Positions 1 to 64,000 of a DNA stretch of 64,000 bases are shown piece by piece (position 1 is the stretch's first letter; every line of letters starts with the position of its first letter). The stretch is from assembly GCA_000146045.2 (NCBI GenBank), contig BK006947.3, forward strand, positions 224,001-288,000. The letters are read 5' to 3'. Source of the DNA: TPA_inf: Saccharomyces (taxonomy: Eukaryota). The position numbers were made by a program, and so were the translations under genes. Under the pieces are notes generated by a model, which was given only the letters and a program-made list of their open reading frames with translations, was not told where the DNA came from and did not search any database.

Positions 1-470
1 CGTTACAGTCTTCTATCGAGATATCTGGCGATGTATGTTCATCAGTTGGTTGAGCAGAAGCCTGTTCATTTGCCCTCGTAAAATGCTTCGAAGAGTTTTC
101 TCTAGGAGTAGAGTGTATGAAATTGGGTACATCCTTTTTATGAACATCAGTACCTATGGGAGACTTATCTTTTTCGTTTTTTGGTCGTTCTTGTAATCCT
201 GGAGATTCCTGATAACTAGTATTTCTAGCATAATTCATTTGATCCATAGATGGTGATTTGTTCTCTTCATATGAGTCTCTAGCATTGGAAAAGTTGCAAT
301 TGATGACATCTTCAGGGTTAACGAATAAAGGTAAGATGGATTTTCCGACATGATTTTCATTTAGCCAGTTTTGTGGGATTGGCTCTCCGTCTTTAATTTC
401 CCCATTCTCTGATACAGGAGAATCCAAACGCTCATGAAATGGAAAATTCATTAAATCGAAATCAGTCATG
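1..470 (-). CDS. CNM67: Partial CDS for the N-terminal part of spindle pole body outer plaque protein Cnm67. The start codon is at 468-470 and the gene runs off the window's left edge.
   Basis: Reverse-strand translation from ATG at 470 gives MTDFDLMNFPFHERLDSPVSENGEIKDGEPIPQNWLNENHVGKSILPLF..., open to position 1. This is recognised from memory as the Cnm67 N-terminus. It is absent from the ORF track because no stop lies in the window. Confidence 0.6.
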
Positions 471-795
471 ATGTACAAAAGACCTGTCACTATTTACTAG
501 TGATTATTTTTTGTATGTGTAGATTTCTTCCCGAGGAACGTTAACGTTATTAGTTGTTTTATTACTATAAACGTTCCACAAAAAATTGCCTAACGCCTCA
601 CGTCGCGCAACGCGAATTTTCACAAGAAGATGTTATTTACAGTTACGATAATTGAATTGGATATGTAACGAGAAGTTGTACCTAAAACTCCGTATGTGTA
701 TATTACCATAGATTTTTCATGGTCTAGTCTAGAAAATAAAAAAATATGTATATACGCAATTGTTAAGAAAATGAGGATTAAAAGCTTGGAAAATA

Positions 796-3099
796 TTAAC
801 TTTCACTGTGTCTTAAACCCGATCTATTCTTTTTAATTTTGGCAAAAATTGGTTCACTTATACCTTTATTGCCTTGAATACCAAGGCCCTCTCCACTTTT
901 CCACCCAAGCTTTTCCAACATTCTTCTACCGATATTTTCGTTTCCAATCTCTGGAGCGTTTTGACCAACAATCTCACCTTCTTTAACATGAAATTTCCCT
1001 CTGATTGTTTTAGTTCTTTCGAAAGCAGCTTGTTCCTCCCTCGGTCTTCTTATATCTATTCTCATGAATACTGGCCTCTGCCTCATCAATTGGTCAATGA
1101 GACTATAATTCGGAGAAGACCATTTCGTTTTCTTTATTTTTTCTACAACAACCGACGTATGATTTGCTTTCCCAATTTTTGAACTCTTCATATTATAATG
1201 CTTCGCAATTTTCATTACGGTCTTGTTTCCATGAGGATCTAATGGAGGGAAAGTCAGTCTATCATTGTTCCTAGACAAAAAGGACTCAAATTCATCTTTA
1301 ATATTTTGAATATGGAGTCCATATGGGTATTTCTTGAGCATATCGTTCGAATTTCTATTCTCCTGATCAATGAAATCTTCTTTGGCTTTTCTTTTCTTTG
1401 CTTTGGTTTCTATGCGTTTACTAAACTTACTTTGTAACGTCTCCAACGTTTCTGTATCCAGCGCTAAGGCGTCATCGATGAGTAGCTTCTTCTTCTTACC
1501 TTTACCCTTAGTTTCCAAGGACTTGGTTTCAAATGTTTTGAATCTTTCTGTATCATGTTTCAATGTGTATGCAATTAGGTCGTCCAGACCCTCTTCAATG
1601 TCGCTATGCACAACCGAGGAGGCCATATCTTCATCATCTTCATAGCTGTCGCCTTCATAGCTGTCACCTTCATCACTCGAATCAGAAATCGGAATATCTG
1701 AGTAGGTTGGCTCAGCTGGTTCAATTTTTGGTATAAGAGAATTTTTAATAAAATTCAAATATGCAGGTAATCTATCTTCAGGAAGACCTAACTCGTCTAC
1801 AACGAAGTCTGTGAGTAAGTCCTGGTCAATCCAATGAAAGTCGTAATCTCCCAGTAATCTGTAACACCGTAGATAATATGAATTGTCTACTCCGCCCATT
1901 CTTATATTGGAGACCACTATGTCATTAGTATTTATGACAAAATCTTCTTCTTTGAATCCAAATTCTAACTCTTCGCTAGCAGGAGATGGCAGATTATCAT
2001 TATTGCCTTCGAATGTTTTGGTACCATTTATTGAAAGACATTTTATATCTTCTGTCAACTGCGGACTAGGGCTTGGTAAAAGATTGTTGTCAGCTCGGGA
2101 ATTGTGACGTTGGCCAACATAATTAAACCCTTGATCAACCTCAGAACTTGCTGAGGATTCGTATAAAGGTTCACTATTATTCTCTGTTTCTATTTCGTAG
2201 TCTAGTTCATCATTGTCCGAGTCGCTAGTATGCATACCATGTAATACGTTGGAAATGTAACCAGCAAATGGATGATATGTCTTATTACCCTTATTTGGAA
2301 CGTCAACACTAATTTCCTTGCTTTCGTTACCTTCGGAAACGCTAAGTTCAACCTTTCCAATTGTTAAGATAGGATCGAACTCTATCGCAACTTCTCTTGG
2401 CCTTGCGATTTCCTCGATACATACTCTTTTTATTTTGGTTAGATCCGGCGATTGCTGAGCCTCTTCATCTACAAAAAACAGGTCACCATCTTCAACTTTG
2501 CTTTCATTCGAAGACAGCGAGTGGTCCGTCGAGGGTGAATTCTGACTATCATCATCCTCGTTTTCACTGTCTTCATTGTTAATATATTCAACATCAGAAG
2601 TCATCTTTCCTGGTTCTTCAAAAACGTCTGCTTCCCTTTCGACAATTTCTTCACTGTTCTTTGTTTCGTTCTTTGCTCTCAGTTTTTGAATCATATTGTG
2701 GGATGGATCGTAAACTTCCTTAGCTTTTACAAATTGCATAGGTCTTTTGCGGAATGCTGCCCTTCCTGCTTGTAGGTCAGTTGAAGAATCATATCGATTA
2801 CCTGGTCTTAAACCACCCATTTTCATAGAACGGCTCTTGGCATCGCGACCAAAATAATAGTCTTCTATAGTTTTTGGTGATATGAATGCTCTTCCTGGGT
2901 TGAAGTCGGCGCCTACATCATCAAGATCACCTTCTCCTAGTGGTATAGAAGAGTTATGCCAACTGTTAGTGGGAGTAGGTTTTTTCTTTATCTTTCTGCC
3001 TTGTATGCCTTTAGCATTCCCCCTGCCAGCTTTCTTGGAATTGCTACCACGTGCATGCCTACGTCTGCTTCCTTGATAATGACTATGCCTTTTTGCCAT
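796..3099 (-). CDS. SQS1: G-patch protein Sqs1/Pfa1 (767 aa), a stimulator of the Prp43 helicase
   Basis: 767-aa ORF with ATG at 3097-3099. It has a C-terminal G-patch ([28 protein letters not shown]), an acidic/Ser-rich middle and a basic N-terminus. Confidence 0.85.
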
Positions 3100-3369
3100 T
3101 TTTTTTGACGGTTACAACAATTTATGCTTATATTTGACTCTGCGATTAAATCACTTCTTCCTTCTAGAAACTCTGCGCAGGCCTAATTGTTGTTGTTTTG
3201 TTCAGATCTTATTTAATTGTAAAATGTCAAATTTCACTTTTATTCTTTAGGCGGTGACCGTTGCAGCTGCCAACAATAGCGCCTCAAAGGAAAAAAGTAA
3301 AAATATACACACAATAACGTTAGTAGATGAAGAATGGACGACTTCTTATCACGTATAGGAGTGATATAC

Positions 3370-4854
3370 ATGCAGAGGTGGCTACAACTGTGGAAAATGG
3401 ATTTGGTACAAAAAGTGTCTCATGGCGTTTTTGAAGGCTCGTCCGAAGAACCGGCTGCTCTTATGAATCATGATTATATAGTATTAGGGGAAGTATATCC
3501 TGAGCGAGACGAAGAATCTGGCGCTGAACAATGTGAACAAGACTGTCGATATCGCGGTGAAGCGGTTAGTGACGGGTTTTTAAGCTCTCTTTTTGGTAGG
3601 GAAATTTCTTCTTACACAAAGGAATTTCTTTTGGATGTACAATCAAGGGTCAACTTTACATATCGGACAAGATTTGTTCCTATAGCAAGGGCGCCAGATG
3701 GGCCTTCACCTTTAAGTCTAAATTTATTAGTACGTACAAATCCGATCAGTACAATAGAGGACTATATAGCAAATCCTGATTGCTTTAACACTGATATTGG
3801 GTGGGGGTGTATGATAAGGACAGGACAAAGTTTGTTGGGGAATGCCTTACAAATCCTTCATTTGGGCAGAGATTTCAGGGTAAATGGTAACGAAAGTCTG
3901 GAAAGAGAATCAAAATTTGTAAATTGGTTTAATGACACGCCTGAGGCTCCATTTTCGTTACATAACTTTGTTTCTGCAGGTACAGAACTCTCTGATAAAA
4001 GACCAGGTGAATGGTTTGGTCCCGCAGCTACGGCAAGGAGTATACAATCTTTAATATATGGCTTCCCCGAATGTGGCATCGATGATTGTATAGTATCTGT
4101 TTCATCCGGCGATATCTATGAAAATGAAGTTGAAAAAGTATTTGCTGAGAATCCAAATAGTAGAATATTGTTCTTGTTGGGCGTGAAGCTCGGGATTAAT
4201 GCGGTAAATGAGAGCTATAGAGAAAGTATATGTGGTATCTTAAGTTCAACACAGTCAGTAGGCATTGCCGGCGGTAGGCCGTCTTCATCGTTGTATTTTT
4301 TTGGTTATCAAGGAAATGAATTTTTACATTTCGATCCTCATATTCCTCAACCGGCAGTAGAAGATTCATTTGTAGAGTCGTGCCATACCAGTAAATTTGG
4401 TAAATTGCAACTATCGGAAATGGATCCCTCGATGCTCATTGGTATTTTGATTAAGGGCGAAAAAGACTGGCAACAATGGAAGCTAGAAGTTGCAGAATCT
4501 GCTATTATCAATGTTCTTGCTAAGAGAATGGATGACTTTGATGTGAGTTGTAGTATGGATGACGTGGAAAGTGTAAGTTCTAACTCAATGAAGAAAGATG
4601 CAAGCAATAATGAAAATCTCGGAGTACTAGAGGGAGACTACGTAGATATTGGTGCAATATTCCCACACACAACAAATACAGAAGATGTAGACGAATATGA
4701 TTGTTTTCAAGATATTCATTGCAAGAAACAGAAGATTGTTGTTATGGGAAACACACACACTGTTAATGCGAATTTAACAGATTATGAAGTAGAAGGCGTC
4801 CTTGTAGAGAAGGAAACGGTAGGTATTCACAGTCCTATTGATGAAAAATGCTAG
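3370..4854 (+). CDS. ATG4: Autophagy cysteine protease Atg4 (494 aa from the second in-frame ATG; an upstream in-frame ATG at 3334 would give 506 aa)
   Basis: Protein beginning MQRWLQLWKMDLVQ... matches my memory of Atg4. It contains a C54 peptidase-type fold signature. The choice between ATG 3334 and 3370 cannot be made from sequence alone. Confidence 0.85.
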   Translation: MQRWLQLWKMDLVQKVSHGVFEGSSEEPAALMNHDYIVLGEVYPERDEESGAEQCEQDCRYRGEAVSDGFLSSLFGREISSYTKEFLLDVQSRVNFTYRTRFVPIARAPDGPSPLSLNLLVRTNPISTIEDYIANPDCFNTDIGWGCMIRTGQSLLGNALQILHLGRDFRVNGNESLERESKFVNWFNDTPEAPFSLHNFVSAGTELSDKRPGEWFGPAATARSIQSLIYGFPECGIDDCIVSVSSGDIYENEVEKVFAENPNSRILFLLGVKLGINAVNESYRESICGILSSTQSVGIAGGRPSSSLYFFGYQGNEFLHFDPHIPQPAVEDSFVESCHTSKFGKLQLSEMDPSMLIGILIKGEKDWQQWKLEVAESAIINVLAKRMDDFDVSCSMDDVESVSSNSMKKDASNNENLGVLEGDYVDIGAIFPHTTNTEDVDEYDCFQDIHCKKQKIVVMGNTHTVNANLTDYEVEGVLVEKETVGIHSPIDEKC

Positions 4855-5093
4855 TGTAAGGAATTCACTAGTTCATAAGCATATATACTTGTTTTAATAT
4901 ATTCCCTAAAACTGAGGTATCCAGTTCTTTTGTTCTTATTCGTTTGATCATCCTTTACGTATTTTTCGTCTGCGGCAGTGGAAAGAACTTAAAAAACGAA
5001 AGATAATAAAGAAAAAGGCCAGTCGGCACGAATTAAAGACCACCTGTAAGAAGATTAAGACAACGGTGGTATAAACTAGTGTCGAAGTCCAAA

Positions 5094-5714
5094 ATGCCTA
5101 GTCATCGCAATTCAAACTTGAAGTTTTGCACAGTTTGTGCATCAAACAACAATCGTTCAATGGAATCGCATAAAGTCCTGCAAGAAGCAGGCTATAATGT
5201 TAGCTCTTACGGAACAGGTTCAGCTGTGAGACTGCCTGGTCTATCGATAGATAAGCCTAATGTGTACTCATTTGGTACACCCTATAATGATATATATAAT
5301 GATCTTTTATCACAATCAGCAGACCGTTACAAGTCGAACGGTTTATTGCAAATGCTGGATCGTAATAGAAGACTCAAAAAAGCACCTGAAAAATGGCAAG
5401 AAAGTACAAAAGTCTTCGACTTCGTTTTCACTTGTGAAGAGAGATGTTTTGATGCCGTTTGTGAAGATTTGATGAATAGAGGTGGGAAATTAAACAAAAT
5501 AGTGCATGTAATTAATGTTGACATTAAAGATGATGATGAAAATGCTAAAATTGGTAGCAAAGCTATATTGGAATTAGCTGATATGCTCAATGATAAAATA
5601 GAACAATGTGAAAAAGATGACATTCCCTTTGAAGATTGTATAATGGACATTTTAACTGAGTGGCAAAGCTCACATTCTCAACTACCGTCATTATACGCTC
5701 CTTCATATTACTAA
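5094..5714 (+). CDS. SSU72: RNA polymerase II CTD Ser5/Ser7 phosphatase Ssu72 (206 aa)
   Basis: [22 protein letters not shown]... carries the CX5R phosphatase motif ([10 protein letters not shown]). The track ORF begins at a GTG five codons upstream, and the first ATG is at 5094. Confidence 0.9.
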
Positions 5715-6104
5715 ACAAAACGGTCAATTACTGTAGAAAAGCATAAGCATTAAGCGGCCCTCATGAATCCTACATTATCCGTGAAATTTCAATACTTTCA
5801 CAAGTCTTCGATAGCTTCCTAGTTATATTCATTATATAATATTACGTTTCTTGTTGCGGCTCTCTTAAGCACATTATTTGCTTGTTGTCCACATAGCTAT
5901 TTTTTTATCAAGAAGCTTGATATACAACACACTGTATTTTTAGTAAGCTGGACAATGTCTTGTCTCAATGTAGCGTATAACAGGTTTCATTCCAAAACAC
6001 ATCACCAGATATAGGACTGAAATGAAGAAAATAGAAGCATGAAACTTTAAAAGTTTCAGTACTTTAAGAAAGAAATAAATAGAAAAATGTTCCATTTATT
6101 TCTG

Positions 6105-6672
6105 AAAATAAATCAAAAATTATAAGATCCACCCGTTCCTACCAAGACCTTCCAAAATTTTTCCCATAACGGGAACGAGCAAAGTTGAGACTGCTCAAAA
6201 GAGCACATCTTCAAACTACAATCCCGACCAAATAATCTCAACAGCCATACCTTCATCATAAACTTAAGTTCATTCGAATCTGCCGTCAAAAACTAAAATG
6301 GCACGCTAGAGAAAAGTAGTCAAAAAGAATGCCTCTACAAAGCTCTCTTTTGAAAGGCCCCAGCTCCCCTAACACCAATTTGAATTTGGTGTCAAACTTC
6401 TCCAGGCAGAAGAAACAAAGGGCCCCAAAAATCAGTTTAACCCAAAAATCCCCAAAGGAATCAAGGGATTAACCAATGATTGAAACAAGGGAATGGAAAC
6501 GTCAGCAAACACGCCTTCCGCGCCGTATGTGTGTGTGACCAAGGAGTTTGCATCAATGACTTCAATGAACAATTATAGTTCAATGATAAATGCTTAACGT
6601 CCTTCTACTATTGGAAGCGCATGTTTGATCAGTAGGACTTCTTGATCTCCTCTGATATCTTAAGGTAAGTAT
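6105..6672 (-). ncRNA. SNR19: U1 spliceosomal snRNA gene (about 568 nt). The 3' end is approximate, +/- a few nt.
   Basis: The minus-strand transcript starts AUACUUACCUUAAGAUAUCAGAGGAGAUCAAGAAGUCCUACUGAUC..., with nt 3-10 (ACUUACCU) complementary to the 5' splice-site consensus. The region is a GC-rich island with many hairpins in an AT-rich intergenic stretch. The Sm site AUAAUUUUUGA is at 6114-6123, about 10 nt from the end. The length matches the unusually long yeast U1. A TATA box lies about 90 bp upstream. Confidence 0.9.
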
Positions 6673-6761
6673 GAGGATTTTAAAAAAATTCAAGAAAAAA
6701 CTATATTTTAACGCTAAAAGTATGTTTGTAAAATAGTTCTATTAAATGGAACTTCTTCTCT

Positions 6762-6770
6762 CTATTTATA
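6762..6770 (-). promoter_or_regulatory. TATA box (TATAAATAG) for the U1 snRNA gene, about 90-98 bp upstream of its +1
   Basis: Consensus TATAAATAG on the minus strand, at a spacing typical for yeast Pol II snRNA promoters. Confidence 0.5.
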
Positions 6771-7067
6771 CGTCTTGCCAATGGAAAACTCGTCGCCTTA
6801 GAAAAAAAAAAGGTGCAAAGACGGGTAATAATTTCATTGACATTTTCAAGAGCTAGGGAATGAATCAATGAGCCCTATGATGGCAGCGTAGATCACCGTA
6901 TTTAAATTAACATATAATAAGATTTGTTGCCACTTTCAATCTCTAAATGTGTACGTATAGAGTTCCAGGAAGCAAAAAGACCATTATTGCGCGATATGAT
7001 TGCTATTTGCCCTCTGTATACATAGCTTTATAGGATATCGGTCGTACATATAATTCAGTTCAGTTCA

Positions 7068-9695
7068 TTATACGGATATTTTCGACCACTCCCCCAACCT
7101 ATAAGTGTTGGTACCTACATTTCTGATCAGTACATACCTAGTTGGTTGCCGGATGGCCGCATGATGATCTATAAATCCGATTCCCATACCATTTCCACAA
7201 TTTAAGTGGTAGGTGCCGCTGGTAATAAAACCAATCAAATCATGTACCTCTGGAAGTGGAATTTTCAAATCATGATCTTTTCTTCCGTTTGGGCGGTAAA
7301 CCCCTTTTGCCAATTGTAGCCAATGCTCTAAGTCCTTTTCTGGAACTTGATATATTCTTGCATTGTCCTTTGGGTGACCTCGTTCGAGTAGTGTGCAAGA
7401 TACAGCAATGATACAACGTGGGAAGAATGTAAGGGAGAATGAAGAACTATTGACGCTAATGCTATCAGGAGTGCGAAATTGACATTTCCGATTTTTACAC
7501 AATGCAACTGGTATGTTCTCTTCAATCGACAACGACATAGCCTTGGTCTTGGCTTCATAATCTTTGCAAAACTCCAAAACATCATTTACACAGTTGATGT
7601 CTCTTACACCCTGAGCGTTAAATTGCCCGGTCTTCTTACTGTCCATCAGTTCTAAGGTTTTATCATTCCGCTGTAAATAATCAATTCCATTTCTCAGTAT
7701 TTGTAAAAATCTCCAGTCTGAACTGAAAAAATCGCCGATTTCTCCGCTATATGCCGGTAATTTAGTGTTATGGATGTCTTTGATCTTCTCGAAATTAATC
7801 CTTTTTCCCATTGGCTTCCTATCCCACTTCGTCTTGGAGGCCTCCTTTTTATAAAATGAGTTTTCTATATAACCCAATTGAGTGAATGGATAATCATCCG
7901 GAAAATATAATTGCTTATTCTCGTACTGAATTTGCTGGAATTGCCTGAGGCCAATGTGATACATCCTTGGTATCCGGTTCAGTAGATGCCATAACGGTAG
8001 CAGCCAGAACCATGGTAACACAACAATCCAATCCCTGGTCTTGAGCCTTCTTATTATGACTAATGGAATAGAAGGATCGTCACTTTCTTTGAACGGGACT
8101 GTAGTTTTATTGATGCTGTTCGGTGTGGCAGTTAGCAATTTGTAACGTCTCGCAGAAATTTCTTTTAATGTGTTTTGGTTGTTGTATGATTGAGTACGTG
8201 ATTCAGGGTCACATAATTCGTTAAAAACGGCGTTTATTTCGTCTTGAGGATAGTTTTCATGCAGTGATAAAATGTCGTCAGAATTAACAGTCTTCCTCTG
8301 TGAATCATTTAATTTCTTTGGAGCAGCTAGATGACGCGGATCTATGGCTTCAAATGCAAACGTACACCTCTGTGGTAGGGCATTATGATCGGTAATCATT
8401 GAAACCATTTTAAATTGTTCAAACGATTTAGAGTACTCTGTGCTCCTTAAACACGATGCTAATGACTCTAGAGCTTTAGCTCCCTTCAATGTCACGCTTG
8501 CTAATGAATATCGACAATCTTGTACTGTTAGTTTTTCCTTATGTTGCAAAAGAATGTTAAAAACCTGAGTATAAATTGAAGGGTGTAACCTTATAATTGC
8601 AGTATCCTTTTGTACCCAAAATACGTCGCATGGACCCAGTGGCTTAGTAGAATCCTCACCGTTTTCTTCATTGAAACTATAAATTAACCCTTGGAATAAA
8701 ACCTGGCCTTCGCGATATTTCCTTAAGTTTGCTCTTTCAGCTGTTAACTTTCCTATAATGGATTTTAAAAAGTCCCCCTCACTGTCATTGCTTTTGTCTT
8801 TTACAATTATTGTACCAATATAACTTGAATCCATGCATAAGGCCCCATCGGAGCTGCAGGTATCACCGCCCAACCTATGCGTCAATTTAAAGCATTTTTG
8901 AGTAGGTGCCCATACCATTTGATATCCCCATCTTTTCATCATGTGCGACCTTTTAGCATTCCAAATGTGGGTGGGTAGCCAAGCAAAGTGCTTCTGTCTC
9001 TTCGTATATTTGACCCTGCCCTTGGGAATAGGTGCTAATTCATTGACACCAGTGCAATCATAGCTCCCCATACGATTATTAAGTAACTTTATATTTGGAT
9101 TTGCTGTTGATGATTCTTTAATCATTCGCTTTAATGTCTTGATTTTCTGCCTTACGTGGCAGTTAGATGATGTAACCTCTGGTGGCATGCTGAGTTTCAT
9201 AGAAGTAGATTTGCTAGCCAATCGTAGCAGCTTTATGGACATTCTAGCTTTATAAAGTTGCTTTGCATTTAGGCCATGAGCTTTTCTGGAAGAGGCTGAA
9301 GACCCCTTCAACACATCCTGCTGATCACTTTTACGCATTTCCCTCAAAGCTCTATTGCGCATTCTTTTTGGAATTCTACGAACATTATGCGAAGCCGTTC
9401 TACGACGCAATTTTCGAGGCAATGCCTGAAATATTCTCGTTGAGCTGGCTGCTTTGGAATTATGCATGGCCAATTGCAACTGCTTAACCTCGAATTGTCG
9501 AGAACTAATGAATTGGTCCACGTTTAGCTTACTTCCCGATTCACTCAGATCACTCGGTGTCCCAGTTTTTGTTGATGAAGCGGCCACGGCCTCTGCTCTA
9601 ATTGATCTAGCATTTCTTATGCGATTTCGCTTCAGTAATTGATTCTTATTAAGAACTTTCTTTCCACCATTTCCTCTAGACAAACTCCCGCTCAT
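7068..9695 (-). CDS. POP1: RNase P / RNase MRP protein subunit Pop1 (875 aa)
   Basis: 875-aa basic protein (MSGSLSRGNGGKKVLNKNQLLKRNRIRNARS...) matching my memory of Pop1 in both length and sequence. It occupies the single long ORF between the U1 gene and ADE12. Confidence 0.85.
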   Translation of the reverse strand: MSGSLSRGNGGKKVLNKNQLLKRNRIRNARSIRAEAVAASSTKTGTPSDLSESGSKLNVDQFISSRQFEVKQLQLAMHNSKAASSTRIFQALPRKLRRRTASHNVRRIPKRMRNRALREMRKSDQQDVLKGSSASSRKAHGLNAKQLYKARMSIKLLRLASKSTSMKLSMPPEVTSSNCHVRQKIKTLKRMIKESSTANPNIKLLNNRMGSYDCTGVNELAPIPKGRVKYTKRQKHFAWLPTHIWNAKRSHMMKRWGYQMVWAPTQKCFKLTHRLGGDTCSSDGALCMDSSYIGTIIVKDKSNDSEGDFLKSIIGKLTAERANLRKYREGQVLFQGLIYSFNEENGEDSTKPLGPCDVFWVQKDTAIIRLHPSIYTQVFNILLQHKEKLTVQDCRYSLASVTLKGAKALESLASCLRSTEYSKSFEQFKMVSMITDHNALPQRCTFAFEAIDPRHLAAPKKLNDSQRKTVNSDDILSLHENYPQDEINAVFNELCDPESRTQSYNNQNTLKEISARRYKLLTATPNSINKTTVPFKESDDPSIPLVIIRRLKTRDWIVVLPWFWLLPLWHLLNRIPRMYHIGLRQFQQIQYENKQLYFPDDYPFTQLGYIENSFYKKEASKTKWDRKPMGKRINFEKIKDIHNTKLPAYSGEIGDFFSSDWRFLQILRNGIDYLQRNDKTLELMDSKKTGQFNAQGVRDINCVNDVLEFCKDYEAKTKAMSLSIEENIPVALCKNRKCQFRTPDSISVNSSSFSLTFFPRCIIAVSCTLLERGHPKDNARIYQVPEKDLEHWLQLAKGVYRPNGRKDHDLKIPLPEVHDLIGFITSGTYHLNCGNGMGIGFIDHHAAIRQPTRYVLIRNVGTNTYRLGEWSKISV

Positions 9696-9872
9696 TTGTA
9701 ATTATAATGAGGTCAATTCTCACCTTTCTTGCCAAATGTTCAAGTGGCAGGCTGCTCAATAAGTATCCCCGTTCTTCAAAGACATGCCACCGTTCCGAGA
9801 ATCTCATCGAATTCAGATCTGCTTTCTTCTAATGCGAATTTCACTGAAAAGTTTTCCCACAGTGTTACCCTC

Positions 9873-9880
9873 TTACCCGG
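9873..9880 (+). promoter_or_regulatory. Reb1-type site TTACCCGG in the POP1–ADE12 divergent promoter
   Basis: Exact TTACCCGG(G) match. Reb1 sites are common in yeast divergent promoters. Confidence 0.35.
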
Positions 9881-9889
9881 GTGCAATGT

Positions 9890-9895
9890 CACGTG
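9890..9895 (+). promoter_or_regulatory. CACGTG E-box (Cbf1/Pho4-type) in the POP1–ADE12 intergenic region
   Basis: Exact CACGTG palindrome. Confidence 0.25.
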
Positions 9896-10189
9896 CACAT
9901 CACATATGAAAAAATGACCAGCAAAGAAGTCAATCTACCTTCCTTATGGCCGGTAGAGTCAATAGTAATTTACTTTGCAACCAATTAATAAATCTGTAAA
10001 CTTAAAGGAATCAGCAATTACCGCAACCCCAGAGAATCGGATGGTGAGATTAGTCCCATTCAATTCGCTCTCGTGACCAAATCGTCGGGAAAACATGTCC
10101 CACTTACCTGTTCCTGTGAATCCAGATACGGAAAAAAATTGTATTTAAATAATCTCGATTTTACATTTACTGATCGCGATCCTTTTCAT

Positions 10190-10196
10190 TGAGTCA
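10190..10196 (+). promoter_or_regulatory. TGAGTCA (Gcn4/Bas1-type TGACTC element) about 220 bp upstream of ADE12
   Basis: Exact TGAGTCA. Purine-pathway ADE genes are known to be regulated through TGACTC elements bound by Bas1/Bas2 and Gcn4. Confidence 0.4.
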
Positions 10197-10412
10197 CAGA
10201 TTAACAAAGTAAATAATAATAAGTAAACATTATTTCTAAAAAAGTAATTTCTTTTTCTTACTAGTCTTTTCTTTTTTGACTTTCTCTTTATTTCTTAACT
10301 TGCCTTATAAAAGAAACGATTGTAGAAGCTTACCTCGACCGAGTAAATATTAAGCTTTTCGTTGGATAAGGTAGGGGAAATCGTAACATTACTAAATTTA
10401 AAGCATATCAGA

Positions 10413-22459: not shown

Positions 22460-23104
22460 TTATTGTTTCGAGCCCAAATGCTTCAAAATGTATAGTTTGT
22501 TGGTGTTTTTCTTTTCAGGTGTACTGTTGTTAGGCTTGAAAGGTTTAAAAGTGCGAACATTCCTTGCTATTAATTCAGGTGAATTTGAGTTGGACCCAAG
22601 TATAATCTTTCTGCTAGTAACAATTTGATTGGATACAAAATCGGCATCCTCTTTTCTTTGATACATTTCTTTTATCCGTTCTCCTCTTCTTTTCCATCTC
22701 TCGTAGGTGTTATTGTTTTCCTCATCAGTACGCTTCCAGTTGGACTTCAAAATTCTTCGAACAGCCTCGGGAGAAATTTTGAACCGGTCTGCAAGATCAG
22801 ATGCTGTCAGTTCAGGAAAGTTGAATTTCAATAGTCTTAGAGCCTCCATTTGTTCCTGTGATATCTTTTTTGGTGGGTTCCACCTCTGGCCTTGCAATTT
22901 TTTTCTAACTGCCATTTTCTGCTTCTTCCACTCAGGAATGTCTTTCGTACCATCTCGTACTTTTTCTGTAAACTCTTTATTGGACAAACTCGATTTATTG
23001 ACTAATTTAATAATCTTTTTGGATGACCATCCCCTGTTCTCATTGAGTAATGGACCGCAGCGCAGGCAATGAAAAGAACGACATGCTATTCGCAGAATGT
23101 TCAT
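22460..23104 (-). CDS. RRG9: Mitochondrial protein Rrg9 (214 aa)
   Basis: 214-aa basic protein with an N-terminal mitochondrial-presequence-like region ([20 protein letters not shown]). Confidence 0.7.
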
Positions 23105-23460
23105 GCCAAGTGCTAACCAAATGATTCAGAAGGAAGTCGAAGGGAATACGTAGTGCCTTGTTAAATAGCTTACCGTGATATGAACAGTATACGATCGACT
23201 CTCCTTGGAGACTTTCTACACCATTGGTGATTGGTGTTTTAGTTCTACCATCATTTCATATTTACTAGCTTTATGATCATTTTAGACGACTGTGGGAATG
23301 TTGTTATTTTTACTAATCACTTTTACTTAGTAATGTCCCTTAAGGACAGCACTGAAAGCAAAGTAGTCAAGCACTTCATTCGAACTTGATTAGTAGAAAC
23401 AAACTTCATTCTTTCTTTACGTATCCAGTCCAATAATATCTGCAGTAGTTATAGTGACTG

Positions 23461-25809
23461 ATGAACATTTTGAAGAAGTTTATGGAGTCTGGTAACAAGC
23501 CAGAGCTCATCACGATACCTTCTGGGCAGTTTAATCTTTTGAGGTCTAAGAATTCCCCTAAAGCTGCTTTAGAATGTATTTACAACAATGCAACTTTAAG
23601 CGTACGTAAAATAGGCAAATTTGATTATGAGTTGGCGGTTTATAGGGTAGAGGACGATAGTGAAGGAGGCACGGGAGATGAGGCTGAGAATTTTGAAGAC
23701 GACACCATCAGTGTTTTATCCACACAGTCTAAAAAGAAAGAAGAGGAGTGGAGCGTTGAAATATCGGATAAAATCATGTTTCACAAAACATGGGATAAAC
23801 AAGGAAACGTGGCGCTTGTGTGGGAGAACTTAAGAGGTGATGAACAAGATGAAAAGGTTCAATTTGTTGTTGCCGCTGATGTGTCGTTTTCTGATGTTGA
23901 ACAGTTTATCCAAACTGTTTACCGATGCCAATTCGAAGTAAGGAATAAAAAATCCTCTCTCACTGCCTCAGCAGATGACTTAAAGGAAATAGAGCATAGA
24001 TCAACCAGGCTCTTTGTTCAAGATGATGATGACGAGTTAGATTCAAGCTCAGATGACTTTCAAGATGCTAAAGACACCTCTTTTGAGCACGAGAAGGAAA
24101 GTGAAATATTGGAAAGAACTCCTTCTCCATTGAAAAAAGTTCCAGAAGGGGAATATTGTTGTTTAGTGATGTCTAGCCTATACATGTATGATCCAATTCA
24201 AGAAAAATTTATTCTGCAGGAGCCCGTGGTAAAGGTAGCAATTATTGATACAGGCAAGTACGAATTTTGGCTAGCGATAGAAGGTAAAGATAATCGTCTT
24301 GGGACTCAGGTCGCCCCAAATATCAATCCTACCTTTGAATTAGCTACCGATGCCTTTCTTTTCAACTATACGCTACAAAACATTACATTGTCTTATATGT
24401 TAAAATTTAAGGACTTAGATAAGTGTATTCAATTCAGGTTTGCTTGGGTTAAATGTTTATGGATGACTTTGAACAAAGAAACGTGGACCGACGTTCCTGA
24501 AAAGGAGAAAGATTATATTTTAGATTCATCATCCGTGCCATTGGAAAAGCAATTTGATGACATTTTACACATAGATGACAGATCAAATGAGGAAAGAGAT
24601 AAAGAATCAAGCGAAAGTGAAAATGATAGCGAAGATGAGGATGACGAAAACGATCACTCCAAAAGAATCATTTCATCTGAAGCCTTTGAAGAACCTAGGC
24701 GTGCGACTTCCAAAGGTAATAGTTCATTGACTGTCGCCTTTAGGAACAACAGGTCATATGTTACAAGAGATAACAGAATTGGTGTGTTCAAAACGGATGA
24801 TGAAGACGATTCTCTAGAATTTGTAGCTGCCATAAAGAATATTTCTAATTTAGGTGGTAAAAGCATTGATCCTCATAAGCCAATGTTGTATATGGAAGAT
24901 CGTAATTTAATTTTGACTGATGGCGAAAATGAGAACAAACTTTATAAGATGGATATAGAAAGAGGAAAGGTGATTGAAGAATGGTCTACTGGTGACAAGA
25001 ATGTTGTTCAATATGGTCCAACCAAAAAATTCGATCAAATGACGCCTGAACAAACAATTGTTGGCGTTTCACAGAAAGGTGTCTTTAAAATTGATCCTAG
25101 AATTAACGGAAAAAATAAAATAGCCGTCGATGAATCAAAAGATTACGTGGGTAAATATAACTTTAGCTCTATTGGAACAACAGAGAGTGGTTATATTGCT
25201 ATTGGGTCAGAAAAAGGTGACATAAAACTATATGATAGGCTCGGTATTAGGGCAAAAACTGCTATACCTTCACTAGGCCAAGCAATCAAGTTTATTACTA
25301 CCTCTGCTGACGGTAAATGGTTATTGGCGACTTGCGAGAGTACTCTGCTTCTTATGGATTTGAAAATTAAGGATGGAAAAAATGCTGGCAACATTGGATT
25401 TCTGAAGTCGTTCCCAGCCAGTGAAAATGTTAAAACATATGTATTAAAAATACGACCAGAACATTCGGCATCAATCTTAACGTACACAAAAAAACCAATC
25501 CGATTTACGAAGGCTTATTTTAATACCGGTATAGGCCAGCAAGAACAAACTATTGTTACATCGACGGGTCCTTATGCGATTTCTTGGTCATTAAAGGGCA
25601 TTTTAAATCAAGATGGTAGTAATAATTATCCTTACAGAATCCGTAGGTACAATGCTGATGTTGTTGCTGATAATTTTGAATTTGGTTCAGACAAAAAGGT
25701 TATCGTTGCCTTGAAAGACGATGTCTCTCTATCGAAAGTGAAATCCTTTAAACAGCCAAGCAAAGGAGTCTTGATGCCAAGTGCTTCCCTCCAAGATTTT
25801 TATGGCTAA
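23461..25809 (+). CDS. VID27: Vid27 (782 aa), a WD/beta-propeller-containing cytoplasmic protein
   Basis: 782-aa ORF (MNILKKFMESGNKPELITIPSG...). Length and sequence match my memory of YNL212W. Confidence 0.8.
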   Translation: MNILKKFMESGNKPELITIPSGQFNLLRSKNSPKAALECIYNNATLSVRKIGKFDYELAVYRVEDDSEGGTGDEAENFEDDTISVLSTQSKKKEEEWSVEISDKIMFHKTWDKQGNVALVWENLRGDEQDEKVQFVVAADVSFSDVEQFIQTVYRCQFEVRNKKSSLTASADDLKEIEHRSTRLFVQDDDDELDSSSDDFQDAKDTSFEHEKESEILERTPSPLKKVPEGEYCCLVMSSLYMYDPIQEKFILQEPVVKVAIIDTGKYEFWLAIEGKDNRLGTQVAPNINPTFELATDAFLFNYTLQNITLSYMLKFKDLDKCIQFRFAWVKCLWMTLNKETWTDVPEKEKDYILDSSSVPLEKQFDDILHIDDRSNEERDKESSESENDSEDEDDENDHSKRIISSEAFEEPRRATSKGNSSLTVAFRNNRSYVTRDNRIGVFKTDDEDDSLEFVAAIKNISNLGGKSIDPHKPMLYMEDRNLILTDGENENKLYKMDIERGKVIEEWSTGDKNVVQYGPTKKFDQMTPEQTIVGVSQKGVFKIDPRINGKNKIAVDESKDYVGKYNFSSIGTTESGYIAIGSEKGDIKLYDRLGIRAKTAIPSLGQAIKFITTSADGKWLLATCESTLLLMDLKIKDGKNAGNIGFLKSFPASENVKTYVLKIRPEHSASILTYTKKPIRFTKAYFNTGIGQQEQTIVTSTGPYAISWSLKGILNQDGSNNYPYRIRRYNADVVADNFEFGSDKKVIVALKDDVSLSKVKSFKQPSKGVLMPSASLQDFYG

Positions 25810-26054
25810 TTCTTATTTTCAAGGTTTTAAAGTTGTATTCCGAGTGTATTATATAGTTGTTTCCCTTCCGGAAGTTGTGTAATATATAGTTTTGAATATA
25901 TATAATGGTGTTAAATAGAAATGCCAAATAGTACGTAGTAATATTATTTAAATTGCATGCGTTTTTTTCGTTTTAAAAAGAGATTTTAGTGTGAAATGCA
26001 GTCAAAAGGTACTTTTGTCTGTTTTATAGTACTTGTACATCAGACAAGGATGAA

Positions 26055-26315
26055 TTAATCTTTTTTAAAGCGGTCTCCTAGTCTCCTTCTGAACCCAAAA
26101 GTAGATCTCATTTCATCCCAAAATAAAAGCCTTAAAGCCTTAAATTTCTGTCGTGGAGTTGGCTTATAAAGATATTGAAAAGCAGTTGATTGGTCAGTGA
26201 AAGGATCTTCTTTAATACCATTTACTTTCCTATATACCTTGCGTACAAATCTATGGAAACCTGGACTACTCAGTAACTTGTAGTAAAACCATTCTTCTAT
26301 ACTTCTTGGAGGCAT
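26055..26315 (-). CDS. MRX7: Small mitochondrial protein YNL211C/Mrx7 (86 aa)
   Basis: 86-aa ORF with a basic C-terminal half, matching the expected position of YNL211C. Small-ORF calls are inherently less certain. Confidence 0.55.
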   Translation of the reverse strand: MPPRSIEEWFYYKLLSSPGFHRFVRKVYRKVNGIKEDPFTDQSTAFQYLYKPTPRQKFKALRLLFWDEMRSTFGFRRRLGDRFKKD

Positions 26316-26818
26316 GCTTAAACTGATGTGATAAACATATTCTTGTTGGTAACAGAGTGTTCGTTCAATCTTTTTAAGATATTTTGTTTCCTAATTTCTT
26401 CACATTTTTGAATTACTGTTTTTCTTAATTTCATAACGGGTTCTTTTCAAAAAACCGTAAAAATTTGAGGTCACACCAACTAAATACAAATTGTTTCATC
26501 ACGGTGACTATATCAAGAACTTCGTAAGGAAACATTTAGAAAACTCAATATAGTAAAGTTTCATCAGCAATCTTATCTGAGTAATATTATCTACGATCTA
26601 AATATAGGATGATCTGCCGATTTAGGAATCGTACTGTAGATTGCTCTTGGCGACAGATATAGTGAAATACCTTTTACAAAGTGGATACAGGTTGCCTATC
26701 ACTACCGCCATTTCACTAGCAAGTAGAGTATTGAGAAAACGGTAAACTTTGAAAGTTGCAGATGCAGAATATATATCTGGTTTTGTAGTTCTATCCGCTA
26801 AACGGGACGATCGCATTT

Positions 26819-26828
26819 TAGCCGCCGA
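26819..26828 (+). promoter_or_regulatory. URS1 (Ume6-binding site, TAGCCGCCGA) about 100 bp upstream of MER1
   Basis: Exact 10/10 match to the URS1 core of early meiotic gene promoters. MER1 is a meiosis-specific early gene. Confidence 0.55.
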
Positions 26829-26930
26829 CAGTGTTAATATAAGTAATGAACTTGGGTTAATTTGATTACGCGTCACAGCTACTAATAAAATAAGACCGAG
26901 AGTTTTAATCAGCTAGTGCATACCAAAACA

Positions 26931-27743
26931 ATGAGTAACCAACACAGCCCTCAGCCATTTTGTTTGGACACCAAATTGGTGAAACTATTAGAAGAGCTCC
27001 AGGAGGGAAAGCAATTCAACAATAAAAACATATTCCCGGAAAAAGCATTATATTTGAAGCTCGCTCTTGATTATTCTTTCTTCAGAAAGAATTTACTAGA
27101 GTTTTGCGTCCACCTTGACAAGATAAAAGGAGTCATTAGACCAAACTATGACACTATATATATTTTGTGCCTGTTGGAGGTGGATCTCCTCAATCTGGTA
27201 TTTACCGACAATATATTGGAAATATGTTTGCCCAGGTTTGTTTCAAGGGAGGACTTGAGGGTTTTTAATAATACTTTTTACACATATCACGATAACCGCC
27301 TACGTATTCTCCAAGAAGACTTTTCTCAATTGTTCAAAAAAATCAAAACTAAGGCTTCTGTACTATGTTTTACAGTTGAGGAAATTTTTCTGACAAACCA
27401 AGAAATTTTACCTCAAAACTCAACAGTGGCAGAACTGCAAAAGAGCACTAATAAAGTACAGACAAATGGGCCGCAACGGCACGATTTCATAGTCACTCTA
27501 GAAATAAAACTGAACAAAACACAAATCACTTTCCTCATTGGAGCTAAAGGAACGAGAATTGAAAGCTTGAGGGAAAAATCAGGCGCCAGCATAAAAATAA
27601 TACCTATTAGTGATAAAATGACTGCACATGAAAGGAACCACCCTGAATCTGTTCAACAAACAATACTAATTTCGGGTGACTTATACTCAATTGCATTAGC
27701 CGTCACCAGTATAGAGTCTGCATTAATTACTTTGGATTTATAG
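26931..27743 (+). CDS. MER1: Meiosis-specific KH-domain splicing regulator Mer1 (270 aa)
   Basis: MSNQHSPQPFCLDTKL..., with a C-terminal KH domain (FLIGAKGTRIESLREKSGASIKIIP). The track ORF starts at a GTG 5 codons upstream. Confidence 0.85.
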   Translation: MSNQHSPQPFCLDTKLVKLLEELQEGKQFNNKNIFPEKALYLKLALDYSFFRKNLLEFCVHLDKIKGVIRPNYDTIYILCLLEVDLLNLVFTDNILEICLPRFVSREDLRVFNNTFYTYHDNRLRILQEDFSQLFKKIKTKASVLCFTVEEIFLTNQEILPQNSTVAELQKSTNKVQTNGPQRHDFIVTLEIKLNKTQITFLIGAKGTRIESLREKSGASIKIIPISDKMTAHERNHPESVQQTILISGDLYSIALAVTSIESALITLDL

Positions 27744-27910
27744 ATTATGCGGAAATGGTGTTGGAAGATACCAGATTGTAAGCTTATTTGATCGTTTCAA
27801 TGATGGCTTATACAAGATCACACTTAATTCGTATCATTCGAAACGGAAAAAGAAATGTGGATTTTCTTTTTCAATTTTTTTTTTTTTCATGATTTTTTTG
27901 GGCGACGCAG

Positions 27911-27932
27911 AGATGAGATAAAAAAATTTTTC
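27911..27932 (+). promoter_or_regulatory. PAC-like (GAGATGAGAT) and RRPE-like (AAAAAATTTTT) elements plus flanking poly(dT) tracts in the SSB2 promoter
   Basis: GATGAGAT is the core of the PAC motif and AAAAATTTT is the RRPE. A T15 tract lies at 27876-27890. SSB genes are co-regulated with the ribosome/ribosome-biogenesis regulon. Confidence 0.3.
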
Positions 27933-28058
27933 AACTGCTATTCTCAATCGAATTTTTTTTGTTATCCTCACCTATTTGTTACATAAATTTCGTTATTTTG
28001 CACTTGTTACCCATCGTTTTTTCTTTCAAGAAACCAAGAACCAATATCCTCATTAACA

Positions 28059-29900
28059 ATGGCTGAAGGTGTTTTCCAAGGTGCTATCGGTATCGATTTA
28101 GGTACAACATACTCTTGTGTTGCTACTTATGAATCTTCCGTTGAAATTATTGCCAACGAACAAGGTAACAGAGTTACTCCATCTTTCGTTGCCTTCACCC
28201 CACAGGAAAGATTGATCGGTGATGCTGCCAAGAACCAAGCTGCTTTGAACCCAAGAAACACTGTTTTTGATGCTAAGCGTTTGATTGGTAGAAGATTCGA
28301 CGACGAGTCTGTCCAAAAGGACATGAAGACCTGGCCTTTCAAGGTTATCGACGTCGATGGTAACCCAGTCATTGAAGTCCAATACTTGGAAGAAACCAAG
28401 ACTTTCTCCCCACAAGAAATTTCCGCTATGGTCTTGACCAAGATGAAGGAAATTGCTGAAGCTAAGATTGGTAAGAAGGTTGAAAAGGCTGTCATTACTG
28501 TCCCAGCTTACTTTAACGATGCCCAAAGACAAGCTACCAAGGATGCCGGTGCCATTTCTGGTTTGAACGTTTTGCGTATCATCAACGAACCTACTGCCGC
28601 TGCTATTGCTTACGGTCTAGGTGCTGGTAAGTCCGAAAAGGAAAGACATGTTTTGATTTTCGATTTGGGTGGTGGTACTTTCGATGTTTCCTTGTTGCAC
28701 ATTGCTGGTGGTGTTTACACTGTTAAATCTACTTCCGGTAACACTCACTTGGGTGGTCAAGATTTCGACACCAACTTGTTGGAACACTTCAAGGCTGAAT
28801 TCAAGAAGAAGACTGGTTTGGACATCTCCGACGATGCCAGAGCTTTGAGAAGATTGAGAACTGCTGCTGAAAGAGCTAAGAGAACCTTATCTTCTGTCAC
28901 TCAAACTACCGTTGAAGTTGACTCTTTGTTTGACGGTGAAGATTTCGAATCCTCTTTGACTAGAGCTAGATTTGAAGACTTGAACGCCGCATTGTTCAAG
29001 TCTACTTTGGAACCTGTTGAACAAGTTTTGAAGGATGCTAAGATCTCTAAGTCTCAAATCGACGAAGTTGTCTTGGTTGGTGGTTCTACCAGAATTCCAA
29101 AGGTCCAAAAGTTGTTGTCTGACTTCTTTGACGGTAAGCAATTGGAAAAATCTATTAACCCAGATGAAGCTGTTGCTTACGGTGCTGCTGTTCAAGGTGC
29201 TATCTTGACTGGCCAATCCACATCTGACGAAACCAAGGACTTGTTGTTGTTAGATGTTGCTCCATTATCTCTAGGTGTTGGTATGCAAGGTGACATTTTC
29301 GGTATTGTTGTCCCAAGAAACACAACTGTTCCAACCATCAAGAGAAGAACCTTCACAACTGTCAGTGACAACCAAACCACCGTTCAATTCCCAGTCTACC
29401 AAGGTGAACGTGTCAACTGTAAAGAAAACACTTTGTTGGGTGAATTCGACTTGAAGAACATCCCAATGATGCCAGCTGGTGAACCAGTCTTGGAAGCTAT
29501 CTTCGAAGTTGATGCTAACGGTATCTTGAAGGTTACTGCCGTCGAAAAGTCTACCGGTAAGTCTTCTAACATCACTATCTCCAACGCTGTCGGTAGATTG
29601 TCTTCTGAAGAAATTGAAAAGATGGTTAACCAAGCCGAAGAGTTCAAGGCTGCTGATGAAGCTTTTGCTAAGAAGCACGAAGCTAGACAAAGACTAGAAT
29701 CCTACGTCGCTTCCATCGAACAAACCGTCACTGACCCAGTCTTGTCTTCTAAATTGAAGAGAGGTTCCAAGTCCAAGATCGAAGCTGCTTTGTCCGATGC
29801 TTTGGCTGCTTTGCAAATCGAAGACCCATCCGCTGATGAGTTGAGAAAGGCAGAAGTTGGTTTGAAGAGAGTTGTCACCAAGGCCATGTCTTCTCGTTAA
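28059..29900 (+). CDS. SSB2: Ribosome-associated Hsp70 chaperone Ssb (613 aa)
   Basis: [25 protein letters not shown]... carries the Hsp70 signatures [16 protein letters not shown] and [10 protein letters not shown]. It shows very strong highly-expressed-gene codon bias. In this chromosomal context the gene is SSB2. Confidence 0.95.
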
Positions 29901-30417
29901 GATGTCATTCTGGTTAAGGTTATACACATATATATATTTTTCATTTTTAATGTCTTAGCTTTTGTATCTTAGATGAAGTTTTAGTTCTGTATATCACGAT
30001 CAAGATATCATACAATCATAAATTCAATTATTCTTCTGTTTCCCCTCTTGAGGCATCAAACGAGTGTTTGACTGATACACACCAACATACTAAGGCAACT
30101 TTTCTGGCTGCCCAAAGCTGTGGCACGTATGAAACTGCTTTTCGGCTGCATAAAACAACCATGTGGAGTTTTTACTGTATTCGCATTTCGCCCCGCTAGC
30201 ATTCTTCGTTCATGCTAAAAATGAGGCGTGGGCTAATATTCAGTATTAATAATTCCGGCACCCGCACAGCCCATACCGGAAAAGGGGCTGGCTGTTGGGC
30301 TTGGCAAAAAACTCAATCTGAGCAGTCATTTATAAAGAAAGACTTTAATTTGTCTTGCTAAACACTTGTAAGCCTTCCAAATATAGATCACTTAAGACAA
30401 TCTAACAAGTGTCCAAA

Positions 30418-31017
30418 ATGTCTGCAAACGAATTCTACTCAAGTGGCCAACAAGGTCAATATAACCAGCAAAACAACCAAGAAAGAACTGGTGCTCCAAA
30501 CAACGGTCAATATGGTGCCGACAATGGTAACCCCAACGGTGAACGTGGTTTATTTTCCACTATTGTAGGTGGCAGTGCCGGTGCGTACGCTGGATCTAAG
30601 GTGTCGAACAACCATTCTAAGTTGAGTGGTGTGCTGGGCGCCATAGGTGGTGCATTCCTTGCCAACAAGATATCTGATGAGCGTAAAGAGCATAAGCAAC
30701 AAGAGCAATACGGCAACTCAAACTTCGGAGGTGCTCCTCAAGGTGGACACAACAACCATCACCGTCAGGACAATAACAACAATAACGGTGGATTTGGCGG
30801 TCCAGGCGGCCCTGGCGGTCAAGGTTTCGGAAGACAAGGCCCACAAGGATTTGGAGGTCCTGGTCCACAAGAGTTTGGTGGTCCAGGTGGCCAAGGATTC
30901 GGTGGTCCAAATCCTCAAGAATTCGGCGGGCCAGGTGGCCAAGGATTCGGTGGTCCAAACCCTCAGGAATTCGGGGGCCAAGGTCGTCAAGGATTCAATG
31001 GCGGTTCACGTTGGTGA
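30418..31017 (+). CDS. Low-complexity G/Q/N-rich protein YNL208W (199 aa)
   Basis: MSANEFYSSGQQGQYNQQNNQERTGAPNNGQYG... has a central hydrophobic GVLGAIGGAFLA segment and C-terminal tandem GGPGGQGFGGPNPQEF units. The track ORF starts at a GTG 3 codons upstream. Confidence 0.75.
   Translation: MSANEFYSSGQQGQYNQQNNQERTGAPNNGQYGADNGNPNGERGLFSTIVGGSAGAYAGSKVSNNHSKLSGVLGAIGGAFLANKISDERKEHKQQEQYGNSNFGGAPQGGHNNHHRQDNNNNNGGFGGPGGPGGQGFGRQGPQGFGGPGPQEFGGPGGQGFGGPNPQEFGGPGGQGFGGPNPQEFGGQGRQGFNGGSRW
30877..30972 (+). repeat. Two near-identical 48-bp tandem units encoding GGPGGQGFGGPNPQEF, preceded by degenerate copies from about 30790
   Basis: Direct tandem duplication visible at the nucleotide level (ggtggccaaggattcggtggtccaaa[t/c]cctca[a/g]gaattc). 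Confidence 0.8.
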
Positions 31018-31352
31018 ATGGCTCAACAGAGTGAGTGTCATTTTTAGCTAACTACATACTTGATTTATCTATATATACATATATACTACTCGTTTTATTA
31101 TGATGTCGTAACAAATGACTTATTCGAGAAAAGAAAACGTGAAAAAATAAGCTAAAAATTTGGCGATGAGGTTCTCTGTTGAAGTTGGAACCCGCAATTC
31201 ATGATTTTGGTAAGGTCAAGGATCATCAGTAATTAGCTTAAAGTAAGAACTACTCAATAATATTAAACCATTTATCCTTGGCTCGTCTTTCTATTGACCA
31301 ATCAATACTATTTTAAACATCTCTTCTACCACATACTTTCAATCAGACTAGA

Positions 31353-32630
31353 ATGAAATTGGATACTTCTCATATGAGATATTTGACAACTGATGATTTT
31401 CGTGTCCTCCAGGCCGTTGAACAAGGTTCTAGAAGTCACGAAGTCGTTCCAACTCCCTTGATTCATCAAATCTCGGGGATGAGATCGCAGTCCGGAACAA
31501 ACCGAGCCATTAGTGATTTGGCCAAGCTTAGCCTTATTTCCAAAATGAGAAATGTCAAATATGATGGTTACAGGCTAACTTATAACGGTATTGATTATTT
31601 GGCTTTGAAAACCATGTTAAACAGAGACACTGTCTATTCTGTCGGTAACACTATTGGTGTTGGTAAGGAATCTGACATCTATAAAGTAAGTGACAAAAAT
31701 GGAAACCCTAGAGTAATGAAAATTCACAGATTAGGTAGAACCTCTTTTCATTCCGTCAGAAATAATAGAGATTATCTGAAGAAATCCAACCAGGGGGCAA
31801 ACTGGATGCATCTTTCACGTTTGGCAGCCAATAAAGAATATCAGTTTATGTCCATGCTTTATTCTAAGGGTTTCAAGGTCCCTGAGCCATTCGATAACTC
31901 GCGTCATATAGTCGTTATGGAGCTTATCGAGGGTTACCCAATGAGGAGATTAAGAAAACATAAGAATATACCCAAGCTTTATAGTGATCTGATGTGTTTC
32001 ATCGTTGATCTAGCAAATAGCGGACTTATCCATTGTGATTTTAATGAGTTTAATATTATGATAAAGGACAAACTAGAGGATGAAAACGATTGTGGGTTCG
32101 TAGTTATTGATTTTCCACAATGTATATCTATTCAACACCAAGACGCCGACTATTATTTCCAAAGGGATGTTGACTGTATTCGTCGTTTCTTCAAAAAGAA
32201 ACTGAAGTACGAACCAAAACCTGATTCATCAATGCTCGACACTGAAGGTTTCGGCGATGGTTATAAATATGCGTATCCAGATTTCAAAAGGGACGTTAAA
32301 AGAACCGACAATTTGGATGAATTGGTGCAGGCTTCCGGATTTAGCAAAAAGCATCCAGGAGATAGGGGCCTGGAAACTGCCGTTGAAAGCATGAGAAATG
32401 CTGTTTATAATTCAGATGACGATATGTCTAATGACGAGGCCGAAGAAGAAAATGGGGAGGGCGATTATTCAGAGGAGGATGAATACTATGACTCCGAACT
32501 TGATAATGAAAGTTCTGAAGATGACAGTGAAGATGCACAAGAAGAGGAGAACGAACGTATTATAGAGGCGCTTTCCAGTGGTGTTGAAAATCTAAAAATG
32601 GATAAACTAGGAAACTATATACTAGAGTAG
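31353..32630 (+). CDS. RIO2: RIO-family atypical protein kinase Rio2 (425 aa), a 40S maturation factor
   Basis: N-terminal winged-helix region, then a RIO kinase domain (VGKESDIY...; HCDFNEFNIM catalytic region) and an acidic C-terminal tail. Confidence 0.9.
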   Translation: MKLDTSHMRYLTTDDFRVLQAVEQGSRSHEVVPTPLIHQISGMRSQSGTNRAISDLAKLSLISKMRNVKYDGYRLTYNGIDYLALKTMLNRDTVYSVGNTIGVGKESDIYKVSDKNGNPRVMKIHRLGRTSFHSVRNNRDYLKKSNQGANWMHLSRLAANKEYQFMSMLYSKGFKVPEPFDNSRHIVVMELIEGYPMRRLRKHKNIPKLYSDLMCFIVDLANSGLIHCDFNEFNIMIKDKLEDENDCGFVVIDFPQCISIQHQDADYYFQRDVDCIRRFFKKKLKYEPKPDSSMLDTEGFGDGYKYAYPDFKRDVKRTDNLDELVQASGFSKKHPGDRGLETAVESMRNAVYNSDDDMSNDEAEEENGEGDYSEEDEYYDSELDNESSEDDSEDAQEEENERIIEALSSGVENLKMDKLGNYILE

Positions 32631-32787
32631 TTTAGTTTAGACGACTGCATAAATGGCCGCAAATAATCAAGTTGTTATCCATAATTTTTTTGATTTTTAA
32701 GCCATGTTATTCTTCAGGATAAAAAAAGTGGTATTTATGAACTCTTACATATGCGTATTCATGCTATATTATAATATCGAATCTAAG

Positions 32788-34155
32788 TCAATCGTATTCT
32801 ACTCCGGATCCATCCTCATCATCTTCATCGTCATCATTATCAATTTCTATCGGAATATCTTCGAGTTCTAACGGCTCCTTAAACTCTTTGTATTGGAGTT
32901 CCTGTTCTGGTTGACCATTTATAGAAGCAAAACTATTATCTCTATTCAAAGCGCTTTGGCCCTTTTTGTCTTCCTCTTCATCGTCTTCTTCATCATCTTC
33001 TTCTGCTTCCTCTCCGTCTTCTGCACCGTCTGAGGATTCTTGGCCACTCCCATCGGAAAGGTCGCTCTCAGCTTCGAAATTTTGGTCATTTTCTTCATCA
33101 TCGTCTGAAAACACACCTGCCTTTTTCTCGTCTTGCATTTGACGGGTAGCTTCCTGTAGAATAGATGGCTGATCGGCTGTGCCATCAGTTGCTTGGCCTT
33201 TGCTCTTGGATTTAGCTTTCAATTCCTCAGACATAGACTTATCCTTCATTTGTTTCCTTTTAACGTAGTCGTCAATTTTAGCGTATTCAGTTTGGTCTAT
33301 CATGGAAAACTCGTATTTTTCACCATCTTTTGTCACTAAGCTTGCATTGAATGTTAATCTGGTAATAGACGAATAGGTTATAGACTCGATGTCAGAAGCG
33401 TCGAATAACAAAATGGGCTTTTTAAACCCAAAAATTATATGATCTGGTAAAAAATATAGCGTGCCTTCTTTAGTACCTCTATGACACTGCAGGTGAAATG
33501 AGTTTATTTTTTCAGCATCGGTATCCACCAGTGTACTGTTAACGAATGGGTTGGAGATTTTAAAACCCGTCAAAATGGCTTGCTTTCTTATATATTCGAC
33601 GCACTTTTCAAAGTCTGTTACATTGGAATCAAGAAGCCCTAAATTTTTAAACTGGTTTAGTGTGTTTTCTTTGTTCAAGGTCATTACCACAGGTTCAGAA
33701 AACTTGTTATCCTCGCACGATGTGTAAGTCATAAAAAGGTATATTAGATTAGGCTTTTCTGGCACTGGCAAGAACGAAGCCATTTTGATATTTTTGTTCA
33801 GCTGATAAATGCTTAATTCCCTGTCATTTCCCTTCAGTAATGTTATTACGGGAGACCCGTCAACATTGGAAAGATAGAACACCAAATCAAGCTTTTTCCT
33901 TAATGGTGACAGTACAGAAACACCTTCTAATTTGAAAATAGTATTGGTTTCCGAAATTTCATCTGTTTTAAGCAGGTCAGAAGAGACATCTATTCTGGGC
34001 TTTTTATGGCGTCCGCTTCTATCGTTGCTATTTTCATTCAATGCATATTTATACAATTCCTCAAATATTTCTAATGAGCTTGGCAGCACTCTAACCACGG
34101 TACCAATCTTTCGGCTGAGAGACTCAGGCAGTTCATCTAAGAACAATTTTGACAT
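32788..34155 (-). CDS. RTT106: Histone chaperone Rtt106 (455 aa)
   Basis: MSKLFLDELPESLSRKIGTVVRVLPSSLEIFEELYKY... with tandem PH-like domains and a long acidic C-terminal tail. The track's extra N-terminal M is a TTG. Confidence 0.85.
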   Translation of the reverse strand: MSKLFLDELPESLSRKIGTVVRVLPSSLEIFEELYKYALNENSNDRSGRHKKPRIDVSSDLLKTDEISETNTIFKLEGVSVLSPLRKKLDLVFYLSNVDGSPVITLLKGNDRELSIYQLNKNIKMASFLPVPEKPNLIYLFMTYTSCEDNKFSEPVVMTLNKENTLNQFKNLGLLDSNVTDFEKCVEYIRKQAILTGFKISNPFVNSTLVDTDAEKINSFHLQCHRGTKEGTLYFLPDHIIFGFKKPILLFDASDIESITYSSITRLTFNASLVTKDGEKYEFSMIDQTEYAKIDDYVKRKQMKDKSMSEELKAKSKSKGQATDGTADQPSILQEATRQMQDEKKAGVFSDDDEENDQNFEAESDLSDGSGQESSDGAEDGEEAEEDDEEDDEEEDKKGQSALNRDNSFASINGQPEQELQYKEFKEPLELEDIPIEIDNDDDEDDEDGSGVEYD

Positions 34156-34374
34156 CAAATCTGTAGGACTTTACGTTTGAATAGTGGCTTTTTGGTCAGC
34201 GTTTCCAGCACCTTTACATCATAGTTATTACTACACACTAATGCGCTATAGCGTATGTTAGATGAAAAAAAAAAGCACGACGCGTCATTAACTAGTGGGG
34301 TAACCCACGAAATAAAGATAAAAAAATAAAATTCGTTTATATTTAAATTTTTAAAGCATATGTTCTTATGATGT

Positions 34375-35277
34375 CTAATTGAATTCTGGAGGGAGAATGT
34401 CTCCCCCAGTAAAACAAGAAAAAACTGGCGAGGGTAAATGGGGCGTTTCATGCAACTTCTCGTTAAAGTGCACGAATGATCTCTTGATATCATTCGGCAA
34501 ATTCCTTTGTTGAATGTTTTCAATCGTTGGCTGAACAACCGAGCCTTTAAAGTCTTCGTATGATTTGTATAATGCATCTGAAAGCAACTGCCAACTTCTA
34601 GAAATGGTTCCTATGGGGTCATTTTGAAATTTTTCAATTGTTAACGTACTCGTAGCACTTGTAACGTTATTCTCGTCCAGGTTTCTTTCGGAACTCAAAC
34701 AAGCGGGAAATCTTTCGCAGTCTTGAAAATTGTCAGAGCCTAACACCTTCTCAGGTAGTACAAATTCCGCCCCTTCCGAAGCATTGCTGTTATTAGATAT
34801 TTCCCTCAACGTCCTATCTCTTATTTGGCTCGTCGCACCGTTTGTATACTGCTGGAAATTATTGAATCCCAAATACATGTTCCGATTAATATCATTACTG
34901 CGCACTTCATTGGCCAGCCTCCTCTTGTAACTTTTAGCAAACAAATTATCATATTTTTCACGCAATGGAATCCCGTTCTGCAAAATACCATTTTTGGACA
35001 AGAAGGAACCGAATCTGTTATTTCCGCTTTTCTCTACTCTTCTGACATCCTTTTCTTCAAAATTATCCATTGTTATTGACTTTACACAAAATATGTTCGT
35101 ACCCATCCCCCTCAAAAGGTTTGCGCAATTAACACATATAAATATGCCGAAGCTGCAAGAAACAAATTGTGGATTGACACTCTTGCATTCAAAACAATTG
35201 TTATTGCCGGCAGCCTTCTTGGCACGTAACAATCTCTTCCGGTTTTCCATATCTTTACTATTTTCAAACAAACGCAT
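34375..35277 (-). CDS. SPS18: Sporulation-specific ArfGAP-domain protein Sps18 (300 aa)
   Basis: ArfGAP C4 zinc finger CFECKSVNPQFVSCSFGIFICVNCANLLRGMG near the N-terminus. Confidence 0.85.
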   Translation of the reverse strand: MRLFENSKDMENRKRLLRAKKAAGNNNCFECKSVNPQFVSCSFGIFICVNCANLLRGMGTNIFCVKSITMDNFEEKDVRRVEKSGNNRFGSFLSKNGILQNGIPLREKYDNLFAKSYKRRLANEVRSNDINRNMYLGFNNFQQYTNGATSQIRDRTLREISNNSNASEGAEFVLPEKVLGSDNFQDCERFPACLSSERNLDENNVTSATSTLTIEKFQNDPIGTISRSWQLLSDALYKSYEDFKGSVVQPTIENIQQRNLPNDIKRSFVHFNEKLHETPHLPSPVFSCFTGGDILPPEFN

Positions 35278-35376
35278 GGTCCATATATTCTTGGGTCCCT
35301 TTTATACCAGTACTCTCTTGTAGCTTGTATAATTTGTAAATTAGCGTTGTTTTTACTATGCGTTTGCTGGCCTAAC

Positions 35377-35386
35377 GTCACAAAAT
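35377..35386 (+). promoter_or_regulatory. Middle sporulation element (MSE, gtCACAAAAt) in the SPS18–SPS19 divergent intergenic region
   Basis: Match to the MSE core CRCAAAW bound by Ndt80. Both flanking genes are sporulation-specific. Confidence 0.35.
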
Positions 35387-35577
35387 CACTTTCAAACGGC
35401 GCGTACACTCACGGCGTTAAGTATATCAAACTCCGTCACTATTGGAGTTTACCAAAAAGGATAGGTATAAGAGTAAGGCTCCAAATCAAAGAAAATCTAA
35501 ATTTGAAAAGAAGTTCGTAATTTCTAATATTTACACTTTTAGAGTTTGGGAGGTCGTATGTTCGAGTCATGGATACT

Positions 35578-36456
35578 ATGAATACAGCAAACACTTTGGA
35601 CGGCAAATTCGTTACTGAGGGTTCTTGGAGACCTGATTTATTTAAGGGTAAAGTGGCATTTGTCACTGGTGGAGCTGGCACGATATGTCGGGTACAGACA
35701 GAAGCCTTGGTTCTTCTTGGCTGTAAGGCAGCTATTGTCGGCAGGGACCAAGAAAGAACAGAACAGGCAGCAAAAGGTATTTCGCAGTTAGCAAAGGACA
35801 AAGATGCAGTCTTGGCTATTGCAAACGTCGATGTTCGCAATTTTGAACAAGTGGAGAATGCGGTTAAAAAGACCGTAGAGAAGTTCGGTAAGATCGATTT
35901 CGTCATTGCCGGTGCTGCTGGAAATTTTGTGTGCGATTTTGCGAACCTCTCTCCAAACGCCTTCAAATCTGTTGTTGACATAGATTTACTAGGAAGTTTT
36001 AATACCGCCAAGGCATGCTTGAAGGAGTTAAAAAAGTCAAAAGGTTCCATCCTTTTCGTCTCTGCCACTTTCCATTATTATGGTGTGCCGTTTCAAGGAC
36101 ATGTGGGCGCTGCTAAAGCGGGAATAGACGCATTGGCAAAGAATTTAGCGGTTGAGTTGGGGCCTCTGGGTATACGTTCGAATTGCATTGCTCCAGGTGC
36201 TATCGATAATACGGAAGGCTTGAAGAGATTAGCCGGCAAAAAATATAAGGAAAAGGCCTTGGCAAAGATACCATTACAAAGGCTTGGATCTACACGGGAT
36301 ATAGCCGAATCTACTGTTTATATTTTTTCACCCGCCGCATCGTATGTCACCGGTACCGTCTTAGTTGTTGACGGTGGTATGTGGCATTTAGGGACCTATT
36401 TTGGACATGAGTTGTATCCAGAAGCCTTAATAAAGAGTATGACATCTAAATTATAA
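35578..36456 (+). CDS. SPS19: Peroxisomal 2,4-dienoyl-CoA reductase Sps19 (292 aa; an in-frame ATG 3 codons upstream at 35569 would give 295 aa)
   Basis: SDR-family Rossmann motif (VAFVTGGAGTICR) and the C-terminal peroxisomal targeting tripeptide SKL. Confidence 0.85.
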   Translation: MNTANTLDGKFVTEGSWRPDLFKGKVAFVTGGAGTICRVQTEALVLLGCKAAIVGRDQERTEQAAKGISQLAKDKDAVLAIANVDVRNFEQVENAVKKTVEKFGKIDFVIAGAAGNFVCDFANLSPNAFKSVVDIDLLGSFNTAKACLKELKKSKGSILFVSATFHYYGVPFQGHVGAAKAGIDALAKNLAVELGPLGIRSNCIAPGAIDNTEGLKRLAGKKYKEKALAKIPLQRLGSTRDIAESTVYIFSPAASYVTGTVLVVDGGMWHLGTYFGHELYPEALIKSMTSKL

Positions 36457-36626
36457 TACGTATAGGTATTGAGTACTATTATTATATGACACTTTCTCGT
36501 ATGCTTTTTGATAGTTAATTGTATATTGATGAATTTTATATACAATGAGTGCACTATCGTTGTTAAACTTCTTACAACCATGACCGTTGTGCTAGCTTTT
36601 TATTCTTCTTTCCAACAAGGAAAAAC

Positions 36627-39203
36627 TCAAGTACTTGCATTCATTTGGTCAACGCTTTTTTTAAATGCTAACTGATCACCAGAATAATGGGGGTCATTTT
36701 CAAAGTGTTCAATCTCAGAATGTAATCTTTTGACGTTTTTAATGTCAATATCTTCTAAATGATTCGAAGCAAATCCATCTGTTGACATATTTACAGAAAT
36801 GTCATTCCCCCCTTCAATGCTATTTTCAAAGCTAGAATGATCGGGTTGGTTTTCTTCCCCGGTTTCTAGCATATCCTGGATGAAAGGGATATCAGTAGCT
36901 TTTCTCAAGACATCACCATATGTTTGAACTAAGTATTTGTTTAAAATGGTAAAGTTTGTCCTATTGTTGTTCACGTTCGTTTTGACGTCATTACCGTTGC
37001 CATCATAAGAACCATTGGTTTTTTCCTTTCTGTTATGGCCATCACTTTGATAAGCTCTACATTCTGTTATAATAATGCGGAAAAAATCTTGAATGCATGA
37101 ATTTGCAAGATTATTCTTATCTATGTTCTCCTGGAAGAGTTTAAAAACCGGCGCATATAAATTTTTTGAAATCATATATCGATGATAGTATTTATCATCG
37201 AGACACATAAGGTTTTTAATGCATCTTACTGCTGTTAACCTTAGCTGCATCATATGATTACCGCCGATAAGTTTGCTAACAGAATCTAGTATACCGTTTT
37301 CTAATATGAATCTTCTGGATAAGACACGATCATGCTCAGTGCAAACAAATGATACCAATTTCACTAAATGAATTAACAAAAGATCGTCTTTTGTAACCTT
37401 TTCTATTTGCCCATCTATTTCTGCCATTTCCGTTGTGATATCCTTCTTGATTAATGGACCAAACAGTATGGGTGCGATTTTATTATAGAAATTTGCAAAA
37501 TATTCCATTACTTGAAATTCAGATTCAGATTCTGGCTCTAGATTATTCATTTCATCGCTGCTATAGTGATAGTTATTTAAATTGATTGAATCCGAGTTTA
37601 AACCATAACTGAAACTTGGGAAATCTTCAGATGTGTTCTTAGCTTCATAATTTGATCTGCCCATAAGATCATATGAACCTTCTCCATTACCCACACATCC
37701 TTCAGGGTGAAGCAAAGTATTTAGCGCTTGCACAACTTGTTCTCGCAATCCGGGACTCCTGTCGGACAGAAGAATGGTTGAAAGTATCAATAACAACTTG
37801 GAATCAGTACTGGAGCTGTAATCCTGCGGATATTTCCGATGGGAAGACTTGTCATCGGGCGCTGATTTATGTTGCCGTTTGAAAGAATCTTCATTCTGAA
37901 CGTTGTGAATTAACAAGATATCGTGTTCGATTATAGTAATGATAGTATCCGTAGCTAAAATCCTAACATTACTATCCGTCTCCATGTGAAATGCATAATC
38001 TAAAACTTTGAATAGACCCTTTCGAACAAGTGTTTTATAGAACTTAGAACGGTCAACCGCATCTAAATTGATTGACATTTGAACACACTGTTGCAACAAT
38101 CTAATCCCGTCTTTTCGTTTTTGTACAAACTTCTCCTTCTCTGAAGAGCTTTCTGGAAGGGTTTTGGTATCATAAAGCTCTATTAGTCTGTCCAAAAACG
38201 TCCCTACTTGAAGAAAGTCGATTATACACGTTTCCAGGTCCATGACAATTTCCGAGATTAAGTTGAAATTATGATCGTCTAAAAATCGTACTAATACCAC
38301 GTCTTTTAAGAACTGTAAGCGAAAACATTTTTTCATTATTATTTTTAAGTCCTCATTTTCCAATGGAATAACCTCTTTGAAATTGGGACCTTTTGATCCT
38401 AAATATTTCCTATGATTTGCCTTTGATGTAGGGTATTCAGTATCGTATTCTAAAATCCCAACTATTCCCATAATCCTATCGTCCTCCACCATTGACTCCA
38501 ATATGTCTCTTTTATTGTAAAGTATCAAAGTTTTGATGATGTTACTTAGCAAAAATAAATCCTTCGGTATCTTTTCTTCTTCTGCTTTGTGGAAATGAGA
38601 AATCAGTGTATCAATGTAATTTGACTGGAGGATAAACTCAATGGTTTCGTTTTTCAAAAAATCGAAAGAAGTATTTTCATTCAAAATCTTTAGAGCTTCT
38701 AGTAAAGTTTGACTATTCTGTTGCTGGTCGTTGGAGGGCAAGGTCACAGGGCCCGTTATAATGTCGTGAACAGACCCGAGTCCGTTGTCGCTGGATTTTA
38801 CGGTGACTAAAGAAATATTTGACTCTATGTTCCTTTGGACGTGAACAATGAATTCACATAAGGTGTCACATCCCATACTTTCTTCAAAACTCAAGGCTAT
38901 ATCTTTCCCCCCTAAATCCTTCCAAACAATAAGCGTTTCCTCCTGCCGTTGATATTCAATATTTCCTTCTAGTTTGGATTTTAGTAAAGTTTCAGTTGGG
39001 GAGTCTTCATCTGAGACAACAAGATATGCGAACTTACCTTCGTCCACCTCCCCTATACAAAACCCTGTACCTGTGTCTTTCCATTCGTTGTTCTCTAAAA
39101 TGTAAACCTTTACTCTTTTGGGTTCAGTATTAACCGAAACGGCTTGTTCAGTATCCTCATCCATCGGGGTCGGAGATGTAGTAGGTGTACCCGGTAATGA
39201 CAT
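36627..39203 (-). CDS. PSY2: Psy2 (858 aa), regulatory subunit of the PP4 (Pph3) phosphatase complex
   Basis: 858-aa ORF ([48 protein letters not shown]...) with an N-terminal EVH1/RanBD-like region and Armadillo-like repeats. Confidence 0.85.
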
Positions 39204-39712
39204 TACTCTTACTATACGTAAATCCTAAACTTTTCAGTTAGAATTTCTGTTTCAAACACAGACCAAAAAAAATACTGTTTTCTACCGGTTTAATATGGAA
39301 TAAATGAGTTTCGATGAATTATAGTACCAGTTCAGTACACTCTTCTTTATTTTTTTTTTTTTCAGTATGCGCGGGTTTTGAAAGCACTAGGTCTTTTAGA
39401 TTTTACGTCAAAGGAGGCCGAGAAAATATTGTTAACTATGCCACTGATGCAAGCAATCTCTATTGTGCAATTCTAGTTATATCTACCTTGCAATTGCCCT
39501 TTAGAAAGTATTGGTCTTCTTTCTTTTGTTTCTTCTTCGGATGAAACACCAAAGGAAAAAAAAAAAAGACAGATAGAAAAAGAAAAGATGGCGCGTCAGA
39601 AAAAGAAACGACGGTTTTATCATCTTAAAAGAGAATCATGATGGCTATTTGTTCACAAAATAAGGGATTATATAAAAATTATGTATGGTAGTGGCATTAT
39701 AGATTTGGGCTA

Positions 39713-40453
39713 TCAGAGTTTCAATATTTGGTCTGTGGATTCATATCCAAATGGCTCAAAGCCGAATTTATTGGCGAAATCTCGAGGAATGAATCTTCCC
39801 CCCACGTAATGAGTTGTTTGATTCTCCCTTATGTGAGAGCTGCATGGCTTGGGGACAGTCAGAGATACAAGAACAGCAGGATTAATTGAGGGCTGAGAGA
39901 TCGGACCTTTGTCAACGTCCCAACCTGTGGGGACGTCCACCGAAACAATCGGGATAATGTTTTGCACTTTGCACAGTTCTTCGACAATGCCCTTGAATGG
40001 CTCTCTCATGGGAGGCTTGAAACTAAAACCAAATATTGCATCTACAATGCATAAGGTCTTTTCCGGCTTCAAATATTCCAGCCAGTTTCCCTCATCTTGA
40101 GACAGGACAGGAACTTTGAAAAAATTCAATTGGTGAACCAGCTGTTTGTAGAATTCAGTGCGCTCGCTTCTCTTGGGGTAGAAAACAACAGGGTTGTAAC
40201 CAAAAAGCTTCAAATGTCTTGCGCACACGAGACCATCCCCGCCATTGTTACCTGGCCCAGCAATAACAAATACATGTTTGCCCTTTTCCGTTTCTGTCTT
40301 GCCTCTCAGTGGAAACTGGCGACATACAGCCTGCGCGACACTAAACCCAGCTAACTCCATTAGCTGTTGTAGAGTGAATCCGATTTGAGGACCCATCAAT
40401 TCTTTGTCGATTTCAGCTGCAAGCTTTGATGAAACAACTTTCAACGTAGACAT
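39713..40453 (-). CDS. NNR1: NAD(P)H-hydrate epimerase (YjeF-N family) YNL200C/Nnr1 (246 aa from the ATG at 40451-40453; the track ORF extends 31 codons upstream)
   Basis: MSTLKVVSSKLAAEIDKELMGPQIGFTLQQLMELAGFSVAQAV... with a YjeF N-terminal domain (GPGNNGGDGLVCARHL). Confidence 0.75.
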   Translation of the reverse strand: MSTLKVVSSKLAAEIDKELMGPQIGFTLQQLMELAGFSVAQAVCRQFPLRGKTETEKGKHVFVIAGPGNNGGDGLVCARHLKLFGYNPVVFYPKRSERTEFYKQLVHQLNFFKVPVLSQDEGNWLEYLKPEKTLCIVDAIFGFSFKPPMREPFKGIVEELCKVQNIIPIVSVDVPTGWDVDKGPISQPSINPAVLVSLTVPKPCSSHIRENQTTHYVGGRFIPRDFANKFGFEPFGYESTDQILKL

Positions 40454-40925
40454 TTTTACCTTACAATGATTTCTCTTTAATACCTGAGATTGGTGTGTTG
40501 AAATGAAAATATGTGTTGGCCCAGCAACAGACAATAATATAAGCAAGGATCCTGGTCGTTTGATATTCTTCTTGAGTTTTTTTCTTATATATGAACGTAT
40601 GTGTATATATTCACCATCCCTATTGTCTCCACCCCTTGTTCGCTCGTAGCGACGGAAACAATCAAATAAGAGGACCCACGGTAAAAGTAGCGTAAATTTT
40701 ACGGTTCTGCTGCAAAATAAAGAAACCCATTTTGTATCCTTTACATCAGGAATAACGTAAAAAGAATTATCATTAGTTCGTAGTTATATAATAACGTCTG
40801 TTCATTATAAAAGAGTACAAGAAACAGTAAGATAGTAAACGTCACTGTTAAATAGTTAATTATACCGCCAATCTACACCAGAAAATTAAAAGAGAAAGCA
40901 ATATATGTTAAACATTATTATCGTG

Positions 40926-42530
40926 TCATCTTTGTAAATCCCTTAACATACTTCTAACACAACCCATGTCTTCAATTAACATTTTCCTTAACCACTGCGT
41001 CTCTTGGCGCTGTAATTCCAATTCTCTTTCTAATTGCACAATTCTTTGGCCTTTTTCAGAAATGATTGCGTCATAAGCTTCTTTCAATGGGCGTATCACG
41101 GCTTCTGTATCTATAGGTCCCATGCTGTTTGAAGGATTTAAATCAACTTTCATTTGGGTGTTATTCGCGTTTAAATTAGTGTCCGGACCATCATTTATTA
41201 ACGCACCCTCTGCTGCAGTTGTCATCGGCCTCTGCCTCTTACTCGTATTTGTCAGTTGCAAAAGTTCTTCCACCGCTTCGTCATCCAGCGTATTAACATC
41301 TAACGATCCCAGTGACCTTCGTTTCCACGAATGGGATCCATTATTGGACATTGTATTATAGCCCATGGTATTACTGGAAGCATTGGGGTTCAGATCTGCA
41401 TGACTCAAACCAAATTCAAATCCTCCTGAGCCAGGACTGGTTGGCTGTGTATAATATCCTGTCAACGAACGAGAATTGACATCTTGTGATAGCGTTTGCA
41501 GTCGTTTTTGTAACTGTTGAGACAATGATGGATCAAAAAGCATATTGGTACCTGGGTTGCTTATTGTTGTATTACTGAATGCACTCGTATCTGTAATGCC
41601 GTTTCTCTCTTTATTACTATTTTTATTGTTTTTCCCATTTTTAGCATTTTTAGCCACCCTGGTGCCTCTTTTTTTCGTTCGGTTGTTTGGCATGTTTTTA
41701 TTTCCATAGTTCTTAATATTACTCCCATTTCCAATATTACCATTGTTCCCATTATTGTTCCCGTTGTTTATTCCCTGTAAATCTGATGGGGAGCCTTTAG
41801 TTGATGTATTTAAGGAGTTTCCCTTCCTGCGTCCTTGAGTTAGAATTTGGCCGGTCTGAGGATCGAATACTGTAAATATGCTCATTGAGACTAATCGCCA
41901 CAATTCATCGTTTTCTAATTCTGAGTCTGTCTTTATTTGCCAAAGCCTTCCATCCAACCGGCGGAAGTATTTTGCGTAAGGACTTGCGTCAAAACTCAGC
42001 TCTAGTTCCTTAATCATCTGTTGAAATCTTTGATATAGTTCGATTGCCGATTTTGGTGATGTTGATCTATCGTCAATTGACCCAGATGATAGTGTAGCGT
42101 TATATAGTTTTGATATTTTGGCGAAAAGTTGAGAATATTGCGCTTGCGTATATATTCCATTTGAGGTGGCACTAGAGCTCGCATTATTACCAGTAGTGGC
42201 AGGATTGCTTGCATTGCTAATGGCTGAGGTAGAACTTGAATTACCATTCGGCGTACCATTAGCGCTATCTGAGTTGGTTTTCGTCAGAGCATTACTACCA
42301 GTGCTAGTTATAATCTCATCGATGTTAGGTGTGCTATCAGACCCCATCAACCCTGTTGGATTAGCTATCCCTGTTCCAACCGCCCCGTTAACCATACCTG
42401 AGGGCGTGTTCGTTGTCGTCTGTGGCGAGTTTGTAACACTCTGCAAGGAAGCACCACTAATGACAGACTCGTTAGACAGTAAATTATAAGCTCTGATTAT
42501 GAATACATCTAACTTAGTTTGGTGATGCAT
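40926..42530 (-). CDS. GCR2: Glycolytic gene transcriptional co-activator Gcr2 (534 aa)
   Basis: [26 protein letters not shown]... with long S/N/T-rich low-complexity tracts. The track ORF starts at a TTG 8 codons upstream. Confidence 0.8.
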
Positions 42531-43607
42531 TATGTGAGTGTAACTTTTCGTCAAATACTCTTTGTGTTCTCAGGTTCCTTTTTGGTTTCTTGGTTGTTTT
42601 CCCATTCAGTCTAGGCGTAAGAATGTGAAGAAAGTCAAATACAGACCGCAAGCACCTTATGGATGCGTTAATGATTATTATGTCTAACGGACAACTATCG
42701 CAGAAGTCGCGGTACTTGAAGGAGAAAAGTCGTGAAAATTTTATTTTGGACAAATTGTCCAAGAAAAATAAGAAATATGACGTTATTACCCGTATTGAGA
42801 TTCCATTGAAAGACATTCATAAAATTGATCAGTTCGGTCATAAACAAAGTAGAACTTCGAAATATCAAATATGTTCTTGCCACTGGTAGCCCATATTTTT
42901 TTAATCTGCTCTTGTAGCATAGGGTTGAAAATATTACATTGAAGTCGATACCGATATATACTTCTATAAAAATGAGTTCTGGAATAAAAGTAAGGCTAAT
43001 ACATATATATAGTGGGAGAATATCCAAAGGCAGAGTTTTTTAAACAAGGAAAGAATAAAAGTTGGCAGCATAAAAAAAAGATATTCTCTCTTCAAAACAT
43101 TTGTCGGATATGACCTCACCTAAGCACTTGGTGCTTTGATGACAATAATCACACTAAAGAGCGATATTCGATAGTGAGACTTTTCCCTCTCAATCTTATT
43201 CACATTAGCGCAAGCAAAATGGAATGAATGGCACATTAAAATTGAAAATAAAAGTTCTTGTTGTTGCAGAAGCGGTATAGGAGTTCGCAAAATGGTAGTT
43301 AAGAAAAAAGATGGCGGGTTTAATTCATAGTACAATTCAAATGTTAGACAGAAAAAGAAAAAATTTCTGTTATATGCACGTTGTAATGTAATAGTAAAAA
43401 GATAATTTAACGTAATTGAAGAGATAAAGTATTATCGATGTTATTCTTATTATTAGTCGGTTTAGAAAATATTATTATAACAAATAATAAAAGAAAAAGA
43501 AAAAATGCGACAGAAAATATTATTCTTATTATAGTGGGGGAAAGATGAAAAGCAATGCATATAATGTGATACATGCAAGGAAATCAGGTTTTTGCGGAAC
43601 CATTTTT

Positions 43608-45593
43608 TTAGTTTTTTATATGACCAACATTAGAATTGTAACTGGAAAGCATATTTACATTAGGATTTGGGTTACCACTGCCTCCTCTTCTGCTGTTTGG
43701 GCCCCTAACACCCAGTGGGTTTTTTGAAAAGCTTAATCTGATACCTCCCTTACTGCTCACAGTGGAGCGAGGTAACTGTCTACCATACAATTCAGCTAAC
43801 GCTCTGGTTGCAAAACTGACATCATCGAATTCAACGAAGCACATCGGTCCGTGACTATGACCATTAGATGTGGTATTCTTATTCCTGAATGATAGTCTTC
43901 TGAAGCCTTCTTGACCAGAAAATAGCTGTCTTAGTTCTTGCTCAGTAGCGTCGGAGGGTAAATTCCCTACATAAAGGGTATTACAAGGTGGATTTTGATC
44001 AGCAGGGTTGGCAGGAGGTGGAATTCTGGCTAGTAGTGACAAATCAGCCTGAGAAATCGAGGCAGATCCAGTAATATTTGAGGATAATGAGGTAGTAGAG
44101 TTATTCTTGTGTGAATTTCTACTTGAACTTAATCTTGCGGGCGGTACTTTTTGAGGAGTGTTACTTTGATTCACAGGATACATATGCTCTGGTTGGGGTT
44201 GTTGCATAAATCTGTTCTGTTTTTGAGGTGTAATGTTCATATCAGAGGTGTTTACCATATTTGAAATGTGCTGCGATTGAGAAGACATTAAACCGTATGG
44301 AGGCAATGAATTTGAAGAGGTTAGGGAAGTGTTAATCGTGTTACCAATTTGCATCATTGGTTGTTGCGAGCTGGCAGAGAGTGCCTGGTTAGCACCATTA
44401 TTGCTGGCTCCATTGTTGGAGCTGGCGTTTGCATTGGCACTGGTGTTGCTATTCGTAGGTGCAATGGCTGTCGATGCTGCAGAGGGTAAAAAGAACGAAG
44501 AACCATGTTGGGATGCAGAAGTATTTCCCCATTCTAAAGTTGGCGTAGAAGGTTGGGGAGTGCTCATGTAACCGTTGATGCTGGAAGGTATACCGCTTGT
44601 GCCCCATATCTTTTCATTAATTTCAGTGTTATCTCTCAAAAGGAAAGATTTGCCAATATCAGATGTTTGAATTGTTGATTCCACAGACAAATCTTGATGT
44701 GAATGGTTAGAATGTAACCCAATAACCTGGCCTTGAGAAGATAACGGTATTGAAGAATTCACTTGTTGTTGATTACATTGTTGTGGTGAATGTTTTTGCG
44801 TAGAGTGTTGTTGTGGCTGTTGTGGCTGTTGCTGCTGCTGTTGAGATTGCTGTTGGCTTAAAGGAGAATCATTGGAAAATGGATCGCTGAATGAAAACCT
44901 GGATCTTTGTGATAACAGACTTGGCCTTTTCATTCCCGAGTTCGATTTATTCAATCTTGAGGTGTCATTGAAAATGGCAGATGATGGGAATGAAACCAAG
45001 TTTTTTGTTGTGTCATCTATTATTTCAACGGTTGTTTTATTGGGAAAACTGGGTCCAAAGAGTTCATTTTTCGAATTCAAAATAACGGCATAATTAATAG
45101 CTAGATTCAATAACTCAAATCTGGCAATGATAAAAATATCATTCTCGTCTTCTAATGAGGCAGAAGTGATGCTTGATGAAGAGTTTTTTTTCTGTAATTC
45201 TATACTTTTCACACCTTCAGCAAGAGCGAAGATTGCATAGCATTCTCTGAGAGTAATATCCTTGGCTACATTTGACAATTTTAGGCTGTAGCTCCCCTTA
45301 ATGTTGTTATCGTGATTGCTAATGTTGCTGCTTGCAATGTCTTGGGGCATACTTCCAAGGGCAAGTGTGTTTAGCATAGAAGATATCGCTAAGGGTGAGT
45401 TTGTGTCATTCAAATACAACTCCCCACTTGCGCTTCCTCTACCCGACGCTTCGTGGGGATGAGAAGTAGTGTTCAGATTCAAACTGGAACGATGACTGGG
45501 AGAAATGTTGTGTGTGTTGGTGGTACTAGACACAACGTTGTCGCTACTGGACGCAAATGACCCTGTTTGGTCAAAATAAACTGAACTTTGCAT
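43608..45593 (-). CDS. WHI3: RNA-binding cell-size regulator Whi3 (661 aa)
   Basis: Q/N/S-rich low-complexity protein with a polyQ tract and a C-terminal RRM (CNTLYVGNLPSDATEQELRQLFSGQEGFRRLSFRNK...MCFVEFDDV). Confidence 0.9.
   Translation of the reverse strand: MQSSVYFDQTGSFASSSDNVVSSTTNTHNISPSHRSSLNLNTTSHPHEASGRGSASGELYLNDTNSPLAISSMLNTLALGSMPQDIASSNISNHDNNIKGSYSLKLSNVAKDITLRECYAIFALAEGVKSIELQKKNSSSSITSASLEDENDIFIIARFELLNLAINYAVILNSKNELFGPSFPNKTTVEIIDDTTKNLVSFPSSAIFNDTSRLNKSNSGMKRPSLLSQRSRFSFSDPFSNDSPLSQQQSQQQQQQPQQPQQHSTQKHSPQQCNQQQVNSSIPLSSQGQVIGLHSNHSHQDLSVESTIQTSDIGKSFLLRDNTEINEKIWGTSGIPSSINGYMSTPQPSTPTLEWGNTSASQHGSSFFLPSAASTAIAPTNSNTSANANASSNNGASNNGANQALSASSQQPMMQIGNTINTSLTSSNSLPPYGLMSSQSQHISNMVNTSDMNITPQKQNRFMQQPQPEHMYPVNQSNTPQKVPPARLSSSRNSHKNNSTTSLSSNITGSASISQADLSLLARIPPPANPADQNPPCNTLYVGNLPSDATEQELRQLFSGQEGFRRLSFRNKNTTSNGHSHGPMCFVEFDDVSFATRALAELYGRQLPRSTVSSKGGIRLSFSKNPLGVRGPNSRRGGSGNPNPNVNMLSSYNSNVGHIKN
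44806..44858 (-). repeat. CAG/CAA trinucleotide repeat encoding the Whi3 polyglutamine tract (QQQSQQQQQQPQQPQQ)
   Basis: The plus strand shows ...tgttgttgtggctgttgtggctgttgctgctgctgttg..., which is CAR codons on the coding strand. Confidence 0.8.
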
Positions 45594-46274
45594 GCTAAGA
45601 GATACAGGTTTTTCCCTCTGAAATATTGATCGATAAAGGCTGCTCTAGGTAAGTGACGCTTACAAATATTTGCAACTCACAGAAAAGTGATGACAAAGAC
45701 TTTTAACTTGAAATGATATGATCAGTTGAGAAAAAGCTGGTGAAGCAAATGAAAAATACGGGAAGAAAACAGGAACAGAAGGTTTTCAAAGTACACGACT
45801 TATTTTCTCTTTAATGCTAATTGATTGAATAAAGAGAAGACAGAAAGGAAACTGACACGTAAAATATGTGGACGGAATAAACAACTGTGCGTGAGCAGCG
45901 TTTCAAAAGCCTTTTCTTTTTGGAGGTCTGTGCTTGTTTAAAGAAGGCAATTCAATCAGGTGGTTATACTTGTTTATTCCGGCTTACTTGGTCGTGTTTG
46001 TTTTTTCTTTTGACCTCTCATGTCCGAAAAGGTCCAAAACAACGAGAAAAAAAAGCAGCAATCAGTTACCCCATTTAACGCGGGTAACAATAACGATTGT
46101 TCTAAATAGAGCAGATATCCAATAGTTGAGAACATGAAGAAGGATGGCGATAGAATCAGTGCGAAGCAGTCTAAAGAAGTTCCTTTCCCTTTCCTTTCCT
46201 TTTATTTTGCTAATAGTATTTGATATAAAGATGAAATACTATAAGAAGTTTATAAATTTTTTAAATTAGAAAAG

Positions 46275-47183
<909 letters not shown>

Positions 47184-47522
47184 TTATGTTTTTGATTTTT
47201 ACTATACTGATTAAGGTAGAAAATGGGACGATCTTGCTTTTTGTGTCCTTTCATTGAAGCACTGTTATTTATACGGTCAACTGCAGCCGGGCATAATTTC
47301 GGCGGCTATTCATATTGTCATCCCCGCACTCCTTCTTTGACAGCACGCAAGCACATGGAGGCTGATAATGCCCTCCCATATTGTAATAGAATATATTTAT
47401 GCAATAAAGAGAACGCAATAGCTGCATTTAACCAATAAAAAATTCGTTATGACAATAATATGTAGACAAGGATATAAAAGTATAAGGTTGGTTATAAATA
47501 AAAACTGTAGGAAAAACAAAAA

Positions 47523-48308
47523 CTACTTATGCAAGACCTTATTCTCAGGGTGCGAAATACTATGATCAGTAGCGTTTAGAACGTTAGCCGAAGGATTAGT
47601 CTCATCCATAATTTGGTTTCTTGGGACATTGTGCCGATCACCCACACCGTAGGCGTAGGTTTCCTTTTCCTCAGTTTCCTGATTGAATGATGGAATACTT
47701 GCGGGATATCCCTGCACTTTAGTGGTGTAAGAAGAAGCAGAGACGCCGCTATTTTCTTCTCTCATCATTTTCTCATTGTACCTGTCTGAGGAAGCCGTTT
47801 GGGGGTCCATCATGTCTTGGTTGTTATTATCGGCACGGCGAGAAGAAACGCTGTTCCACGCGTCGATGTGATGAGGTTGACTTTGAGGTGAACCTGCACC
47901 GGGAACATGTTGGTCGATAGGCCCATTGAAGTGCGGATCAGAGGTGTCTTGACAACCAATCGGCACGTTCTTGCTGTTCATTCTTGCCTCGGTCATTTTA
48001 CTACTATCAAAATTGGCTAGCGTAGACCTAGCGTTTTTGTTATAGTCACTGACCACTCTATTTGTGACTTTGCCACATCCCGGGATACCGATGCTACCGG
48101 CACCGGTGTTTAAAGTAGGGCCTGGGCATTCAGTTGGTAAAATTCCAGAGCGCTGTTCGTGAGACGAAGAGTGTCCGTCACGATGAGGATATTTGAGGTC
48201 GCTTGCCCTGCCACACCCTGGAACGCTGTACGTTTTATCCTTTGCCTGGTTCATATTGAGAGCATCATCACTTGCATATGCTTGAGCAGATTGGCCCAAA
48301 CCCAGCAT
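47523..48308 (-). CDS. YNL195C (261 aa), a protein of unknown function and HBT1 paralog
   Basis: 261-aa hydrophilic ORF ([60 protein letters not shown]...). Length and position fit YNL195C. Confidence 0.6.
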
Positions 48309-48709
48309 CCTGTCATAAGATTTGTCAATATGGTAGCCGAAGCCGTGCTGTGTAGCAGAAGACTCTTGGTTTGTGTCTAATTCATTGCTGTCGAAATAGT
48401 GAAAAGAAAAGAAAAAGAGTTAGTAAGATGTGTATGATACATTAAAAGGAAGTTAAAATACGATTTCTTTTTATTAGATGGTATCATTACATTGTTTGAC
48501 GTATAGTATTAGTATTATTAGAGGTTGAGAATTAAAGATATTATATTTAGGGAAACATAAAAGATTAGTGGAATATCGGTGCAAAATATTAGTAATAAAT
48601 AAAATTGGTATCAACAGAGAATAGGAGAAGGCTAATCGCTGCAATTAGGTTTGTTATTATTTGTAATCCTAGCTTTAATAATAAGGGAAAAAAAAGCCTC
48701 CTTTGCACC

Positions 48710-49615
48710 CTATGATACAACAGGAACATTCTGTTCAGTATAGACGCGTTCCTCTTGAACCCGGTCTGGTTCATCGCCTGCGCTAGTCACAGTTCTCTTT
48801 TTCGTTCTCAATTTCTTAAAGAACCTATGATTCTGGTGGGATTGAGATTGTTGGACCTCAGTTACAGGCACCGAGGAAGGTATTCCTCCATTTGTTGGAA
48901 CTGGAGTTGGAGTTTGTGAGTCCACTGTCTTGGTAGAAGCGAAACTGCGGTCATAGATGTACTCGTTTCTTTTATGAGTAGCCACCATGATAGTACAGCA
49001 AATGGCGTTTACAATTAACAAAAATACTGTGGTCCAAATAAGCCCAAAATTCTTGGGACCTAGTCTAGCATCACGATTCTCATGGTGAAACGCCTTTACT
49101 GCCTTAGCGTAACATCCTGTGTACAGACAAGCGGATAGGGTTATGAAGAAAAGCGTGATCCAGCTCATTGCAGTTGCCAGAGCGGCGGTACGTCTATTGT
49201 ATCTGATTAAACTGGCAATAACCGAAACTAACGTGATTAACAAAAAGAAAAGCCCGATTAGAAGCATTGCCCAGCCCACTCTTGAAAGATAATAGTAGGC
49301 ATTTCTGTTGTTTAAAAAAGTTGAGGGCATGAGGGGGGAACTGCCAAAGTTGTCCCTTGGTGAAAACGGCTGAGCTGCCATCTTAGAAGAGCAGTTGACT
49401 GCTATTCCGCGGCTTTCCCAGCCGCACCAGTTATAATTGTACCATCTGGTTACGGAGGGCGCCGAGTTAAAGCCCGAAGTGGATGCCTGAAACCAATAAA
49501 AATTCTTCAACACTCCTGTGGTCCTGCCACCTGCTAGTATCAGAAAAAAAGTCAACAATGTAGCCCCTAGTAGAAAGAAAAGGTTAATAAAGTACACAAA
49601 CTTTTTGTAGGACAT
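48710..49615 (-). CDS. Sur7/PalI-family plasma-membrane tetraspan protein YNL194C (301 aa)
   Basis: Four hydrophobic segments with a Sur7-like extracellular loop. Confidence 0.75.
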   Translation of the reverse strand: MSYKKFVYFINLFFLLGATLLTFFLILAGGRTTGVLKNFYWFQASTSGFNSAPSVTRWYNYNWCGWESRGIAVNCSSKMAAQPFSPRDNFGSSPLMPSTFLNNRNAYYYLSRVGWAMLLIGLFFLLITLVSVIASLIRYNRRTAALATAMSWITLFFITLSACLYTGCYAKAVKAFHHENRDARLGPKNFGLIWTTVFLLIVNAICCTIMVATHKRNEYIYDRSFASTKTVDSQTPTPVPTNGGIPSSVPVTEVQQSQSHQNHRFFKKLRTKKRTVTSAGDEPDRVQEERVYTEQNVPVVS

Positions 49616-50367
49616 TGATTATTAGAAACGGAAATATATGAGGTTATACTTAATGCTTATCGTGATCGCAATACAAGTAATTGTTTATGGTTGTTTGAAA
49701 ACCCTAGAAAAGTGGCTAATTTCGGATAAGAATTACAGATAGGATCTCTAACATAATATAAGTTGTTAGGGTATTTAGCTAATGTTTTTATATCGAAAGC
49801 AGGGGATAACAGCGGAGACAGAAAACAGGGAATAGTGATCTCATCTTTCCATCCGTTCATCCCACTTTTACGTCCTTGTAAATAGTACAAACTGCGGGTA
49901 GTAATGCAAGATTTGATGATATACAGGGTGCTTTTGCATTGCAACCCCCTCCCTTAAAAGACGCTGGGGAGCAATTTTGTTCTAGAAGTCCCCTCTTTGT
50001 CGTCTTCCCAAATCCGACTTGTGCGGCTGTGCGGCTGTGCACTTCAGGGGGTGTCCTTGCCGTAATTTCGAGGAGTCTTTGTAAGTGATTAATTTTCTCA
50101 AAAATTCAACGTATGAAAAGGTGATAGTTTCGGCATCTGCGATATTCTTTTGGACCAGTTAGTGATGACGAAGGCCCTTAAGATTATGTTGGGAGCCAAA
50201 TTTTCGTAGTTGCATACGTAATTTTGAATTTGATTTGCTTTTTTTTCTTTTTTGCCTTGGCTTTCCGTTGATGCGGATTCTTGAGAGTTCTAAAAGTTTA
50301 TGTATACAAACACCGCATTGAATGCTTCGCCTCTTAAGCAGACAACTAGAGTATTGTAAACCAGGTA

Positions 50368-52044
50368 ATGGGACCTCCGAAAAATTTCAAGCATTTCAGT
50401 AAGAGTAATAAACACAAAAAGGAGCAGAAAGCCCTGATTACTCAAGAAGATTTCTACCTGGCAGCGATCGACTGTGAAGAACAAGCAGACCGTTGGTTGC
50501 TATCGGACATAAAGAAATGTTTGCGGTTCTATCTAAAGGCTCTAGAGCACTACGAAAATGGTCTGACTGCTTTAGATTCCACGCAGGAAGGGAAATATAA
50601 TATCTATTATAATGAAACAAGGCTTTTTTTGCAAATTTATACAGATTATCTGGCCAATAACGGCTACATTAATATCTTGCAATACGTGAAAATGGATGAT
50701 ATGCCTGATCTTTCCAATTTGGTGTTATCTCTGCCACAGATTATCCAACGGTTTGAAATTGTTTATGAGACTTTCCCAGAACAGAGAACTTGGGATCTTC
50801 AATTCAATCTATTGACATGTTATTTGACTCTCATAGAGTCCCTAGACGACACCGTTTCGCCCACCGTTGCAATGGAAGGTGCAGACATTTTAACTTTGAC
50901 AAACAAGTATATTGAAATCTTTCAACACCTGGTTAATTATCTGTTACAAGAACTACAAAACTGGAGTGAAAATGCAGAACAAGATTCCGATGACACAGAT
51001 ACGGAATTGCAAAGAGATACTTTGGATGAAGACGCGATGCAAGTTACCAGGGACGGAAGTGGTATCCGAACCAATGGACCTGTACAACCTCCAGCAGAAG
51101 TTATGGACGTTTCTGAACAAGTGACTCCGTCTTCACTTACCGAAGTACTCGCCAACTCTTTAAAGTTCAACCATGCTTTGATGGAATTGGTTATTGAGTC
51201 GAAAATATCTATTGAAAAAAATGTCGAAACGAAAATCTTGAATCCTATTCAGATTAATTTCTTGGAAGATACAACCAATAAATTCTATTTACAACTACGC
51301 GACATTATAGACTCCATTTCCGCCGCCATTCCATTAGATTTGAAGGAAATCGGTTTAGCCAAGACTTTAATTGAAGGTTTGAACATCATTAGCTCCGGAA
51401 CCTTCGAGTCATTGCAAGATTTTGTTCTGCAAACCGTCTCCTTTACCGATCTGCTTGATGAAAAAGATGTACAGGGTAAGATTGATCTTTCGTTGATTAG
51501 AGTTGATATCGTTGAATTTGCCATTCTATGTTTAAACGATTATTCTTCAGATGCATCTTGGAAACTCTCTGGGTTATTGACCAAAGTTCTTACAGAGGCT
51601 AGAACTTTATTAACAGACTATAGAAATCAAATCTTGTTTCTGAAAAATCAGACATTGAACGAACAATTGAGTCACGTAGTTTTTCAACTTTGTGATGTCT
51701 TAGTAAATTCCTCCGATAATGAACTGAGAAGGTACGCTATAAAAGAATCAACTGAAAAGTCACAAAAAACCCCCGGGGGAGCGCATACTTTAAACATATT
51801 GATGAAAAACGCTAACGTTTTTCTGAATAATGCTGTCGCTATCTCATCAAAACAGTGCGGGTTACAAGAAACGATTATTGATAAACTGAAGAGGAACTAT
51901 ATCCATAATCAAGCCAAGGAAAGACTACTTTTCTTACAGAGGCTGGAACAGAAGTCAAATGAGGATGACGGTACTTCTGCTTCGCCTACCGCAATGACGT
52001 TCGATATGCCACCAGAACACCCTTTTTATAGCCACTATCGGTAG
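50368..52044 (+). CDS. YNL193W (558 aa), a protein of unknown function
   Basis: 558-aa ORF (MGPPKNFKHFSKSNKHKKEQKALITQEDFYLAAIDCEEQADRWLLSDIKKCLRFYLKALEHYENGLT...) with ordinary codon usage and no competing ORF. Confidence 0.7.
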   Translation: MGPPKNFKHFSKSNKHKKEQKALITQEDFYLAAIDCEEQADRWLLSDIKKCLRFYLKALEHYENGLTALDSTQEGKYNIYYNETRLFLQIYTDYLANNGYINILQYVKMDDMPDLSNLVLSLPQIIQRFEIVYETFPEQRTWDLQFNLLTCYLTLIESLDDTVSPTVAMEGADILTLTNKYIEIFQHLVNYLLQELQNWSENAEQDSDDTDTELQRDTLDEDAMQVTRDGSGIRTNGPVQPPAEVMDVSEQVTPSSLTEVLANSLKFNHALMELVIESKISIEKNVETKILNPIQINFLEDTTNKFYLQLRDIIDSISAAIPLDLKEIGLAKTLIEGLNIISSGTFESLQDFVLQTVSFTDLLDEKDVQGKIDLSLIRVDIVEFAILCLNDYSSDASWKLSGLLTKVLTEARTLLTDYRNQILFLKNQTLNEQLSHVVFQLCDVLVNSSDNELRRYAIKESTEKSQKTPGGAHTLNILMKNANVFLNNAVAISSKQCGLQETIIDKLKRNYIHNQAKERLLFLQRLEQKSNEDDGTSASPTAMTFDMPPEHPFYSHYR

Positions 52045-52501
52045 TGAAATTACGTACATATACATAAGTAGAAGATAATTCGTTGCGCATATGCTACAAG
52101 AACCCTTGGTGAAACGAAATTTGATACAAGTAAATACATGCAGGAAACATACATTACCTCTGAAACAAAGCCGAGACGGGGCCCAGCAGTCTTTTTTTAG
52201 AAATCGCGTGGCTTGGTAACGCGATAATGACGCGACACAGCCATTAGTGTGAAATTTGATTTTCTTGGCCAAACTAGGTATAATATTTGTTACAAATTAT
52301 TGATTTTAATATATATCTCGGGTTCATTTTTTACGTCGGTACTCCAAAGGATCAGAACACTTACATTTTGAGGCCTACCGGACCTTGCAGTACTGCTTGT
52401 TTAAATACGCAGTATACATTTCTTCTTCTTCTTCTCTCTTCTTTCCTTCCTCGAAGAGTCACTAAATTAATACTGGGAAGCCAAACCAAAAAAACTATAC
52501 A

Positions 52502-55500
52502 ATGAGTGATCAAAATAATCGATCGAGAAATGAATATCACTCAAACCGGAAGAATGAACCTTCCTATGAACTCCAAAATGCACATAGCGGGCTATTTCAC
52601 TCTTCTAATGAAGAATTAACAAACAGGAACCAAAGATATACCAATCAAAATGCCAGCATGGGTTCATTCACTCCAGTCCAATCTTTGCAATTTCCAGAAC
52701 AATCTCAGCAAACAAATATGCTTTATAACGGTGACGATGGCAATAATAATACTATCAATGATAACGAACGAGACATATATGGAGGTTTTGTCAACCACCA
52801 TCGCCAGCGTCCCCCACCAGCAACTGCAGAATACAATGACGTTTTTAATACGAATAGTCAACAGCTACCGTCGGAACATCAATACAATAACGTACCTTCA
52901 TATCCACTTCCTTCGATAAATGTGATTCAAACCACTCCAGAACTCATACATAACGGCTCACAGACTATGGCCACCCCCATCGAAAGGCCCTTCTTTAACG
53001 AAAACGACTACTATTATAATAACAGGAACTCTAGGACGTCACCGAGTATTGCTTCTAGTAGCGATGGTTATGCAGATCAGGAAGCTAGGCCCATTTTGGA
53101 GCAACCCAACAATAACATGAATAGCGGTAATATTCCTCAATACCATGACCAACCTTTTGGATACAACAATGGTTACCATGGCCTACAGGCAAAAGATTAC
53201 TATGACGATCCGGAGGGTGGTTATATTGATCAGAGAGGAGATGACTATCAGATTAATTCATATTTGGGTAGAAACGGTGAAATGGTTGATCCTTACGATT
53301 ATGAAAACAGTTTAAGACATATGACTCCTATGGAGCGTAGAGAATATCTTCATGATGATAGCAGACCCGTAAACGATGGAAAAGAAGAATTAGACAGTGT
53401 GAAAAGCGGTTACTCTCATAGAGACTTGGGGGAATATGACAAGGATGATTTTTCAAGGGATGACGAGTACGATGATCTCAACACTATTGATAAATTACAG
53501 TTTCAAGCTAATGGTGTACCTGCATCATCCTCGGTGTCTTCTATCGGATCTAAAGAATCCGACATAATAGTAAGCAATGATAACTTAACCGCAAATAGAG
53601 CACTAAAGAGAAGCGGTACTGAAATTAGGAAATTCAAACTTTGGAATGGTAATTTTGTTTTCGATTCTCCAATCAGTAAGACGCTATTGGACCAATACGC
53701 TACTACAACAGAAAATGCAAACACTTTACCAAATGAGTTTAAGTTTATGAGATATCAAGCAGTTACTTGCGAACCTAATCAACTTGCAGAGAAGAATTTC
53801 ACGGTGAGGCAGTTGAAGTATTTAACTCCAAGGGAAACGGAATTGATGCTAGTAGTCACAATGTATAATGAAGACCATATCCTGTTAGGAAGAACTTTGA
53901 AAGGTATTATGGACAATGTCAAATATATGGTGAAAAAAAAAAATTCAAGCACTTGGGGGCCGGATGCATGGAAAAAGATTGTCGTTTGTATCATTTCAGA
54001 TGGTAGATCCAAAATTAATGAACGCTCGCTAGCATTACTAAGTTCGTTAGGTTGTTACCAGGACGGGTTTGCTAAGGATGAAATTAATGAAAAAAAAGTG
54101 GCAATGCATGTCTACGAACATACGACAATGATCAACATCACAAATATTTCGGAATCAGAGGTTTCATTAGAATGCAATCAAGGTACCGTTCCAATACAAC
54201 TTTTGTTTTGTTTGAAAGAGCAAAATCAGAAAAAAATTAACTCACATAGATGGGCATTTGAAGGCTTTGCAGAATTACTGCGTCCCAATATCGTTACATT
54301 GTTAGATGCTGGTACCATGCCAGGTAAAGATTCTATTTACCAGTTATGGAGAGAGTTCAGGAATCCAAATGTTGGTGGCGCATGTGGTGAAATAAGAACT
54401 GATTTGGGTAAGAGATTTGTAAAGCTTTTGAATCCTTTAGTTGCATCACAGAATTTCGAATACAAAATGTCCAATATTTTAGACAAAACAACCGAGTCTA
54501 ACTTTGGATTTATTACTGTTCTACCGGGGGCATTCTCTGCGTATAGGTTTGAAGCTGTGAGAGGCCAACCATTACAGAAGTACTTTTATGGTGAAATTAT
54601 GGAAAATGAAGGTTTTCATTTTTTTTCTTCCAATATGTATCTTGCTGAAGATCGTATTTTATGCTTTGAAGTGGTCACAAAAAAAAATTGTAATTGGATT
54701 TTGAAATACTGCAGAAGTTCTTATGCTTCAACAGATGTACCGGAGAGGGTCCCTGAATTTATTCTTCAGAGGAGGCGTTGGTTGAATGGTTCATTTTTTG
54801 CTAGTGTATATTCCTTTTGTCATTTTTACAGAGTCTGGAGCAGTGGTCATAATATTGGTAGAAAACTCCTTTTGACGGTTGAATTTTTTTACCTTTTCTT
54901 CAATACATTGATTTCATGGTTTTCATTGAGTTCATTTTTCCTAGTCTTTAGAATTCTCACTGTTTCTATTGCACTGGCATACCATTCAGCATTTAATGTG
55001 TTGTCCGTCATATTCCTGTGGCTTTATGGGATTTGTACCTTATCAACATTCATACTGTCATTGGGTAATAAACCTAAAAGTACTGAGAAATTTTATGTTC
55101 TAACTTGCGTCATTTTTGCGGTGATGATGATTTACATGATATTCTGCAGTATATTCATGAGTGTCAAATCCTTCCAAAATATATTGAAAAACGATACCAT
55201 CAGCTTTGAGGGTTTGATTACCACAGAAGCTTTCAGGGATATTGTTATCTCTCTGGGCTCCACTTATTGTTTGTACCTAATCAGTTCAATTATCTATTTG
55301 CAGCCATGGCATATGTTGACAAGTTTTATTCAGTATATTTTATTGAGTCCTTCTTACATCAATGTTTTGAATATCTATGCATTTTGTAATGTCCACGACT
55401 TATCATGGGGTACAAAGGGTGCAATGGCAAATCCGCTGGGTAAGATTAATACTACAGAAGATGGTACGTTCAAAATGGAAGTTCTGGTCTCTAGTTCAGA

Positions 55501-55897
55501 GATTCAAGCAAACTACGATAAATATTTGAAAGTTTTAAATGACTTCGATCCAAAATCAGAATCTCGGCCTACTGAGCCATCTTATGATGAAAAAAAGACT
55601 GGCTATTATGCAAACGTTAGATCTCTCGTGATTATCTTTTGGGTCATCACAAATTTCATCATCGTTGCTGTTGTCTTAGAAACCGGTGGGATTGCAGATT
55701 ATATTGCTATGAAATCCATATCAACTGATGACACTTTAGAAACTGCAAAGAAGGCGGAAATTCCCTTAATGACCAGTAAGGCCTCAATTTATTTTAATGT
55801 AATTTTATGGTTAGTTGCATTATCGGCATTAATAAGGTTCATTGGTTGCTCAATATACATGATAGTAAGGTTTTTTAAAAAGGTTACATTTCGCTAA
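52502..55897 (+). CDS. CHS1: Chitin synthase I (1131 aa)
   Basis: GT2 chitin synthase signatures: the QRRRW motif (ILQRRRWLNGSF), EDRIL, and C-terminal multi-pass transmembrane segments. Confidence 0.95.
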   Translation: MSDQNNRSRNEYHSNRKNEPSYELQNAHSGLFHSSNEELTNRNQRYTNQNASMGSFTPVQSLQFPEQSQQTNMLYNGDDGNNNTINDNERDIYGGFVNHHRQRPPPATAEYNDVFNTNSQQLPSEHQYNNVPSYPLPSINVIQTTPELIHNGSQTMATPIERPFFNENDYYYNNRNSRTSPSIASSSDGYADQEARPILEQPNNNMNSGNIPQYHDQPFGYNNGYHGLQAKDYYDDPEGGYIDQRGDDYQINSYLGRNGEMVDPYDYENSLRHMTPMERREYLHDDSRPVNDGKEELDSVKSGYSHRDLGEYDKDDFSRDDEYDDLNTIDKLQFQANGVPASSSVSSIGSKESDIIVSNDNLTANRALKRSGTEIRKFKLWNGNFVFDSPISKTLLDQYATTTENANTLPNEFKFMRYQAVTCEPNQLAEKNFTVRQLKYLTPRETELMLVVTMYNEDHILLGRTLKGIMDNVKYMVKKKNSSTWGPDAWKKIVVCIISDGRSKINERSLALLSSLGCYQDGFAKDEINEKKVAMHVYEHTTMINITNISESEVSLECNQGTVPIQLLFCLKEQNQKKINSHRWAFEGFAELLRPNIVTLLDAGTMPGKDSIYQLWREFRNPNVGGACGEIRTDLGKRFVKLLNPLVASQNFEYKMSNILDKTTESNFGFITVLPGAFSAYRFEAVRGQPLQKYFYGEIMENEGFHFFSSNMYLAEDRILCFEVVTKKNCNWILKYCRSSYASTDVPERVPEFILQRRRWLNGSFFASVYSFCHFYRVWSSGHNIGRKLLLTVEFFYLFFNTLISWFSLSSFFLVFRILTVSIALAYHSAFNVLSVIFLWLYGICTLSTFILSLGNKPKSTEKFYVLTCVIFAVMMIYMIFCSIFMSVKSFQNILKNDTISFEGLITTEAFRDIVISLGSTYCLYLISSIIYLQPWHMLTSFIQYILLSPSYINVLNIYAFCNVHDLSWGTKGAMANPLGKINTTEDGTFKMEVLVSSSEIQANYDKYLKVLNDFDPKSESRPTEPSYDEKKTGYYANVRSLVIIFWVITNFIIVAVVLETGGIADYIAMKSISTDDTLETAKKAEIPLMTSKASIYFNVILWLVALSALIRFIGCSIYMIVRFFKKVTFR

Positions 55898-56431
55898 GTA
55901 GATTGATTACCCCTTTGTTATAAATAAGTATATGTGTTTACTATCATATAATAATTAATTAGTTGTAAGTATGGTATTTTTCAAAGAAACATTTAGTATT
56001 ATTTTTAAAGGGTGCCTTTACCATAAAACCAAAAAAAAATGGCTTCTGAGAGAAAAACATAAATAATTGATAAAACTGAAACTCACAACACCAACTCTTC
56101 CGCTCTAAACACCCAAAGCTCAAAAAACGACATGTGCACATCTATATCCATAAACTTTCAAAAAAGTGGTTCATTCGCAAATTCATGAAGTATTATTTAA
56201 TACACAGTAATCTGGCATTTCATACTATCATTGCTCAAATTATCCGCCGGACCCTTGAAACTGTGGCGCTTTTTAAGACGCATCTCCAAAAAAAGAAAAA
56301 GAACAAAAGAAAAAAAGCTGCAAATATATATACAAAACAGATTTCACGTTTATTGCTTGGGAGTAAGGTAACGATCCGGAAGCCTTGAAGAAATTTGAAT
56401 GTATCCAACTAACTATTGAAAATCATTCGTG

Positions 56432-57505
56432 ATGTGCAGATTCTTGATTTTCAAAGGCAAACAACCGATTCGGCTATCTCATCTTTTAACAAGACCAGCT
56501 CATTCTATCATAAACCAATCATTTGATAGCAGATTACGGCTAGACAGAAGAAGGCCAATGAATGGTGATGGTTTTGGTGTCGCTTACTATCCATTGGATA
56601 CCGAGTTAAGCGAGGACGGTCCATGCCTTTTCAAAGCTATTACTCCTGCATGGAACAACCAAAATTTGAGTACATTAGCAGAAAAAACTAAATCTGATCT
56701 GGTCTTTGCGCACGTAAGAGCCTCTACATATGGTGTCCTATCTGAGACCAATTGCCATCCGTTTACATACCACAGCTTATGTTTTATGCATAATGGCGGT
56801 ATATCTAATTTCAAAGGAATCAAGAGAAAATTATTGAATCATATCAAAGACGAATACCTGAATTTTATTCAAGGGAGCACAGACTCCGAGTGCGCATTTG
56901 CATTATTCTTAGACACTTTAGACAAATTGGGTTACGACCCAAAGAAGCAGGACGGCGATTTCGGTAATGTTGCACTAAGAAAGGCAATGTTACGAACGAT
57001 TGACTACATCAGAGATTGGACTAAAGAAGCGAACAAGGACGAGGCACATGTGGAGCCATCTCTCTTAAATTTTGCTGTAACTGACGGATCCACCGTTGTC
57101 GTTTCCAGGTATATAACTTCAAAGACGGACGAGGCAGCATCTTTGCATTTCAGTTGTGGTTCCAGCTTTGTAGAAACTTCACCAGGAGAATACAGGGTAG
57201 AAAGGTTGGATAGAAACCAAGATGTAATTATGGTTGCATCGGAACCTTTGACTTTCGAGAGAGGTGATTGGACTGCAGTACCCACCAACAGCATATTGAC
57301 CATTAAGAAACAGACAATATTACTACACCCTATTATCGATGAGTACTACCAAGAAGATCCGTTATACCTAAGAAGTTCAACCCTCGCAGAAAGCAAGGGG
57401 CTCATGGGTTCTATACCACTAGCAAAAGCCGTAGAAAAGAACGTTCCTCCACTAGAAAGAGAGGGCCGTACGAGACCTCCAACCGCTGTCGCACATATAG
57501 CATGA
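56432..57505 (+). CDS. DUG3: Class II (Ntn) glutamine amidotransferase Dug3 (357 aa), part of the Dug2/Dug3 glutathione-degrading complex
   Basis: MCRFLIFKG..., where the Cys directly after the initiator Met is the hallmark of Ntn GATases. The track's extra M is a GTG. Confidence 0.85.
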   Translation: MCRFLIFKGKQPIRLSHLLTRPAHSIINQSFDSRLRLDRRRPMNGDGFGVAYYPLDTELSEDGPCLFKAITPAWNNQNLSTLAEKTKSDLVFAHVRASTYGVLSETNCHPFTYHSLCFMHNGGISNFKGIKRKLLNHIKDEYLNFIQGSTDSECAFALFLDTLDKLGYDPKKQDGDFGNVALRKAMLRTIDYIRDWTKEANKDEAHVEPSLLNFAVTDGSTVVVSRYITSKTDEAASLHFSCGSSFVETSPGEYRVERLDRNQDVIMVASEPLTFERGDWTAVPTNSILTIKKQTILLHPIIDEYYQEDPLYLRSSTLAESKGLMGSIPLAKAVEKNVPPLEREGRTRPPTAVAHIA

Positions 57506-58394
57506 GCACACGCTCTAGAGGATTGTACCATTGTCACTACTAGATATACATATAAACAAATAAGAAGCATCGACACATAACAACAACCCCAACATCATAA
57601 TTTCATAAGTATTTGGTTGGTTAGTCCATATGGCGTCTAATCCTCGAAATGAGAAGGTACCCGCCTGGTGTCTATGACAACCTTCCGGGTAATAAATGTT
57701 CATTTGAACCCATTCATCCAATTGATATCCGGGCAATCACTTCCGGAAGCGGAAATTTACAAATATCCGGTGGGTCCTACAAGGGGACTAAAGAAAAAAA
57801 ATACGTGAAAAACAGCGATGCGATATTTTTTGTATCGTCTTGTTCGAGTGTTTCTTACCACGATGACCGGGATTTTGGCCGGTGAAAAAAAAAAAATGCG
57901 CTCCCGTACGTCAGTGGCTGTTGCTGAAACGAGACAATTTCTCAATTCGTTTGTTTGTGTACTGTATTTGTTATCTTTACTATATATATGTTGTTAAGTT
58001 TCTTTTACCAATTAGTGCTCACTTCTCTCGTCTTTTATTAGGTGTGTGTGTTGTGCGTAATTTTCGTTTCGCTGATTACTTTATATAGTGTAGTTTGTTC
58101 TTGAATGTAATAAAGACTTCTGTTTTATTTTGTTTTGTTATTTAGAAACAGTCTATCTGGTTTAACTTAAACGAGTGAGCTTAAGATAATCTGACTACAA
58201 GAAAACCAAGCTTCTATTACTTTGTTTCTTTCTCTTTTTTCTTTTTTGAATAAAGAATTTTCCTTTAAGGAGTAACTTAAGCATTTAGCTGCACATTAAA
58301 CACTTTTTTTTTTACTTCTAACTCACACACTTTTGGAAGAACATTTATTTTTTCGACCTTCTTTCCCAAATACCCAGCGCTTTATAATTGAAAT

Positions 58395-59009
58395 ATGAAG
58401 TTCTCTTCTGTTACTGCTATTACTCTAGCCACCGTTGCCACCGTTGCCACTGCTAAGAAGGGTGAACATGATTTCACTACCACTTTAACTTTGTCATCGG
58501 ACGGTAGTTTAACTACTACCACCTCTACTCATACCACTCACAAGTATGGTAAGTTCAACAAGACTTCCAAGTCCAAGACCCCAAACCACACTGGTACTCA
58601 CAAGTACGGTAAGTTCAACAAGACCTCCAAGTCTAAGACCCCAAACCATACCGGTACTCACAAGTATGGTAAGTTCAACAAGACTTCCAAGTCCAAGACT
58701 CCAAACCATACCGGTACTCACAAGTACGGTAAGTTCAACAAGACCTCCAAATCCAAGACTCCAAACCACACTGGTACTCACAAGTACGGTAAGTTCAACA
58801 AGACCTCCAAGTCTAAGACCCCAAACCATACCGGTACTCACAAGTATGGTAAGTTCAACAAAACCAAACATGACACTACCACTTATGGTCCTGGTGAAAA
58901 GGCCCGTAAGAACAATGCCGCCCCTGGTCCATCTAATTTCAACTCCATAAAATTGTTTGGTGTTACCGCTGGTAGTGCTGCCGTAGCCGGTGCCTTATTA
59001 CTATTATAA
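58395..59009 (+). CDS. Secreted, probably GPI-anchored repeat-containing hydrophilic cell-wall protein YNL190W (204 aa)
   Basis: N-terminal signal peptide (MKFSSVTAITLATVATVATA), 5.5 tandem 20-aa repeats, and a C-terminal hydrophobic GPI-type tail (GSAAVAGALLLL). Confidence 0.8.
   Translation: MKFSSVTAITLATVATVATAKKGEHDFTTTLTLSSDGSLTTTTSTHTTHKYGKFNKTSKSKTPNHTGTHKYGKFNKTSKSKTPNHTGTHKYGKFNKTSKSKTPNHTGTHKYGKFNKTSKSKTPNHTGTHKYGKFNKTSKSKTPNHTGTHKYGKFNKTKHDTTTYGPGEKARKNNAAPGPSNFNSIKLFGVTAGSAAVAGALLLL
58538..58870 (+). repeat. Tandem array of 60-bp units, 5 full copies plus a partial one, encoding HKYGKFNKTSKSKTPNHTGT
   Basis: Copies are near-identical at the nucleotide level and differ only at a few synonymous third positions (tat/tac, act/acc, tcc/tct). 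Confidence 0.9.
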
Positions 59010-60259
59010 TAAGCTTTGAATTGGATTTGAGAAATAAAGGAAGACCTAATTTTCTCCGGTTTTATGTTTTTTACCCCCCCTACCCCCTTCATCCTGAAGT
59101 AGTAAATTCTTTTTATTATACTATTTCGACTACTATGTGTTTACGTGTGCTTGTGCAAAAGTGAAATTTATTGTGATTGTGTTCTTTTTCTCTTTTTTTT
59201 ATACAAAAAATGGAGAAAGGAAATTGGGACCTACGATTTAAAGAAGTGTTATTTCCTATTTCAACGAGTTAAATGAATGTGTGTGTTTCGTTGACTTGTA
59301 AGGATAGAGAAAGATCATCCAACTTTTAATCATGGTTTCCTTTCCTTTTTTATAGCAATCGAATGTGGAAGGAAAATAGAGCGGAGCTTGATAATTGTGT
59401 GTGTGAATGTCTTGCTTTCTCTTTTTCCTTATTTCTACGCTATACAAAAAGTGTGCTTTTTTCTTCTATTTTTTTTTCTTTAATGACTTTGTGTGTTTAT
59501 TACCCTTTAATTAATTACCAAAAAAAAAATAAACTACGTTTTTAATTTCTAATTTATCAAAATTTCTTTTTTTCACATATAACTATATATTTATATGTCA
59601 CCCTATTCAAGTTCGTTAGTTTTCTTTCAACGGTCCAAAATTTGGGATATCTTGTGTGTACTTTACTTTCTCCACTAACGATAAGACATCTGCTATTAGC
59701 CTATATTGGGCTTAATAAAAAAGGTATCTTCGTCTAGAATGATATATGTATACAATCAAAAGTTTAAAGCTAAATTTTTTATTAACAAGTTACTTTATCA
59801 AGTAGTAGTTAACTTAATCGACCGAATTAATTCAATAGTAATCAATTCCAATGCACCGAAGAGTTTGCCAGTCGAACTATCTAAGTGATACTTGTCCATT
59901 TTTCCTCGAAGCGCAAAAGAGATTACATCACCATTAACGAATTTTCTTCTTTTCTTTTTTCTTCAAGAGTTGATGGGGAAGGACTAGGAAGGAAACGGTT
60001 CAGATACGAATTTAGTGATTAATCATATTCTGCTCAAGAAGCGACTTGTAAGGTAAGGAAAACCCGCATTCACTGACGGAATAAGGAACAGGACCAACTA
60101 TAAGCCTCCTTTTACACTCACATCTTCAGGCTTTATTTTGTTAAGACTGAAACATTTCCCACTTAATTGAAGTTACATCGTTATTTTATAGAACGATCTT
60201 TCTATTTTGTTTTTTGTTCACTTGATATACCTTCCCTTCTACATAACAAATTAATAAAT

Positions 60260-61888
60260 ATGGATAATGGTACAGATTCTTCCACGAGCAAGTTCGTTCC
60301 CGAATATAGACGAACAAACTTTAAGAATAAAGGCAGATTCTCTGCAGATGAACTTCGTCGTCGTAGAGATACACAACAGGTCGAATTAAGAAAAGCAAAA
60401 AGAGATGAAGCTTTGGCCAAAAGAAGAAACTTTATTCCCCCAACTGATGGCGCTGATTCTGATGAAGAAGATGAGAGCTCCGTTTCTGCGGACCAACAAT
60501 TTTACAGCCAGTTGCAGCAAGAACTACCACAAATGACTCAGCAACTTAACTCTGATGATATGCAAGAGCAATTGAGTGCTACTGTTAAGTTTAGACAAAT
60601 TTTGTCTAGAGAACACCGCCCTCCAATTGATGTCGTCATTCAAGCCGGTGTTGTTCCAAGATTAGTAGAATTTATGCGTGAAAACCAACCTGAAATGTTA
60701 CAATTGGAGGCTGCTTGGGCTTTGACTAACATTGCATCAGGTACATCTGCTCAAACAAAAGTGGTTGTTGATGCTGACGCTGTACCTCTTTTCATTCAAC
60801 TATTATATACCGGCTCCGTTGAAGTTAAAGAACAAGCCATTTGGGCCTTAGGTAACGTTGCAGGTGATTCAACTGACTACAGAGACTACGTTTTACAATG
60901 TAATGCCATGGAGCCAATTTTGGGTCTTTTTAACTCCAATAAACCATCTTTGATCAGGACCGCTACGTGGACTTTATCCAATTTATGCAGGGGTAAAAAA
61001 CCACAACCAGATTGGTCAGTGGTCTCACAAGCGTTGCCAACCTTAGCGAAATTAATCTATTCGATGGACACTGAAACTTTAGTTGATGCTTGTTGGGCTA
61101 TCTCTTATCTATCTGACGGACCACAAGAAGCTATTCAAGCAGTGATCGATGTTAGAATTCCTAAAAGACTTGTTGAATTACTGAGCCATGAATCGACTTT
61201 AGTCCAGACTCCTGCTTTAAGAGCTGTAGGTAATATAGTCACTGGTAATGACTTACAGACTCAGGTCGTTATAAATGCTGGTGTCTTACCTGCGTTAAGA
61301 CTTCTGCTAAGCTCTCCAAAAGAAAATATCAAGAAAGAAGCGTGTTGGACCATTTCCAATATTACGGCTGGTAATACTGAACAAATTCAAGCGGTAATTG
61401 ACGCGAACTTGATTCCTCCATTAGTTAAACTTTTGGAAGTTGCAGAATATAAAACTAAAAAAGAAGCTTGTTGGGCTATTTCCAATGCCTCTTCAGGTGG
61501 TTTACAAAGACCAGATATCATAAGATATTTAGTATCTCAAGGGTGTATAAAACCATTGTGTGATTTGCTAGAAATTGCTGACAACAGAATAATTGAAGTT
61601 ACCTTAGATGCTCTTGAAAATATTTTAAAGATGGGTGAAGCTGACAAAGAAGCTCGTGGTTTGAATATCAATGAAAATGCCGATTTTATCGAAAAGGCTG
61701 GTGGTATGGAAAAGATTTTCAACTGTCAACAAAATGAAAATGACAAGATTTATGAAAAAGCATACAAAATCATTGAAACCTACTTTGGTGAAGAAGAAGA
61801 CGCCGTAGACGAAACTATGGCTCCACAAAATGCCGGTAATACTTTCGGCTTTGGTTCTAATGTCAACCAACAATTCAATTTTAACTAA
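60260..61888 (+). CDS. SRP1: Importin/karyopherin alpha (542 aa)
   Basis: N-terminal importin-beta-binding domain ([34 protein letters not shown]) followed by Armadillo repeats. The track ORF starts at a TTG 31 codons upstream. Confidence 0.95.
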
Positions 61889-62307
61889 CTGAATGTGAAG
61901 AAAAAGATCAACTAAATAAGTTTATTCAGATAAATCTTCATTATCTGATCCATTATTTTTAAGTTTTTCTTTTAATGTATATAAGAAATTCTAATCTTTT
62001 AATTCGCACAATAGTATTTTCATGTACTAGTTCGTACAGTATTCTCTTTCTCTGGGGTTTTTCCCTTTTATAGAAGTTGACTTGTTCTATAGTTGTTATA
62101 TATGTATTGCTGGGTTTTTTAATCTATTTTGCGGAAGACGCCAAAAATAAGAAAAAAATTGGAAAGACACAAGAAAAAAGTAAGAATATCCACAGCTGAA
62201 AGATCTAACAGGCGTATTTTTATTTTCGAAGAAACGTCCTAAAAGGATCTGATTCAGCACATTGATAATAGCATAGGCATTTTTATCTTTCTTTTTTGAG
62301 TTCATGA

Positions 62308-63609
62308 ATGAATGTAACTTCTCCAAAAGATGGGAATCACAGTTTCTCGAAGAAAAATAGATTTAATACAAATAAACCGCGATTCCACAAACTAAATGAG
62401 CAGGCGCAGAGTATAAATTTACCAGAAGACCGTGATTCAATTGTTTCAAGTAATACAACGTCAATTATGACAGATGATGCATTTGATTACAATGAGGGCA
62501 TTGCATCGCGTACCAAAAATATTAATTCTGATAGTGATAGAAGCAATGATACCATAAAACAAAACAACTACAATAAAAGGGAGACCGGATATAACCCTTT
62601 CTACAATGGATCAGGGATCAATCAGCGATATACACAGTTTCGAAAAAGAGAGTTTGAACCAACACTTGCAGAAAACAAAGCCGAAGAGTACATATCGGAC
62701 GAAGATAATGTAAAAATTGATGAAGATAATATAGAGAACGAACTCCAGTTTACGCCGAAAATTAAAGAGGCTAGTATACTCCGATCTAGTTTACTAGGAC
62801 AAAGAAATGTTTTAAATACTCGGAATCCAAAATCAAAAGAATCACACATTAAAGTAAAACCCATCATCAATAACAAGAGCTCCTCACAAAGAAAATCTAG
62901 TGCAGCACTTCGGAAACAATTAGGAAAACCCCTACCGCTGCCGTATTTGAATAGCCCTAATAGTGATAGTACACCCACATTACAGAGAAAAGAAGAAGTA
63001 TTCACAGACGAAGTGCTTCAAAAAAAGAGAGAATTGATTGAGTCTAAATGGCATAGACTTCTCTTTCATGACAAAAAAATGGTGGAAAAAAAGCTAGAAA
63101 GTTTAAGAGAATACGAAAGGAAAAGAATGCCTCCACGAGGAACTGATGTTTCTAGCTCTGAGCAGGACAATTCTTTCAAAATATCGACGCCAACAAAATC
63201 GTATGTTTCTTTGGAGCAAAAACCCTTACCAAATCTCTCTGCTATGAATAACTTTAATGATGTTACCGACAATAAGGAGAAAGAAGAAACGAACAACAAT
63301 ATATTAAAGTTCCAAGCGCAACGAGATCCATTACAAATACTACAGTCTGAGATCGAAATGCATACTAAGAAACTTGACACGATAATAGAGTTACTAAAAG
63401 ACGATACCGATTCAAAGGAAAAAAGGAAAGTAGTGACTAATGACAACGCAGCGCCTGAACAAATGGTCAACAAAGGATGGCGGAAAAACGTGATGATGAT
63501 CTACAAAAAATCAGGAAATATTATGAAAAAGTATAGGGAATATTTCTTATGGACAATTTGTATTTTAATATTGTTATATTGCAATATATATGTGTATTAT
63601 AGGTTTTAA
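62308..63609 (+). CDS. KAR1: Spindle pole body half-bridge protein Kar1 (433 aa)
   Basis: 433-aa hydrophilic protein (MNVTSPKDGNHSFSKKNRFNTNKPRFHKLNEQAQSINLPEDRDSIVSSNTTS...) with a C-terminal tail-anchor transmembrane segment (FLWTICILILLYCNIYVYY). Confidence 0.85.
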   Translation: MNVTSPKDGNHSFSKKNRFNTNKPRFHKLNEQAQSINLPEDRDSIVSSNTTSIMTDDAFDYNEGIASRTKNINSDSDRSNDTIKQNNYNKRETGYNPFYNGSGINQRYTQFRKREFEPTLAENKAEEYISDEDNVKIDEDNIENELQFTPKIKEASILRSSLLGQRNVLNTRNPKSKESHIKVKPIINNKSSSQRKSSAALRKQLGKPLPLPYLNSPNSDSTPTLQRKEEVFTDEVLQKKRELIESKWHRLLFHDKKMVEKKLESLREYERKRMPPRGTDVSSSEQDNSFKISTPTKSYVSLEQKPLPNLSAMNNFNDVTDNKEKEETNNNILKFQAQRDPLQILQSEIEMHTKKLDTIIELLKDDTDSKEKRKVVTNDNAAPEQMVNKGWRKNVMMIYKKSGNIMKKYREYFLWTICILILLYCNIYVYYRF

Positions 63610-63823
63610 ACCATATAAAGGTTAGTACATGAAGAAGTGTGTACAGTTATGGCAATAACTGTTCTCTTCCGTTTTAAAGAGAGTATTATCACGGTCTGAA
63701 AATTAAGCAAAAAAAGAAAAGCGTGCACTTAAAAATCGGTGGTGGACAGACCGCATATTCCATAAACATAGATGGTACAAGGGCATTATGAGTCCTTGAA
63801 TAGAAAAAATGATGAAAGAATGA

Positions 63824-64000
63824 ATGCAATTCCGTATTGCGACACTGGCGAAGTGTTCGAGGCTGACACGATAGCGAATGTATGGAAAAGAGAAGATAAG
63901 GAATGGTTAAAAAGGACTCAAAGTGATCGAAGTGGATACGAGTATCCACGACTAGGAGAATCACCATATATCAATATGACAGACGACTTCAGAATGGAAA
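63824..64000 (+). CDS. Partial CDS at the window's right edge (MNAIPYCDTGEVFEADTIANVWKREDKEWLKR...), presumably the N-terminus of the next gene, expected to be SWT21/YNL187W
   Basis: Open reading frame from ATG 63824 to the window end. The identification is based on position only. Confidence 0.35.

What the first reader, a model, noticed from the sequence alone, without database searches (positions are those of the whole stretch)
6105..6672. Unannotated 568-nt U1 snRNA gene forms a GC-rich structured island between SSU72 and POP1
The 1.35-kb SSU72–POP1 spacer contains no ORF. Its minus strand encodes an RNA starting AUACUUACCUUAAGAUAUCAGAGG..., the U1 5' splice-site recognition sequence. It has dense hairpins (for example GCUCuuuuGAGC, ACACCAAAUUcaAAUUGGUGU) and a terminal Sm site AUAAUUUUUGA, and a TATAAATAG box lies about 90 bp upstream. 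This is the most important feature the ORF track cannot show. Its neighbours are thematically related, Ssu72 acting in snRNA 3'-end formation and Pop1 being an RNase P/MRP subunit, but that is probably coincidence.
Basis: partly seen in the sequence, partly recalled or inferred. Interest (0 to 1): 0.6.

Follow-up and report, generated by a model that had tools for sequence, protein, structure and literature searches.

The report
Yeast U1 snRNA gene SNR19

Summary
Window 6105..6672 (minus strand) is the Saccharomyces cerevisiae U1 snRNA gene SNR19 (systematic name YNCN0005C). Rfam U1_yeast (RF00488) matches exactly these coordinates, full length, at 611.7 bits against a threshold of 80. All 78 consensus base pairs form. 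Across ten orthologues, 38 of the 78 pairs carry compensatory changes. The flanking genes are SSU72 and POP1. A published HindIII site at +755 and the published Rnt1 substrate sequence both match the window exactly.

Two qualifiers in the title need correcting. The gene is not GC-rich in absolute terms: its GC is 0.398 against a window mean of 0.381. It stands out only against its AT-rich intergenic flanks (0.325). It is "unannotated" only for an ORF track, because it is a named gene.

The first is the known RNase III (Rnt1) processing hairpin at 5986..6026. The second is a conserved TTACCCG (Reb1-type) motif, T-tract and TATA promoter layout. The third is a POP1-to-U1 adjacency conserved across Saccharomycetaceae, whereas the SSU72 adjacency is seen only in Saccharomyces and K. 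africana.

Verdict: already known, low interest.

The parts
6105..6672 (-). SNR19, the 568-nt U1 spliceosomal snRNA gene (mature RNA; +1 = 6672, 3' end = 6105)
   Evidence: Rfam RF00488 at 611.7 bits, full length. All 78 consensus pairs are canonical. Covariation is seen across 10 orthologues. The published length of 568 nt and the HindIII site at +755 agree.
6664..6670 (-). 5' splice-site recognition sequence ACUUACC (RNA nt 3-9), single-stranded
   Evidence: RNA nt 1-15 are invariant in all 10 aligned U1 sequences. The 3ACUUAC8 motif is described in PMC3753624.
6628..6656 (-). Stem-loop 1 (RNA 17-45): 9-bp stem with a conserved 10-nt loop
   Evidence: Rfam consensus structure. 5 of the 9 pairs carry compensatory changes, and 98.9% of cells are paired. 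Loop positions are invariant or nearly invariant.
6506..6627 (-). Stem-loop 2 (RNA 46-167): long stem with a variable distal part
   Evidence: Rfam consensus. 9 of the 14 basal pairs carry compensatory changes.
6365..6492 (-). Stem-loop 3 core domain (RNA 181-308).
   Evidence: Rfam consensus. Helices 6-11 are 95-100% paired. The RNA 281-301 hairpin has 4 of 7 compensatory pairs.
6140..6364 (-). Yeast-specific expansion (RNA ~309-533), left unpaired in the Rfam consensus.
   Evidence: RNAalifold on 6 Saccharomyces sequences predicts a long imperfect rod with compensatory changes, and the GCUC/GAGC hairpin is kept in all six. SNR19 with nt 192-507 deleted is used as a constitutively expressed U1 construct in PMC3675052.
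6113..6121 (-). Sm-protein binding site AAUUUUUGA (RNA 552-560)
   Evidence: It is invariant in all 10 U1 sequences. PMC3675052 gives the same sequence as the natural Sm site and places it at positions 553-559.
6762..6770 (-). TATA box TATAAATAG, at -98 to -90 from the start
   Evidence: GTATAAATA is invariant in 5 Saccharomyces species. A TATAAA lies at -61 to -101 in all 9 species examined.
6802..6829 (-). Upstream promoter element: ATTACCCG (6829..6822, -157 to -150), which contains the Reb1-type core TTACCCG, followed by a T10 tract (6811..6802)
   Evidence: ATTACCCG is invariant in 5 Saccharomyces species. TTACCCG lies in the same orientation 50-75 bp upstream of the TATA box in 8 of 9 species. 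The assignment to Reb1 rests on the known Reb1 consensus, not on a test here.
5986..6026 (-). RNase III (Rnt1) processing hairpin in the 3' extension of pre-U1. It starts 79 nt past the mature 3' end, and its UGGU tetraloop is at 6007..6004. Published cleavage positions map to about 6022 and 5986.
   Evidence: Predicted by the folds, inside a near-invariant block. The published 50-nt snR19 Rnt1 substrate matches window 5981..6030 exactly. The published tetraloop is UGGU, and the published cleavage positions are chrXIV 229986 and 230022.
6035..6103 (-). Two further hairpins in the 3' extension: A at 6103..6071 (14-bp A/U-rich stem) and B at 6064..6035
   Evidence: The fold of 5960..6104 has z = -4.60. 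Hairpin A is partly supported by the alignment fold. Their function was not established.
5094..5714 (+). SSU72 coding sequence (206 aa), convergent with SNR19 (context)
   Evidence: Pfam PF04722, E = 1.7e-83. The ATG is at codon 6 of the mechanical ORF. A 206-aa gene is called in the matching assemblies.
7068..9695 (-). POP1 coding sequence (875 aa), upstream of SNR19 and in tandem with it (context)
   Evidence: Pfam POP1_N, POPLD and POP1_C. The protein is found unchanged in NCBI assemblies.

Best explanation
The feature is SNR19, the gene for the 568-nt U1 small nuclear RNA of Saccharomyces cerevisiae. It is the only copy in this window and lies on chromosome XIV, about 230.1-230.7 kb.

How it works:
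- Transcription. RNA polymerase II starts at window 6672 on the minus strand. The promoter is a conserved TATA box at -98, with a T-tract and a TTACCCG (Reb1-type) element at about -150 upstream. This step is inferred from conserved motifs and from the literature.
- 3'-end formation. The primary transcript runs past the mature 3' end. The RNase III enzyme Rnt1 cuts it in a UGGU-capped hairpin 79-119 nt downstream (window 5986..6026). The exosome then trims back until the Sm ring, bound at AAUUUUUGA (nt 552-560), stops it at 6105. The sequence match is shown here; the enzymology comes from the literature.
- Function. The RNA folds into stem-loops 1-3 and two long-range helices, plus a yeast-specific expansion. 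It assembles into U1 snRNP. Its single-stranded 5' ACUUAC (nt 3-8) base-pairs with the 5' splice site of pre-mRNA introns to start spliceosome assembly. This is established knowledge, and the sequence features are verified here.
For: Identity of the RNA:
- Rfam RF00488 matches full length at 611.7 bits against a threshold of 80, E = 1.7e-144, at exactly 6105..6672 on the minus strand.
- It is the only hit in the spacer even at E <= 1, and the only Rfam gathering-score hit in the 64 kb.
- All 78 consensus pairs are canonical.

Conservation and structure:
- Full-length RF00488 hits (197-606 bits) lie downstream of POP1 in a second S. cerevisiae strain and in 8 other Saccharomycetaceae species.
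- On the 10-sequence alignment, 96.2% of cells are paired, against 41-51% when partners are slid. 38 of 78 pairs have changes on both sides, and 0 of 500 shuffles reach that value.
- The 5' 15 nt and the Sm site are invariant.
- The minimum free energy has z = -3.18.

Organism and locus:
- The Pop1 protein is identical to that in NCBI yeast assemblies and 87% identical to S. paradoxus Pop1.
- The gene order is Atg4-like, Ssu72, U1, Pop1, Ade12-like.

Literature anchors:
- Yeast U1 is 568 nt and is encoded by SNR19 (PMC5648754; PMC3753624).
- The HindIII site at +755 is reproduced exactly.
- The Sm site AAUUUUUGA is at 553-559 (PMC3675052).
- The published Rnt1 substrate sequence matches 5981..6030 exactly.
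- The published cleavage sites chrXIV 229986 and 230022 map to opposite arms of the hairpin. The upper cut (6022) pairs with 5990, and the lower cluster (5984-5987) lies a few nt 3' of that, which fits a staggered RNase III cut.
Against: Nothing substantive. No transcript data were examined directly, so the 5' and 3' ends rest on the covariance model, on conservation and on published coordinates. The window-to-chromosome offset of 224000 is inferred: it comes from the centring of a published 90-nt interval on the tetraloop and from my memory of the reference coordinates. One published table gives the gene as 230106-230673, which is one base off that offset.
Confidence: 0.99

Rival explanations
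1. It is a U1-like pseudogene or non-functional duplicate, and the working U1 gene lies elsewhere.
For: None found. Only 64 kb of the genome was examined, so a second copy elsewhere cannot be excluded from the sequence alone.
Against: The match is full length, and all 78 consensus pairs are intact. The locus is syntenic with full-length U1 genes in 8 other species and shows compensatory rather than degenerative substitutions. The promoter and the Rnt1 processing hairpin are conserved. Published tables and constructs name this locus as SNR19. No second copy is in the window.
Confidence: 0.005
2. The spacer encodes one or more small proteins (mechanical ORFs of 40-58 aa overlap the region), and the RNA structure is incidental.
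For: the ORF listing reports short ORFs inside 6105..6672, for example 6113..6289 (minus strand, 58 aa, TTG start) and 6329..6472 (plus strand, 47 aa).
Against: ORFs of this size are expected by chance. The longest ATG-initiated ORF in the whole spacer is 51 aa and lies outside the RNA. Substitutions among species preserve base pairs, with 38 compensatory pairs, and species differ by insertions and deletions of various lengths in the variable regions. A covariance-model E-value of 1e-144 explains the conservation.
Confidence: 0.005
3. The clustering of SSU72, SNR19 and POP1 is a functional RNA-processing gene cluster, not a coincidence.
For: POP1 followed by U1 in tandem is conserved in 9 of 10 loci spanning Saccharomyces, Kazachstania, Zygosaccharomyces, Lachancea and Kluyveromyces.
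Against: SSU72 is the neighbour only in Saccharomyces and K. africana. In Z. rouxii, L. thermotolerans and K. lactis the gene on that side is an unrelated 407-429 aa protein. In Nakaseomyces bracarensis, U1 is not next to POP1. A glycosyltransferase (PF03901) and/or an adenylosuccinate synthetase also lie upstream of POP1 in every locus examined, so plain block synteny is enough to explain the adjacency. No shared regulatory element was found.
Confidence: 0.05

Closest known systems
Saccharomyces cerevisiae SNR19 (U1 snRNA; SGD systematic name YNCN0005C)
   Same: Everything tested agrees: a 568-nt length, the minus strand between SSU72 and POP1, the 5' AUACUUACCU, the Sm site AAUUUUUGA, a HindIII site at +755, and a downstream Rnt1 hairpin identical to the published substrate.
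   Different: Nothing detected. Another S. cerevisiae strain (L002) differs from the window at 2 of 568 positions, RNA nt 74 and 425. So the window is one allele of the same gene.
U1 snRNAs of other Saccharomycetaceae (Rfam RF00488 members)
   Same: They share the same 5' 15 nt, the stem-loop 1 loop, the stem-loop 3 core, both long-range helices and the Sm site. They also share the position downstream of POP1 and the TTACCCG-then-TATA promoter layout.
   Different: Lengths range from 485 to 577 nt, because the distal part of stem-loop 2 and the yeast-specific expansion (RNA ~309-533) vary. Scores fall from 606 to 197 bits with phylogenetic distance.
Metazoan U1 snRNA (human U1, 164 nt; Rfam RF00003, same clan CL00005)
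   Same: The function and core design are the same: a 5' ACUUACC that pairs with the 5' splice site, stem-loop 1 for the U1-70K/Snp1 protein, and an Sm site near the 3' end (PMC5648754; the clan is shown).
   Different: The yeast RNA is 3.5 times larger (568 versus 164 nt), with extra stem-loops that scaffold yeast-specific stable subunits. From general knowledge, human 3'-end formation uses Integrator and the 3' box, whereas yeast uses Rnt1, the Nrd1-Nab3-Sen1 (NNS) termination pathway and the exosome.

Membership tests
Yeast U1 spliceosomal snRNA (Rfam RF00488) / SNR19 | Scores above the curated gathering threshold of the family covariance model over its full length | tested here: met
   611.7 bits against 80, model positions 1-567 of 567, E = 1.7e-144.
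Yeast U1 spliceosomal snRNA (Rfam RF00488) / SNR19 | Single-stranded 5' ACUUAC(C), complementary to the 5' splice site, at nt 3-8(9) | tested here: met
   ACUUACC is at RNA 3-9 and unpaired in the consensus. It is invariant in 10 sequences.
Yeast U1 spliceosomal snRNA (Rfam RF00488) / SNR19 | Sm-binding site (A)AUUUUUG(A) near the 3' end | tested here: met
   AAUUUUUGA is at RNA 552-560 and invariant. It is the same sequence as the published natural Sm site.
Yeast U1 spliceosomal snRNA (Rfam RF00488) / SNR19 | Conserved secondary structure (stem-loops 1-3 and long-range helices) maintained by compensatory substitutions | tested here: met
   78 of 78 pairs are canonical in the window. 96.2% of cells are paired, against 41-51% in slid controls. 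38 pairs have changes on both sides, and 0 of 500 shuffles reach that.
Yeast U1 spliceosomal snRNA (Rfam RF00488) / SNR19 | Orthologous (syntenic) position relative to U1 genes of related species | tested here: met
   U1 lies downstream of POP1 in 9 of 10 loci.
Yeast U1 spliceosomal snRNA (Rfam RF00488) / SNR19 | RNA polymerase II snRNA-type expression signals: a TATA-box promoter, and 3' extension processing by Rnt1 at an A/UGNN-capped hairpin | tested here: met
   The TATA box is conserved at -98. The downstream hairpin has a UGGU tetraloop and is identical to the published Rnt1 substrate. Published cleavage sites map onto both of its arms.
Yeast U1 spliceosomal snRNA (Rfam RF00488) / SNR19 | Abundant trimethylguanosine-capped transcript of 568 nt incorporated into U1 snRNP; essential for splicing | not testable with these tools
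   Literature only: PMC3753624 and PMC5648754 describe the TMG-capped 568-nt RNA and its snRNP structure.

The most novel reading that the evidence does not exclude
The tandem arrangement of POP1 followed by SNR19, kept in genera on both sides of the whole-genome duplication, always has a TTACCCG (Reb1-type) site between the two genes. This could reflect a selected insulating arrangement rather than neutral synteny: a Reb1 roadblock would stop POP1 read-through from interfering with the very active U1 promoter.
Probability: 0.1. Interest if true: 0.2.

Novelty: already known. Interest (0 to 1): 0.04.

Why it matters
It matters mainly as a calibration point. A reader working from raw sequence alone recovered the exact boundaries of a non-coding RNA gene that an ORF track cannot show, and every named check confirmed it. 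Biologically, SNR19/U1 has been characterised since the late 1980s, including by mutagenesis, 3'-end processing studies and cryo-EM, so nothing new follows from finding it here.

Tried and rejected
- Seipelt et al. 1999 (PMC148219), the primary paper on U1 cleavage by Rnt1, is not held in the library. I used two later papers' supplements that cite it and reproduce the substrate and cleavage sites.
- A full-text search for the reference coordinates 230672 and 230105, meant to anchor the chromosome offset, returned only unrelated papers. I inferred the offset instead from a published 90-nt interval centred on the tetraloop.
- A search for direct evidence of Reb1 at the SNR19 promoter found nothing. 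The two papers I opened mention only SNR190, or Reb1 in another context. The Reb1 assignment therefore remains a motif-based inference.
- One term-syntax error and one term-length error returned nothing.
- I first considered hairpins A and B, just past the mature 3' end, as the Rnt1 site. I rejected them because neither has an A/UGNN tetraloop, and the published substrate is hairpin C.
- 'GC-rich island' was tested and rejected in the absolute sense.
- The ARAGORN scan found no tRNA or tmRNA gene in the window. No second U1-like copy is present: the only other match to the 5' 16-mer has 3 mismatches and is at chance level.
- Nrd1 and Nab3 motifs (GUAA, GUAG, UCUUG) occur downstream of the Rnt1 hairpin. 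They are too short and too few to test statistically, so I make no claim about the NNS terminator position.

Full report
**1. The observation**

The minus strand of window 6105..6672 reads AUACUUACCUUAAGAUAUCAGAGG... and ends ...CUUAUAAUUUUUGAUUUAUUUU. A scan of all 64 kb against Rfam 15 gives one match above a gathering score. It is RF00488 (U1_yeast) at 6105..6672 on the minus strand, model positions 1-567 of 567, at 611.7 bits against a threshold of 80, E = 1.7e-144. A permissive scan of 5600..7200 (E <= 1) adds nothing.

- ACUUACC at RNA nt 3-9.
- The Sm-site string AUAAUUUUUGA at nt 550-560.
- The hairpin GCUCuuuuGAGC at nt 469-480.
- The hairpin ACACCAAAUUcaAAUUGGUGU at nt 281-301.
- TATAAATAG at window 6770..6762, which is -98 to -90.

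The SSU72-POP1 spacer is 5715..7067 (1353 bp). Its longest ATG-initiated ORF is 51 aa. The flanking ORFs match Pfam Ssu72 (E = 1.7e-83) and the three Pop1 domains POP1_N, POPLD and POP1_C. The next genes out are a C54 peptidase and an adenylosuccinate synthetase.

**2. Two qualifiers that do not hold as written**

"GC-rich": the gene's GC is 0.398, the window mean is 0.381 (sd 0.035 for 568-nt windows), and 32% of such windows are at least as GC-rich. The POP1 coding sequence is 0.400. The RNA stands out only against the rest of its own spacer, at 0.325.

"Unannotated": this is true only for an ORF track. Published tables list the locus as SNR19 (U1), YNCN0005C, on chrXIV minus.

**3. Organism and locus**

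The 875-aa Pop1 protein occurs unchanged in several NCBI assemblies on contigs of 750-765 kb. Its nearest named relative is S. paradoxus Pop1 at 87% identity. The window is therefore S. cerevisiae.

Three literature anchors tie the coordinates to SNR19.
- PMC3753624 describes an SNR19 clone ending at a HindIII site at +755, made up of the 568-nt RNA plus 187 nt downstream. With +1 at 6672, AAGCTT starts at window 5918, which is +755 exactly.
- PMC3675052 gives the natural Sm site as AAUUUUUGA at positions 553-559. The window has it at 552-560.
- PMC4334505 lists snR19 as 568 nt on the minus strand. It also gives the known Rnt1 substrate (citing Seipelt 1999) as a 50-nt sequence, which matches window 5981..6030 exactly and only once.

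**4. Related sequences**

Using Pop1 orthologues, I fetched syntenic loci from nine other species: S. paradoxus, S. kudriavzevii, S. arboricola, S. eubayanus, Kazachstania africana, Zygosaccharomyces rouxii, Nakaseomyces bracarensis, Lachancea thermotolerans and Kluyveromyces lactis. Of the ten loci scanned, which also include a second S. cerevisiae strain, nine have a full-length RF00488 hit just downstream of POP1, at 197-606 bits. N. bracarensis does not, and an ALAD (HEM2-like) gene sits there instead.

On the 10-sequence alignment, the Rfam consensus structure behaves as follows:
- All 78 pairs are canonical in the window.
- 96.2% of cells are paired, against 41-51% when the 3' partners are slid by 1-3 columns.
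- 38 of 78 pairs have changes on both sides, and 0 of 500 shuffles reach that value.

The first 15 nt, the stem-loop 1 loop, the stem-loop 3 core and the Sm site are invariant or nearly so. Among six Saccharomyces sequences, the yeast-specific expansion (RNA ~309-533, unpaired in the Rfam consensus) folds as a long imperfect rod with further compensatory changes. The single-sequence fold is more stable than shuffles (z = -3.18).

**5. Surroundings: promoter**

Upstream, GTATAAATA (6771..6763) is invariant in five Saccharomyces species. So is ATTACCCG (6829..6822, -157 to -150), which is followed by a T10 tract. TTACCCG occurs in the same orientation 50-75 bp upstream of the TATA box in 8 of the 9 species examined, including ones whose promoters cannot be aligned. 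K. africana lacks an exact copy.

TTACCCG is the core consensus of the general regulatory factor Reb1. That is established knowledge and was not tested here, and I found no paper reporting Reb1 at SNR19. The layout of factor site, T-tract and TATA box is the usual yeast design for a nucleosome-free, highly active promoter.

**6. Surroundings: 3' end**

The 145 nt after the mature end fold into three hairpins (z = -4.60). The third, at 5986..6026, lies in a nearly invariant block. It has a 16-bp interrupted stem capped by UGGU in S. cerevisiae and UGGC in the other species. It is the published Rnt1 substrate.

Two independent data sets place the cleavage at chrXIV 229986 and 230022: Gagnon et al. 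2015, and the 2026 PARE (5'-end sequencing) study, whose in-vitro-validated rows fall on the same two positions. A published 90-nt interval (229961-230050) is centred on the tetraloop if the window offset is 224000. That value also agrees with my memory of the reference coordinates of SSU72 and POP1.

With that offset the cuts fall at window 6022 and 5986-5987, about 15 nt on the 5' side and 17-18 nt on the 3' side of the tetraloop and on opposite arms of the hairpin. Position 6022 pairs with 5990, so the lower cut is displaced a few nt to the 3' side, which fits a staggered RNase III cut. One table gives the gene as 230106-230673, one base off this offset. I therefore treat the mapped positions as good to within 1 nt.

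**7. Mechanism**

Shown here:
- The sequence is a full-length, structurally intact, syntenic U1 gene with conserved promoter motifs.
- The downstream hairpin is identical to the published Rnt1 substrate.

Taken from the literature:
- The RNA is TMG-capped, 568 nt long and part of U1 snRNP (PMC3753624 and PMC5648754).
- Pre-U1 is cut by Rnt1 and then trimmed by the exosome in an Sm-site-dependent way (PMC3675052 and PMC13183374).
- nt 3-8 pair with the 5' splice site.

Inferred:
- Reb1 binding at -150.
- An NNS terminator further downstream. Nrd1 and Nab3 motifs are present, but too few to test.

**8. Neighbourhood**

SSU72 is the convergent neighbour only in Saccharomyces and K. africana. In Z. 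rouxii, L. thermotolerans and K. lactis the gene on that side is an unrelated 407-429 aa protein. The POP1-then-U1 tandem is much older. It sits beside other conserved neighbours: a glycosyltransferase (PF03901) and/or an adenylosuccinate synthetase lie upstream of POP1 in every locus examined. Ordinary synteny is therefore enough to explain it.

**9. Verdict**

The feature is S. cerevisiae SNR19, and it is already known in detail. Interest is low.

Noticed in passing
window 6802..6829 (-): ATTACCCG (the Reb1-type core TTACCCG) plus a T10 tract lies about 50 bp upstream of the U1 TATA box. The motif is invariant in 5 Saccharomyces species. It is found in the same orientation and relative position upstream of U1 in 8 of 9 Saccharomycetaceae species. 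I found no paper reporting Reb1 at SNR19.
   Followed up: partly
window 5986..6026 (-): A near-invariant hairpin capped by UGGU lies 79 nt past the U1 3' end. It turned out to be the published Rnt1 (RNase III) processing site of pre-U1. Published cleavage sites map to both of its arms.
   Followed up: yes
window 6035..6103 (-): Two more stable hairpins sit directly after the mature U1 3' end: a 14-bp A/U-rich stem at 6103..6071 and a second hairpin at 6064..6035. By eye, both show some compensatory differences between Saccharomyces species in the downstream alignment. Their role is unknown; they might pause the exosome or aid termination.
   Followed up: partly
L007-L015 (loci syntenic with window 5000..12000): POP1 followed in tandem by U1 is conserved in Saccharomyces, Kazachstania, Zygosaccharomyces, Lachancea and Kluyveromyces, but is broken in Nakaseomyces bracarensis, where an ALAD gene follows POP1. 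SSU72 is the other neighbour only in Saccharomyces and K. africana.
   Followed up: yes
window 6599 and 6248 (RNA nt 74 and 425) compared with L002: Another S. cerevisiae strain differs from the window's U1 at two positions. C74U turns a consensus C-G pair into U-G, and U is also the state in S. paradoxus, S. kudriavzevii and S. eubayanus. A425G lies in the variable expansion.
   Followed up: partly
window 3334..4854 (+) and L001-L006: The Atg4-like C54 peptidase ORF is 506 aa from its first ATG in the window. It is called as 494 aa in most of the matching assemblies and 506 aa in the others, so start-codon annotation is inconsistent. In one Logan assembly SSU72 is called as 184 aa rather than 206 aa.
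   Followed up: no
window 58536..58865: A 60-nt unit is repeated 5.5 times at 92% identity. It also scores as a 180-nt period at 97%. The unit length is a multiple of 3 (20 codons), and no ORF of 250 aa or more overlaps it.
   Followed up: no
window 30837..30996: A degenerate 24/48-nt tandem repeat, 67-84% matches. The unit length is a multiple of 3, so it may be coding.
   Followed up: no

What the first reader, a model, noticed from the sequence alone, without database searches (positions are those of the whole stretch)
58538..58870. Near-perfect 60-bp tandem array in cell-wall protein gene YNL190W
There are five and a half copies of a 60-bp unit that are almost identical at the DNA level. 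This implies recent expansion or ongoing concerted evolution. Such minisatellites in yeast cell-wall genes are typically copy-number polymorphic between strains and change surface properties. Antisense and frame-shifted ORFs in the track (58509..58871 minus, 58546..58950 plus) are artefacts of the repeat.
Basis: seen in the sequence. Interest (0 to 1): 0.5.

Follow-up and report, generated by a model that had tools for sequence, protein, structure and literature searches.

The report
Ancient coding repeat in yeast YNL190W
The 60-base tandem array is real and encodes five and a half copies of a 20-amino-acid module in the known yeast cell-wall gene YNL190W. It is an old, selection-maintained protein repeat shared across budding yeasts, not a young unstable minisatellite, so the finding is ordinary.

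Summary
TRF finds a 60-bp unit in 5.5 copies at 58536-58865, in frame in the 204-aa ORF 58395-59009. That ORF is YNL190W by primer match and by CHS1-DUG3-X-SRP1 synteny.

- The five full units encode identical peptides (THKYGKFNKTSKSKTPNHTG).
- All 7 variable DNA columns are synonymous third-position transitions (P about 2e-5).
- Units differ at 32% of synonymous sites, about 50 times the haplotype divergence in the flanks.
- The gene is strongly codon-biased (Fop 0.94 in the array).

DNA similarity therefore comes mostly from protein and codon selection, not from recent expansion.

The 20-aa module has the core GTHx[YW]G[KR]F[DN]KT. It recurs with the same period in positional orthologues from Kuraishia, Metschnikowia, Ogataea, Komagataella and others. 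Twelve of 23 proteins have exactly six cores and none has more.

Slow exchange between units is real. Units 2 and 5 are identical. One S. cerevisiae haplotype has a conversion-like cluster of changes. Two other yeasts show clean one-unit indels.

All ten S. cerevisiae haplotypes seen carry 5.5 copies, but only two of them were sampled without bias. The overlapping ORFs are by-products of the repeat.

The parts
58395..59009 (+). YNL190W ORF (204 aa plus stop): signal peptide, repeat body and GPI-signal-like tail
   Evidence: The ORF is listed. The PMC3306391 primers match both ends. Synteny is shown. The identical protein is found in S. cerevisiae assemblies.
58395..58454 (+). N-terminal hydrophobic segment (aa 1-20), signal-peptide-like
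   Evidence: Hydropathy is +1 to +2 over residues 6-16. MKFS...A(A/K) is conserved in orthologues.
58428..58450 (+). Small 9-bp repeat, GCCACCGTT x2.6, encoding ATVATVAT inside the signal peptide
   Evidence: TRF.
58536..58595 (+). Unit 1 (THKYGKFNKTSKSKTPNHTG)
58596..58655 (+). Unit 2, with DNA identical to unit 5
58656..58715 (+). Unit 3
58716..58775 (+). Unit 4
58776..58835 (+). Unit 5, the site of a conversion-like cluster of 5 differences in haplotype L013
58836..58865 (+). Truncated sixth unit: the core THKYGKFNKT is kept and the linker has diverged
   Evidence: The same terminal core is present in orthologues.
58947..59006 (+). C-terminal hydrophobic tail (aa 185-204), GPI-attachment-signal-like
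   Evidence: Hydropathy is shown. The tail ...G(L/V)TAGSA.VAGALLLL is conserved. PMC8783092 and PMC5412306 list the protein as GPI-anchored or a wall component.
58546..58950 (+). Frame +1 ORF (134 aa), a by-product of the repeat
   Evidence: The ORF is listed. In this frame the unit-to-unit differences change amino acids. The frame is open in proportion to array length in orthologues.
58509..58871 (-). Antisense ORF (120 aa), a by-product of the repeat

Best explanation
The array is the coding sequence for the body of the cell-wall protein Ynl190wp. It encodes five full copies and one truncated copy of a 20-aa module. These lie between a signal peptide and a GPI-attachment-type tail.

Each module has a conserved core, G-T-H-x-[Y/W]-G-[K/R]-F-[D/N]-K-T, followed by a linker of about 10 hydrophilic residues. 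The module and its 20-aa period are ancestral to budding yeasts. Copy number runs from 2 to 6, and 6 is the commonest value.

Three layers keep the S. cerevisiae DNA units alike:
1. Purifying selection on the peptide (shown).
2. Strong codon-usage selection in a highly expressed gene (codon bias shown, high expression inferred).
3. Occasional exchange between units, by gene conversion or unequal exchange, which over long times makes linkers species-specific (shown).

The product is very hydrophilic (GRAVY -1.7), basic (pI 10.4) and rich in N-glycosylation sequons (11, all in the array). Its likely role is inferred, and rests on published knockout phenotypes. It probably acts as a wall-anchored, hydrated, multivalent display of the core motif that affects wall hydration and permeability, and so desiccation and solvent tolerance.
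For: Anatomy:
- Array, frame and peptides.
- Hydropathy, pI, Gly 9.3% and 11 N-X-S/T sequons, all in the array.

Peptide selection:
- All 7 variable columns are synonymous transitions. P = 1.9e-5 for all substitutions and 4.6e-4 for transitions only.
- pN is 0 and pS is 0.316 among units.
- The same pattern holds in five other species: pS 0.39-0.74, pN 0.055-0.11, with pN/pS of 0.02-0.16 in the core and 0.16-0.30 in the linker.

Codon bias: Fop is 0.83 for the gene and 0.94 for the array, against 0.35-0.61 for neighbours.

Antiquity and orthology:
- Synteny with CHS1, DUG3 and SRP1 is seen in L001, L003, L010 and L011.
- The gene lies next to SRP1 in Kuraishia, Metschnikowia and L024.
- Named hits span Saccharomycotina.
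- Core spacing is 20 aa almost everywhere.
- Twelve of 23 proteins with three or more cores have exactly six, and none has more.

Exchange between units:
- Linker identity is 0.825 within proteins and 0.325 between them. For 86 of 92 units the nearest neighbour is in the same protein.
- The four-gamete test is violated among units.
- Units 2 and 5 are identical.
- L013 has 6 differences in the array against 1.6 expected (P = 0.006). Five fall in unit 5 (P = 1.4e-5). Four of the six are changes to states found in other units.
- Clean one-unit indels exist between L006 and L014, which are 99.6% identical, and between P0003 and P0071.

Function, from the literature:
- The knockout lowers desiccation survival (PMC3306391).
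- The protein appears in wall and GPI lists.
- Expression correlates with solvent resistance, and the K. phaffii knockout raises secretion.
Against: - A strain lacking all eight non-essential hydrophilins, including ynl190w, kept robust desiccation tolerance (PMC6054528). The physiological role is therefore weak or redundant.
- The cap at six cores could be partly an assembly artefact, because long near-identical arrays are hard to assemble from short reads.
- No Saccharomyces sensu stricto orthologue was available. The age of the S. cerevisiae units therefore rests on pS alone, and codon bias or conversion could distort it.
- The one-unit indel in L006 could be an assembly collapse. Three independent 166-aa sequences exist, however, one of them from a non-Logan ENA assembly.
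- What the conserved core does biochemically is unknown.
Confidence: 0.8

Rival explanations
1. This is a young, unstable minisatellite. The array expanded recently, is kept alike by frequent slippage or unequal recombination, and varies in copy number between strains, so changing surface properties.
For: - Units 2 and 5 are identical, and a 180-bp higher-order period exists.
- L013 shows a conversion-like cluster.
- Two related yeasts show one-unit indels.
- The literature describes cell-wall gene repeats as dynamic (PMC7263189; PMC2566889).
Against: - pS among units is 0.32 with dN 0, about 50 times the flank divergence between haplotypes.
- Units 1, 3, 4 and 6 are identical at the DNA level between the window and a haplotype 0.66% divergent from it, so their unit-specific synonymous markers are retained.
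- All 10 S. cerevisiae haplotypes carry 5.5 units.
- The identical 204-aa protein is indexed in 168 blocks, 147 of them with contigs of 0.2-1 Mb.
- The six-core architecture is shared with distant yeasts.
- There are no length variants in M. pulcherrima or O. polymorpha.
Confidence: 0.1
2. Selection alone explains the pattern. The units are ancient duplicates held identical only by purifying and codon selection, with no exchange between them, as in the classical argument for polyubiquitin.
For: - dN is 0 with substantial pS.
- Within-array pS in other species (0.45-0.84) approaches the between-species level of 0.70-0.82.
Against: - Linkers are species-specific yet uniform within each species: pN is 0-0.21 within species and 0.42 between.
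- For 86 of 92 units the nearest neighbour is in the same protein.
- The four-gamete test is violated.
- L013 has five clustered changes in one unit, three of them to states of other units.
- Unit indels are seen.
Confidence: 0.08
3. The repeat body is an ordered beta-hairpin or beta-solenoid stack, with one rung per 20-aa module, rather than a disordered hydrophilic spacer. Uniform units and a capped copy number would then be structural requirements.
For: - AlphaFold2 with 16 sequences places two strands in every unit. pLDDT is 59-66 across the middle of the array (residues 71-140) and pTM is 0.38.
- The 6-sequence model shows a hairpin, HKY-GK-FNK, in each unit.
- The aromatic residues and glycines of the core are the most conserved positions.
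- Copy number peaks at six and never exceeds it.
- The top, non-significant, fold hits are beta-solenoids such as CsgA.
Against: - Confidence is low: mean pLDDT is 52 and 41 in the two models.
- No structural match is significant; the best E-value is 0.26 and TM-scores do not exceed 0.26.
- The unit has only two hydrophobic residues and about 30% Lys plus His.
- The protein meets the hydrophilin criteria, a class described as 50-80% coil in secondary structure (PMC3306391).
- Species with only two cores exist.
Confidence: 0.15
4. The overlapping ORFs (58546..58950 plus strand, 58509..58871 minus strand) are real genes.
For: They are long open frames of 134 and 120 aa. The same frames are also open in orthologues.
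Against: - Their length tracks array length, as expected when a stop-free unit is repeated.
- Every difference between units is silent only in frame 0 and changes amino acids in these frames.
Confidence: 0.01

Closest known systems
Intragenic tandem repeats (coding minisatellites) of yeast cell-wall genes, e.g. FLO1, FLO11 and HPF1 (Verstrepen et al. 2005; Richard and Dujon 2006, as cited in PMC2566889 and PMC7263189)
   Same: It is an in-frame, head-to-tail repeat with a unit that is a multiple of 3, in a secreted GPI-type wall protein. Exchange between units and one-unit indels occur in the family.
   Different: - Such minisatellites are reported to be usually not conserved in orthologues. 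This one keeps its 20-aa period and core motif across Saccharomycotina.
- The unit is Lys- and His-rich and basic rather than simply Ser/Thr-rich.
- No strain copy-number variation was seen in S. cerevisiae here.
Polyubiquitin (UBI4)-type repeats: identical peptides encoded by synonymously diverged units (own knowledge: Nei, Rogozin and Piontkivska 2000)
   Same: dN is 0 with substantial dS among tandem units. Peptide identity is explained mainly by purifying selection.
   Different: The ubiquitin sequence is also invariant between species. Here only the 10-aa core is conserved between species, and the linker is homogenised lineage by lineage. There is no sequence or fold relationship.
Hydrophilins / LEA-like proteins (criteria quoted in PMC3306391)
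   Same: It meets the composition criteria: Gly 9.3% and mean hydropathy -1.04. It is listed among the 12 yeast hydrophilins, and the knockout shows a desiccation phenotype.
   Different: It is secreted and wall-anchored, unlike the cytosolic Hsp12, Stf2 and Sip18. Its repeat motif is unrelated to LEA 11-mers. The 8x hydrophilin deletion had no desiccation defect.
PIR cell-wall proteins (repeat Q[IV]xDGQ[IVP]Q, linked to beta-1,3-glucan; own knowledge)
   Same: Both are short conserved repeat modules, present in variable number, in a yeast wall protein.
   Different: The protein contains no glutamine at all, so the PIR motif is absent. It has a GPI-type tail instead.

Membership tests
Coding minisatellite / intragenic tandem repeat of yeast cell-wall genes | Head-to-tail repeats with a unit of about 10-100+ bp, at least 3 copies, and a unit length divisible by 3 and in frame | tested here: met
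   60 bp x 5.5 copies, no indels, frame 0 of the ORF.
Coding minisatellite / intragenic tandem repeat of yeast cell-wall genes | The host gene encodes a secreted or cell-surface protein | tested here: met
   N-terminal and C-terminal hydrophobic segments are present. The protein is listed as a GPI or wall protein in PMC8783092 and PMC5412306. The anchor itself was not tested.
Coding minisatellite / intragenic tandem repeat of yeast cell-wall genes | Copy number is polymorphic between strains of the species | tested here: inconclusive
   All 10 S. cerevisiae haplotypes carry 5.5 units, but 7 of them were retrieved by exact protein identity, which biases the sample. One-unit indels were seen in two other yeasts. 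None was seen in M. pulcherrima or O. polymorpha.
Coding minisatellite / intragenic tandem repeat of yeast cell-wall genes | Typical behaviour: the repeat turns over faster than the host gene and is absent from orthologues (PMC2566889) | tested here: not met
   The same 20-aa period and core are found in syntenic orthologues across Saccharomycotina.
Hydrophilin | Gly above 6% and hydrophilicity index above 1 (criteria quoted in PMC3306391) | tested here: met
   Gly is 9.3% and mean Kyte-Doolittle hydropathy is -1.04, or -1.68 for residues 21-180.
Hydrophilin | Predominantly coil or disordered | tested here: inconclusive
   AF2 mean pLDDT is 41 with 6 sequences and 52 with 16. The deeper alignment gives a regular two-strand-per-unit pattern at pLDDT 59-66.
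GPI-anchored fungal wall protein | A cleavable signal peptide plus a C-terminal hydrophobic tail preceded by small residues | tested here: met
   Shown by hydropathy and by conservation of the ...TAGSA.VAGALLLL tail. No dedicated predictor was available.
GPI-anchored fungal wall protein | Covalent GPI-remnant linkage to beta-1,6-glucan | not testable with these tools
   This needs biochemistry.
PIR proteins | The repeat motif Q[IV]xDGQ[IVP]Q | tested here: not met
   The protein has zero Gln residues.
Any Pfam family or solved structure | A match above the curated threshold | tested here: not met
   No Pfam hit passes the cut-off; the best is DUF3251 at 17.4 bits against a cut-off of 23. There is no PDB sequence hit at E <= 1 and no Foldseek hit at E <= 0.001.

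The most novel reading that the evidence does not exclude
The YNL190W family may be an unrecognised family of wall proteins spanning Saccharomycotina, with no Pfam model. Its 20-aa module would be a structural rung (a beta-hairpin or solenoid) or a multivalent binding unit. Selection would keep the units within a species uniform and cap their number at six. That would explain three things together: the conserved core, linkers that are species-specific yet uniform within a species despite near-saturated synonymous divergence, and the mode at six copies.
Probability: 0.15. Interest if true: 0.45.

Novelty: already known. Interest (0 to 1): 0.2.

Why it matters
As stated, the finding is a visible feature of an annotated reference gene and belongs to a well-described class, tandem repeats in yeast wall genes.

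The added value is corrective. Near-identity of coding repeats cannot be read as recency when every difference is synonymous and codon bias is extreme.

This array also behaves unlike the reported norm for yeast minisatellites. It is conserved in period, core motif and often copy number across budding yeasts. That makes YNL190W a tractable case for asking what a conserved short wall-protein repeat does. No paper in the searchable library discusses the repeat.

Tried and rejected
- **Protein database searches for close relatives.** They returned no Saccharomyces relatives; the best hit was 57% identical, and the exact protein is absent from that collection. Comparison with sensu stricto species was therefore impossible.
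- **Verstrepen 2005 (PMC1462868).** The paper is not held, so I could not check whether YNL190W is in its list.
- **Single metagenome scan.** It gave only two S. cerevisiae contigs.
- **P0002 versus P0003 as a within-species copy-number pair.** Rejected, because their DNA has no blastn match. P0003 versus P0071 was used instead.
- **An mRNA structure in the array.** The RNA fold is not significant, with z = -1.5.
- **Fold searches.** The afdb50 library was unavailable. The PDB Foldseek search gave nothing significant.
- **Pfam.** DUF3251 and AlcCBM31 hits are below threshold and are treated as chance.
- **N-glycosylation as the conserved role of the core.** Rejected, because many orthologues have FDKT instead of FNKT.

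Full report
**Observation**

Tandem Repeats Finder reports a 60-bp unit in 5.5 copies at 58536-58865, with 92% matches, no indels and score 555. The same array also appears as a 180-bp period with 97% matches. It is the strongest tandem repeat in the window; the next scores 185.

The array lies in frame in the 204-aa ORF 58395..59009 (+).

**Gene identity**

- The YNL190w cloning primers printed in PMC3306391 match the first 19 and last 21 bases of the ORF.
- The neighbours are a 1131-aa class-I chitin synthase, a GATase (DUG3-like) and importin-alpha.
- The exact protein is encoded on chromosome-scale S. cerevisiae assemblies. The index lists it in 168 blocks, 147 of them with contigs of 0.2-1 Mb.

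**Anatomy of the array**

The five full units (58536-58835) all encode THKYGKFNKTSKSKTPNHTG. A sixth unit keeps the core THKYGKFNKT and then diverges.

Seven of the 60 columns vary among the full units. All seven are third-position synonymous transitions. The probability that seven random substitutions are all synonymous is 1.9e-5, or 4.6e-4 if only transitions are counted.

By the Nei-Gojobori method, mean pS among units is 0.316 (0.41 after Jukes-Cantor correction) and pN is 0. Two independent S. cerevisiae haplotypes differ from the window by only 0.25% and 0.66% across 3.6 kb. Units therefore differ at silent sites about fifty times more than haplotypes differ in this region.

The gene is strongly codon-biased. 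Fop is 0.83 for the gene and 0.94 within the array, against 0.35-0.61 for the five neighbouring genes. Four of the seven variable sites switch between two equally optimal Thr or Ser codons. Four of the six such codons in the unit are variable.

So the DNA looks 'near-perfect' because two-thirds of positions are fixed by the peptide and most silent positions by codon preference. It does not follow that the copies are young.

**Exchange between units does occur**

- Three blocks of variable sites (offsets 11/29, 44 and 53/56) violate the four-gamete test.
- Units 2 and 5 are identical, and this produces the 180-bp period.
- Haplotype L013 has 6 differences in the 330-bp array where 1.6 are expected (P = 0.006). 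Five fall in unit 5 alone (P = 1.4e-5).
- Four of those six changes are to states found at the same offset in other units. One, N144D, removes a glycosylation sequon.
- L020 carries a single change to the state of units 2 and 5.

Units 1, 3, 4 and 6 are identical between the window and L013. Unit identity is therefore stable within the species.

**Copy number in S. cerevisiae**

The window, two contigs found by an unbiased pattern search (L012, L013) and seven assemblies (L015-L021) all carry 5.5 units. The seven assemblies were retrieved by exact protein identity, so only two draws are unbiased. Polymorphism is not excluded, but nothing here supports it.

**The repeat is ancient**

Homologues share the same plan: a signal peptide, then n copies of a 20-aa module, then a GPI-like tail. 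They were found in:
- unnamed yeasts with CHS1-DUG3-X-SRP1 synteny;
- Kuraishia capsulata, Metschnikowia pulcherrima, Ogataea polymorpha, Spathaspora, Komagataella, Wickerhamomyces, Suhomyces and Maudiozyma.

In Kuraishia, Metschnikowia and a third yeast the gene still lies next to the importin-alpha gene.

The core G[KR]F[ND]xT recurs at a spacing of exactly 20 residues in nearly all members. Of 23 proteins with three or more cores, 12 have exactly six and none has more. Short-read assembly may bias against longer arrays.

No Pfam model, PDB sequence or solved fold matches.

**Selection versus homogenisation across species**

Core identity is 0.93 within proteins and 0.76 between them. Linker identity is 0.825 within and 0.325 between. 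For 86 of 92 units the nearest neighbour is in the same protein. Linkers have therefore been homogenised lineage by lineage.

The DNA of those uniform units is nevertheless strongly diverged at silent sites:

| Comparison | pS | pN |
|---|---|---|
| Among units, five other species | 0.39-0.74 | 0.055-0.11 |
| Among units, S. cerevisiae | 0.316 | 0 |
| Between species, core and linker | 0.70-0.82 | 0.11-0.42 |

Within species, pN/pS is 0.02-0.16 for cores and 0.16-0.30 for linkers. Homogenisation is therefore slow relative to silent substitution, and purifying selection maintains the peptides afterwards.

S. cerevisiae has the most homogeneous DNA of the six species (93% against 74-87%). This fits its codon bias, some recent exchange, or both.

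**Copy-number change in relatives**

- L006 and L014 differ by 4 SNPs in 930 bp and by one clean 57-bp unit.
- P0003 (127 aa) and P0071 (147 aa) are identical except for one 20-aa unit.
- Ten M. pulcherrima sequences and four O. polymorpha sequences show no length variation.

**Overlapping ORFs**

The +1 frame and one antisense frame are open because the unit has no stop codon in those frames. The same frames are open in orthologues, in proportion to array length. The differences between units are silent only in frame 0. These ORFs are by-products of the repeat.

**Protein properties and function**

Residues 21-180 have GRAVY -1.68, pI 10.4, 10% Gly, 21% Lys and 22% Thr. All 11 N-X-S/T sequons lie in the array. 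The protein has no Gln, Cys or Trp. It meets the hydrophilin composition criteria quoted in PMC3306391.

From the literature:
- The knockout lowers survival after desiccation. A strain lacking all eight non-essential hydrophilins is still tolerant.
- The protein is listed as a GPI or wall component.
- Expression correlates with solvent resistance, and the K. phaffii knockout raises secretion.

AlphaFold2 gives low confidence. Mean pLDDT is 41 with 6 sequences and 52 with 16. The deeper alignment yields a regular two-strand-per-unit pattern at pLDDT 59-66. This is a lead, not a result.

**Verdict**

The array is real and correctly located in YNL190W. It is a known kind of feature in a known gene.

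The claim that near-identity implies recent expansion is not supported. The suggestion of concerted evolution is supported, but as a slow process layered under strong peptide and codon selection. Strain copy-number polymorphism remains untested in practice.

The most interesting residue is that this repeat is conserved across budding yeasts and lacks any family annotation. Yeast minisatellites are reported to be usually not conserved in orthologous genes (PMC2566889).

Noticed in passing
window 30844-30996 (ORF 30409..31017 +): A second coding tandem repeat, period 24/48 bp with about 3-5 copies at 84% matches. It encodes a GGPGGQGFGGPNPQEF-type Gly/Gln/Pro-rich C-terminus of a roughly 200-aa ORF.
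   Followed up: partly
window 58428-58450: A perfect 9-bp repeat, GCCACCGTT x2.6, inside the signal peptide of YNL190W, encoding ATVATVAT.
   Followed up: no
L013 1501-2115 (window equivalent 58824): One S. cerevisiae haplotype carries N144D in unit 5. This removes one of the 11 N-glycosylation sequons.
   Followed up: partly
P0030 / P0067 (Komagataella phaffii PP7435_CHR3-0594 and -0593): K. phaffii appears to have two adjacent paralogues of the family, going by consecutive locus tags. One has a degenerate array with WGRFDKT cores at spacings of 20-27 aa.
   Followed up: no
P0008, P0048 (Ogataea), P0014 (Wickerhamomyces), P0047 (Metschnikowia): Several deposited gene models look mis-called. 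The Ogataea models (355 and 638 aa) and the Wickerhamomyces model (188 aa) lose the GPI-like tail to an aberrant C-terminal extension. The Metschnikowia model has about 80 extra N-terminal residues before the MKFS start.
   Followed up: no
L022, L023, L024: Adjacency of the YNL190W-family gene to the importin-alpha (SRP1) gene is kept in Kuraishia, Metschnikowia and a third yeast. The gene order is the reverse of that in S. cerevisiae.
   Followed up: partly
P0011, P0046, P0047 repeat arrays: Other species also show higher-order patterns among units (A-B-A-B-B or A-B-A-C-B). These echo the 180-bp superperiod in S. cerevisiae.
   Followed up: no
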